Shown here: positions 1-47,842 of the stretch, piece after piece
How positions within the stretch are numbered: the first letter of the stretch is position 1
Layout: each line of letters starts with the position of its first letter
Origin: Octopus bimaculoides
Taxonomy: Eukaryota
Direction of reading: 5' to 3'
Assembly: GCF_001194135.2 (NCBI RefSeq)
Contig: NC_068982.1
Coordinates: 47,748,381 to 47,796,222 of the forward strand
Length of the DNA stretch: 47,842 nt
Notes under the pieces: generated by a model
Told to the model about the DNA's origin: nothing
Database searches by the model: none
What the model saw: the letters and a program-made list of their open reading frames with translations, nothing else
Translations under genes and position numbers: made by a program

Positions 1-13
1 CAAAAGCAATTTT

Positions 14-72
14 AATGATGATGATGGCGAGGCAGGGTGGTGGGGGTTTGGAAGGGGTAGTGGTAGTGTTGG

Positions 73-144
<72 letters not shown>

Positions 145-349
145 GGGTGGCACTAGTGGTGGTAGTGATGATGGCGATCATGGTGGTGGTGGTGCTGAAG
201 ATGTCAAGGATAATGCAGATGACGAGAATGGGGTCATCCCCATGGAAATAATATGTATGTGATAATGATGATGACAACAGTGATGATGATTCTGATTTGG
301 GCAATGATGATGATGGTGATGATCAAGATAACGATGGCAATGACGAGGT

Positions 350-383
<34 letters not shown>
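14..383 (+). repeat. (GAT)n / GAT-rich microsatellite and cryptic simple repeat
   Basis: Pure (GAT)n at ~71-143 and ~349-383 with degenerate GAT/GGT between. Explains the poly-M/H/I ORFs. Confidence 0.95.
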
Positions 384-384
<1 letters not shown>

Positions 385-1114
385 GCATTCCACCTTGCTA
401 GCCATAGGTGCTTGACTCCCTTTAAAAGAAAAAAGAAGAAAAAGAATAAACAAAACCAAGCAAGAAAAGGAAAAAAACAGGAAAGGAAAAACATGAGAAA
501 GAACATTTAATCTTGTCAGTCTGTTCTAACCTGAAGCTAAACAGATATTTAAAATAGAGCAAAAGAAGGGGGAAAAAAATGAATGAATTCTTAAGAATAT
601 AAAATAAAAATAAATAACTGATTCTGACTATAAATAGAGATAGATGTATAAATATTTTGTCTGACTTGCGATAAAAATAAAATATTATGTAAATATGTTA
701 AGTTACTCTCATTAGGTGTTCGGCAACTTTAGACAATTTAATACAAGAGAGGTCAAGTGATGTTGAAATATCTGTTAGAATTCAGCTAAAAATATTCCTC
801 TGCTTTTGTTAAGAGATTATTTATGGGATAAACTTTGAGCTTTTTTCTTTCTTCATTTATTCGCAGTAGATATTACTGTAAATTGTTTGAAGCATTTTAG
901 ATAAAGAGGAAAAGATCAGCTTGATACAGAGGGTATTTGCACACATAAACACACATGTACATATACACATAAACGTGTGCACAAATATACACACACAAGT
1001 AGACCCAAACACACATTCTGTCAAGCCAGCCAGAGAGCCTTTTGGTGGCCACTTGATGGGCTAGAAACAGCACTTAAATCACACCTCACCATTTTAAATA
1101 AGGAATACATAAAA

Positions 1115-1518
1115 TCTTTTATCTTTTACTTGTTTCAGTCATTAGATTACAGTCATGCTGGGGCATCGCCTTGAAGTATTTTTAGTCAAATGAATCGACC
1201 TTAGTTCTTATTTTTTGTTAAACCTGGTACTTATTCTATCAGTTACTTTTGCCAAATTGCTAAGTTACAGGAATGTAAACACATGAACACTGGTTATCAA
1301 GTAATGGTGGGGCACAAACAGAGACATGAACACACACACACACACGCACACACACAACAGGCTTCTTTCAGTTTCCATCTAACAATCCACTCACAAGGCT
1401 TTGGTTGGCTTGAGGTTATAGTAGAAGACACTTGCCCAAGGTGCCATACAGTGCGACTGAACCCAGAACTATGTAGTTGAGAAGCAAGCTTCTTACCACA
1501 CAGCCACACCTGTGCCTA
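1115..1518 (-). mobile_element. SINE family A, full-length degenerate copy
   Basis: Reverse complement of the 37355-37765 copy: tRNA-like head, 'ccttgggcaagtgtctt' core, internal (TG)n, 'gaaacaagtaaaaga' tail. Confidence 0.9.
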
Positions 1519-1730
1519 CAATGTTCGTTCTGATATACAAAATGATATGGCCATAGTTAGAATGTGTTTGATCATAGGTCTGCTCAAGGTTGATTCAGGG
1601 CTAAAAACAGCAACAACAGTTTATATAGTCACCATCCCCATCAATATCACCCACTTTGTAAGCATTACCAGCAATTTCAGCATTCTCCTATTGGTATGGC
1701 CATATTACCATTATTGTCTAAACTGGTATG

Positions 1731-1953
1731 TACAAGGGGGTACTGAACAGTTCCTGGCTTTAGGTGAAAGAAAATACAGGAGGATCAATTAATTATGATT
1801 TTTATCGAACATATTCTCCTCTCAGATTCACACACTTATTGCAGTGGTCCTTCAGTTTTTCTAAGCCCTATAAAAGAACTTGGAAGGAAGGTTGAGCCTC
1901 CGACTAGCCTTTTGTGACCCTTAAAGCCAAGAACTTTTCAGCGCCCCCTCGTA
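1731..1953 (-). mobile_element. mariner-derived MITE (deletion derivative)
   Basis: TA-bounded imperfect TIRs tacaagggggtactgaacagttcctggcttta / ttaaagccaagaacttttcagcgccccctcgta. Same internal sequence as 14151-14370 in opposite orientation. Keeps a mariner C-terminal remnant (KCVNLRGEYV). Confidence 0.8.
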
Positions 1954-2213
1954 TTTGTTCTGCTCCATCAGAACTGACTTGGAACCAAAGAACAACTTAT
2001 ATTATCACCATCACCATTACCTATACTGTAACATTTGCCAGTGATACCACTATGCAGTCTGTGGTATGATCATGACTGGCATGCATTTGATCATGTGTCT
2101 GCTGAGTCAGAACTGACCTGGGGTTAAACAAGAACAGCAACCTATGCTGTTACCATCACCATCATCCGCATTGTAATCTTTTACCAGTGATACCACTATC
2201 ATGTCAGTGGTAT

Positions 2214-2503
2214 CTTATATCTTTTATTTGTTTCAGTCTTTAGACTGTGGCCTTGCTGGAGCACTGCCTTGAAGAATATCTTAGTCGAATGAATTGACCC
2301 CAGTGCTTACTTTTTTTTATAAGTCTCGTACTTATTCTATTATTCTTTTCTGCTGAACTGCTAAGTTATGGGGATGTAAACACACCAACACTGGTTGTCA
2401 AGCCATGGTGGGGAGACAAATACAGACACAGACACACACATATGGTGGGCTTTCAGTTTCTGTTTACCAAATCCATTTGCAAGGCTTTGGTTGGCCCAAG
2501 GTC
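2214..2503 (-). mobile_element. SINE family A, 5'-truncated
   Basis: Tail and mid-body match family A; head absent. Confidence 0.85.
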
Positions 2504-2520
2504 TTTTTCTTTCATCTTTT

Positions 2521-2696
2521 AGTCAGGAAGCTTGGAAAGTGCTGCTGTCATGACCTACAGAGCCCTTGAGACAGATGGGAGATAGTCTTGCATCAGAGAA
2601 CTTGTGTGAATGCTTGAAGCAAAGTACCTGATGGGGATGTTAAACCAGGCAATGGATTAAGTCTACCACCCAAATAGATTGAAATAGACAGCTGGA
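2521..2696 (+). repeat. Left arm of a 176-bp inverted repeat (partner 4993-5168)
   Basis: Hand alignment to the reverse complement of 4993-5168: 9 mismatches in 176 nt, all transitions. Confidence 0.9.
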
Positions 2697-2910
2697 CTTG
2701 AACTCAGAACACAAAGATCTGGAACAAATGCTAATTAGCATTACATCAAATGTACAAACATTTCTGCCAGTTCATTATTCTAGGCAGGTACTTTATTTAT
2801 TGACCTTAGAAGGATGAAAAGCAAATTTGACCTTAGAAGGATTTGAACGCACAATATCAGGTGCTAGAATAAATACCACAAGACTTTTTATCTGACACTA
2901 ATAACTCTGA
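2690..2910 (-). mobile_element. SINE family B fragments
   Basis: 'ttgaactcagaac...ttctgccag' head and 'aggatgaaaagcaaa.ttgacc' core match the 29316-29550 copy. Confidence 0.7.
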
Positions 2911-3297
2911 TTATTGGTTTCTGTAATGTATTCTTTGTTATTCTTTATTTATGACAATAGGGTATAATTTGCAGGAGATTTAGTTGCTATTTCTAGCAGG
3001 CTTTGTGACCTTTTGGAAGCTCTAGTATTGGCTGGTTCTGGTTCTTTTATCTGTGTTTATTGATTTAGCAGGTATTCTAATTTCATTTTAAAGTTGATTG
3101 TTCTCGGGATATGTAATATCATGATGCCAAATAAAATAAAGTTTTGATGGAAGACAAATTAGATATCCTTCCTGCTAATGTTTGTAACTAGATTCTTTAT
3201 GCCTCTGGGTTTATGATTGGAATTTCTCCTTATATTTAGTAGATTGTTGCTTGGTATTTTTTATAAGTATACTACTTACATGTAATTAAGTTTAGAG

Positions 3298-3462
3298 AGT
3301 GCAGGCATAGTTAAGCAGTTAACAAAACTAACTTTGCAACCACATGGCTCTGGGTTCAATCCTACTGTGCAGCATCCAGGTGTTTTAATTATAACCTTCA
3401 GTTGACCAGTAATTTGTGAGTGGAATTTGGTAGATGGAAACTGTGAGGAAGCACATCGTTTG
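3298..3462 (+). mobile_element. SINE family A 5' half, old
   Basis: Head with 'gggttcaatcc' B-box and 'gtgagtggaatttggtagatggaaactg'. Confidence 0.75.
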
Positions 3463-3664
3463 AATGACTGATAACCCATACTGGGTTTCACAATTTAAGA
3501 ATCTTAACAGCAATCAGTGCTCAGATAGTTCTAACAGTAAATGGGTATTTTAGGCATGGCATCCTTGCAGTTAAATGTGTTTTACATCAATGTGAGAAAC
3601 TAATATCAACTATTTGGGGAGATATCAAAATATATATAAAAAAAAGTTATTGTATATACATAAA

Positions 3665-3835
3665 TACATGTATGGGTAGTTAAAAAGCTCACTTTGCAAC
3701 AATGTAGTTTTGAGTTCACTCCCAGCATGTGGCATCTTGGGCAAGTGTCTTCTCTAAAGTCCTGGTCTGACCAAAGTCTCATGGAAAAATTTGGCTGACA
3801 GAAACTGTATGGAAGCCTACTGTGTATGTATACAT
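3665..3835 (+). mobile_element. SINE family A 5' half, old
   Basis: 'tggcatcttgggcaagtgtcttct...gaccaaag...gaaactg'. Confidence 0.75.
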
Positions 3836-3842
3836 ACATATA

Positions 3843-4205
3843 TCATCATTATCATCATTTAATGTCTTTTTACCATGCAGGCATGGGTTGGATGGTTTAA
3901 CAGGAGCTGGCTAGCCAGGAGACTGCACTAGATTTCACTGTCTGTTTTGGCATGGTTTTTATGGTTAGATGCCCTTTTTAATGACAACCACCTTACAGAG
4001 TGGACTGCGTTTTTTATGAGGTACCAACACTGGCGAGGTCTGTTTCTGCATGATTTTTATTGCTGGTGCCCTTCTTAGTTCCCACCACTTTACAGTATGT
4101 ACCTGATGCTTTTTACATGGTGTCAGCATTGGCAGGATCACCAAGTAACTTGAAAGTCAAAGATCCTTTGAGAGGTGGGGTATTGGAGGAGGTAGCCTTG
4201 TGCCA
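3843..4205 (-). mobile_element. RTE-tailed non-autonomous element (family D) with internal ~105-bp dimer
   Basis: Reverse complement ends 'aaaccatccaacccatgcctgcatgg...ttaaatgatgat'. Contains the 'gtggttg...aagggcatc' module twice. Confidence 0.75.
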
Positions 4206-4269
4206 AATCTTACTCTCGTCAGAAAATTGAGTTGTGGAAGTGCTATGTTTTGGGTTCTCCACCCATTAT

Positions 4270-4980
4270 AGTGTCTCTCCACCACTTCATGTTGCTGCTT
4301 CCTGCCCCCACTCTGGTTCCACAGACCACTCAACCATATCATATCTCTCTTGTCCCCCACCTCTCAGGGACTGTATTATCTCTTGCTTGTTGCCTCCACT
4401 CCTCTGCATTCCTCTACTTTCCCCATGGTTCTTGTTTCATCCACCTTTCAGCACCTAGTCATTCTGGCAGTCTGCCTCTCCACCCCTCATTCATTTTCCC
4501 ATACAATCTTGCAAATAACCCAACCCCTTCTACTCAGCTTGTTCCTTGTGGGGGCAACCCGGGCACCTTATTGCCATTATCTGTGTCTCGCAACTCCTAC
4601 TGATCTTCTGTTTCTCTTTCTCTCTCCTTCCTTTACCTCTATTAGATGTGAGTAGTTATGCAGATCCATCTGTAGGGACCTGCTCTGTCCCTCCCCTCTC
4701 ACAGTTGTCTCCTAGCATGAAGCTGACACTCCCACCTACTCCAGGGCTCATAGTCCTGTGAACTGCATAGCGATCTCAATAGTACAGGTGGCATAAAAGA
4801 AATGCCCCCTGTCCATGCTGTAAAGGGGTTAGTATTAGGAAGGACATCCAGCTGTAAAAGCCATTCCAAAGCAGACATTGGAGCTTGATACAGTCCTTGC
4901 TCATATCGGACCCTGTCTAACCTTCCAGCCCATGCCAGTCTAGAACATGGACATTGAATGATGATGATGATGATGATGAT
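4270..4980 (+). mobile_element. Family D element with long pyrimidine-rich 5' extension
   Basis: 3' part 'aggaaggacatccagctgtaaaa...ccagcccatgccag...ggacattgaa(tga)n'. The 5' ~430 bp is unclassified. Confidence 0.6.
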
Positions 4981-4992
4981 GTGTGTTGTATT

Positions 4993-5168
4993 TCCAGCTA
5001 CCTATTTCAATCTATTTGGGTGGTAGACTTAATCCATTGCCTGGTTTAACATCTCCATCAGATACTTTGCTTCAAGCATTCACACAAGTTCTCTGACATA
5101 AGGCTATCTCCCATCTGTCTCAAGGGCTCTGTAGGTCATGACAGCAGCATTTTCCAAGCTTCCTGACT
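4993..5168 (-). repeat. Right arm of the 176-bp inverted repeat (partner 2521-2696)
   Basis: See left arm. Confidence 0.9.
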
Positions 5169-5182
5169 GTTTCCCACTGTTT

Positions 5183-5350
5183 CACAACTGGTGTTAGTTT
5201 GTTTATGTTTCTTTGCAGTTTAGCAAAAAAGATCGCTAGAATACACACCAAACTTTAAAAAAATAAATACTGCGATTTGATTTGTTTGACTGAACCCTTT
5301 GAGACACTGCTCTAGCATGGCTGCAGTCTAGTGACTGGAACAAGTAGAAG
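5183..5350 (+). mobile_element. SINE family A 3' half, old
   Basis: 'gcaaaaaagatcgctagaat...ctctagcatggctgcagtc...gaacaagtagaaga'. Confidence 0.7.
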
Positions 5351-5398
5351 ACACACACGCACACAAACACAGACAGGCACATTCATTAGCTCGCATGT

Positions 5399-5626
5399 TT
5401 AACCCTTTTGTTACCATACTTCTTTTGATACATACAGTCTTTGTTCCAATCAATTTCTGAAATAACACAGAAATTATCAAAATGACTAAGTCACTATTAT
5501 ACTGGTATTTGGAACAAATTAACATGAAATTTTGATATAAGGTTTTACTTTGGATCACATTAAAGCAGGAAATTTGTGTCATAGATCCTGGGTTAGCCTC
5601 AGCCAGGTTGGTATCAAATGAGTTAA
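5399..5626. mobile_element. piggyBac-like MITE
   Basis: TTAA at both ends; imperfect TIR ttaacccttttgttacc / ggtatcaaatgagttaa. Confidence 0.6.
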
Positions 5627-5954
5627 TGCCTGTTTATGATTCTACCACGGATTGGGTAGGGACTTATTTAGGGCAGCATTTAATGTTTCTCCTGCTACCA
5701 ACCTTTTCTTATTTCACAAGTATGAGATATTTTTCCTTTATTTCACTAGTTTTTGAAAGTGCAGAGTAGCCAATCATAATATCAATAAAAACTGGAACAT
5801 CATATCAGCAGACAGTGATAAGTGAAACCATAGAATATTAATATTTGTGCACATACAAACACATATGCATGTATATGTGTGTATCTATATATGTATATAT
5901 ATTTATCTCTTTCTATATATAGATATGTATATGTGTGTGTATACACACATAATG

Positions 5955-6357
5955 GTATCAGCACTAAGCAGTGATGAGGAATAAACAAGCTTTAGGTTAG
6001 TTAAAATATGTTCTGACATATAACTTTAGGTTAGTTAACTAACCTAAAGTTCGTTTATTCCTCATCACTCATAGCACTGATACGATCGCATTCACTCCAA
6101 CCAGGATGATATTGACTTTTTAAGATAAAGCTACTGCTTTAGAATCTACATGAGTTATCTCTCTTTAGTATCTCCTACTGAGGATGACTAAAGTGTCAGA
6201 AATCATGTCTGGGAGTCTGCTAGGAGGAGATACTGAGAAGATATAGAGTTTTTACACCTTCTACTATAAGCGAGAATTTTTCTCCATGGTACATACAGTG
6301 AATTTGTCTTCAGAAGTTGAAATATGTCATAAGCATATTTGAACTAACCTAAAGTTC
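5955..6357 (+). mobile_element. Retrozyme/PLE-like short element: ~305-nt monomer plus inverted junction copy
   Basis: 16-nt direct repeat aactaacctaaagttc at 6037 and 6342. Perfect 30-bp palindrome at 6022-6051. 5955-6021 is an inverted copy of the end-to-start junction. Contains a hammerhead. Confidence 0.65.
6172..6215 (+). ncRNA. Type I hammerhead ribozyme motif
   Basis: CTCCTA-CTGAGGA-TGAC(taaagt)GTCA-GAAA-tcat-GTC|TGGGAG. CUGANGA and GAAA core, 4-bp stem II, 6-bp stem I, GUC cleavage after 6209. Confidence 0.75.
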
Positions 6358-6371
6358 AAATATAGTAGTAG

Positions 6372-6590
6372 GGGGCCTTGTGGCTTAGTGGTTAAGGAGT
6401 TCAATTCATGATTGTAAGATTGCGGTTTCAATTCCTTGACTGGGCAATGCGTTGTGTTCTTGAGCAAAACATTTAATTTCATGTTGCTCCAGTCCTCTCA
6501 GCTGGCAAAAATGAGTAATCTTGTGACAGATTGGTGTCCCATCCAGGTGGGAGTATATGGACTATGGAAACCAGTCCTATTAGTGAGTCT
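6372..6590 (+). mobile_element. SINE family C (variant 3' end)
   Basis: A-box 'tggcttagtggtt', B-box-like 'ggtttcaattcc', then 'gttgtgttcttgagcaaaac...ttgctccagtc..ctcagctg'. Confidence 0.75.
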
Positions 6591-6993
6591 ATATAAAGTT
6601 CATATATATATATATTGTATTTTGGGATAGTCATTTTTTTCCCCAAATAAACACATTCACACTATATTTGTTCTTCACTCGTTTATTATAGTGAACAACA
6701 TGAAATACAAGACCAAATGAGTTGAATACACAAACGACGAGAGAAACAAATGGAAAACAGGACAAGTAACATAAAGAAGGAATGTTCATCAGTTGTTAGC
6801 TGCATATCTACTCCTCATTCCGAGCATTGAATGACAATATGAGTCTTCGAAGGCAGTTTCTCCCACAAAAACCAAAATAAAATTTGGGATTTATGGAGGG
6901 TCAAAGTTGATAACAAAAACAGGACAGTAGAGACATACAAGGAAACTGAACAAAAACAAACATGGAAGGTCGTTAGACCAGACATACACACAA

Positions 6994-7026
<33 letters not shown>

Positions 7027-7249
7027 CATACTCACACACACACACACAAACACATATATATATAAATATATACATATATATATATATATACATACACATA
7101 CATACATGCATACATACATACATACATACATACATACATACATACATACATGCATACATACATACATACATACATATAATATGATGGACTCTCCTGTTGG
7201 TTTCAACGTTCGAGGATCTGACAACTTAATTTTTCTTTGTCATAATGAT

Positions 7250-7450
7250 TATTTATTTAAAGATCACAATATATGTATTAAAGTGCTACCAATAGTTTCA
7301 TATATTGAGAGAACTCAAGCCACATATCAAGCCACATATCATAATGAACTAAAGAAATTGATTTGCACCTGAAGATTATGTTTGAGTTCTCTCAAAATAT
7401 GAAACTATTAGTAGCACTTTAATACATGTATTGTGACCTTTAAATAAATA
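7250..7450. repeat. 69-bp inverted repeat with a degenerate hammerhead-like core
   Basis: Arms 7250-7318 and 7382-7450, 4 mismatches. CTGAAGA at 7369, hairpin, GAAAC at 7401. Confidence 0.8.
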
Positions 7451-8051
7451 TTTCACTCTCACCAGATGGAGTACTTTTTTTATTGAATTTTCTGTCACAG
7501 ATTAGTACATTATATATAAAGGTTATGAAGGGTATTGGAGTCAACCAAACCCTAAAGTTACAGGTAATACCGAGTAAGTGCTGTATACTGACTATACATA
7601 AAATAAAATTCTAACTTTGCCATTGGTCTCTTTATCCTTTTCTTTCTTTATATATATATATATNNNNNNNNNNNNNNNNNNNNNNNNNNNNNNNNNNNNN
7701 NNNNNNNNNNNNNNNNNNNNNNNNNNNNNNNNNNNNNNNNNNNNNNNNNNNNNNNNNNNNNNNNNNNNNNNNNNNNNNNNNNNNNNNNNNNNNNNNNNNN
7801 NNNNNNNNNNNNNNNNNNNNNNNNNNNNNNNNNNNNNNNNNNNNNNNNNNNNNNNNNNNNNNNNNNNNNNNNNNNNNNNNNNNNNNNNNNNNNNNNNNNN
7901 NNNNNNNNNNNNNNNNNNNNNNNNNNNNNNNNNNNNGAAAAGATTGTTCTGCAAACACCAGAATGTAAGCGAGCAAGACAAATGAAAAGATACAATCTTT
8001 TCTTAGTGGTGATCTTCTAGCAAAAGGGATGTCCACTTAGTGGTCATCCCC

Positions 8052-8093
<42 letters not shown>

Positions 8094-8102
8094 TGTATGT
8101 GT

Positions 8103-8138
<36 letters not shown>

Positions 8139-8142
<4 letters not shown>

Positions 8143-8398
8143 GTCTCCATTACTTGACATTGCATAATAGTTGTAAACAAGTGTCACTGCCATGCAAGCA
8201 GTGTCTTTCATTTCTAACCTTCCCTGAAAACATGTCTGGTCATAGAGAAATATCACCTTACTTGGAAACAGGTGAGGGTTGGCAACAGGAAAAGCATCCA
8301 GCTGTAGAAAATCCACCTCAACAAATTCCATCAGCTGAATACAAGAATGAAAAAGTGGATTTGAAAACAATGATGACGATGATGATGATGATGATGAT
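8139..8398 (+). mobile_element. RTE-tailed element (variant E)
   Basis: 'ttgacattgcataatagttgtaaacaagtgtcac...ggaaacaggtgagggttggcaacaggaaaagcatcc...aaaagtggatttgaaaac(gat)n'. Homologous to 43800-44040 and 47440-47665. Confidence 0.8.
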
Positions 8399-9478
8399 AC
8401 TTGCAGTTGCAAATCATATTCTGAACAGTCTGGAATTGTTTTCAGTTTTCTCAAGATAATGCATCTTTGAAGTTGTTAGTATTGTTACTAACACACACAT
8501 GCACATGTGTGCACTCAAACAAACATATATGTACATCATGGCTTTGCTTGTTATTAGTATTTCATTTTCTGTTGTCTTTCATTTTATGAAAGATAATATC
8601 TGCTCAGGTCAACTATTTATGCTAAAAGAGATGAAAATGTCTGGCAGTTCTTGTTTCTGGTATCAACATGGTCAGCATGACTCACTGGAATAGTCAACAC
8701 TTTTATACTTCAACTGCCTGATGTCTCCTCCTCTCACACACAGATGTATAAAGTGTGAGTTTGTCTGTGTGCATGTGTATGAACATAAACATATATATAT
8801 ACACACATACACACAAATGCACATACATATTTATATTAACAGTTAGTTTATAAACCAGGAAAAAAGCACACTCAATATATGTAAAAGACCAAGTATACAC
8901 TTTTAACATCAAGCAAATGTATTACTGGTTATGGAATATAAATGGTCATAATATGACCATTACTTTCACACCAAGTATTGTCTCCAGACAATATTAACCT
9001 ATTTTTCTGTTTTATGTTGGAGATGCATATACTCTAAGTTGGCTGCTCATTGGTGGCAAAAGGGTGGAATGAAATATGGAGGAAAATATCATTTTTCAGG
9101 AGAAGCATTATTCTTCGTGGATTGGGGTTAGCCAGAGGTGAAGTGTGTTAAGTGGTGTGTGCCTGTGTGTGTGTGTGTGTGTGTGTACACAGACACAACT
9201 GTATCATTCTTTAGTTGAGAAATGGACATAACCACATTGCCTAAACACATTTGCACTCATGAAGGCAGCAGTCAAAAATTTCATTTTTCAAGTTCAGGAA
9301 AGTACCCAGATCAAATGAATTTTAGAATGATTCTCCTCTCTGCTAAGCAGAGTCTGTAGCTTCTGCTTTCAGTAAGATATGGTCTAGAACATTTCAACGA
9401 CCTTTAATTGATGTTATATAGCATTGTTTCCTCTTTTGCTGCCATGCATAGTTGAGTAAAGTTGTAACATTACATATA

Positions 9479-9639
9479 GGTGCAGGCATGGCTGTATCAT
9501 AAGAGGCTTGAAACCACATGGTTTCAGGTTCAGTACCTCTGTGTGGCACCTTGGGCAAGTCTCTTGTACTATAACCTTGGGCCAACCAAAGCCTTGTGAG
9601 TGGATCTGGTAGATTGAAACTGAAAGAAACTCATCATAT

Positions 9640-9685
<46 letters not shown>

Positions 9686-9695
9686 NNNNNNNNNN

Positions 9696-9764
<69 letters not shown>

Positions 9765-10000
9765 GTATATATATGTATGTATGCATTTATATGTGTGCGT
9801 CTTTGTATCTATGTTTGTCCTCCCACTGATGTTGGTGTGTTTTCATTCCTGTAACTTAGTGGGTCAGCTAAAGAGACTGATAGAATAAATACTAGGCTTT
9901 AAAAAGTCCTGAGCTCAATTTCCTTGACTAAAACTCTTTAAGGCAGTGCTCCAGCATGGCCACAGTCAAATAAGTTAAACAAATAAAAGAATAAAAGAAT
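9479..10000 (+). mobile_element. SINE family A, full-length, expanded internal microsatellite
   Basis: Head, core, (TA)(TG)n with a small gap, 3' body and 'aaataaaaga' tail. Confidence 0.9.
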
Positions 10001-10014
10001 ATCTTGGATTCTAA

Positions 10015-10620
10015 AAGTGGATTTGTGATTATTGAGACTGGTCTTAAAGGGTCCTCCATTGCCCTGATAATTTTTCTGTAGATGCAACAACCAGTTGGTG
10101 TTGGTTGACACTACTTCTGCTTTGTGGAACAATGCTTCTGTGTTGCATTGACTACTCACTAGGCACTCACCGTAAACCCTGCAAAAGCATTCTGCCCCAG
10201 CCAGCATTTTAAAGATATTAATTAATAATAATTAAAAATCATCAGAAAAATCATCATATTCTTGACAATAGGTGTGTTACTAAAAGAGACCCTTAAGTTA
10301 TGTTTACTGAATATTTTCCTATATCTTTGGTCCTGTGCAAAATGTTTATCCATGAATCTATGGAGGGCCCTATCTATGCAGATTTTCATGTTCAATGAGA
10401 AAGGGTGGCAAGGCAAGCCAGATGACTTAGTAGTGATTCTTTCTCTTGTCAGTGTTAGAAGCTAGATATGTAAGTAATACAGTCTTTAAATCTGCTGCCA
10501 GAGCCTTGTTATTGTATGAAACCACTCAAGCAAAAGTAGTGACCTTATGTTGACAGCTCTGCGTTTTCAATGGTAACTGGAATAAAAAATCCTCACTTAG
10601 AAAACAAGTGTTAGCAACAA
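10015..10620 (-). pseudogene. Penelope-like (Neptune-type) RT C-terminal/linker/GIY-YIG fragment
   Basis: 'HPFSLNMK...FMDKHF...KIFSKHNLRVSFS' matches the PLE motif PPFSxNVKTNIG...DKHF...KIFN...VSYS. 'CRVYGECL...FHKAEV...GPFKTSLNNHKSTFR' matches the GIY-YIG start. Frameshifted. Confidence 0.75.
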
Positions 10621-10672
10621 GAAGACAAACAAGCTGTACTAATAATATATCAATATCATATCTTCTAAGGTC

Positions 10673-10797
10673 ATGAACTGGCAGAATTGTTAGCACTCTG
10701 GGAAAAATGCTTGGTGGCATCTCATCTGTCTTTATGTTCTGAGTTCAAATTCTACTGTGGTTGTCTTTCCTTTTTGCGGTGGATAAAAAAAGTACCA
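10673..10797 (+). mobile_element. SINE family B 5' part
   Basis: 'ctggcagaattgttagcac...atgctt...gttctgagttcaaattc...gataaaaaaagtaccagt'. Confidence 0.8.
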
Positions 10798-11051
10798 GTG
10801 TGTAGTGGTTAGCGATCTATCATGACGAATATGTATATACATACATATATATATATATATANNNNNNNNNNNNNNNNNNNNNNNNNNNNNNNNNNNNNNN
10901 NNNNNNNNNNNNNNNNNNNNNNNNNNNNNNNNNNNNNNNNNNNNNNNNNNNNNNNNNNNNNNNNNNNNNNNNNNNNNNNNNNNNNNNNNNNNNNNNNNNN
11001 NNNNNNNNNNNNNNNNNNNNNNNNNNNNNNNNNNNNNNNNNNNNNNNNNNN

Positions 11052-11236
11052 CTTGTGTTACATGGTTAAAGTATATATTTAAGTCTGGAGCGAACACATG
11101 TTACAATGAAGTAGAGAAATTTGAAAAGACAACACAAAACCGGTTATTTCTCCAAATACAATGTTTATATACCCAAAAAATTTTATAACATTTTTCTGAC
11201 ATAATTTAAATATATACTTTAACCATGTAACACAAG
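11052..11236. repeat. Perfect 31-bp inverted repeat, 123-bp spacer
   Basis: cttgtgttacatggttaaagtatatatttaa (11052-11082) and its exact reverse complement (11206-11236). The left arm abuts a gap. Confidence 0.85.
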
Positions 11237-11294
11237 CCTTCTGTAGTTTTTTCACTCTTATTATCTTTTATATATATATATATATATATACATA

Positions 11295-11988
11295 TACAGG
11301 AAATTGCCAATCATACAGCTCTTTTGACACTGTTGTTGACTAGTTAGAAATAGTAAATTATTTAGTTAAATTTTTAAGCTCACTGGAACCACCAGGTTTA
11401 CCACCTCATAAGCTGGTCTTGAAACTTGAAGCACCTATAATGCTTCTAAGAAATTTAGATCTTCCACAGTTCTGCAATGGAGTAAGACTTATTGTGAAGA
11501 AAATGATGCCACATGTTATAGAAGCTACTGTACTCTCTGGATGTGGAGCAGGTGATAATGTATCCATTACTAGAATTCCATTAAAACCTACTGATTTACC
11601 AGCACAATTTAAAAGAGTACAGTTTCCAGTTAGAGTAAGTTCTGCAATGTCCATCAACAAACCACAAGGACAGACCTTATCAGTGACTGGTTTATGATTA
11701 AAAGGAACTTTGCTTCTCTCATGGACAATGGTATGTTGAATGCTCATGTGTTTGAAGTTCAAAAAATTTTTACATTTATATTCCACTGGGAAAAACTCAT
11801 AATGTTGTATATAAAGAAGATGTGTTTTTTTTATTTCAAGTGTTATTGTTGCTGGTCTCACAGAATTTGTTATGCCAGTAATGCTAATCACTAATCACAA
11901 TAATTATTAAGAAAAACTCATATATCAAATTTATGAATGAAATCTCATTATCATCTTTAACTGGGGCAATGCTGGGTGCTTCTGCTAG
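11295..11988 (+). mobile_element. Helitron 3' fragment: PIF1-like helicase C-terminus and 3' terminus
   Basis: '[29 protein letters not shown]...CNGVRL...RIP...FKRVQFPVR...[12 protein letters not shown]', then a frameshift to 'CFSHGQWYV..S...KTHNVVYKE'. Ends in decayed hairpin 'ctggggcaatgctgggt' plus CTAG (11985-11988) followed by T. Confidence 0.9.
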
Positions 11989-12192
11989 TATGTGTGTGTG
12001 TATGTATGTATATATATNNNNNNNNNNNNNNNNNNNNNNNNNNNNNNNNNNNNNNNNNNNNNNNNNNNNNNNNNNNNNNNNNNNNNNNNNNNNNNNNNNN
12101 NNNNNNNNNNNNNNNNNNNNNNNNNNNNNNNNNNNNNNNNNNNNNNNNNNNNNNNNNNNNNNNNNNNNNNNNNNNNNNNNNNNNNNNNNNNN

Positions 12193-12227
<35 letters not shown>

Positions 12228-12285
12228 TCATCATCATTTAACGTCCGTTTTCCATGCTGGCATGGGTTGGACGGTTTGACTGAGG
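12228..12285 (-). mobile_element. Family D 3' tail fragment (young)
   Basis: 'tcatcatttaacgtccgttttccatgctggcatgggttggacggtttgac'; CpGs intact. Confidence 0.8.
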
Positions 12286-12469
12286 TAAGTATGTATGTAT
12301 GTATGGATGCATAGATGCATGCATACAAACAAATCCACATATATACATACAAACTCATGCACATATATATATATATGCATGAGACCAAATACGCACACAA
12401 ATCTGTGTTCATATTTTCATATATGTACTTATTATAAAACAAACTGATGCTATGTATATAAAAAGAAAA

Positions 12470-13080
12470 TAGGAGAGGGAGAAGAAAAGAAATCTGAAGA
12501 AGCTCATCAGAGTTGTTACTTTGAATATATTATGAGCAGAATAACAAGGCATGTGATTAGATACTTCAAAAGTAATTTATAAAAATGATATAGAGAAGAA
12601 CTACAATAAAAAAGGATGAAATGAAATAAAATAAAATAAGATCAGATTATGCATAGAAAAATGAAAATGTGTATTGTGGTATGATGCCAAATGAGGTTTA
12701 GAAAAATATGAATTAGACAATAATATGTAATTAGAATGTTATTAGAATATAATATGGAGAAGTCCAGATTAATACACAAGCACTGTATTCATGAAGTAGC
12801 TATTCAATAAATAGGTCTGAAAATATGTGTGGAAAAAAATATTACATATTAGTAATATTTAGTATGAGAGAAAGTATAGATGAATGATTGTAGAGGTATA
12901 CTAAATACATTGAATCCTCAGCAGTTTTTAGAAACTAAGAAAATTACTCATGTTATTGTGTTTGATTAGAAGTCCAAGAAATTAAATGTGTATCTTATTG
13001 AAGGTATTGTGTGAAGAATAATAGAATCACCAGAGGAGCTTTGTAAAGGATCAAATATACAGTAAAAAAAAATCATAAAT
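12470..13080 (+). pseudogene. Very decayed RTE-like RT C-terminal remnant
   Basis: Short motifs only: FEYIMSRIT (~FxYLGSxIT), DIEK, LIEGIV (~ILEGKV). Many stops. Confidence 0.35.
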
Positions 13081-13255
13081 ATAAAGTATTAAATATAGAT
13101 ATAAAATACAACATGTTATAGATAGAATATAAGTTTGGGAAATTGCCGCAGAATTTATTCAATAAAGCTGAAACTTACTTGAGACTTGTTTTTAAGAGTA
13201 TATAAATTAATAATCTATATTATAATAAAGAAATCAGCTTATCAATTAGGGTGGA

Positions 13256-13393
13256 TACAGTTCTATATTTAAGAGATGAGGAATTATTTACATTATTTAC
13301 ATTATCTACATTTGACGGATATTCGTCCTCATGTGTTAACAACAAACAAGATGAGGACGAATATCCGTCAAATGTAGATAATGTAAATAATGT
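13256..13393. mobile_element. PLE-derived fold-back insertion with 12-bp TSD
   Basis: TSD aattagggtgga at 13244-13255 and 13394-13405. Perfect 45-bp inverted arms at 13288-13332 and 13351-13395. Same family as 33134-33300 and 44550-44882. Confidence 0.85.
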
Positions 13394-13879
13394 AATTAGG
13401 GTGGAGTTTGTATCTTTTACTAAAAGACAATGATTACTAAAGTCTATGCAGTTTAGAAAGTTCTTATAAATTTCTATTTTAATTCATTTTTCTCAAAATT
13501 AGGTTTTCAAAATTCTTTTACTATCGAAGATTGCAACTGCCTTTATGATGGTTCCTAGGATACTCTATACATTAAGAATCTGCATCAGTTTGACTTGGTG
13601 AATTGAATCGAATGTTTTACCAATCTTTGATACTGTCAAACAGCTGTTATGCTACAAGAATTTGAAGATAACGGTTTTATACACGGAAACATATTTTTAA
13701 AAGTTATATTTTGTAGATTTTAGTTGCAGTTATTGATAAACTAATGCTTCTGTATTGTTAAGAATAAAATTTCATTTCTTTGAGATAGCTCCTTGATTAC
13801 TTTTCACACAAAACTCAATTTTGGAAGACAGTGTAAACAAAATGGTGCTGAAAGAAAACACACGAAGAAAGAGAATATA

Positions 13880-14150
13880 GAAAACTAAAAACAAACAAAA
13901 TTAAGACCAAATTATGAATTGAATTGAACAGTCACTAAATGTCATACTCCAGACTACTATTACTACAACAAAAGCAACCTTACCTATAGATATAAATGAC
14001 TTCACCAAAGAAAAGTTACAGAGCTGTGTCAAGGAACTGGGTCTTGACAATATACCAGTATCACTATGGAAAACAGGAGCACCCTCAGATCTATTGAAAT
14101 GTATAATTTAACTTTATGCCAATACAGTAGTAATATCATTATATTACTGC
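13880..14150 (+). pseudogene. Non-LTR retrotransposon RT N-terminal fragment
   Basis: 'FTKEKLQSCVKELGLDNIPVSLWKTG...LLKC' resembles FTxxEL...GLDxIPxExWK. Truncated by the mariner MITE. Confidence 0.55.
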
Positions 14151-14370
14151 TATGAAGTGGTACTCAAAAGCTCTTGACTTTAAGGATATCATGAAAGGCC
14201 TGTTTGGAGGCCTAATCTTCCAAGTTCTTTTACAGAGCTTAGAAAAACTGAAGCACTGCTGTAATAAGTATGTGAATCTGAGAGGGGAATATGTTGAATA
14301 AGATCATAATTAACTGATCCTCCTATATTTTCTATTACCCAGAACCAGGAACTTTTGAGCAGCCCCTCGT
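14151..14370 (+). mobile_element. mariner-derived MITE
   Basis: TIRs tatgaagtggtactcaaaagctcttgac / gaaccaggaacttttgagcagcccctcgt. Internal 'LKHCCNKYVNLRGEYVE*'. Confidence 0.8.
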
Positions 14371-14390
14371 GTGTGTGTGTGTATATATAC

Positions 14391-14421
<31 letters not shown>

Positions 14422-14431
14422 NNNNNNNNNN

Positions 14432-14600
14432 GAGCCAGTCAGGCGGTACTGGCAACGGCCACGCTCAAAATGGTGCATCTCATGTGACACCCGCACAAGA
14501 ACCAGTCCAGGGGCACTGGCAACGATCTTACTTGGCTTGCCGGGTCTTCTCACGCACAGCCCATTTCCAAAGGTCTCGGTCCGTAGTCATCGCCTCGGTG
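14432..14600 (-). mobile_element. Young RTE LINE 3' end (ORF end plus 3' UTR)
   Basis: Reverse complement encodes 'TEAMTTDRDLWKWAVREKTRQAK*' (RTE-type DRxxWR end). CpG-rich; runs into a gap. Confidence 0.6.
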
Positions 14601-14639
14601 ATATATATATATATATATATATGTATGTATATATATGAT

Positions 14640-15112
14640 GGTTGTTTTTGATAGGATTATGTACCTCTTCTATAGCAAGACACCTGTTTCTGCCTCTCTG
14701 TCTCACTCTAACCTTTCATTATCCGATCTAAGATTTCCTCCTCCAATTCCCCCTTTCCTCTCAAAGTTCCTTGTCTTGTAAGTTATTTGGCAATCCTGCT
14801 TGTGCTGCTGCTGCTGCTGTGTTAAAAAGCATCCAGTCCACTCTGTAAAGTGGTTGGCATTTTGAAGGGCATCCAGCTGTAAAAACCATGTCAAAACTGA
14901 CTTCGCCTGTGCTGGTGCCACGTAAAAAGCACTCAGTCCACTCTAGAGAGTGGTTGGTGTTAGAAAGGGCATCCAACAGCAAAAACCATGCCAAAACAGA
15001 CACAGTAGCCTAGGGTAGTCTTCTGCCTGGTTAGCTCTTGTCAAACTGTCCAAGCTGTGCCTGCATAGAAGGTGGATGTTAAATGATAATGATGATAATG
15101 ATGATGATGATA
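14640..15112 (+). mobile_element. Family D element with internal ~105-bp dimer
   Basis: Two 'taaaaagca..cagtccactct...gtggttgg...aagggcatcc' modules; (GAT)n tail. Confidence 0.8.
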
Positions 15113-15129
15113 TAAAAATACAGCAAATT

Positions 15130-15380
15130 AGAACCCATCCATTCACCGATCCATCTTCTCTGCTCACTATTCCTGGGAGGGTTGTAGAATCCTCAGACTC
15201 CTCCCCCATAGGGCCCTATCAGAAGCAAACATCATTAGACTTTCTGGCTGGATTCCCAAGCATGACCAACTGTGATTAGGGATACTATTCAACCATCTCA
15301 CTCTTGCTCTATTAGAGGAATCTATCTATCTTGTGATCTTTTCCCACAAAATCATTAGATTTTTTGGTGGGACCAACTGA
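15130..15380 (-). pseudogene. RTE (Rex3/Expander-like) ORF extreme C-terminus
   Basis: 'RVRWLNSIPNHSWSCLGIQPESLMMFASDRALWGRSLRILQPS*' resembles RxRWxDxI..W.RLGIxPEEL...R.vW..LL.LLPP. Confidence 0.7.
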
Positions 15381-15387
15381 GGCTGTT

Positions 15388-15798
15388 ATTTTTTTATCTT
15401 TTACTTGTTTCAATCATCAATTAGACTGTGGCCATGCTGGGGCACCACCTTGAAAATCTTTTAGTCGAATGAATCGACCCCCAATATTTATATTTTTTAA
15501 GCCTGGTACTTATTCTACCAGAGTCTTTTGCTAAACTACTCGGTTACAGGGACATAAACACACCAACAGTGGTTGTTAAGTGGTAGTGGGCAGACAAACA
15601 CACAGAGACAGACAGACAGACACACACACACATATATATTATGTATATATGATGGGATTCTTTCAGTTTCTGTCTACTAAATCTACTCACAAGACTGCCT
15701 GAGGCTATAGTAGAAGGCACTTGTCCAAGGTGCCATGCAGTGGGGCTGAACCTGGAAGCATGTGATTGAGAAGCAAGCTTCTTACCACACAACCACAC
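15388..15798 (-). mobile_element. SINE family A, full-length, inserted in the RTE remnant
   Basis: Complete head-to-tail match. Confidence 0.9.
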
Positions 15799-15804
15799 CT
15801 ATCC

Positions 15805-16260
15805 AGTCGCTTCAATCTTGGTCTACCTTTAGGTCTGCTGCTGGTTGGCTCAGCTTGAAGAATCCATCTTGCAGTTCTTCTCTGTTGTGCTCAAAGTACA
15901 CATCTATAATACTAGACTGTGACCTTTCAATGCTAAAAAGCAGTGACTTGATCTGGAGAGATCTCTTTGATCTCCAAGATACATACAATATCAATGTTAC
16001 TCCAGAGATCATTCAAAGGAATCCCACTTTGGCTGCTTGTATCTGCAGTCAGACTCTTTTGGTCATTACTTAGCATTTACGATCACAGGCGAAAATATGC
16101 ACAAAACCTGAACTGGAGTTACTGTAGAAAGTTTGGTTTTCATTACAAACTTTACCTCTTTGGGGATGGAATTCTGGAGCTGGTGCATTGCTGTGCTGCC
16201 ATCTGCAATTCTAGCACCAAATTTAAATGGCAGACAACACTTCTAGATAAAATTTAGCTA
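15805..16260 (-). pseudogene. RTE (Rex3/Expander-like) RT C-terminal region
   Basis: 'IQAAKVGFL..ISGVTL...LQIKSLLFSIERSQ...ARWILQAEP..RPKGRPR' resembles AAEMxFLRR..G.TL...EPLLL.IERSQLRW...RPRGRP. Confidence 0.8.
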
Positions 16261-16621
16261 CATATTGAAATAAAAATACAAAGCAAATAAAGAATATCTG
16301 TGTTTTTGATATTTTATTTGTTTCTGTGTATCATTTGTTTCTACACCAAAGTGTATATACACTCAAAAGCACACTCATGCAACTGAGTGTCTTTGCAGTT
16401 CTGATGACAAAAGCATATGTCCATAAACGTCTATGAATGTTTGATTGCTAGAAAGATGATTGTGTCGAAACATAGAATATATAATGTGTATTTATTTCAC
16501 TATGTGGCTTCATTTTATTTTCATGTGTCTCTTTGAATTAGCTGTACTTTATATCGTTATACATTACATCCAAACAACATACATACACACACACACACAC
16601 ACTGATGCCTACATATACACA

Positions 16622-16844
16622 TACTCTTTTACTCTTTTACTCTTTTACTTGTTTCAGTCATTTAACTGCGGCCATGCTGGAGCACCGCCTTTAGTCGAGC
16701 AAATCGACCCCAGGACTTATTCTTTGTAAGCCTAGTACTTATTCTATCGGTCTCTATTGCCAAACCGCTAAGTTACAGGGATGTAAACACACTAGCATCG
16801 GTTGTCAAGCGATGTTGGGGGGACAAACACAGACACACAAACAT

Positions 16845-16913
<69 letters not shown>

Positions 16914-17078
16914 TACGACAGGCTTCTTTCAGTTTCTGTGTACCAAATCCACTCACAAGGCTTTGGTCGGCCCGAGGGTATAGTAGGAGACACTTCCCAA
17001 GGTGCCACACAGTGGGAATGAACCCGGAACCATGTGGTTAGTAAGCAAGCTACTTACCACACAGCCACTCCTGCGCCT
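16622..17078 (-). mobile_element. SINE family A, full-length, young
   Basis: Most CpGs intact; internal (TA)n; tandem 'tactctttt' tail. Confidence 0.95.
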
Positions 17079-17402
17079 ATACTTATATACATTACAAACA
17101 ACATACATACATTTAGTCATTCATTCCTCCTTTCTTTTCCAGATTGACTAAGGCTTCAAGTTTCATCATCTTGAACCAGTTTGGATGAACAAGTTGATAG
17201 CCGAAACTTGAACTTTCAGTTTACTTGATCTTCACAATAAATTTTATTCTAATCAGAGTATTGAGTCACCCCCATCAGTAAATTGTCTGTCGTTATTCTT
17301 AAACCTGTTCTAAAATAATAACATCGCTTTAACACACACACACACACACACACACATGTTTGTGTATATATATGTGTGATATATATATATATATGTATAT
17401 TC

Positions 17403-17560
17403 TTTTTCTTTTACTTGTAACAGTCATTTGACTGTGGCCATGCTAGAGCATCGCNNNNNNNNNNCCATGCTAGAGCATCGCCTTTAGTTGAACAAATTAA
17501 CCCGAGGACTTATTCTTTGTAAGCCTATTACTTATTCTATCGCTCTCTTTTACTGAGCTG
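17403..17560 (-). mobile_element. SINE family A 3' part
   Basis: Tail and 3' body; spans a 10-N gap. Confidence 0.85.
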
Positions 17561-17823
17561 CCAAAAAAAAAAAAAAAAAACAAGAAGATTCTCTAAAGTT
17601 GTCTGCTTTAAGAAGGGCATTTAGCCATATTGACAATGTGAAAGCAGACATTGGATCCAAAGTTTGCTCTGATATGGTTTCTATAGCATGGATGCCCTTG
17701 GCATGCTTTCCTGGGTTGTTGGATTCTTGTCAAGCTGTCCAGCCTATACCAGCATAGAAAACAGATGTTAAATGATAATGGTGATGAAAAATATATACAT
17801 GCATATATATATATATATAAATT

Positions 17824-18439
17824 AAGCAGAAAATGGAGAAATCTTGATCAACAACAATTGATTTCCATCGATTATTATTTTTTAATACAAAAAGTTTATC
17901 CCATGTAACGGCTGTTTCTGCTTCCAATGTCCTACAATGTTGCCAAAGAAAATTCTGAGAATAATATTCGTCATATTTAGTAACACTTCCGATCTGGAAC
18001 TTGGAGCTTCATCAGAGTGAAGAAAAATACATAAGATAAAAGAAAAGAGCCTCGAGAAGAGGAATGAAGGCTTAATATATTTGGATCATACCATTTTGTT
18101 ATGTAACTCTTAAGACCATTGAGTACATAAGCATTACTCAATGGCCTGAAGCATTACACAGCAAAATGGTATGGTTCAAATATATTAAGCCTTCATTCCT
18201 CTTCTTGAAGATCTTCTTTTCTTTTATTTTATGTATTTTTCTTCACTCTGATGAAGCTTCATGTTTCAGATCAGAAGTGTTGCTAAATATGACAAATATT
18301 ATTCTCAGAATTTTCTTTGGCAACACTGTAGGACATTGGAAGCAGAAACAGCTGTTACATGGGATAAACTTTTTGTATTAAAAAGTAATAATCGACGGTA
18401 GTCAATTGCTGTTGAACAAGATTTCTCCATTTTCTCCTT
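17824..18439. mobile_element. Foldback element / long near-perfect palindrome (~300-bp arms)
   Basis: Arms align end to end around the loop 'cataagcat' (~18126-18134), e.g. ccattgagta/tactcaatgg and gaaaatggagaaatcttg/caagatttctccattttc. Confidence 0.9.
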
Positions 18440-19096
18440 GATTTAAATTTGATTCCTGATAAACTCTTGTTTATCTTTGTTATTGTCTGCATCCTATGAC
18501 CATAATATGCTTGCGTATGTATGCCCAAGGTTAACATAGGTAATTCATCCTGGTAGTAAAACGGATATTCTTATCCCTTAGACAGTTATTCCAGCCACTA
18601 ACTCTACTAACCTTATATATATATATATATATATATANNNNNNNNNNNNNNNNNNNNNNNNNNNNNNNNNNNNNNNNNNNNNNNNNNNNNNNNNNNNNNN
18701 NNNNNNNNNNNNNNNNNNNNNNNNNNNNNNNNNNNNNNNNNNNNNNNNNNNNNNNNNNNNNNNNNNNNNNNNNNNNNNNNNNNNNNNNNNNNNNNNNNNN
18801 NNNNNNNNNNNNNNNNNNNNNNNNNNNNNNNNNNNNNNNNNNNNNNNNNNNNNNNNNNNNNNNNNNNNNNNNNNNNNNNNNNNNNNNNNNNNNNNNNNNN
18901 NNNNNNNNNNNNNNNNNNNNNNNNNNNNNNNNNNNNNNNNNNNNNNNNNNNNNNNNNNNNNNNNNNNNNNNNNNNNNNNNNNNNNNNNNNNNNNNNNNNN
19001 NNNNNNNNNNNNNNNNNNNNNNNNNNNNNNNNNNNNNNNNNNNNNNNNNNNNNNNNNNNNNNNNNNNNNNNNNNNNNNNNNNNNNNNNNNNNNNNN

Positions 19097-19125
19097 TAAC
19101 GTTTCGAGCCTATGCTCTTCCACAG
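19097..19125 (-). ncRNA. Minimal hammerhead-like motif with variant core (CUGUGGA)
   Basis: CTGTGGA-A-GAGC(atag)GCTC-GAAA-CGTT-A. Perfect stem II and palindromic ACGT stem III; the 3' stem I strand is hidden in a gap. Confidence 0.5.
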
Positions 19126-19309
19126 AAATGAACACGGAAAGTTACAAGGAGAGAAAAAAGCAAAACAATGTGTGTAGTGGTTAGCGATCTATCATGGCAT
19201 ACATATATAAACCACAAATTGGTCAGCTTCACTTCTTAGAACTTCTTCTTTGCTTCTTATGTTTGCTTCTTTGCTTTTTTGCTTTTTCTTTGCTTCTTAC
19301 AGACATACA

Positions 19310-19330
19310 TACAGAGAAAGAGAGAGGAGA

Positions 19331-19383
<53 letters not shown>

Positions 19384-19391
19384 AGAGAGAG

Positions 19392-19438
<47 letters not shown>

Positions 19439-19442
19439 TGAG
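19310..19442 (+). repeat. (GA)n microsatellite
   Basis: Direct inspection. Confidence 0.95.
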
Positions 19443-19794
19443 AGTGGGGGAGTGTAGAGTGTAAAAGTATGGAACACTCATGGAAATATACTACCTATAA
19501 CATTCAAAAGTTAAGCTGTTTGTTCACACATACACATAAGCATTCTCTGTGAATAATTATTACAAAGATTTGTTTACAAGCCCCTAAGGAAATGACAAGA
19601 GTAGAACAATACATAACTTTATGCCAGAACAGTTATATTTCTCATACCTCACCATATGACATGCAAAGGTGTTGGCAGAATTAGCCATGTGTGCAACAAA
19701 GAATTTGTTATTGTTTTTTTTAATTTTAATAACACTGTGTAATGAAATTTTTATTGTTTTTTTTGTCTGTCTAGAAATCAAAGAAAATGGCAAT

Positions 19795-20512
19795 CTGCGT
19801 GGCACCTTGTGCAAGTGTCTTCTACTGTAGCCTCGGGCCGACCAATGCCTTGTGAGTGGATTTGGTAGATGGAAACTGAAAGAAACCCATTGTATATATA
19901 TGTGTGTGTGTATATGTGTGTGTGTGTGTGCATGTGCATATGTATATATATATGTATATGTATATATATATGTATGTATATATATATATATATATATGTA
20001 TATGTGTGTATATATATNNNNNNNNNNNNNNNNNNNNNNNNNNNNNNNNNNNNNNNNNNNNNNNNNNNNNNNNNNNNNNNNNNNNNNNNNNNNNNNNNNN
20101 NNNNNNNNNNNNNNNNNNNNNNNNNNNNNNNNNNNNNNNNNNNNNNNNNNNNNNNNNNNNNNNNNNNNNNNNNNNNNNNNNNNNNNNNNNNNNNNNNNNN
20201 NNNNNNNNNNNNNNNNNNNNNNNNNNNNNNNNNNNNNNNNNNNNNNNNNNNNNNNNNNNNNNNNNNNNNNATATATATATATATGTATATATGTATATAT
20301 GTATGTATGTGTTTGTTGTTTGTGTCTGTGTTTGTTCCCCCACCATCACTTGACAACTGATGTTGGTGTGTTTACATCTCCATCACTTAGTGGTTTTAGC
20401 AAAAAGTAACTGATAGAATAATTACTAGGCTTACATAGAATAAGTCGATTTATTTGACTAAATGTGGTGCACAGGCATGGCCACAGTCAAATGATTGAAA
20501 TAAGTAAAAGAG
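19795..20512 (+). mobile_element. SINE family A, 5'-truncated; internal microsatellite expanded across a gap
   Basis: Core, TA/TG tract with N-gap, 3' body, tail. Confidence 0.9.
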
Positions 20513-20552
20513 TTTGGCTGCTTGTTTCTCTGGAGACTGTCAGAACAATGTA

Positions 20553-20602
20553 GACACCTCTGATGAGAGCCCAATAAGGTTCGAAAATTGATTTAGGCTG
20601 TT
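20553..20602 (+). ncRNA. Degenerate type I hammerhead motif
   Basis: GACACCT-CTGATGA-GAGCC(caataa)GGTTC-GAAA-attgattt-AGG(C)TGTT. Exact core, 5-bp stem II, 7-bp stem I with one bulge; stem III and triplet (UUU) weak. Confidence 0.55.
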
Positions 20603-21401
20603 CATCATTTTTTCAGTCTGCGAAGAAATGGCTAAAATTTGCTCTGTTTATAATTATACGATGTTTCATACATATACATATCTGTGCATGTATGTGTGTG
20701 TGTGTGTGTGTATTTATGTGTGTGTATATATTTATGTGTGTGTGTGTGTATAATCTATATTTATATGTGTGTTGGTGTGTGTGTGTGATGTCTATCACAA
20801 ATGAGTGGAAGAGGGGAATTCATGAGATTCTTTATTAATCACAATGATTGTTTTGACCTATCTTGCATTGGTCCCTCACAGGTGAGATACTAAACAACTG
20901 ATTGTGGTACATCTTTCAGTGTAGATATATCTCATCAGTTGACTTTTCAAAATCCACCTCACTCAGTAAACATGATTTTGCTTGGTTCAATTATAATACC
21001 TGTCATTATCCATCTGTAACTGGTTGTATACAGGTTTCATGGTTTGGAATGATATGGAATGGATACAGTTTATTTTTATATATACAACCAATGGGTCTAC
21101 ATCTAGTTAATCATTAAAAATAATAACTTAAACATAATAAGAACAAAAAGGAAAAAAATATTTAGATAAGTATATGCTCATGTAAGCACACACATAGAGA
21201 CATGCATACACACATCCATGGTCTTATGGGTACCCAAACACAAACACAAACTCTTGCACCAACAGATTAGGATTTATCATTAAATAAACTCATAAAAAGA
21301 TAAGACACAAAGGACAGTGGCACACTTGTGCTGTTGATTAGAATTTGGTGACAGCCCAAGTGTGCTGATGTCCATTGACTCCAGTGCCGACTCTGAAAGG
21401 A

Positions 21402-21451
<50 letters not shown>

Positions 21452-21452
<1 letters not shown>

Positions 21453-21837
21453 GAAAAAAAATGCTTTCTAATTGATGTATCAATACCAGCAGATGACAAC
21501 GTTTCTCTAAAAGAAATGGAAAAACTTTCAAAATACAAAGACCTGGAAATGGAGATAACTTGAATGTGGAATCTAAAAACAGAAACAATTCCTATCATAG
21601 TAGGTGCCTTAGGTATAATAAAAAAATATTCAGACAAATACATAACAAAAATACCAGGACTTACAAATATATATAACATACAGAAAATTGCACTACTGGG
21701 TACTGCACACATTCTACGCAAAACACTTTCAATACAATAAACATAAGAGCACCACAGCAAACCACAGCACATACCCAAGGCGCACAGAGCTGCGCTCGGT
21801 AGTGAAGTGAAAGCACGTTATAAAAATAAAACTACTG
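21452..21837 (+). mobile_element. 5'-truncated R4/Dong-type non-LTR retrotransposon (RLE domain plus 3' UTR) between (AAT)n tracts
   Basis: 'KCFLIDVSIPADDNVSLKEMEKLSKYKDLEMEIT*MWNLKTETIPIIVGALG...QKIALLGTAHILRKTL', stop at 21738-21740. Restriction-like endonuclease D...KxxKY motif. 3' UTR hairpin GCGCA/TGCGC. Confidence 0.85.
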
Positions 21838-21858
21838 AATAATAATAATAATAATAAT

Positions 21859-22415
21859 TAATGCCCTGATGCAATACCAGGCAGTGGCTCTCATGGCTTT
21901 CGATCTTAGCTGATTGGAAGTGTTATCATGGTGTAAAAGATGCGCTACAGCAAATATTCTGCTCAGTACCTCAGATTTGTATGTGAGTTGTTTGATCTTA
22001 ACCGGTTGAGCATGTCCCTTAGTGACTGACAGTATGTGCATCTCTTATCATGAGCAGAAGTAGTGGGGGAGCATCATAGTCATGTGTTGAGAGGAATTCT
22101 TTAGGGTTTGAATAATTCACCTCTAGAAACATAGGTGTTTCGTTCAACATCCTTAAACAACTTTTCTTCAGGGACTTTTTGAGCAGGATACACTACTTGA
22201 TCTGAAGAAAATTCTGACTGGGCCCCACTGGCTATATCATGCACTGTTTATCTTGATGTGAGTTTTACCATGTTGTACATGTATGGTTGTGATGCACAGG
22301 CTTGCTGTACCCTTATCAGATGGGTAGTCATGATGGGTACATTAGGCTTCATATATTTGTACCACAGTGTCACTTTGATGGCATGTACAGCTCTCTCATT
22401 CGAGAATAGTCATGA
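21859..22415. repeat. Unclassified ~560-bp segment bounded by (AAT)n on both sides
   Basis: Higher-complexity sequence between (AAT)7 and 'gataataataat'. Single copy here; no convincing ORF. Confidence 0.4.
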
Positions 22416-22744
22416 TAATAATAATGCTGATGATGAAAAGTTTTTCTCATGTCATTATTTAGCTCGTGTGCTGTACACTTGAACAATGTGTCTAACTTAT
22501 TTCTGTTCTAGTTTTCCAGGCTAAGCAAATTATGGCTCCACACTTCCTTTACAGTTAAATGGTTAGTGTTAGAAAGGTTATTCAGGTATAAAATTGATTA
22601 CAGTAACAAATAAATTGTCTCATCCATGCAAGCATTGAAAAGCAAATGTAAAAAAGTTCGTGAAATTTGGTTGATGGAAATTGTATGGAACCCATCCTAA
22701 AGATTAACTTGCCCAATTATATATATGTAATATAATATATATAT

Positions 22745-22917
22745 ATACTCTTTACTGCTTACTCTTTTACTTGTTTCAGTCATTTGACTGCGGCCATGGT
22801 GGAGCACCGCCTTTAGTCAAGCAAATCGACCCCAGGACTTATTCTTTGTAAGCCTAGTACTTATTCTATCGGTCTCTTTTGCCGAACTGCTAAGTTACGG
22901 GGACATAAACACACCAA
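22745..22917 (-). mobile_element. SINE family A 3' half (young)
   Basis: Near-consensus tail and body. Confidence 0.9.
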
Positions 22918-22964
22918 GGTGCTAAGCATTTCGCCCGGTGTGCTAACGTTTCTGCCAGCTCGCC
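22918..22964 (-). mobile_element. SINE family B head fragment
   Basis: Reverse complement 'ggcgagctggcagaaacgttagcacaccgggcgaaatgcttagc'. Confidence 0.8.
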
Positions 22965-22965
22965 A

Positions 22966-23090
<125 letters not shown>

Positions 23091-23434
23091 ATTTATATGC
23101 TTATGTATATGTACATCTGCATACAATCTAAATACTCAGTTACATCGAAGTTGAATGGGATTCATCGAGACTGAAATTGAATTCTATTTAAAGCAAAAAC
23201 TAATTATGCACACATATGTTTATACACAGTTATATAATTTGTATGCTCTATGTTATGCAGCATAATAAAAATATATAACTTGTTTATGCATATATATGTA
23301 ACCTAATATTACCTGTCTTCCAATCATTTTTATATTTAACTCACTGAAAAGCAAAATAGACAGTAAAATTATTAGAAAGGTGAACATTACCATGTCACAC
23401 ATTAGAAGCATCAGACAACAAGATGTTATATATC

Positions 23435-23919
23435 TATCTTTTATCTTTTACTTATTTCAGTCATTGAATTGTAGCCTTTCTGGAGCAATACCTTGAATGG
23501 GTTTTAGTCAAGCAAATCAACCCAAGTACTAATTTTAGTCATTGGACAGTGGCCTTGCTGAAGCAATGCCTTAAAGGAGTTTTAGTCAAACAAATCAACC
23601 CCAGTACTAATTTCAGTCACTGGACTGTGGCTTTGCTGGAATGTCACCTTGAAGGGGTTTTAGTCAAACAAATCAACCCCAGAACTTATTTGTTAAAGAC
23701 TAGTACTTATAGTCTGTCTTATTCTATCAGGATCTTTTGCCAAACTGCTAAGTTATGGGGGACAAACCAACACCAGTTGTCAAGTGGCAGTGGCCACATG
23801 CAAGCACAAAGATACACACACAACATATGCATGCATACATACATATTTGCATACATAATGGGCTTCTTGTAGTTTCTGTTTACAAACTCCACTCATAAGA
23901 CCCTGATTGGTCTGGGACA
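23435..23919 (-). mobile_element. SINE family A 3' portion, interrupted by mariner
   Basis: Continues at 24858-24947. The tail module is repeated about three times. Confidence 0.85.
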
Positions 23920-24857
23920 ACGAGGTAGTATCAAAACGTTCTTGGACTAGTTCTATAGCATGCCAACAGATGGCAGCACATGGTTGCATGCAAAGTGAGA
24001 GCTAACAGTGACCTTCATGAGGCAGCGTGGCGAGTGACTTCACTGTGCTTACATTGCAAGTTGTGAAATTTGTGTTTTTGTCATCACGTGTATGTTGTAG
24101 TCTGTGATTTTGTCATAGACAAAATAAGAACATTGTGTTGTTGAAGTCTGTCAAGATCTCTGTCAGTGTGTCGCTGATGATCCAACCTTCATGTCAAGGA
24201 TCCTCACTAGTGATGAAAGGTGGGGTCTGTAGGTATGACCCTGAGACAACACTTCAGTTGTCACAATGGAAGATGTCTTCATCTCCATGACTGAAGGTGA
24301 CATGACAGAGCTGCAGCTCAACCAAGAGAATACTCATCACTTCTTTTGACATCCGTGGTATTGTGCATTGAGAATTGGTCCCCAAGGCCAGACTGTCAAT
24401 CAAGAGTACTGTGACACCTTAAAGCATTTGAGGGAGGACACTCGGCAAAAGAGATTTGATTTGTGGAGCATGAAGAATAGGATTCTCCACAACAACAATG
24501 CACCTTGTCACTGAGCTCTCCTTACTTATGAGTTTTTCACCAAAAACAGTATGGTATCACTTCCACCTCCATCCTACTTGCCAGATTTAGCACCTGTGGA
24601 TTTCTGTCTCGTCCCCAAGATGAAAAAGCAGCTCAAAAGTTGCCATTTTAACACTGTTGTCAAAATCCAGAGTGAATTGCAGAGAGTCCTTGACTCGCTC
24701 ATAGAAAACAACTTCCAGGGCCAGATTCCAAAAGTGGTAGGAATGCTGGGACTGGTGTATTGCTACTATTTCGGAGGAGATGATGTTAAAACCTAGGAAA
24801 ATAAGTTATTTTATATTAACCAAAACTAGTCCAGGTACTTTTTGATACCACCTCATA
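23920..24857 (+). mobile_element. Internally deleted mariner (DD34D) element
   Basis: ~32-bp TIRs acgaggtagtatcaaaacgttcttggactagtt / aactagtccaggtactttttgataccacctcat. Decayed transposase 'ILTSDERW...YDPET...NNAPCH...YLPDLAPVDF' with 34-residue spacing. HTH region deleted. Confidence 0.9.
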
Positions 24858-24947
24858 TGGACTTGTTCAAGGTGCCACTCAGTGGGACTGAACTCAAAAC
24901 CATGTGATTGGGAAAAAAAATTCTTACCACACAGCCATGCCCTGCTG
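24858..24947 (-). mobile_element. SINE family A head (rest of the interrupted copy)
   Basis: 'caaggtgccactcagtgggactgaactc...cttaccacacagccatgcc'. Confidence 0.85.
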
Positions 24948-24984
24948 GCTTGATATTTCTTGGTAATTTGTTCAAAGTGGGTGA

Positions 24985-25180
24985 CTTAAGTTAGTAAATA
25001 TTGATTTCAAATTTTAGCACAAAACTAGCAAATTCAGGAAAGGGGATGAATTGATTACATTGACCCCAGTGCTCAATGATGGACTCTAAAAGGATGAAAG
25101 GCAAAGTTGACCTTAGTGGAATTTGAACTCAGAACGTAAAGCTGGCCAAAATGCTACTAAGCATTTTGCCATGCATGGTA
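24985..25180 (-). mobile_element. SINE family B, long-tail variant
   Basis: 'aggatgaaaggcaaagttgacc...tttgaactcagaacgtaaag...ctaagcattttg'. Confidence 0.8.
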
Positions 25181-25399
25181 ATGATTCACACAAAAACATA
25201 CACACAAAAACATACATATACAGATAGAAAGAGATAGAGGGGGGAGGAAGGAAGGAGCAAGATTACAGTTTATTAACTGAGTACAACATAAGCACTTTCT
25301 CTCCCCTCATACACAGAAAGAGAAACATGCTCATACATGTAAACAGAGAGAGAGAGAGAGAGATACAGATAGCTAAATAGATAGAGAGAAGGAGAGAGA

Positions 25400-25497
25400 G
25401 AGCTAGCTAGCTAAATAGATTGAGAGAGGGAGAGAGAGAAATATAGCTAGATAAAGAGAGGGGGAGAGAGAAGATCAAGAGGGGTCGAGAGAGAGAA

Positions 25498-25576
<79 letters not shown>

Positions 25577-25690
25577 GAGAAAGAGAGAGAGAGAGATAGA
25601 GAGAGAAATAAATAGATAGGTAATGAGAGAGAGAGAGAGGGGAAAGAAAAGTGATAGATAGAGAGAAGGAGGGAGAGAGAGAAAGAAAGA
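25400..25690 (+). repeat. (GA)n-rich purine tract
   Basis: Direct inspection. Confidence 0.9.
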
Positions 25691-26653
25691 AACATTATAA
25701 TTTATTAATTGAAAACGATTGGCACAAACACTTTCTCTCTCCTCATACACTTTAAGAAGAGAAATATGTTCTCATACATAAATAAAGCAAGAGATAGAGG
25801 GTGGAGATCAAAATAAGAGAAACTTTGAAGCATAAATGTCTGAAATCAAATAAGTTGGCATTAAAGCAGCAATGCCTAAGAGGTGGCACCAAAAATCTGT
25901 GACAAAATGTCTCATGCCTGCCATCTTCTGCGCTGTAGAATCTACATTAGAACCTATATCTTTTATCCAATATAGAAAAGTGGGAGTTTGGATATCGAGG
26001 AACATGGCCGATAATTATTTTGCTGTTAATATTTACAATTATTATGATACAAATGTTTACAATATTCAAAACAAATATAATACAAGAAAAAAAAAAACAA
26101 ACAAAAAAAAAACTAATTGATTTGAAGGAAAAATATTTCTCGTTATAATTATTTTCTAAATGCTATTTAGGCTGATTAATATATAATTGAAAATTCTTTT
26201 AGGAAGCATTCCTTTCTTTCAGCACGAAAGATTTAACAAAAATTATGTTGGAAATTTTGGTTAATTACTATGCAAAGTGATTATAATTTGTCAGCATTAG
26301 GTGTCAACATTGTCATAATAAGGTGTTATACTATGCAACATAAAAATTACAAATCGGGTTCTATCTATGTTTTTATTTTTATTTTATTTTATTTAATTGT
26401 CCTTATTGTTTGCTTGGCTCTACATGCTTTCTAGCCTGAAGCTAGTTTCTGTTGTGGAGTTGTTTAGCTGTGTTTAATGAGAACTCTCTGCGTTTAACAA
26501 AAGCATCATTGAAAATTGTGTAGTTTTATTAAACTATAGATAATGTTTCAGTGTTGTTCGGTGAATATTTTAGATTTCTTTCTGTACCATTGTTTTAGCT
26601 ACTGTTTCTCTCTCTCTCTCTATCTCTCTCCTCTCATACACATGCTCATGTAG

Positions 26654-26696
<43 letters not shown>

Positions 26697-26891
26697 CAGA
26701 TAGATTCACAGACATGTGCATGCACACATACACGCATGCAAACACACATGAATAATGTGTGTGTCTGGTGATATGAAGTTCACATGAAAACTTGTCCATT
26801 ATGGTGAAACTGATATTTAGAAGCACTGTGTGGGTATATATGTATGTGCATGCATATATATGTGTGCATGTGTGTGTGTGTGCGCACGTGC

Positions 26892-26923
<32 letters not shown>

Positions 26924-26947
26924 TCGTGTGCGTGTGTATGTGTGAAG

Positions 26948-27280
26948 GTGCATGGCTCTGTGGTTAGAGCATCCGACACACGCTCATGAGATAGTGAGTT
27001 CAAATCCTGGACAAGGTTGTGTTGTGTTCTTGAGCAAGACACTATTTCATGTTACTCCAGTTCACTCAGCTGTAGAAATGAGTTGCGACATCACAGGTGC
27101 CAAGCTGTATCGGCCTTTACCTTTCCCTTGGGTAACATAAGTGGCATGGGGAGAGGAGGCTGTTATGCATGGGCCACTGTTGGCCTTCCACAAAACCAAC
27201 CTTGCCCAAACTTGTGGTCTTGGAAGGTAACTCTGTAGATGCAATCCCATGTCATTCATGACTGAAAGGGGTCTTTGCTC
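26948..27280 (+). mobile_element. SINE family C
   Basis: A-box 'tggctctgtggtt', B-box 'gagttcaaatcc', 'tgttgtgttcttgagcaagacact...ccagttcactcagctgtagaaatgag' CORE-like block. Homologous to 34316-34650. Confidence 0.85.
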
Positions 27281-27676
27281 TTTACCCAATATATTTGTAT
27301 TGTATTTATAATATATCTTCTTGCTCCACATGAGATCATTCCGGGATGTCAATTCCAGCTCAAGAGCACAGTATGTCTTTCATTGGGGTTTTCAGGGCTA
27401 TGGTCTTGGCCCAGCTGCACAATTTAACAGCCAACATGCTGAATGTTTTAATGAGACACCACTCATATGTATGACTATTGGCTGACAATAAGCTCATCCA
27501 ACCTTTATTTTTATCCCTGCAGAGTGTCCACAACACTCTCTTTATCTGTCAAACCAGGTGAGGGAGCTGACTTAGTCACCAACCACTCAACCACAAAATA
27601 GGTGATACTGGGTTACACAGTACCAGTTAGTTGCAAGATTTTCTTCACTTGTCCTAAGTATAATATATAACATATA

Positions 27677-27808
27677 TGGTGTGGCTGTGAGGTAAGAAGC
27701 TTGCTTCCCAATCACATGGTTCTGGGTTCAGTTCCACTGTGTGGCACCTTGAGCAAGTGTTTTCTACCATAGCCTTGAGCCACACAATGCCTTGTTAATG
27801 AATATAGT
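27677..27808 (+). mobile_element. SINE family A 5' half
   Basis: Head plus core. Confidence 0.85.
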
Positions 27809-28109
27809 AATAGATGGATAGATAAATGGATGGATTGGTTAGTTGGCAGGTTGGCATCATGCATGTAGCATTTTATGACCATTTTCTTAATTAAGGAAAA
27901 TGTCCTACCATAATTGTGCTTTGAAGAACAAATGATTGCACACAGTAACTTTTGCAGCTTGATGTGGCAGGCCTGCACCGATGCTAATAATGGCTATACA
28001 AAGATCTAAAAGAAAAGTTTTTGATCAAAGAAATCACTGACTCAAGGCAATTAATTTCTATTGAGTTGTGTACAAAGTACTGGACACATGAAATAAATTG
28101 AAATCTAAG

Positions 28110-28262
28110 GCATAGCTAAGTGGTTTAGAAGTTTGCTTCCTAAACATGTGGTTTTGGGTTCAATCCCACTGCACAGCACCTTTAGCTGACCAAAGCTTTG
28201 TGACTGAATTTGGTAGGCAAAAGCTGAAAGTCCATCATGTATATGTGTGTATGAAAGTGTTT
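28110..28262 (+). mobile_element. SINE family A 5' half, old
   Basis: 'gggttcaatcccactgcacagcacct...gaccaaagctttgtga'. Confidence 0.75.
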
Positions 28263-28399
28263 GTGTTCCTGAGACTGGGGGGAAATATCTATGATTTTAA
28301 CGAATTACCTATTGCAAAAATTGTGGCTAATTTATATGTAATAATTATAAGATGCTGTAGGAATAATGATAAATGATTGGTAAGTCATTTTGGTTTCAT

Positions 28400-28690
28400 T
28401 TTATATGATACTTAAAAGAGGAGAAGCAGTATCCATGACTTTTGCAGGCCAGCAAGGCGTGTGAGGGGGGAATTATAGAAAGTTGCAGTTCTTGAGGTGA
28501 AGGAAAGATGAATTGATCTGTGCATGGAGGAAAGGAGATAGCTAGGATCTGGTTACCCTGGGTATGGAGGACATGCAATTAGCTAGTTTCAGAGGAGCAG
28601 AGATCATTGTAATGGCAATAATAGAAAGAAAGAAACAAAGAGAGGAAGCTGTGCATCTGTGAGCTAGTAATTGCTGCTTGTTGTCGAGGG
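28400..28690 (-). pseudogene. Possible CR1/L2-like LINE C-terminal remnant
   Basis: 'FYYCHYNDLCSSE' resembles FYRYYNGxCSSEL; otherwise weak. Confidence 0.3.
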
Positions 28691-28829
28691 AATCAATGTG
28701 AGTGTTGTTTGAGTTTGTAGAGGGGCTAACAACTGATAATTAGAACCTTCTAGACATTAAATTCAGTGATTATTCAATTGAGGATCAAATTAATGAACAT
28801 GAAAATAACTAAAAAAAAAAAAAAAAAAA

Positions 28830-29085
28830 AATGAGGACGTTTAAACTGGCTGAATCAGAAAGAATATAAACAAATATGAAACAAATATGAATATTTACAC
28901 AATGAAGGAAGAATAGAAGAACCATGTAAAAAGTAAATGGAAGAAAAAATGTGGAACATACTTAAAACTTGCTTGCAAACATTACTAAAAGAAAACAACC
29001 TCTGAAAATAAAAGACAAAGAAGGAAAAAAATTGGATGACTGATCAAATCTCTGTCAAAAATAAAAGAATCAAAATAGATATACT
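28830..29085 (+). pseudogene. RTE (BovB-like) EN-RT linker fragment
   Basis: 'MWNILKTCL...KKNWMTDQI' resembles W..LK.....K..WMT.EI. A-rich and frameshifted. Confidence 0.55.
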
Positions 29086-29315
29086 ATCCTAAATAAACAG
29101 ATTGCTTTTGAATGTTCATTTTACCTCTGTTTTTCCATGCCAGCATGGGTTAGGTGAATACATATTAATGAGGTATTGTTGTACAAGTGGATGCCCTTTG
29201 TGTCATTGGCCCTTGTCTGTTTAGCAAATAAGAGATTTTCTGTGCTGTTTGTTACCGAAAGCACAGAACCAGCAAACAATTTGTTTACAGGGAAGCATCA
29301 ACAAATTTCATTGTT

Positions 29316-29550
29316 TCTTATTTCTTTACTGCCCACAAGGGGCTACACACAGAGGGGACAAACAAGGACAGACAAACGGATTAAGTCGATTATGTCGACC
29401 CCAGTGCATAACTGCTACTTATTTAATTGACCCTGAAAGGATGAAAGGCAAAGTCAACCTCGACGGAATTTGAACTCAGAATGTAGCGGCAGACGAAATA
29501 CCACTAAGCATTTCACCTGGTGTACTAACGTTTCTGCCAGCTCACCACCT
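29316..29550 (-). mobile_element. SINE family B, near full-length, relatively young
   Basis: Head 'ggtgagctggcagaaacgttag', B-box 'gagttcaaattcc', core 'gaggttgactttgcctttcatcctttcagggtcaattaaataagta', tail 'ccccttgtgggcagtaaagaaataa'. Confidence 0.9.
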
Positions 29551-29684
29551 TAAACAACAAACTTCATTGTTTCTGGTTTATTGAAGAATGTAAACATTCA
29601 CATAGACACATGTGCAATGCACATTCAAACACACATATATGTATGACAGAGTATGTGTAATTCCTCTCTACAAAAACCACCCAT

Positions 29685-29808
29685 AAGTCATTGGTCATCT
29701 TGGGGCTCCAGAGCACACACTTGACCAAGGTGCTGTACAGTGAGATTGAACCTAAAAATCACATAGTTGAAAAACAAATTTCTTAACCACTGAAACATAC
29801 CTGTGCCT
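29685..29808 (-). mobile_element. SINE family A 5' half, old
   Basis: 'acacttgaccaaggtgctgtacagtgagattgaacc'. Confidence 0.7.
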
Positions 29809-29823
29809 ATGTAATATATAAAA

Positions 29824-30735
29824 CAGGGTGAGTCAAAAGTAATACCCAGTTTCTGGGAAGTCATGCTTTTCTTTGTTGTTTTGCTGGTTATTACTGACAG
29901 TTTTGAAAGTTACTGAATCTGGATCATGTTTTATATTGTTAATACTCATTGACATCTCAACCTGACCTCTTGCAATGAAAAGAATTGTATTCCAGGCAGG
30001 AAAAACTTTAAAAAGCACAACAGCAAACTAGAAGGCTGAAATGAAGTGCAATAAAGTATAATAAAGTCAAGTATATGTAAACAGGAAGATAGTTTATATA
30101 TAACAGGGAAATGGAGGGCAGTTGCCAGTCCAGCACTATTGATTAATCAGTTGCAGGAAAGGAGGACTGAAACACTTGACTGCCCTGAAAATCCAGGTAT
30201 GCAAGATGATGAAATTGTTCATCATACCTTACTTTGTTGTTTTGCAGGTTATTATTGACAGTTTTGAAACTAATTAAATTTACATCAAGTTGACCCATGA
30301 ATTTGCTTTTGATAAGTCAATGCATAGCAACCATGAATCATTACTATAAATGTCATGGAAACCGATTATTGGCAACATGCCATATATGTGAAGGAATTTG
30401 ATATTACTCCACCCCAAGGAAGAAGCATACATTCGATTGTCAAGAAATTAGAAACAACAGGATCGGTAGCCAGTGTAAAAAAAAAAAAAATTGCTGGTCA
30501 TCCAGAATTGGCTATGAATGAAACCAAGGCTGAAGAAGCCACCAGGAGACTACAGGGAACACTGCAAAAGTCAACTTGTCATTTATCTGCAGAGAGGGGA
30601 GTAAGATAATTAAGTATTATGTGTATCCTTCAAGAAAAAAATGGAAACTTTACATTCCATGCTTACTGCATGCCCTTCTTGATGGAGATGAATACTGTCT
30701 CCAATTTTGCAAGGAGTTCCTGACTAAACTAGTGT
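29824..30735 (+). mobile_element. Tc1/mariner-superfamily 5' fragment (HTH region)
   Basis: TIR-like 'cagggtgagtcaaaagta'. 'PPQGRSIHSIVKKLETTGSV...GHP...KSTCHLS...LLHALLDGD..CLQFCKEFL'. No catalytic domain or right TIR. Confidence 0.7.
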
Positions 30736-30739
30736 GTTC

Positions 30740-31050
30740 GACTGGTACTTACCTTATTGACCCTGAAAGTGTGAAAGGCAAAGTCAACATCAGTGGGACT
30801 GAAATGGATTGGTAATACTCTATATGTACAACTATTGGTTTCAAATTTTGGCACAAGGCCAGCAACTTCAAGGGAGGGGATAATAAGTGAATTATATCTA
30901 CCCTAGGGTTCAACTGCTACTTATTTTATCAATCCCAAAAAGATGAAGGGCAAAGCCGACCTGAGTAGGATTTGAACTCAGAAGGTAAAGTCAGATGAAA
31001 TTCTGCTAAGCATTTTGCTTGGTGTGTTAACAATTCTGTCTGCTGGTGGT
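30740..31050 (-). mobile_element. Two SINE family B fragments
   Basis: 'gaccctgaaagtgtgaaaggcaaagtcaac' and 'gatgaagggcaaagccgacc...tttgaactcagaag'. Confidence 0.75.
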
Positions 31051-31119
31051 AGTCTTATTGTATTGTATAAATATCAATAATCAGACTGTGGCCATGCTAG
31101 GGCACTACCTTGAAGAATT

Positions 31120-31261
31120 TTGTGTGGTAAGAAGCTTGTTTCCCAACCACTGTGTGACTTCCCACTGTGTGACACCTTGGGCAAGTGTCTTCGGCTATAG
31201 CCTCAGGCTGACCGAAGCTTTGTGAGTGGATTTGGTTGATGGAAACTGAAAGAAGCCCATC

Positions 31262-31310
<49 letters not shown>

Positions 31311-31323
31311 CGAGTGTGTATGA

Positions 31324-31361
<38 letters not shown>

Positions 31362-31560
31362 CTGTGTGTCTGTGTTTGTCCCTCCACCATTGCTTGACAA
31401 CCGATGTTGGTGTGTTTATATCTCTTGTAACATAGCAGTTCAGCAAAAGAGATGATAGAATAAGTACTAAGCTTACAAAGAATAAATCCTGGGATCGATT
31501 TGTTCGACTTAAGGTGGTACTCCAGCATGGCCACAGTCAAATGACTGAAACAAAAGAAAA
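31120..31560 (+). mobile_element. SINE family A, near full-length
   Basis: Head, core, (TA)(TG)n, 3' body, tail. Confidence 0.9.
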
Positions 31561-31596
31561 ATGAAGCAACTCCAGAACTAATTGTTTTTCTGTTTT

Positions 31597-31825
31597 TTAA
31601 CTCTTTAGGATTTAAACTGGCCATATCTGGCTCAAATATTCTATTTGTTTTATAAATGAACAAGCCAGTTCTGATCGCTCACACACTGCCCTACAATGTC
31701 ATTCTGAGAATATACATTCACATCACTGAAATTTTGATGCTGCAAGATGATACAGGATTAATCCAAATCAATGTAGATAAATAAGTATTTGATTTGACAG
31801 AATAATCTGAATGCTTAATGGTTAA
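31597..31825. mobile_element. piggyBac-like MITE
   Basis: TTAA-bounded; degenerate TIR ttaactctttaggattta / taatctgaatgcttaatggttaa. Confidence 0.5.
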
Positions 31826-32088
31826 GCCTGGTACCTATTCTATTGATCTCTTTTGCTGACCCACTAATTTAAAGAGATGTAGGCACAAAGAGGCACATAC
31901 ACGCACACATGTGCACGCGCACACACACACGTCAAGCATTTTTCAGTTTCTGTCTGCCGAATACACTCAAAAGGCTTTGGTCTGTCTGAAGCCATAACAT
32001 GATACTTGCTTAAGGTGCCACGAAGCAGGAATGAGCCTAGAGCCATGTGGTCAGGAAGTAAACTTCTTACCTTACAGCCATGCCTACA
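31826..32088 (-). mobile_element. SINE family A, 3'-truncated, old
   Basis: Mid-body to head. Confidence 0.8.
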
Positions 32089-32229
32089 TACACACACACA
32101 CATATATATATATATATATGTATGTATGTATGTTGTGAGTGGGAGCTAGGGAGTGATAAACAGATAACATCCAATATTTGTGTCAGTTTTGCTGTTGTTG
32201 TATATGCATTGGTAAAAACAAAAAAGAGC

Positions 32230-32690
32230 AATTATTTAGGGTTAGAGCAATGAGATTCAAGAACCAAATAACTGGACATTCAAAGCCAAGATGGTGCAAA
32301 ACTTAATAACCAGAATAAAAATCCAAAGAAATTTATGATAAAATAATGAAATCACAAACACCAAATGCATGAATGAACAAATTGGCTACATTAAGGACAA
32401 AAATAGGAAAATACTGTTTGATGAGGAACTGAATGTATTGAGATAGGTTAAATGCATAAAAGAACTGTACTATGTTGAGAACAGACAATATTTGCTTAAT
32501 TTTGAAGCTATTAATGGAAGTAAAATCTTAAAAGAAGTTGAAAGGCAACAATGTCAGTGAAAATGGAAAAGCAACTGCAGTGAATGAAATAGCAGCAGAA
32601 ACATTAAAGGAATTAGATAAGCACAATGTAGATCTAACAACAGACCTATGTAATTTACTATGTGTGAGTAATGTAATATATGATACAAGG
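32230..32690 (+). pseudogene. RTE (BovB-like) RT N-terminal fragment
   Basis: 'IKDKNRKILFDEE...IKELY...GSKILKEV...GKATAVNEIAAETLKELD....LTTDLCNLL' resembles IKDKxGxIL.E...W..Y..ELY...IL..EV...KA.G.D.I..E.LK.L.....L..LCN.I. Confidence 0.8.
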
Positions 32691-32830
32691 CAGAATTTGG
32701 CAGAGTTGATAGAGCTTTGGGTAGAGTGCCTTATAATATTTGCTCCAATGCTTTGTAGACTGAGTTCAAATCCTAAGGAAGTCAACTTAGCCTTACATCT
32801 TTTCAGGGTTGATTAAAATATACAAATCCT
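32690..32830 (+). mobile_element. SINE family B 5' part, old
   Basis: 'ctgagttcaaatcctaaggaagtcaacttagccttacatcttttcagggttgattaaaata'. Confidence 0.7.
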
Positions 32831-32929
32831 GGGCTGCATATTGATGGAACTTTTAGATGCTCAGGCAAAAATACTTTTTGGTATCTCTTGTTTGGCTTAA
32901 TTGCATTCTGACAGAAATTTTTGCAATAG

Positions 32930-33055
32930 CACTGGTGCCAAGCTGTACTGGCCCAAGAAGGTGGCCATTCCCTGAGATAAACATCAGTGGTGTGGAGAAG
33001 GGGAAGACTTGAATGTATGGGGAACTGCCAGTGTTTCTCAAAATATCTTGTTGAG
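32930..33055 (+). mobile_element. SINE family C mid fragment
   Basis: 'ggtgccaagctgtactggcc...cagtggtgtggagaagggg'. Confidence 0.55.
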
Positions 33056-33191
33056 GCCTGCTCATACAATGTGAAAATAATGGTCAACTTTCACAGACAG
33101 AAACCTTACAATATATGATACATAAGCAATTGAGTACATTATTTACATTATTTACATTTGACGGATATTTGTCCTCATCTTGTTTGTTGTT

Positions 33192-33237
33192 AACGCAACG
33201 TTTCGGCTGATATACCCTCCAGCCTTCTTCAGGTGTC
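33192..33237 (-). ncRNA. Minimal type I hammerhead ribozyme (PLE-associated)
   Basis: GACAC-CTGAAGA-A-GGCTG(gagggtatat)CAGCC-GAAA-CGTT|GCGTT. Palindromic ACGT stem III; cleavage predicted between 33197 and 33196. Confidence 0.8.
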
Positions 33238-33285
33238 TTGGGGAAATTTCGAACCTGGGTTCTCATTCCTAAGGTATTTGTTTGA

Positions 33286-33325
<40 letters not shown>

Positions 33326-33329
<4 letters not shown>

Positions 33330-33401
33330 TCACTGCCTGCAATCAAACTCGGAATCTTGGGGTTAGTAGCCTGCGCTCTTAACCACTACGCCATATGCCT
33401 G
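33326..33401 (-). other. 76-nt tRNA-like module with Pol III A/B boxes in the PLE 3' region (not a tRNA gene)
   Basis: CAGGCATATGGCGTAGTGGTTAAGAGCGCAGGCTACTAACCCCAAGATTCCGAGTTTGATTGCAGGCAGTGACCTG. A-box TGGCGTAGTGG, decayed B-box GAGTTTGATT, terminal CAGG/CCTG pairing. Confidence 0.7.
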
Positions 33402-34315
33402 TGGGCAATTATGGAGTGATTTTAGGGCTTACAAATCTTATATTTTTCTATCCTTCCTTAATACCAGTTCCCATATGCTATTCATATCTGCACTAGGTCT
33501 GCTTAGGAGGTTATTGTGTCCAAGCATATGTGCTGCTTCTTTTAGTTTTCATATTTTCCAGTGGTGTTTTCTGTCTATTATTTTAACTTCATCCCACAAG
33601 GGGAGGTGGTCTCCAATTTTCCATACATGATCAGCTATACCTGATTTATCAATATCTCCTCGTGTCACAGCTTTGCGATGTTCATCTACCCTTATTTTGA
33701 GGGGGAAGCATCTTCCTGGTGGGGCCAGAGAAAAAAGGTGTCATCAACATATCGCAGCCATAGTTTATAGTTGAGTTGGTGCCACAAAAAGGACTGTCTA
33801 ATAGTAAATCTGACCAATTAACAAATTGCAGCTGCTAAGGAGAAAAGGAGATTGCATTAAAAATATAACCAAACCAAAACCACCTGCAAAAAAGTAAGTG
33901 TAAATTAGAAAGACCAAATCTAAATATTATTTAAATAAATTTCTTATTTTCTTTTGCCACAAAAAGCAATCAACTATAACTGCGTAAAGTTTTTAGATGT
34001 TATTCGAAAAAAAGAAAAAGAGAATAAAAATCAATACAATCTTATGATTGGAATAGTGTCAAATAAAGCATGTACTTTACTTTTTTTTTAGCAGAAAATG
34101 TACTGAAATAACCTTTTAAAGCACTATTAAATATAGCTTTTTGATTAGATCAAAAGGTGAGATATAAGTATATGAGTATATATTATATATATGTGTGTGT
34201 GTGTGTACATACACACACACACACACTCTGACAGGATGTATGACTAACAAGAATGGCTGAGAGGTTTATGTGAAATCTGTTTGTTTCTTTGAATCCCTGT
34301 TATTACTTTATATAA

Positions 34316-34650
34316 GCACATGGCTCAGCGGTTAGAGTGTCGAGCTTACAATTGTGAGGTTGTGAGTTCAATTTCTGGACCGGGCTGTGTGTTGTGTGTT
34401 CACAAACAAGAGACTTCATTTTACATTGCTCCAGTTCACTGAGTGTAGAAATGAATTGCAACATTACTGATGCCAAACTGTATTGGTCTTTGCCTTTCCC
34501 TTGGAGAACATTGGTGGTACGGAGAGGGGAGGCTGGTATGCATGTGCAACTGCTGGTTTTCCACAAATAACTTTGCCCAGACTTATGCCTTTGTGGGGAA
34601 CCTTTTAGGTGCAATCCCATGGTATTTTATGACTGAGGGGAGTTTTTACC
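34316..34650 (+). mobile_element. SINE family C
   Basis: Homologous to 26948-27280 throughout. Confidence 0.85.
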
Positions 34651-35409
34651 CTTTATATATATATATGACATGCAAATTTGTGAAGCATTCCATATTTTTT
34701 AATTAAGGTGGTGCTCCAGCACTGCCATCGTCAAATGACAAACAAATAAAAAAATAAAAGACTATATATATACATATCTTTATTTATATATCTATATAAT
34801 AATCTGCTTGTTTGTTCACTCATACTTTAGTTAGAGGCAGAGTAAAAGTGAGAGAGAGGGAGGGGAAAAATATGAGTAGAGGAGAAAGAAGTGAGGAAGA
34901 AGTAGAGAAAGATGTATAATAAGGACAAAAGTGTCACGTGGTTAGTTGAAGGGAGAGGCAAAGAGCAAGAAAAGAGAGGGAGATGGAAGTGTTAACGACA
35001 TGCTGTAGGGTGGGAAGGGAAATGTAAAGAGAAAGAGATATATTTAGGATACGATATTTAGCAGAGGGTGATGTTCTTGTGGTGAGGTTAAAGAAAGGTA
35101 GATTGGGAGAGACAGATAGGGGAAGCAGTTACATTGAGAGAGAGCTAGATAGCATTTGTATTGTCAGAGTTGAAATACATGGACAGTAAGAACATGTAGA
35201 TATAAATAAACAGCTGGACTGAAATGAAATGAACTTTACTGAAAACTATAATGATGATGATTATAGTGTTGGTACTGGTGGTGGTGGTGGTGGTGTGTGT
35301 GTGTATGTGTGTGTGCACATGAGCAACTTTGTGTCTTGTCCCCCACCAGTGTTGGCATATATATGCCAACATTCTCTACTGATTGAAAGGGGGACAGGAG
35401 CAACATAAA

Positions 35410-35510
35410 ATGAAGTATTTTGCTCAAGAACCCAATGCACCACCCAGTCAGAGAATCAAACTTACAATCTAGTGATCATGAGTGCAACAACCTAACCACT
35501 AGGATGCATG
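35410..35510 (-). mobile_element. SINE family C head fragment
   Basis: 'tttgctcaagaac...aacaacctaaccactaggatgcatgccc'. Confidence 0.6.
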
Positions 35511-36494
35511 CCCTCACAATAGAATAAGCATCAAGTTAAAAAAAATATCCCAAAAGATAAAGAACCAGGTGGGTGTGCTTAAAAAAAAAATAAAGTACTA
35601 AAATTCTTCAAGGCGGTGCTCCAGCAAGGCCACAGTCTAATGACCAAAACAAGTAAAAGATAAAAAATATCTCAGCTTAGTAAATCTGACTGGAGAATAC
35701 CACATGGAATATCACAATGGTAAAATGATATTATAAGCATGTTACATCACAACGCCATTCAGAAACTTAACTCATACAAATGTGATTAATGGTTAATATC
35801 TGAAGAAATATCTTCATGCTTGACTTAATAAATGTGCAGTATCCTGACTGATTAGTGATTATATTCAACCTTCAGGAAAGTTAATTGAGGAGATTTGTGA
35901 TGTCATACCTTTTCAAATGCAATAGTGAAGTAAATGAAATGAAATGATTTAAACCAGAGCCTTGAAAATGGCTCACAAGCATACACTGTGAACTGTTTAG
36001 TATGAATCCATAGAGGTTGGCATATATGATTTTGTATGCCATATTTTTATGTGGTGCTGTGCATTAATTATAACATCACATTATTTGTTATGAATAAAAC
36101 AATGTGGTTTAATATCATGTTGAATAATAAAATATTACACGAGTTTACCATATATGTATTTATATATCAATTGTATATAATCTTATATACATTCTTATAT
36201 GCATTGTTGAACACTTACCAGATGTAATTGTATATTTAGATTGTTTGTTTGCTTTGTTGTCTGTTTGTGCATGCCTCAGGGAGAGGAGGAAAAATCGGTG
36301 CTCATACTATTTGCTTAAGCTCAAAGACTCTTGAGTGGGGAACATGAGGAAGAAACTATGAATCATATGTTGTTAGTTCTATATTTTGTGCTATTTTTAG
36401 ATCAGCAGACTGGTCAGAATCCTCAGATAAAAGTGGGTTCTGCTAAAGCCAATGCCAATTCAAAGGGACACATACACACTGAGACACACACATG

Positions 36495-36573
<79 letters not shown>

Positions 36574-36729
36574 GTAGATATAGTGAGGGTATAAAAGGTA
36601 TTGGTATCTAGAAGGCCCAAAGAGTGGCAGGTAATGCTAAGTAAGTGCTAAGGACAGACTATAGTTAAACTCTTGGTTCAATCGTGATATGAGTGAAGAG
36701 TTTAATGTGTGTCTTGTATTAGCCTGCAT

Positions 36730-36995
36730 ATATATATGGTTGTTTATGGAAGACCAGTAGTTGCCCATGCATACCAGCCTCCCCTCTCCATGCCACCATT
36801 GTTATCCAACGAAACCCAAGCGCTGATACAGCTTGGCACCAGTAATATTGCAACTCATTTTTACAGGTCAGTGAATTGGACACTGTGAAATGAAGTGTCT
36901 TGCTCAAGAACACAACACACAGCCCAGTCCAGGAATCCTACTCATTACCTCATAATTGTGAGCCTGATGCTCTAACCACTGAGCTATGAACCTAA
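36730..36995 (-). mobile_element. SINE family C
   Basis: 'gatacagcttggcacc...gtgtcttgctcaagaacacaacac...ctctaaccactgagc'. Confidence 0.85.
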
Positions 36996-37199
36996 CAAAT
37001 TTTTCTGCAGTATAAGAATCTTCCTATTTATTTCCAAATAGATGGAAATCCTATTTATGCTATTTAGCATTATTATTATGCATATGAAAATAAAATATTT
37101 CCATATCTGTATATTTCAATACATCTCAAAACTTCTAAAAGAGCAAACTGTGTTTGTTTACATATATTGTAATTTTTATATAAATATATATATTATTGT

Positions 37200-37840
37200 G
37201 TCTGGGGAGTGTCATTCTCTTTGAGTGCCTTATTACTTAACACTCTCACTGGTTTGATTTCCACTTATTTACTTACTTGTTTTTTCTAAAATTTTTGTTG
37301 CATCTTGCAACCTTTTCAATAGTCATTGAGAGTCAACAACTATTGAAAAAATTGCAAGGAGTGGCTGTGTGGTAAGTAGCTAGCTTACCAACCACATGGT
37401 CCCGGGTTCAGTCCCACTGCGTGGCATCTTGGGCAAGTGTCTTCTACTATAGCCTCGGGCCGACCAAAGCCTTGTGAGTGGATTTGGTAGACGGAAACTG
37501 AAAGAAGCCCGTTGTATATATGTATATATATATATATGTATGTGTGTGTGTATGTTTGTATGTGTGTGTTTGTCCCCCAACATCGCTTGACAACCGATGC
37601 TGGTGTGGTTATGTCCCTGTAACTTAGCGGTTCGGCAAAAGAGATCGATGGAATAAGTACTAGGCTTCTAAAGAATAAGTCCTGGGGTTGATTTGCTCGA
37701 CTAAAAGGCGGTGCTCCAGCATGGCCACAGTCAAAAGACTGAAACAAGTAAAAGAGTAAAAGAGTAAGTAAATGAGTGGAAATCAAACCAATGAGTATGT
37801 TAAGTAATAAGGCACTAAAAGAGAATGACTCTCCCCAGAC
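37200..37840. mobile_element. Foldback element interrupted by a SINE
   Basis: Outer arms 37200-37282 and 37763-37840 are reverse complements. Inner hairpin at 37305-37323 / 37339-37357. Confidence 0.8.
37355..37765 (+). mobile_element. SINE family A, full-length, young (reference copy)
   Basis: A-box 'tggctgtgtggtaag', B-box 'gggttcagtccc', core 'ggcatcttgggcaagtgtctt', internal TA/TG tract, tail '(gtaaaaga)n'. Confidence 0.95.
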
Positions 37841-37927
37841 AACATAAAATATGCTTCAACACGCAGATTCACATAAAGAATCTTGCAAACCAAATGCAAA
37901 AATATATATATGATCTACATATATATA

Positions 37928-38520
37928 CAGGGTTTGGACAAAATAATGGAAACACCTGGCATCATAACATCATAATTTTGAAATATCTATAAAACCATCA
38001 AAAGCTTGTTTATTTTTATGTTTTTTGATTTATTATTAGTGTTGCTTCATATGTTTTGCGAAAACTGCAGTTTTTTTTTTTTCAGATATCATCAGAAAAA
38101 GGTAATTAAAATTCATTAAAATGACAGATCTATCAGACTTTCAAAGAGGTCAAATTGTTGGTGCTCGTATGGCAGGCACTAGTGTAACAAAAACATCCGC
38201 AGTGTTTGGTGTATCAAGAAGTACTGTCTTGAAAGTAATGACAGCCTTTGAGAAAGAGGGAAAAACCTTGTTAAAACAAAACTCCGGAAGAAAACCAAAA
38301 CTTTCAGATAGGGACCATCGGACTCTTACGCGAATTGTTAGAAAGGATCACAAAAGTACAGCTCCCATTTTACTGCAGAGCTTAATGACCACCTCGAGAA
38401 CCCAGTTTCCACAAAAACTGTTTTCCAGGAGCTGCACAAAGCAGGATTTCATGGGAGAGCTGCAATCAGAAAACCACTACTTTCAAAAACAAACGTTGCA
38501 GAACATTTAGTGCGGAGTAA
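37928..38520 (+). mobile_element. Tc1-like transposon 5' fragment (TIR plus paired-like HTH)
   Basis: TA followed by 'cagggtttggacaaaataatggaaacacc'. ORF 38121 'MTDLSDFQRGQIVGARMAGTSVTKT...GVSRSTV..VM...GRKPKLSDRD', then a frameshift to 'ELNDHLENPVSTKTV..ELHKAGFHGRAAIRKPLL'. Confidence 0.9.
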
Positions 38521-39539
38521 AAACCTAGAAAGGAAGAAAGGATAAAGGTGGCATTGTCTTTCTTGCAGCGGAAAGATTCTCTTCGTATGTCAAATGAAGG
38601 GCAAAGGGAAGTGCTGCTCTTGGTCAAGGCTGACACAAAAGTGGGTGTTGCTCCTTGGTCTGGCTGACACAAAAAGAGAAAGAGATAGGAAATGCTCTCT
38701 GTTATATAAACTATGGTCAGTAATGTAGGTCAAACCCTAAACAAAGGACTGACCTTTCCTTGACCAGCACAAGTCCTTGGTAGTGAATTATTTCCCATCA
38801 ATCATCTTGTGTGAAGATGCAAACNNNNNNNNNNATAAGGTGATTAAAGTCAAAATAGGCAACAAATATATCCAAAGTTAATGCAGTACGATCGTTTCAT
38901 GCGACTCCATTTAATTGAGCAATGTAAACATTACATCAAATATAAAATATAGAGCAATCTTCAGATGCACAAAGATATAGAAATTTAATGAAATTACATT
39001 TAAACAGAAGGACATATTTTTATAATTAAGTCTAAACTCTCCAAGTAGAAAGGAGGAATACAAAAAACCATTTTGACTTAGCCAGACCATATAGGCTAGT
39101 ATGATATATATCGTTTAACGTCCGCTTTCCATGCTAGCATATATATATATATCAAAACATCCATGTTAAGTTGGATATGAAGATTGCCTTTTGGTATTAA
39201 CACAGCTTCTTTCCTGTCTCTATTAATTTTATCTTTCTTGTTTCCAATATCTTAATGTTTTTGAAAATTAACTTTCCACATTTTGAAATGTTATGTTGTG
39301 ATATAATTCTAAATATGGAATTCTTTTAACCTGACGAGCAAGTTTAATATCTGCATTAATTTAAAATTGTATATATATTAATACAGGCATATAAATAATT
39401 TATCATTTATCATAAAATATAATAAAATGAATTATTTATACTTGTTTGTTAAGCTGTGAAACAATTGTTGCTAAATATGAATATCCATTGATAAAATAAA
39501 TTTTATCATTCTATATTTCTCTATTTATAATTATATATA

Positions 39540-40610
39540 TGTACACAGACATAACAGAAATAAATAGACACCCTTATAATCATTAGAATTTATTTAAATC
39601 TGAAATTATACATTGAAATTTTTTATTAATTGTTATAATGTGAATATTTAATATTTAGTAGACATGCCCTTCGCATTTTTCAATGCATAGACCCTATTAG
39701 GCATGCTACTGATCAGATGATGAATATTCTCTTGCAGAGTTTCTTGCCAAGTTTCATACAGTAATCTCAAAAGATCTGGCTTTGAAGATGCTTTCTTGTT
39801 CTTTTAATGAAATATCCTGTCCATTATGTCACAGAGGTGTTCAATAGGGTTCATATCTGGTAACTGGCCATGGAAGCTTTTTAATGCCATTCTCATTCAA
39901 CAAATCTTGGGTCATTTTAGCCGTGTGACAAGGAGCCCCATCTTCCATAAATATAGATTCATCTTTAATTATTTCATCACTGGAGAAGATTGGAAGGTGT
40001 CCTTTCTGCAATATGGGCACATATTTACCTGAGTTTATGTTTCCCTCACGCTCCACCAGCTCTGATCAACCATTGCTCCAAATTGCTCCCCAGACCATCA
40101 CAGATGTTTTCATTGTTGGCTGCAATCTTTACACATCAAATTCTTGATTACAGAGTCCCCAGACCCACACTCAACCTCTGTCAGGAAATACAGCAAACCT
40201 GGACCCATCAGAGAATATGACAGTGTCCTAAAATGCTAGTAGCCTCTCCACCATCTCACTGGTCCAATCTTCTCTCCACTTGATGTTGGCTGGTTGAAGA
40301 AGTGGCTTCCTTCTTGCTGCTCTGCCATAGTAACCAAGTTTATGGAGATAGCTGACAGCTGTTCTGGGACTGACATCAACTTGTTCTGCTATGTCGGAGG
40401 CCTTACAATGAGGATTATCCTCCACACTTCTCTTAACAAAGAGAAGAGTCCTGTCATTGGGCCCTGGTTGATCTGAATGAGGTGATGTGGACTCCTTCCC
40501 CTCTCTGGTGAATTGCACAATCGCCATATTAACTGTAGGAAGTGGAATCCCAAAGTCTTCTGAGATTTTACACTGATTATGTCCACCTTCAGAATGACCC
40601 ACAATATGGC

Positions 40611-40620
<10 letters not shown>
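39540..40620 (-). mobile_element. Tc1-like (DD34E-type) decayed transposase
   Basis: 'GYYGRAARRKPLL...W..VIFSDGSRF...VMVWGAIW...GNINSGKYVPIL...FMEDGAPCHT...W P..DMNPIEHL'. Probable terminus 'tacacagacataacagaaataaatagacaccc' near 39542. Confidence 0.85.
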
Positions 40621-40642
<22 letters not shown>

Positions 40643-41254
40643 TATCTTTCTTCTTACCTATCTCCCCCTCCTGCTCTGCTTCCTTCTGTTGTCCTTGCTT
40701 CTCCTCCTCACTGCTATGTCGCCAACCTTTGTTCCACTTCCTCCCTCTACCACTCCTGTTTGCTCACATGTGACCTTTGGTCACACTTCCTTTCTCACCC
40801 CAGCCAGCTTAAAGGCGAGACAAAACTTCTATTTCTCCATTCAGCTTCGTCATATCTACAGCGTTCAATATTCGATTCGCGTTTAGCCCTACGGCTTTTT
40901 AATGTTGTTTTCACTGTCCAATTTTTCCTGTCTTGGTTTGTGTTTGCTACCTTGGAATCCCGTTTAGTGGGTTAATCCTCTACTCAGGAAGAAACTATTC
41001 TAAGAGTGCGTCCTGCCTTATCTTCCAAATGCCTAGTTTTAGAATAGTGGCAGCTGATAAAGGAATAATTCCATAAGTGGCTTGTTTGTTTTCCTATGTG
41101 TTCGTTCTGTTGTCTTTAAACAAAGTCCGTTTTGGTTTTTTATGTCCCCGTTCACTTTTCTGACGTCCTGTACCGGATATGCATCTATATATACATGTAG
41201 ATGTAGGTATGTACATATATGTATGTATACATGCATATGCTCATATGTCATTTG

Positions 41255-41309
<55 letters not shown>

Positions 41310-41312
<3 letters not shown>

Positions 41313-41680
41313 TTTTATTCTTTTACTTGTTTCAGTCACTTGACTGCAGCCATGCTGGAGCACTGCCTTTAGTTGAACAAATCGATTCCAGGTCTTATTT
41401 TTTGTAAGTCTAGTACTTATTCTATCATGTCTTTGCTGAACCTCTAAGTTATGGAGACGTAAAGACACCAACATCAGTTGTCAAGTGATGGTGGGGGGAC
41501 AAACACAAACACACACTCACACACATACGATGGGCTTCTTTCAGTTTCTGTGTACCAAATCCACTCAGAAGGCTTTGGTCAGCCTGAGGCGATTTCAGAA
41601 GACACTTGTCCAAGGTGCCACACAGTGGGACTGAACCAGAAACTATGTGGCTGGTAAGCAAGCTACTTACAATGCAGCCA
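41310..41680 (-). mobile_element. SINE family A, full-length
   Basis: Head-to-tail match. Confidence 0.9.
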
Positions 41681-41684
41681 CATA

Positions 41685-41900
41685 TATTGGTTTTCAAATT
41701 TCAACACAATGCCAGCAGTTTGGGAGGAGGGAATCAGTCGTTTACATTGACCCTACTGCTCAAGTGGTTCTTATTTTATTGCTTCTGAAAGGATGAAAAA
41801 CAAAGTCAACCTCTGTGGAATCTTAAACTCAGAATGTTAAGATGGACAAAATGCCACTAAGCATTTTATCCTGTGTGCTAATGATTCTGCTAGCTCACTG
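41685..41900 (-). mobile_element. SINE family B, long-tail variant
   Basis: Homologous to 24985-25180 and 30835-31050. Confidence 0.8.
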
Positions 41901-42503
41901 CCATGATGATGTAAATGTATATATTTTAAACACCAAATACACGTAGATGAGGGCCTTACAATTGCCCATGGTTGCATGTGTTGTTCACACATATGATGCG
42001 GAATATGAACGTAAATAAATTAATTAAAAAGTCTCTATCTGATCTGATATAAACGAAATTGTTACAAACACACATATGGACGCACATACTTACATATAAG
42101 CACGAACACATAAGTGCGTGCACACATATTAGCGTGCACACATACGAACTTGCACACACTCACATGCTCATACCAAACAGTTTCGAAACAACGCCAAAAC
42201 AACGCCAGATCATATATTCAAAATAAATGGAAGTGGAGAGACAAGTTACTGAAGAGATTGCAAGAGTGCAATGNNNNNNNNNNNNNNNNNNNNNNNNNNN
42301 NNNNNNNNNNNNNNNNNNNNNNNNNNNNNNNNNNNNNNNNNNNNNNNNNNNNNNNNNNNNNNNNNNNNNNNNNNNNNNNNNNNNNNNNNNNNNNNNNNNN
42401 NNNNNNNNNNNNNNNNNNNNNNNNNNNNNNNNNNNNNNNNNNNNNNNNNNNNNNNNNNNNNNNNNNNNNNNNNNNNNNNNNNNNNNNNNNNNNNNNNNNN
42501 NNN

Positions 42504-42862
42504 CCCACTGCATGGCACCTTCGAAAGTGTCTTCTACTATAGCCTCAGGCTGACCAAAGCCTTGTGAGTGGATTTGGTAGATGGAAACTGAAAGAAGCCT
42601 GTCATATATATGTATATATACATATATGTATGTGTGTGTGTGTGTGTGTATGTTTGTGTGTCTGTGTTTGTCCCCCCAATATCGCTTGACAACTGATGCT
42701 GGTGTGTTTATGTCCCTGTAACTTAACAGTTTGGCAAAAGTGACCGATAGAATAAGTAATAGGCTTACAAAGAATAAGTCCTGGGGTCGATTTGCTCAAC
42801 TAAAGGCGGTGCTCCAGCATGGCCACAGTCAAATGACTGAAACAAGTAAAAGAGTAAAAGAC
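42504..42862 (+). mobile_element. SINE family A, head in gap
   Basis: Core to tail near consensus. Confidence 0.9.
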
Positions 42863-43237
42863 TATATATATATATTTCAAGAAAGTTCTATTCTCATACA
42901 AATTCTATTCTATGTAAGTAACAAATATCTTATCAAATATCATTCATTTGTTAAAGCTTCTTGTCAGTCCTTTAACTGACATCAAATTGTTTTCATACAA
43001 CTAATCCATCATTCACTTCAATGGTCTCATTTGAATGTGTCTTATGAACAAACAAAATCTAACTGGGGAAGAGGTTTAAGGCCATTTATTTAGCAATAAA
43101 TAATCTTTCATGTTCTTAAGTACAACATTAGTTTCCAAATATACTGTTGAAGTCGATAATTAACATACAGCTTTATTTTTCCTATTTGTTTTATTTCTGA
43201 TTATTTTTTTCTTTTCCATTCATTGTTTCCTTTTTTG

Positions 43238-43277
<40 letters not shown>

Positions 43278-43799
43278 CAGAATAGTTAAAAAGTTCACTT
43301 CGCAATTATGAGGTCTCAGGTTCGATCTCAGACACTAAATGATGATGATGATAATGATGATGATGTGGATATATATNNNNNNNNNNNNNNNNNNNNNNNN
43401 NNNNNNNNNNNNNNNNNNNNNNNNNNNNNNNNNNNNNNNNNNNNNNNNNNNNNNNNNNNNNNNNNNNNNNNNNNNNNNNNNNNNNNNNNNNNNNNNNNNN
43501 NNNNNNNNNNNNNNNNNNNNNNNNNNNNNNNNNNNNNNNNNNNNNNNNNNNNNNNNNNNNNNNNNNNNNNNNNNNNNNNNNNNNNNNNNNNNNNNNNNNN
43601 NATATATATGTGAAGCCTAATTTTGTTTATCTACCTTATGACTTCCATATCAGCTTGATTTGGATGTCTCTTATAGCCTTTCTTGATGCTGTGGGGTTGA
43701 CCTGGATGAGGAAGTTAGAATTTGAGTTCAAATTCATTCAAGCACATCTATGTATTTTCTATACTGAGCTAATTCAGCTCACACCTACTGAACGTAGAT

Positions 43800-44040
43800 A
43801 TATCATCATCATCATCATGTCCATTTTCCCATGCTTGCAGGGGTCAGACAGAATGTTTGTTGAGGTGAATTTTTTTACAGCCAGGTGCCCTTCCTGTTAC
43901 CAACTTCCACTTGTTTCTGAGTAAAGTAATATTTTTTCCCCAAAACTGGACATGTTTCCACAGAAGATTAGAAAAAGAAGGATATTGTTTGCATGATGGT
44001 GACACTTGTTTACAACTATCATACAATGTCAAGGCAAGAG
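43800..44040 (-). mobile_element. RTE-tailed element (variant E)
   Basis: Reverse-complement homolog of 8139-8398 with (GAT)n tail. Confidence 0.8.
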
Positions 44041-44066
44041 GCCAACAATGCACACAAATATATATG

Positions 44067-44102
<36 letters not shown>

Positions 44103-44549
44103 TACAAATAAGAGTTCAGGATTTGATTGAATCAGGTACTTAAATGGTAAAGCACCAGGCCAGGTTAAATAAAGAGAGTCATGTATATTAAGAAAGTACA
44201 GGAACATCTCTATAGAAGAATTAAAGACTTCATTGGAAACAGCTGTAGTGAACGAATCATTATCCACCTGTTGTTTCCGTCTTTGAACTTCTTTCCTTTA
44301 ACAGCTCATATGTAACATCTCTTCCCTGAAGTCGGAGGCTCATCTCATCCTAAGATGGAATCAATCTGCATACATTATTTTGGACCACTGAGCCCCCAGA
44401 AACAGCCGTTGGATTTGTAATACTTTTCATCAACCCCTTTAATTCTCTATATTTGTATTCTGTGTAAGTCAGACTTTTTGCATGTATACATACATACATT
44501 TTTTTTGTATTACATGTATTCAATATACTTTATATATTGATCTGTCTAA

Positions 44550-44882
<333 letters not shown>

Positions 44883-45531
44883 NNNNNNNNNNNNNNNNNN
44901 NNNNNNNNNNNNNNNNNNNNNNNNNNNNNNNNNNNNNNNNNNNNNNNNNNNNNNNNNNNNNNNNNNNNNNNNNNNNNNNNNNNNNNNNNNNNNNNNNNNN
45001 NNNNNNNNNNNNNNNNNNNNNNNNNNNNNNNNNNNNNNNNNNNNNNNNNNNNNNNNNNNNNNNNNNNNNNNNNNNNNNNNNNNNNNNNNNNNNNNNNNNN
45101 NNNNNNNNNNNNNNNNNNNNNNNNNNNNNNNNNNNNNNNNNNNNNNNNNNNNNNNNNNNNNNNNNNNNNNNNNNNNNNNNNNNNNNNNNNNNNNNNNNNN
45201 NNNNNNNNNNNNNNNNNNNNNNNNNNNNNNNNNNNNNNNNNNNNNNNNNNNNNNNNNNNNNNNNNNNNNNNNNNNNNNNNNNNNNNNNNNNNNNNNNNNN
45301 NNNNNNNNNNNNNNNNNNNNNATAATATTTAGAGAAATATTTTTTTCCAAATGTTAGGATTAAGAAAAAAAAACAAGAATGAAGAATAGTAGAAGAGTCA
45401 TTGAATAGTGAGAGAGGGGTAAAGCATGAAGTATAGTAGAAGTGTCATTGATTATTGAGAGAGGGGGTCGGAATGGAAGAATAAAGTTGGAAAGTGTGAC
45501 ACACTAACACACTGGCATTCACTTTCACATT

Positions 45532-45580
<49 letters not shown>

Positions 45581-45590
45581 TCTATGTATA

Positions 45591-46435
45591 CAAGATGCAA
45601 TGGGTAAATTGTCGCCATTTCACATTTTTAATTTCACATATGCACATTGTTTGTTTTTGATTTTGTCAACTAGACAGTATAGTAGGGTCAGTTGGGCACC
45701 ATATGTGAGAAAGACAGCATCATGATGCAATTCACTCTGCTAGAAATTTGGAAACAATGTGCTGTACTGCTTGGAATTCACAGAGGAAGTTCCACCACAA
45801 ATATTTCAGAGTGTTTGGGTGTCAATCTAAGGACAAGTACCGAGTGTGATAAAAATCAAACATCCATTCAAAATCAGAATGTTTGGAGTGATCAAGTGAT
45901 CACTAGTGATGATGACATTATGCCTCCATTCATCTTCTCACACAGCCTCAGATTCAACATGTAGGCCTACATCAACTGCCTGGAGGAGGTAGTGCTGCCC
46001 TGGGTCAAGAGGGTGACTACTGGAAGACCCTATATCTGGTAACATGACTCTGCACCATGCCACACAAGGAGGAGAACCCAGTCATGGCTGTCAGACAATT
46101 TCTGTGACCACATCACCCCTACCATCTGGCCACCTAACTGACCAGACTGCAACCTTCTTGATTATTATGTGTGGGGAGCAGTTGAGCGAGTGACCACCAA
46201 AACTCTTTGTAACATGAAAGATGAATTGAAGGCAAGGATTATGACCGTCCAGAAGAGTTGTAGAAGATTCCAATGTCATCTGGGGGCTGTGGTTGAAACC
46301 AATGGTGATTTTATTGAATAAATTTACTGTTTAGTATTTCAAGATATTTTTATGTAATTTTTATATAATTTTTGTAAAAATAACACTGTCAGTGTTATTT
46401 TCATTTTTGCGTAATTTAGATGTAAGTTTATTCAC
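45591..46435 (+). mobile_element. Internally deleted maT-type (DD37D) transposon
   Basis: TA followed by 'caagatgcaatgggtaaattgtcgccatt'. 'MPPFIF...YINCLEEVVLPWVK...HDSAPCHT...IWPPN*PDCNLLDYYVWGAVE' has 37 residues between the last two Asp. Confidence 0.85.
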
Positions 46436-46610
46436 NNNNNNNNNNNNNNNNNNNNNNNNNNNNNNNNNNNNNNNNNNNNNNNNNNNNNNNNNNNNNNNNN
46501 NNNNNNNNNNNNNNNNNNNNNNNNNNNNNNNNNNNNNNNNNNNNNNNNNNNNNNNNNNNNNNNNNNNNNNNNNNNNNNNNNNNNNNNNNNNNNNNNNNNN
46601 NNNNNNNNNN

Positions 46611-46645
<35 letters not shown>

Positions 46646-47439
46646 ACATATATTTGTATATATACATATATGTTTGTATATATTGTATATACACATATGT
46701 TTGTATATATTACTATGAAATGTGAAATTTGTGAGTGTAAATATATAAGTGCGTAATGTTTTAAACTTATCAGCCAAAGTGTGCATGCAACAGTTCAAAA
46801 AAAAAAAAAAAGAAGTAAGAAGAGAAACTGAACAGGAATGGACCATAAACTCAAATCACAGATTAAAACTTTTGAAAATATTTCCTGATCGCACAACAGT
46901 CTATTCAGCAATTCCTTTGATTTTCTGGTGGATTCAGGTGAAACCGATTTACTATTTTAATTGCTGTAACTGCTACAGCCTCTACGACCACGATGACGAT
47001 GATGACGACGACGACGAAGACGACGACCACGACCACTATTACTACCAGCACTACCACTGCTATCACTGTTGTTCGGGAATGGAAAGTATTCTTTAAGACA
47101 AGCAATATAATAGATGTAGTGTTATCATGGGAATCATTCCACTTGATTTTCATATTGCCCCTGGACAGCATATATTACATAGAAAACAGAAACAATGAAC
47201 ATAAGGAAAATATAAAGTGAACTGAAATAAACTCCTTCAGTTAACTGTAAGCAGAAAAAAAATGGATGAATTTTTACAGCCAAAAATTATTTGATAATAC
47301 TCCAGCTGGTTTTCAAGCTCAGTCAAAATAATCACATTGGGATTGCAGTTTTCATATTTATTGTAACCAACATCATTGCGTCAAAAGAAACTAAGAGATT
47401 CTTATTGACAAACTCATCATCGTCGTTGTCATCATCATT

Positions 47440-47665
47440 GCCGTCATCATCATCGTCTTCGTTGTCATCATTTAATGTTCACTTTTCCATGCTTGCATGG
47501 GTTAAATGGGAGTATTTTTGAGGCAGATTTTCTATGGCTGGATGCCCTTCCTGTCACCAACCCTCACTTGTTTCCAAGTGAGGCAATATTTCCCTGTGGC
47601 TCGTGGCTTGTATGACATTTACAACTACCATGTGATGTCAAGACAAGGAGGCACAAATGCTCACA
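47440..47665 (-). mobile_element. RTE-tailed element (variant E), internally shortened
   Basis: 'cacttttccatgcttgcatggg...gatgcccttcctgtcaccaaccctcac..gtttccaag'. Confidence 0.8.
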
Positions 47666-47741
47666 CACACACATATACATATATAATACATATATACACA
47701 CACACACAGAGGTCTATATATACATAACACAAAAACCCCAT

Positions 47742-47790
<49 letters not shown>

Positions 47791-47794
47791 TATA

Positions 47795-47842
47795 GGCGGA
47801 GGAGTGGCTGTGTGGTAAGTAGCTTGCTTACCAACCACATAG
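47795..47842 (+). mobile_element. SINE family A head, running off the window
   Basis: 'ggcggaggagtggctgtgtggtaagtagcttgcttaccaaccacat'. Confidence 0.85.

What the first reader, a model, noticed from the sequence alone, without database searches (positions are those of the whole stretch)
5955..6357. ~305-nt retrozyme-like monomer with an inverted copy spanning its end-to-start junction
Seen: aactaacctaaagttc occurs at 6037 and again 305 nt later at 6342, with a hammerhead between. The reverse complement of 5955-6021 (atatgtcagaacatattttaactaacctaaagcttgtttattcctcatcact...) matches the monomer END (6322-6341) joined to its START (6037-6083). A perfect 30-bp palindrome (6022-6051) links the two. 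Established: animal retrozymes are ~170-400-nt hammerhead-containing repeats that yield circular RNAs. Inference: the template was circular or multimeric RNA copied with template switching.
Basis: partly seen in the sequence, partly recalled or inferred. Interest (0 to 1): 0.85.

Follow-up and report, generated by a model that had tools for sequence, protein, structure and literature searches.

The report
Hammerhead retroelement with Penelope-style insertion
A 305-base non-coding mobile element with a hammerhead self-cleaving RNA motif sits here as one copy plus 16 extra bases, joined head-to-head to a short inverted copy; this layout matches the known insertion signature of Penelope-like retroelements, so it is real but belongs to a known class.

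Summary
The 16-mer AACTAACCTAAAGTTC sits at 6037 and 6342, 305 nt apart. Positions 6022-6051 form a perfect 30-bp palindrome. The reverse complement of 5955-6021 reads unit-end joined to unit-start at about 87% identity. A complete type-I hammerhead lies at 6172-6215, with a 6-bp helix I, CUGAGGA, a 4-bp helix II, GAAA, a 2-bp helix III and cleavage after C6209. My descriptor expects 0.003 such motifs per window and found none in 20,000 shuffles of the region. Rfam's hammerhead models miss it. [quoted passage not shown] A second, unrelated hammerhead repeat in the same window shows the same signature, with a 12-bp target duplication and a 5' end exactly at its predicted cleavage site. Best reading: a solo copy of a retrozyme-like, PLE-mobilised non-autonomous element copied from a multimeric or circular RNA. 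I found no tandem array and no other copy. Self-cleavage and circular RNA could not be tested. It is a new member of a known kind, of modest interest.

The parts
5869..5954 (.). Left flank: TA/TG-rich microsatellite-like DNA, the presumed target
   Evidence: Tandem Repeats Finder rows 5882-5932 (TA)n and 5869-5943 (ATGTAT)n; sequence.
5955..5986 (-). 3' end of the inverted copy: a 32-nt 'tail' equal to unit positions 17-47. The direct copy lacks this after its own 3' end.
   Evidence: rc = GTTTATTCCTCATCACTGCTTAGTGCTGATAC, against 6053-6083 GTTTATTCCTCATCACTCATAGCACTGATAC. Homology stops exactly at 5955 and at 6083.
5987..6002 (-). X motif inside the inverted copy (AACTAACCTAAAGCTT), marking the unit junction
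6003..6021 (-). Unit-end 'spacer' hairpin in the inverted copy (ATATGTCAGAACATATTTT)
   Evidence: Matches 6322-6341 with 3 differences, 2 of them in the hairpin loop.
6022..6036 (-). Extra X motif (15 nt) forming the left half of the perfect 30-bp palindrome. Its junction with the spacer at 6021|6022 is not colinear with the unit.
6037..6357 (+). Direct copy: one 305-nt unit plus a 16-nt terminal redundancy (X at both ends)
   Evidence: GC 36%. No ORF longer than 24 aa and no stop-free stretch longer than 46 aa.
6172..6215 (+). Type-I hammerhead motif. Helix I 6172-6177 with 6210-6215; core CTGAGGA 6178-6184; helix II 6185-6188 with 6195-6198; GAAA 6199-6202; short helix III 6202-6208; predicted cleavage between 6209 and 6210.
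   Evidence: Descriptor search and shuffles. The architecture matches the published canonical metazoan type-I hammerhead: 6-bp helix I, 4-bp helix II, 1-2-bp helix III with a 2-4-nt loop (PMC4209133).
6184..6246 (+). 20-codon ORF whose ATG is A9-U10.1-G10.2 of the hammerhead. It may be a remnant of a PLE ORF start.
   Evidence: In the anole PLE the ORF starts at stem II and the cut site is 26 bp downstream (PMC11167929). Here 6184-6209 is 26 nt.
6322..6341 (+). Unit-end spacer hairpin (ATATG-TCATAAG-CATAT) of the direct copy
6335..6363 (+). 11-bp stem with a 7-nt A/C-rich loop (ATATTTGAACT-AACCTAA-AGTTCAAATAT) spanning the direct copy's 3' end. Candidate site where reverse transcription started.
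   Evidence: Fold of -10.8 kcal/mol. The anole PLE starts reverse transcription in an AC-rich stem-loop (PMC11167929).
6372..6592 (+). Later, unrelated SINE insertion with a weakly tRNA-like head. Not part of the element.
   Evidence: Flanked by TAAAGTTCAAATAT (6350-6363) and TAAAGTTCATATAT (6593-6606), a 13/14 target duplication that includes the end of X. Rfam tRNA scores 17 bits, below threshold. Other partial copies exist in the window. With the SINE removed, the right flank is (TA)n.

Best explanation
Positions 5955-6357 are a single genomic insertion of a short (305-nt), non-coding, hammerhead-bearing retroelement. It is retrozyme-like, that is, a non-autonomous derivative of a Penelope-like element (PLE), and it was integrated by PLE-type target-primed reverse transcription.

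Proposed mechanism:
1. The element's RNA is longer than one unit, either an unprocessed multimeric transcript or a ligated circle.
2. A PLE reverse transcriptase/GIY-YIG endonuclease supplied in trans binds this RNA.
3. The enzyme nicks both strands of AT-rich microsatellite DNA.
4. Each nick primes cDNA synthesis from an internal start site on the RNA.
5. Bottom-strand priming started at the A/C-rich X stem-loop (unit position ~16) and copied 321 nt, giving the direct copy 6037-6357.
6. Top-strand priming started 31 nt further 3' on the template (unit position 47, the 'tail' site). It copied back across the unit junction, giving the inverted copy 5955-6036.
7. The two cDNAs were joined head-to-head at X, producing the 30-bp palindrome.

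Shown here: the repeat geometry, the hammerhead motif, the one-sided 31-32-nt extension, the microsatellite flanks, and the same signature in a second hammerhead repeat in the window.

Inferred: the RNA template, mobilisation in trans by a PLE enzyme, the start sites, and a single-event origin.

The hammerhead would process multimeric transcripts, cutting after C6209. This copy may be weak or inactive.
For: - **Hammerhead.** A full type-I motif lies at 6172-6215. Chance expectation is 0.003 per window and 0 of 20,000 regional shuffles produced one. Its helix sizes (6 bp, 4 bp, 2 bp with a 3-nt loop) equal the published canonical metazoan architecture (PMC4209133).
- **More-than-unit copy.** X is identical at both ends of 6037-6357, and the inverted piece reads spacer-X-unit start.
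[quoted passage not shown] Here the inverted copy abuts the 5' end of the direct copy. Its outer end reaches 31-32 nt further into the unit than the direct copy's outer end. The flanks are TA/TG repeats on the left and (TA)n on the right once the later SINE is removed.
- **Mechanistic precedent.** The anole PLE protein cleaves and extends both DNA strands. It starts reverse transcription at two internal sites in an AC-rich stem-loop, and the interval between them is the 'tail'. It prefers AT-rich DNA and uses unprocessed RNA (PMC11167929). The direct copy's 3' end lies in an A/C-rich-looped hairpin.
- **Novel junctions.** The two X-adjacent novel junctions (6021|6022 and 6357|6358) fall at unit positions 15 and 16, as a discrete start site would predict.
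- **Independent support in the same window.** A second hammerhead repeat (44577-44740, 33138-33304, 13258-13393) forms an inverted pair flanked by a 12-bp target duplication. One 5' end lies exactly at its predicted cleavage site, and its alternative 3' ends are 32-34 nt apart.
- **Class properties.** Retrozyme units are 170-400 nt, below 50% GC and non-coding; dispersed monomers are known; and retrozymes have been linked to PLE pLTRs (PMC7229834; bioRxiv 10.64898/2026.07.22.740005). This unit is 305 nt and 36% GC.
Against: - Only one locus is available. There is no other copy in the window, in JGI metagenome contigs or in IMG/VR, so family membership, copy number and consensus ends are untested.
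- Rfam hammerhead models give no hit even at E<=10. They also miss the second, independently supported hammerhead, so this weighs less.
- The 10.1-11.1 pair is U-A rather than the highly conserved G-C.
- The helix III loop is not palindromic.
- The hammerhead fold is 9-11 kcal/mol less stable than a competing hairpin.
- The circular fold of the unit is unremarkable (z = -1.05; 34% of same-size genomic chunks fold as well or better).
- No target-site duplication is visible.
- The two arms differ by about 13%, which is awkward if both came from one RNA in one event.
- The extra X at 6022-6036 is not explained by simple two-strand priming.
- None of the ORFs of at least 100 aa listed for the window looked like a PLE reverse transcriptase or endonuclease by eye. 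No profile search was run.
Confidence: 0.62

Rival explanations
1. Two independent insertions. Two members of the same hammerhead element family landed in opposite orientations at the same microsatellite hotspot, or the second landed in the first, since PLE enzymes also nick their own sequence. This would not be one two-strand priming event.
For: The arms differ by about 13%, more than expected for two cDNAs from one template unless the insertion is old. [quoted passage not shown] Retrozyme RNA populations are heterogeneous (PMC7229834).
Against: The two copies abut with no intervening base, at the same unit position, giving a perfect 30-bp palindrome. All four X cores are identical while the neighbouring sequence differs. 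The second hammerhead repeat at 13.3 kb shows an inverted pair inside a single 12-bp target duplication, which is one event.
Confidence: 0.15
2. DNA-level origin. The locus is a decayed remnant of a tandem satellite or retrozyme array that was rearranged by replication template switching or by hairpin-mediated inverted duplication. The palindrome would be a DNA repair scar rather than a product of reverse transcription.
For: Perfect palindromes with short filler segments are typical of fork-switching and fold-back repair (my own knowledge). X has self-complementary ends (AACT...AGTT) and the junction centre AGTTAACT is palindromic. Microsatellite surroundings are rearrangement-prone.
Against: This does not predict outer ends at two discrete unit positions 31 nt apart, nor an end inside an A/C-rich hairpin. 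It also does not predict the recurrence of the same tail and inverted-pair geometry in an unrelated hammerhead repeat bounded by a clean target duplication. There is no trace of further array units on either side.
Confidence: 0.13
3. Not a ribozyme element at all. It would be a foldback or MITE-type DNA transposon, or a chance inverted repeat, that happens to contain a hammerhead-like string.
For: 5955-6083 folds as a long hairpin and gives weak generic matches to microRNA-precursor models. Rfam hammerhead models do not match.
Against: A full hammerhead by chance is expected about 3e-5 times in a region of this size. The inverted arms are not terminal to any element bounded by a target duplication. 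The left arm reproduces the unit's end-to-start junction, which a MITE model does not explain.
Confidence: 0.03

Closest known systems
Metazoan non-LTR retrozymes (Cervera & de la Pena 2020, PMC7229834; Li et al. 2026 preprint, 10.64898/2026.07.22.740005)
   Same: The unit is 305 nt (published range 170-400), 36% GC (published <50%), non-coding, and carries a type-I hammerhead. Dispersed monomeric derivatives are described in the literature. A PLE origin has been proposed.
   Different: Only 1.05 units are present here, with no tandem array. The predicted circle is not unusually self-paired. Circular RNA expression and copy number are unknown. The hammerhead has U10.1-A11.1.
Penelope-like element insertions and pLTRs (Arkhipova; Craig et al. 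2021, PMC8557442; Frangieh et al. 2024, PMC11167929)
   Same: The locus shows a partial tandem, an inverted 5'-truncated copy at the 5' end, a one-sided 31-32-nt tail, an AT/microsatellite target and no clear target duplication. The hammerhead lies about 150-180 nt upstream of the 3' end. An ATG sits at the start of hammerhead stem II, with the cut site 26 nt downstream.
   Different: There is no reverse transcriptase/GIY-YIG ORF, and the whole unit is 305 nt. The hammerhead has the canonical 6/4-bp architecture, not the 'minimal' PLE variant with a long helix II and a bulged base. That minimal variant is what the second repeat in this window carries.
Minimal and dimeric type-I hammerheads of Schistosoma Sm-alpha, newt satellite 2 and PLEs (PMC4209133)
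   Same: Helix I is open, helix III is very short, and the motif sits in a repeat.
   Different: Helix III here (A-U, U-G with a CAU loop) is not a palindrome, so the usual dimer helix III would pair poorly. No second copy lies nearby to dimerise with.
LINE-1 twin priming inversions (my own knowledge, not tested here)
   Same: One retrotransposition event primed from both target strands yields an inverted segment next to a direct segment.
   Different: L1 starts at the poly(A) tail. Here there is no poly(A); the ends lie at internal sites, the segments overlap in content, and the template is longer than one unit.

Membership tests
Hammerhead ribozyme, type I | Conserved core C3-U4-G5-A6-N7-G8-A9 ... 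G12-A13-A14 ... A15.1/U16.1-H17 | tested here: met
   CTGAGGA at 6178-6184, GAAA at 6199-6202, T6208, C6209.
Hammerhead ribozyme, type I | Three helices directly abutting the core, with helix I open-ended | tested here: met
   Helix I is 6 bp (one G-U), helix II is 4 bp with a 6-nt loop, helix III is A-U and U-G with a CAU loop. This equals the published 6/4/1-2-bp architecture.
Hammerhead ribozyme, type I | G10.1-C11.1 closing pair of helix II (highly conserved) | tested here: not met
   The pair is U6185-A6198. Its conservation is stated in PMC4209133.
Hammerhead ribozyme, type I | Match to the Rfam hammerhead covariance models | tested here: not met
   No hit at gathering score or at E<=10 on 1 kb or 91 nt. 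The models also miss the second hammerhead in the window, so their sensitivity here is poor.
Hammerhead ribozyme, type I | Covariation in the helices across homologues | not testable with these tools
   No homologous copy could be retrieved.
Hammerhead ribozyme, type I | Self-cleavage at the predicted site | not testable with these tools
   This needs in vitro transcription. The active fold is predicted to be 9-11 kcal/mol above the minimum free energy.
Non-LTR retrozyme | Type-I hammerhead in each unit; unit of 170-400 nt; low GC; no ORF | tested here: met
   Unit of 305 nt, 36% GC, longest ORF 24 aa. Definition from PMC7229834.
Non-LTR retrozyme | Tandem array of two or more units | tested here: not met
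   Only 1.05 direct units plus an 82-nt inverted piece. Monomeric derivatives are recognised in the 2026 preprint.
Non-LTR retrozyme | Highly self-paired circular RNA | tested here: inconclusive
   Circular minimum free energy is -65.5 kcal/mol, z = -1.05 against shuffles; 34% of genomic 305-mers fold as well or better.
Non-LTR retrozyme | Multicopy family expressed as circular RNA | not testable with these tools
There is no second copy in the window.
PLE-type insertion | Partial tandem (more-than-unit copy) | tested here: met
   X lies at both ends of 6037-6357, and the junction is read through in the inverted copy.
PLE-type insertion | Inverted 5'-truncated copy adjacent to the 5' end | tested here: met
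   5955-6036 abuts 6037 head-to-head. Feature described in PMC8557442.
PLE-type insertion | 30-40-bp tail at one end only | tested here: met
   A 31-32-nt extension is present at 5955-5986 and absent after 6357. It is just within the published range.
PLE-type insertion | AT-rich or microsatellite target | tested here: met
   Left flank is (TA)n/(ATGTAT)n. The reconstructed right flank is (TA)n.
PLE-type insertion | Reverse transcription starting in an AC-rich stem-loop | tested here: inconclusive
   The 3' end lies in the hairpin 6335-6363 with loop AACCTAA. Part of that stem is flank sequence, and the start site itself is inferred.
PLE (autonomous) | RT plus GIY-YIG endonuclease ORF | tested here: not met
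   There is no such ORF in the unit. Among the window's ORFs of at least 100 aa none looked like one by eye, and no profile search was run. The element can only be non-autonomous.

The most novel reading that the evidence does not exclude
The X stem-loop (AACTAACCTAAAG) may be a site-specific 'origin' on a circular retrozyme RNA, where a PLE reverse transcriptase both starts and stops. That would give unit-length-plus-16-nt cDNAs and would join the two-strand products precisely at X. Three of the four copy termini and both non-colinear junctions lie at X. All four X cores are identical, while the neighbouring sequence differs by about 13%. If true, this is a measured, rolling-circle-like reverse transcription with defined termination, which has not been described for PLEs or retrozymes.
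Probability: 0.1. Interest if true: 0.6.

Novelty: new member of a known kind. Interest (0 to 1): 0.3.

Why it matters
The locus shows a retrozyme-sized hammerhead unit carrying the structural scars specific to PLE integration: an inverted partner, a one-sided tail of about 31 nt and a microsatellite target. If the same holds genome-wide, it would be insertion-level evidence for the recent, phylogeny-based proposal that animal retrozymes are mobilised by Penelope-like elements. The evidence would come from an invertebrate-looking genome. A second hammerhead repeat in the same window has a 5' end exactly at its predicted cleavage site. That suggests self-cleaved RNAs are reverse-transcribed in this organism. 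On its own, one decayed copy adds little beyond annotation.

Tried and rejected
- **Rfam scans.** I ran the whole window at gathering score, 5700-6700 at E<=10 and 6150-6240 at E<=10. None gave a hammerhead hit, only generic microRNA-hairpin noise on the palindrome. I first read this as 'no hammerhead' and mis-assigned helices I and III by eye. A descriptor search corrected that. A control on the second hammerhead showed that Rfam misses that one too.
- **Search for other copies.** A BLAST of the unit against the window found none. Two exact-pattern scans of JGI metagenome contigs and one of IMG/VR found none. A protein search with the longest stop-free frame (46 aa) found no candidates. A look-up of a window ORF to locate the source contig found nothing on record. 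Searches of paper text and supplements for sequence strings gave only irrelevant hits.
- **Target-duplication reading of the 16-mer.** Rejected, because X also sits inside the inverted copy's junction.
- **piggyBac/TTAA and MITE readings of the palindrome.** Rejected, because there are no bounded terminal repeats or target duplications.
- **Snap-back models for the extra X.** None reproduces the observed order X-spacer-X. This junction remains unexplained.
- **Viroid-like rod structure.** Circular RNA folding did not support it.
- **tRNA check.** ARAGORN found no tRNA in the SINE heads.

Full report
**Context.** The window is draft eukaryotic DNA. It is 34% GC, contains many N gaps and abundant TA/TG/CA microsatellites, and carries SINE-like repeats with weakly tRNA-like heads and Tc1/mariner-like ORF fragments. 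I did not identify the organism. The available collections are prokaryotic, viral or metagenomic, so the source genome could not be searched.

The 16-mer AACTAACCTAAAGTTC (called X here) is identical at 6037-6052 and 6342-6357, 305 nt apart. Its 13-nt core occurs four times in the window, all in this locus (6037 and 6342 on +, 5990 and 6024 on -), against 0.003 expected by chance. Positions 6022-6051 form a perfect 30-bp palindrome.

In its own sense, the left arm reads X(15) - ATATGTCAGAACATATTTT - AACTAACCTAAAGCTT - GTTTATTCCTCATCACTGCTTAGTGCTGATAC. Everything after the first X is colinear with the direct copy's last 20 nt (6322-6341) followed by its first 47 nt (6037-6083), with 9 differences in about 68 positions. 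The inverted piece therefore does span the end-to-start junction of a 305-nt unit. No other copy of the unit exists in the window.

**The hammerhead is real as a motif.** Rfam gave no hammerhead hit at gathering score or at E<=10, and my first reading by eye mis-assigned the helices. A descriptor search found one complete motif at 6172-6215. The descriptor required:
- CUGANGA
- a helix II of at least 4 bp
- GAAA
- a short helix III closed by A15.1-U16.1
- H17
- a helix I of at least 5 bp directly abutting the core

The motif found is CUCCUA / CUGAGGA / UGAC-UAAAGU-GUCA / GAAA / U-CAU-G / UC^UGGGAG. Dinucleotide shuffles of the window gave 0.003 hits per window, and 20,000 shuffles of 5955-6357 gave none.

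The helix sizes equal the published canonical metazoan type-I architecture: helix I 6 bp, helix II 4 bp, helix III 1-2 bp capped by a 2-4-nt loop (PMC4209133).

Several caveats apply:
- The 10.1-11.1 pair is U-A rather than the conserved G-C.
- Loop 3 is not palindromic.
- The active fold is 9-11 kcal/mol above a competing hairpin.
- The unit folded as a circle is not unusually stable (z = -1.05).

Whether this copy cleaves is therefore open.

**The arrangement matches PLE insertions.** The literature describes PLE insertions as 5'-truncated partial tandems. [quoted passage not shown] They also show a microsatellite insertion bias that often hides target duplications (PMC8557442).

Biochemistry of an anole PLE explains this pattern. 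The protein nicks and extends both DNA strands and prefers AT-rich DNA. It starts reverse transcription at two internal sites in an AC-rich stem-loop, and the interval between them is the tail. It uses unprocessed RNA (PMC11167929).

The locus fits each point:
- The direct copy is more than one unit long.
- The inverted copy abuts its 5' end.
- The inverted copy's outer end (5955) lies at unit position 47, while the direct copy's outer end (6357) lies at unit position 16. That is a one-sided tail of 31-32 nt.
- The direct copy's 3' end sits in an 11-bp hairpin with the A/C-rich loop AACCTAA.
- The left flank is (TA)n/(ATGTAT)n.
- The right flank becomes (TA)n once a later SINE is removed. That SINE is bounded by a 13/14 duplication, TAAAGTTCA[A/T]ATAT, that includes the end of X.
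- An ATG occupies A9-U10.1-G10.2 of the hammerhead and the cut site is 26 nt from it. This parallels the anole element, whose ORF starts at stem II with the cut site 26 bp downstream.

**Independent support inside the window.** The same descriptor found a second hammerhead at 44674-44629 (-). It has the PLE 'minimal' architecture: a bulged base after A9, a 6-bp helix II and a 5-bp helix I. It belongs to a different repeat, with copies at 44577-44740 and 33138-33304 and an inverted pair at 13258-13393.

The 13.3-kb pair is bounded by a 12-bp direct repeat, AATTAGGGTGGA, which indicates a single insertion event. One arm begins exactly at the predicted cleavage product, GTGTTAAC. The two arms end 32-34 nt apart. 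The 33.2-kb copy uses the short end, and the 44.6-kb copy extends past it through the tail to at least the long end.

PLE-type integration of hammerhead RNAs therefore operates in this genome and produces exactly the geometry seen at 5955-6357. Rfam misses this hammerhead too, which weakens the negative Rfam result for the main motif.

**Interpretation.** The best reading is a solo, retrozyme-like, non-autonomous PLE derivative copied from an RNA longer than one unit. The direct copy runs uninterrupted through both the hammerhead cleavage site and the X junction, so the template was either an unprocessed multimer or a re-ligated circle. The data cannot tell these apart, and the PLE precedent favours unprocessed RNA.

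**Unexplained points.**
- The extra X at 6022-6036 creates a non-colinear X|spacer junction. Re-initiation at the X start site after a template jump would fit, because 6021|6022 and 6357|6358 fall at unit positions 15 and 16. This is inference only.
- The arms diverge by about 13%, while all four X cores are identical.
- No target duplication is visible.

**Rivals.** The alternatives are two independent insertions at a hotspot, DNA-level rearrangement of an old array, and a MITE or chance structure. They are scored in their own sections. The last is effectively excluded by the hammerhead statistics.

**Verdict.** The feature is real and correctly described. The 'retrozyme-like' label is reasonable but incomplete. 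The structure is the known PLE insertion signature on a short hammerhead unit, so it is a new member of a known kind. Family-level confirmation needs the source genome.

Noticed in passing
window 44577-44740 (-), 33138-33304 (-), 13246-13405: This is a second, unrelated hammerhead-bearing repeat. A PLE-type minimal hammerhead lies at 44674-44629 (-): GACAC CTGATGA A GGCTGG..CAGCT GAAA TG TT^GTGTT. The 33.2-kb copy has mutations in helices I and III. At 13.3 kb an inverted pair is flanked by the 12-bp duplication AATTAGGGTGGA; one arm starts exactly at the predicted cleavage site, and the two 3' ends differ by 32-34 nt (a 'tail').
   Followed up: partly
window 33330-33400 (-) and 44720-44880 (-): Both longer copies of the second hammerhead repeat are preceded by (AAT)n. 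At 33.2 kb a tRNA-like SINE head lies upstream of that repeat. Either the repeat inserted into SINE tails, or it is the 3' module of a composite SINE that borrows a PLE 3' end.
   Followed up: no
window 20560-20586 (+): A hammerhead-like core, CTGATGA - 5-bp helix II (GAGCC/GGTTC) - GAAA. Helix I is only possible with a bulge, and helix III would be 1 bp. The core lies just outside a high-copy SINE fragment (20402-20513). It could be a degenerate hammerhead or chance.
   Followed up: partly
window 6372-6592 (+): A SINE-like insertion with a weakly tRNA-like head (Rfam tRNA 17 bits, below threshold; ARAGORN finds nothing). It is flanked by TAAAGTTCAAATAT and TAAAGTTCATATAT, so it inserted after the hammerhead element, into that element's 3' edge. 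Partial copies lie near 26999, 34351, 35392 and 36853.
   Followed up: partly
window 7250-7450: A 92-nt inverted repeat, 84% complementary with a 17-nt gap, which looks like a MITE. It contains a tandem 12-mer, TCAAGCCACATA x2, at 7315-7338.
   Followed up: no
window 38121-38510 (+) and 40228-40602 (-): ORF fragments that resemble the N-terminal DNA-binding region of Tc1/mariner transposases. This is a judgement by eye and was not searched.
   Followed up: no
window 20402-20513 and about 15 other sites (e.g. 22761, 42736, 16639, 37647, 31453): A high-copy repeat of about 110 nt at 70-80% identity, often next to TG/TA microsatellites. It accounts for the recurring peptide 'NGLLSVS.YQIHSQGFGRPEA' in the mechanical ORF list.
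   Followed up: no
window 5968-6071: The palindrome gives below-threshold Rfam matches to several microRNA-precursor models on both strands (best 39 bits against an 80-bit gathering score). These are generic hairpin matches, not evidence of a microRNA.
   Followed up: yes

What the first reader, a model, noticed from the sequence alone, without database searches (positions are those of the whole stretch)
33134..33437. Penelope-like element with a tRNA-like Pol III module, (AAT)n and a hammerhead, with no intervening terminator
Seen (minus strand): the GIY-YIG stop codon is followed ~36 nt later by a 76-nt tRNA-like sequence with A/B boxes. It does not match SINE heads A, B or C beyond the boxes. 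Next come (AAT)n, the hammerhead and the element end. No run of 4 T occurs on the sense strand from the tRNA-like module to the end (~270 nt), and the 44.6-kb copy has none either. Inference: an internal Pol III promoter could make a short self-cleaving RNA carrying the PLE 3' recognition end. This would be a SINE-like unit built into and mobilised by a PLE, an architecture I do not recognise as described.
Basis: partly seen in the sequence, partly recalled or inferred. Interest (0 to 1): 0.9.

Follow-up and report, generated by a model that had tools for sequence, protein, structure and literature searches.

The report
Octopus Penelope retroelement with built-in tRNA-like promoter
The tail of a decayed octopus Penelope-like retrotransposon carries a tRNA-derived promoter-like module, an (AAT)n spacer and a self-cleaving hammerhead ribozyme, and this layout recurs in every related copy examined, so these elements may make their own SINE-like short RNAs.

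Summary
On the minus strand a TAA stop (33440-33438) ends a decayed GIY-YIG endonuclease. After it come a 75-nt tRNA-derived module (33400-33326, exact A box), (AAT)13, a minimal dimer-type hammerhead and the element end.

It is not a one-off nested SINE. All five other copies that keep the endonuclease end carry the same module at the same place (O. vulgaris, O. sinensis, a metagenome scaffold). So do diverged Penelope-like lineages in other assemblies (about 50-70% protein identity). A beetle relative and one metagenome relative lack it.

In two close relatives the A/B boxes stay 27/29 identical while the module interior is 22/43. None of the modules folds as a tRNA. That pattern fits a DNA-level Pol III promoter.

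One copy begins at the module's first base, and one begins at the predicted ribozyme cleavage site.

Weak points:
- The missing T4 run is true but not distinctive, because the whole sense strand is T-poor.
- Short head-start copies are rare in the sample.
- One prolific lineage has degenerate boxes.
- No transcript data exist.

Schistosome Sm-alpha SINE-like elements (Pol III promoter plus hammerhead) are a precedent. An autonomous element carrying the module was not found in the papers searched. Verdict: new variant of a known kind, interest about 0.6.

The parts
33710..33800 (-). Reverse-transcriptase remnant (…LWLRYVDDTFFLWPHQED), the 5'-truncated start of the copy. About 585 bp are deleted between it and the endonuclease half.
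   Evidence: Six-frame translation. Comparison with the intact homologous ORF in L007 9704-10687.
33441..33709 (-). C-terminal half of the GIY-YIG endonuclease (…PLKIRVDEHRKAVTRGDIDKSGIADHVW…), with an in-frame TGA at 33551-33549.
   Evidence: It is 90% identical to an O. vulgaris protein and an ENA protein. The longer homologues returned for this family carry RVT_1 and HTH_animal. One is named a GIY-YIG endonuclease by JGI.
33438..33440 (-). TAA stop codon of the ORF
33429..33435 (-). TATA-like box. It is mutated here to TTTGTAA. It is TTTATAA in sister copies and in the E218 lineage, about 35 nt upstream of the module.
   Evidence: Alignments
33326..33400 (-). tRNA-derived module. The A box is at 33393-33383 (11/11). 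The B box at 33350-33340 is decayed. Box spacing is the canonical tRNA spacing, and the stems are broken.
   Evidence: No cloverleaf forms.
33288..33325 (-). (AAT)13 internal microsatellite spacer. Its length varies between copies.
33238..33287 (-). Spacer containing the hairpin GAACC-CA-GGTTC and a B-box-like GGTTCGAAATTTCC, conserved in several lineages
33192..33237 (-). Minimal type-I hammerhead: GACAC / CUGAAGA / A / GGCUG-loop-CAGCC / GAA / ACGU / U^GCGUU. Predicted cleavage lies between 33197 and 33196. Helix I has one mismatch in this copy.
   Evidence: The architecture is that of min-HHRs of Penelope-like elements in PMC4209133.
33135..33196 (-). 3' tail downstream of the cleavage site, in the short form that ends in AATAATGTA
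44548..44882 (-). Second copy: long-form tail, hammerhead (core 44669-44631, intact helix I) and a long (AAT)n that runs into the N gap 44883-45321
13261..13394 (.). Third copy. An inverted tail arm is followed by a direct arm that starts at 13333, the first base of the predicted hammerhead 3' product. The copy is flanked by the 11-bp target duplication ATTAGGGTGGA (13250-13260 and 13395-13405).

Best explanation
The interval is the 3' control and terminal region of a 5'-truncated, internally deleted, canonical Penelope-like element with a C-terminal GIY-YIG endonuclease, in an Octopus genome.

Shown:
- The family consensus 3' region reads: TATA-like box, a 73-75-nt tRNA-derived module with A and B boxes at canonical tRNA positions, an (AAT)n spacer, a dimer-type minimal hammerhead, and a tail that can form a 9-bp terminal stem.
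- This layout is inherited by all copies that keep the region.
- An A/B-box module sits between the stop codon and the hammerhead in several diverged lineages.

Inferred:
- The module works at the DNA level as an internal Pol III-type (type 2, possibly TATA-assisted) promoter.
- Transcription starts at or within 2 nt of the module's first base. It runs through the spacer, ribozyme and tail, and stops at the first T run in flanking DNA.
- The uncleaved RNA keeps the element's 3' recognition end and can be copied in trans by the element's reverse transcriptase, giving copies that start at the module.
- When two ribozymes pair through the palindromic ACGU helix III, the RNA is cut after GAAACGUU. 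The tail fragment is then copied, giving copies that start at GUGUU.
- The module is therefore a SINE-like transcription unit embedded in its autonomous parent.
For: 1. Family-wide linkage. The module follows the endonuclease stop and precedes (AAT)n and the hammerhead in the focal copy, L001a, L007a and L007b. L002 has the module after the stop too. No free module was found in about 77 kb of octopus DNA.
2. Deep conservation of position. An A/B-box module lies between the stop and the hammerhead in L003, L006 and L008 (both arms), and in L011 and L013. L010 holds only a degenerate form.
3. Box quality matches that of other A/B-box tRNA-like heads in the same DNA, which I read as SINE heads. 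Spacing is 32-34 nt.
4. Box-specific constraint. Between L011 and L013 the 5' end plus the A and B boxes are 27/29 identical. The module interior is 22/43, the adjacent spacer 85/107 and the hammerhead 37/41.
5. No tRNA fold. ARAGORN finds none. Rfam finds none, or a sub-threshold 17.7 bits in L013. Folding z-scores run from +1.2 to -0.7. Any constraint is therefore not on RNA structure.
6. Ends that fall at the module's first base. L001b has the palindrome ATGCCC-AC-GGGCAT at that base, followed by (AAT)n, hammerhead and tail without an endonuclease. L006 has an 18-nt perfect palindrome centred at the same base in another lineage.
7. The ribozyme is credible. The core and helices are in register: 84% of cells pair, against 55% or less in slid controls, with one compensatory UA/CG pair. 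It has the unpaired base 5' of stem II and the absent helix III loop described for min-HHRs of Penelope-like elements. The 13.3-kb copy starts within 1 nt of the predicted cleavage site.
8. In L011 and L013 the module starts 7 nt after the stop with no TATA. Only an internal promoter is recognisable there.
Against: - No transcript or polymerase data exist.
- The absence of T4 is not distinctive. P(0 runs) is 0.08-0.72 per copy, and the ORFs have only 0-2 runs per 0.5-1.6 kb.
- Only 1 of 7 octopus insertion events clearly starts at the module. The 44.6-kb copy is hidden by a gap. The putative SINE is therefore not prolific in this sample.
- L010 is the youngest and most copied lineage (38-member cluster, arms 98.7% identical). 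Its A box is degenerate and it has no canonical B box.
- L004 and L005 have lost the module. L009 and a beetle element lack it. It is dispensable for the element itself.
- The focal copy's own B box and TATA are mutated, so this particular copy is probably inert.
- A TATA-like box at about -35 in the octopus and E218 lineages would also place a Pol II start at the module.
Confidence: 0.45

Rival explanations
1. Passenger fossil. A tRNA-derived SINE or tRNA retro-copy was captured once in the 3' UTR of an ancestral master element. It has been carried along without function, and the boxes persist because they started perfect and because some lineages are young.
For: The module is lost or degenerate in L004, L005, L010 and L003 without stopping propagation. 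It is absent from L009 and the beetle element. Head-start short copies are rare.
Against: It is retained at the same position across lineages with only about 50-70% protein identity. The boxes are far more conserved than the module interior, which diverges faster than the neighbouring spacer. Two independent palindromic junctions sit exactly at its first base.
Confidence: 0.2
2. Pol II terminal-repeat promoter and leader. The conserved TATA-like box drives Pol II from about the module's first base, as terminal-repeat promoters of Penelope-like elements drive downstream tandem copies. The tRNA-derived stretch is just the transcribed leader ahead of the hammerhead.
For: TTTATAA about 35 nt upstream is conserved between the octopus and E218 lineages. 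The beetle element has TATAAAA ahead of its hammerhead and no module. D. virilis Penelope uses a Pol II-type internal promoter in the terminal-repeat region (PMC2377424).
Against: L011 and L013 have no TATA, and the module abuts the stop codon. Selective conservation of the A and B boxes is unexplained by a Pol II leader. The Drosophila promoter is TATA-less.
Confidence: 0.2
3. RNA-level tRNA mimic. The module folds like a tRNA and is cut by RNase P or RNase Z to define RNA ends, as in the MALAT1 mascRNA.
For: An RNA 5' end at the module's first base is where RNase P would cut.
Against: No cloverleaf forms. The acceptor, anticodon and T stems are mostly unpaired, folding energy is no better than shuffles, and ARAGORN and Rfam are negative.
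Confidence: 0.05
4. One-off nested insertion of a free (AAT)-tailed SINE into this particular copy.
For: The module has no other match within the window.
Against: The same module sits at the same position in independent copies in O. vulgaris and O. sinensis, on a metagenome scaffold, and in other lineages. No target duplication flanks it. No free copies were found.
Confidence: 0.02

Closest known systems
Canonical Penelope-like elements with a C-terminal GIY-YIG endonuclease and minimal hammerheads in their terminal repeats (Cervera & de la Pena 2014, PMC4209133)
   Same: Reverse transcriptase plus C-terminal GIY-YIG endonuclease. A dimer-type min-HHR with an unpaired base 5' of stem II, a short helix I and no helix III loop. 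5' truncation with inverted and tandem arms. Target duplications.
   Different: A tRNA-derived A/B-box module and a microsatellite lie between the stop codon and the ribozyme. The papers searched mention no tRNA-like or Pol III element in these regions. The studied Drosophila promoter is a TATA-less Pol II-type internal promoter.
Schistosome Sm-alpha / Sj-alpha SINE-like retroposons (Ferbeyre 1998 and Laha 2000, as summarised in PMC6765202 and PMC2770079)
   Same: A tRNA-derived, apparently Pol III-transcribed unit is joined to a hammerhead ribozyme, and self-cleavage shapes the transcripts.
   Different: Sm-alpha is a free non-autonomous repeat of about 335 bp with a canonical monomer-competent hammerhead, often in tandem. 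Here the unit is embedded in the 3' UTR of the autonomous element, the ribozyme is the minimal dimer type, and free short copies are rare.
Metazoan non-LTR retrozymes (PMC7229834; bioRxiv 10.64898/2026.07.22.740005)
   Same: Non-coding hammerhead-bearing RNAs related to the terminal repeats of Penelope-like elements, thought to use their machinery.
   Different: Retrozymes are tandem 170-400-bp repeats expressed as circular RNAs, with no described promoter. Here the two hammerheads in the window are 11 kb apart and no tandem array was seen. A candidate promoter is present.
tRNA-derived SINEs paired with LINEs (SINE2/tRNA)
   Same: A head with A/B boxes at tRNA spacing but no tRNA fold, and a 3' tail identical to that of the autonomous partner.
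   Different: The partner is a Penelope-like element rather than a LINE. The head resides inside the partner itself instead of existing only in a separate short element.

Membership tests
Penelope-like element (canonical, C-terminal endonuclease) | Reverse transcriptase domain | tested here: met
   A YVDD fragment lies in the window. Homologues carry PF00078 and match group II, retron and Drt reverse-transcriptase models.
Penelope-like element (canonical, C-terminal endonuclease) | C-terminal GIY-YIG endonuclease | tested here: met
   VYSIPCSCGRLYKDET…R..EH motifs are present in relatives, and the C-terminal half is in the window. One homologue is named a GIY-YIG endonuclease by JGI. NCBIfam bacterial models gave no hit.
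Penelope-like element (canonical, C-terminal endonuclease) | Hammerhead motif in the terminal region, and tandem or inverted insertion structures with target duplications | tested here: met
   Hammerhead. Inverted arms: window 13.3 kb, L001, L007, L008, L010, L011. An 11-bp duplication flanks the 13.3-kb copy.
Hammerhead ribozyme (minimal, dimer type) | Core CUGANGA … GAAA … UH with helices I and II in register | tested here: met
   In 12 sequences, 84% of cells pair against 55% or less for slid controls, with one compensatory pair. The focal copy has one helix I mismatch.
Hammerhead ribozyme (minimal, dimer type) | Match to the Rfam hammerhead covariance models | tested here: not met
   No hammerhead hit at E up to 10. 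I presume those models do not cover a motif with no helix III loop; this was not checked.
Hammerhead ribozyme (minimal, dimer type) | Self-cleavage | not testable with these tools
   Indirect only: the direct arm of the 13.3-kb copy begins within 1 nt of the predicted site.
tRNA gene / tRNA-like structure | Cloverleaf fold | tested here: not met
   ARAGORN finds 0. The best Rfam tRNA hit is 17.7 bits against a gathering score of 29, in L013 only. Folding is no better than shuffles.
tRNA-derived SINE | Head with A and B boxes at tRNA spacing | tested here: met
   A box 11/11. B box 10/11 in L007a and 11/11 in L011 and L013. Gap 32-34 nt, as in other SINE heads. The focal copy's B box is decayed.
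tRNA-derived SINE | Exists as a short non-autonomous unit starting at the head, in many copies | tested here: inconclusive
   One clear case (L001b). The 44.6-kb copy is hidden by the gap. Four of 7 events retain coding sequence. The sample is only about 77 kb.
tRNA-derived SINE | Pol III transcription | not testable with these tools
   Needs ChIP, inhibitors or in vitro transcription.
Non-LTR retrozyme | Tandem array of short hammerhead-bearing repeats | tested here: not met
   Only two hammerhead motifs occur in the window, 11 kb apart. No dedicated tandem-repeat scan was run.

The most novel reading that the evidence does not exclude
A clade of Penelope-like elements, in cephalopods and at least one other host lineage, has kept a functional internal Pol III promoter in its 3' UTR for a long evolutionary time. 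Each autonomous copy would then be a dual-polymerase element that also fires a short, self-cleaving, trans-mobilisable RNA. This would be the parental state from which hammerhead-bearing SINE-like elements (Sm-alpha type) and perhaps retrozymes bud off. It would also show a route of SINE birth from inside the autonomous partner.
Probability: 0.35. Interest if true: 0.8.

Novelty: new variant of a known kind. Interest (0 to 1): 0.62.

Why it matters
Three open questions in retroelement biology would become testable.
- How are hammerhead-bearing non-autonomous elements and retrozymes transcribed? The papers searched describe no promoter for them.
- How do tRNA-headed SINEs acquire the 3' end of their autonomous partner? 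Here head and tail already sit together inside the partner.
- What do the ribozymes of Penelope-like elements do in vivo? One genomic copy starts at the predicted cleavage site.

If Pol III use is confirmed, this would be an autonomous retrotransposon with a built-in SINE, and a link between Penelope-like elements, Sm-alpha-like SINEs and retrozymes.

Tried and rejected
- Rfam at gathering and at E up to 10, and ARAGORN at default settings, gave no tRNA or hammerhead in the window or loci. ARAGORN relaxed to 70-80% gave only noise-level calls on both strands.
- T-run depletion was rejected as evidence, because shuffles and the ORFs show the same paucity.
- The first JGI metagenome scan, for the octopus module, found nothing. 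The second, for the hammerhead, gave one locus, L013.
- NCBIfam gave no hit for the endonuclease-only query.
- No full-length element with an upstream terminal repeat was recovered. All 13 loci hold 5'-truncated or inverted-pair copies, so whether the module also sits upstream of an intact ORF is unknown.
- The N gap at 44883-45321 could not be bridged.
- The source organisms of the ENA assemblies ERZ21867824 (E218) and ERZ25068762 (E250) could not be determined. Outside the element they share no repeats with octopus at E < 1e-10.
- Resemblance of the L011 module to tRNA-Glu and of the E218 modules to tRNA-Ser rests on my memory of those sequences. It was not tested.
- Two papers were not held: Ferbeyre 1998 and Lunse 2017.

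Full report
**What is at the coordinates**

All positions are on the minus strand. A reading frame encoding the C-terminal half of a GIY-YIG endonuclease ends at TAA 33440-33438 and has an in-frame TGA at 33551-33549.

- 38 nt after the stop comes a 75-nt tRNA-derived module (33400-33326).
- (AAT)13 follows at 33325-33288.
- A spacer follows, then a hammerhead core at 33232-33194.
- The tail ends at about 33135.

Upstream, six-frame translation shows only a fragment of reverse-transcriptase motif C (LWLRYVDDTFFLWPHQED). It is joined by a deletion of about 585 bp to the endonuclease half. The focal element is therefore a 5'-truncated, internally deleted, dead copy about 670 bp long.

The endonuclease piece is 90% identical to an Octopus vulgaris protein. 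The window is cephalopod DNA, judged from this match and from its copies matching O. vulgaris and O. sinensis copies at about 81-94% DNA identity.

**Checks on the motifs**

- ARAGORN finds no tRNA. Rfam finds nothing at gathering thresholds. At E up to 10 it finds no tRNA and no hammerhead.
- The A box TGGCGTAGTGG (33393-33383) matches TRGCNNAGTGG exactly. The window has four such matches against 0.51 expected.
- The focal B box is decayed (GAGTTTGATTG).
- A hammerhead pattern, CTGANGA-N21-GAAAYGTNGTG, hits only the focal copy and the 44.6-kb copy. None is expected by chance.
- No TTTT occurs on the sense strand from the module to the end in either copy.

**The hammerhead**

Parsed by hand, the family consensus is GACAC-CUGAUGA-A-GGCUG[loop]CAGCC-GAA-ACGU-U^GUGUU. 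It has three features:
- an unpaired base 5' of stem II;
- a 5-bp helix I;
- no helix III loop, only a palindromic ACGU that can pair between two molecules.

This is the minimal, dimer-type architecture described for Penelope-like elements (PMC4209133).

Twelve copies from four lineages align without gaps apart from one loop insertion. On that alignment 84% of cells pair, against 55% or less when partners are slid. One pair covaries, UA to CG.

The 13.3-kb copy is an inverted arm plus a direct arm flanked by an 11-bp target duplication. The 18 nt between the 48-nt arms are GTGTTAACAACAAACAAG. So the direct arm starts within 1 nt of the predicted cleavage product. That is indirect evidence that the ribozyme cuts in vivo.

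The focal copy has one helix I mismatch. Several E218 copies show CpG decay of the core (GAAACG to AAAATG).

**Is the module a one-off insertion?**

No. Thirteen related loci were fetched through protein homologues and one DNA scan.

In the octopus family the same order (endonuclease stop, about 40 nt, module, (AAT)n, hammerhead, tail) is present in these copies:

| Copy | Source |
|---|---|
| L001a | O. vulgaris |
| L007a, L007b | O. sinensis |
| L002 | ENA scaffold; module directly after the stop, contig ends soon after |

No free module was found in about 77 kb of octopus DNA.

In sister copies the numbering fits a canonical tRNA exactly: A box at positions 8-18, B box AGTTCGATTCC at 52-62, length 73 nt. 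The acceptor, anticodon and T stems are mostly unpaired (my reading).

In a second assembly (ERZ21867824, "E218", 63-71% protein identity):
- L003, L006 and both arms of L008 carry an A/B-box module at the homologous place. The same upstream block is present: TTTATAA…TGTCC…CAG|G.
- L004 and L005 have deletions of the module.
- L010, from a 38-member cluster with arms 98.7% identical, has a degenerate A box and no canonical B box.

In a third assembly (L011, ERZ25068762, 52% identity) and a JGI contig (L013), a module with near-perfect boxes starts 7 nt after the stop codon. A hammerhead of the same design follows about 110 nt later.

A beetle relative (Leptinotarsa, 42% identity) has TATAAAA and a hammerhead-like motif but no module. 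L009 has no recognisable module or hammerhead.

**Promoter or RNA structure?**

None of the modules folds as a cloverleaf.
- Folding z-scores are +1.2, +0.5, -0.7 and -0.2.
- ARAGORN is negative at default settings.
- The best Rfam tRNA score is 17.7 bits, against a gathering score of 29, in L013.

Yet the boxes are conserved. Between L011 and L013:

| Segment | Identical positions |
|---|---|
| First 10 nt plus A and B boxes | 27/29 |
| Module interior | 22/43 |
| Adjacent spacer | 85/107 |
| Hammerhead | 37/41 |

Constraint on the boxes but not on the stems is what an internal Pol III type-2 promoter predicts. A scan for A box plus B box over all held DNA returns these modules alongside other A/B-box tRNA-like heads that I take to be SINE heads, with the same 32-34-nt spacing.

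The module is 54-66% identical to the window's SINE heads, which is generic tRNA-likeness, and gives no blastn hit among them.

**Do copies start at the module?**

- In O. vulgaris, L001b is (ATT)n + reverse-complemented module + ATGCCC-AC-GGGCAT + (AAT/AAC)n + hammerhead + tail, with no endonuclease. Both arms begin within 2 nt of the module's first base.
- In L006 an 18-nt perfect palindrome with a 3-nt spacer is centred at the same base.

If inverted arms of these elements mark template 5' ends, these are two independent signs of an RNA end at the module start. That is where a type-2 promoter would initiate.

The rest of the sample is less favourable. Of seven octopus insertion events, four retain coding sequence. 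One is tail-only. One starts at the module. One (44.6 kb) is hidden by the gap. There is no endonuclease similarity beyond the gap, so if the gap size is right that copy's 5' end lies within about 440 nt of the (AAT)n.

**The terminator argument**

Zero T4 runs occur in 9 of 12 3' regions. However, shuffles give zero runs with P of 0.08-0.72 per copy. The ORFs are equally poor, with 0-2 runs per 0.5-1.6 kb. The first T run lies 4-235 nt into the flank in 11 of 12 copies; none was found within the 400 nt scanned for the 44.6-kb copy. The statement is true and compatible with Pol III read-through, but it adds little.

**Alternatives**

- The TATA-like box about 35 nt upstream in the octopus and E218 lineages would place a Pol II start at the same spot. 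The only dissected promoter of such an element is a Pol II-type internal promoter (PMC2377424). L011 and L013 lack a TATA, and a Pol II leader does not explain box-specific constraint.
- A passenger fossil is consistent with loss of the module in some lineages. It fits poorly with the conservation pattern.
- An RNase P/Z substrate is unlikely without a fold.
- A one-off nested SINE is excluded.

**Literature**

Full-text searches found no paper linking Penelope-like elements to a tRNA-like or Pol III module.

The precedent for a tRNA-type Pol III promoter joined to a hammerhead is the schistosome Sm-alpha/Sj-alpha SINE-like family. Retrozymes were recently argued to be non-autonomous derivatives of these elements' terminal repeats. 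Repbase and subscription journals could not be searched.

**Verdict**

- The Pol III/SINE interpretation is plausible and partly supported, but unproven.
- It is best called a new variant of a known kind. I put about 0.45 on the promoter mechanism and 0.62 on interest.

Noticed in passing
window 13250-13405: A tail-only copy with a 48-nt inverted arm and a direct arm. The 18-nt spacer equals the first 18 nt of the hammerhead 3' product. It is flanked by the 11-bp duplication ATTAGGGTGGA.
   Followed up: yes
window 44541-44548, 13250-13260, about 33815; L001 about 5790: Junctions of several copies carry ATTAG(A/G): TATTAGACAG at the 44.6-kb 3' end and at the focal 5' junction, ATTAGACAT in L001b, and ATTAGGGTGGA as a target duplication. 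This suggests a target-site preference or a terminal extension of the tail.
   Followed up: partly
window 33245-33258; L010 7594-7606; L008 11059-11070: A second B-box-like motif, GGTTCGAAATT(T)CC, lies about 30-45 nt upstream of the hammerhead core. It is conserved in the octopus and E218 lineages and absent from L011 and L013. Its role is unknown.
   Followed up: partly
L011 7799-7844; L013 821-866: The hairpin GGUCCU-UCUC-AGGACC directly 5' of the hammerhead gives sub-threshold matches to the Rfam histone 3' stem-loop model (19.9 and 22.7 bits, gathering score 34).
   Followed up: no
window 44548-44620 (long-form tail); L011 7880-7935: The tail can form a terminal stem (AGAUGAGGA / UCCUCAUCU). 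The stem in L011 (GACGAGGA / UCC(C)UCGUC) shows compensatory changes. It is a candidate recognition structure for the reverse transcriptase. Folding z-scores are -1.1 and -1.9. The focal copy ends before the 3' arm.
   Followed up: partly
L010 7440-7545: A (GCA)n-like microsatellite occupies the position between module and hammerhead where the octopus family has (AAT)n. A variable simple-repeat spacer may be tolerated or favoured there.
   Followed up: no
L003, L004, L006, L010 hammerhead cores: GAAACG has become AAAATG or AAAACG in several copies. The AAAATG forms (L003, L006) fit CpG decay of methylated old copies; G-to-A at the CpG accounts for AAAACG.
   Followed up: no
window 38121-38510 (+): A 129-aa ORF (MTDLSDFQRGQIVGAR…) that looks like the N-terminal DNA-binding part of a Tc1/mariner-type transposase. 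This identification is from memory and was not tested.
   Followed up: no
window 6381, 17067, 26953, 28113, 36986, 37362 and many others: Numerous tRNA-derived SINE heads of several families, some followed by (TA)n or (CA)n. The window also has 13 N gaps.
   Followed up: partly
window 34319-34655, 36738-36993, 26946-27284: Three copies of an unidentified repeat of about 250-340 bp, 75-80% identical. One is inverted relative to the others, and two flank the region upstream of the focal element.
   Followed up: no
L012 4120-4260 (Leptinotarsa decemlineata): The 3' UTR of the beetle element is only about 140 nt: TATAAAA, then a CCGAAGA…GAAACGTC^GTGAAC hammerhead-like motif with U4 replaced by C, then a T-rich flank. 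It has no tRNA-like module.
   Followed up: partly
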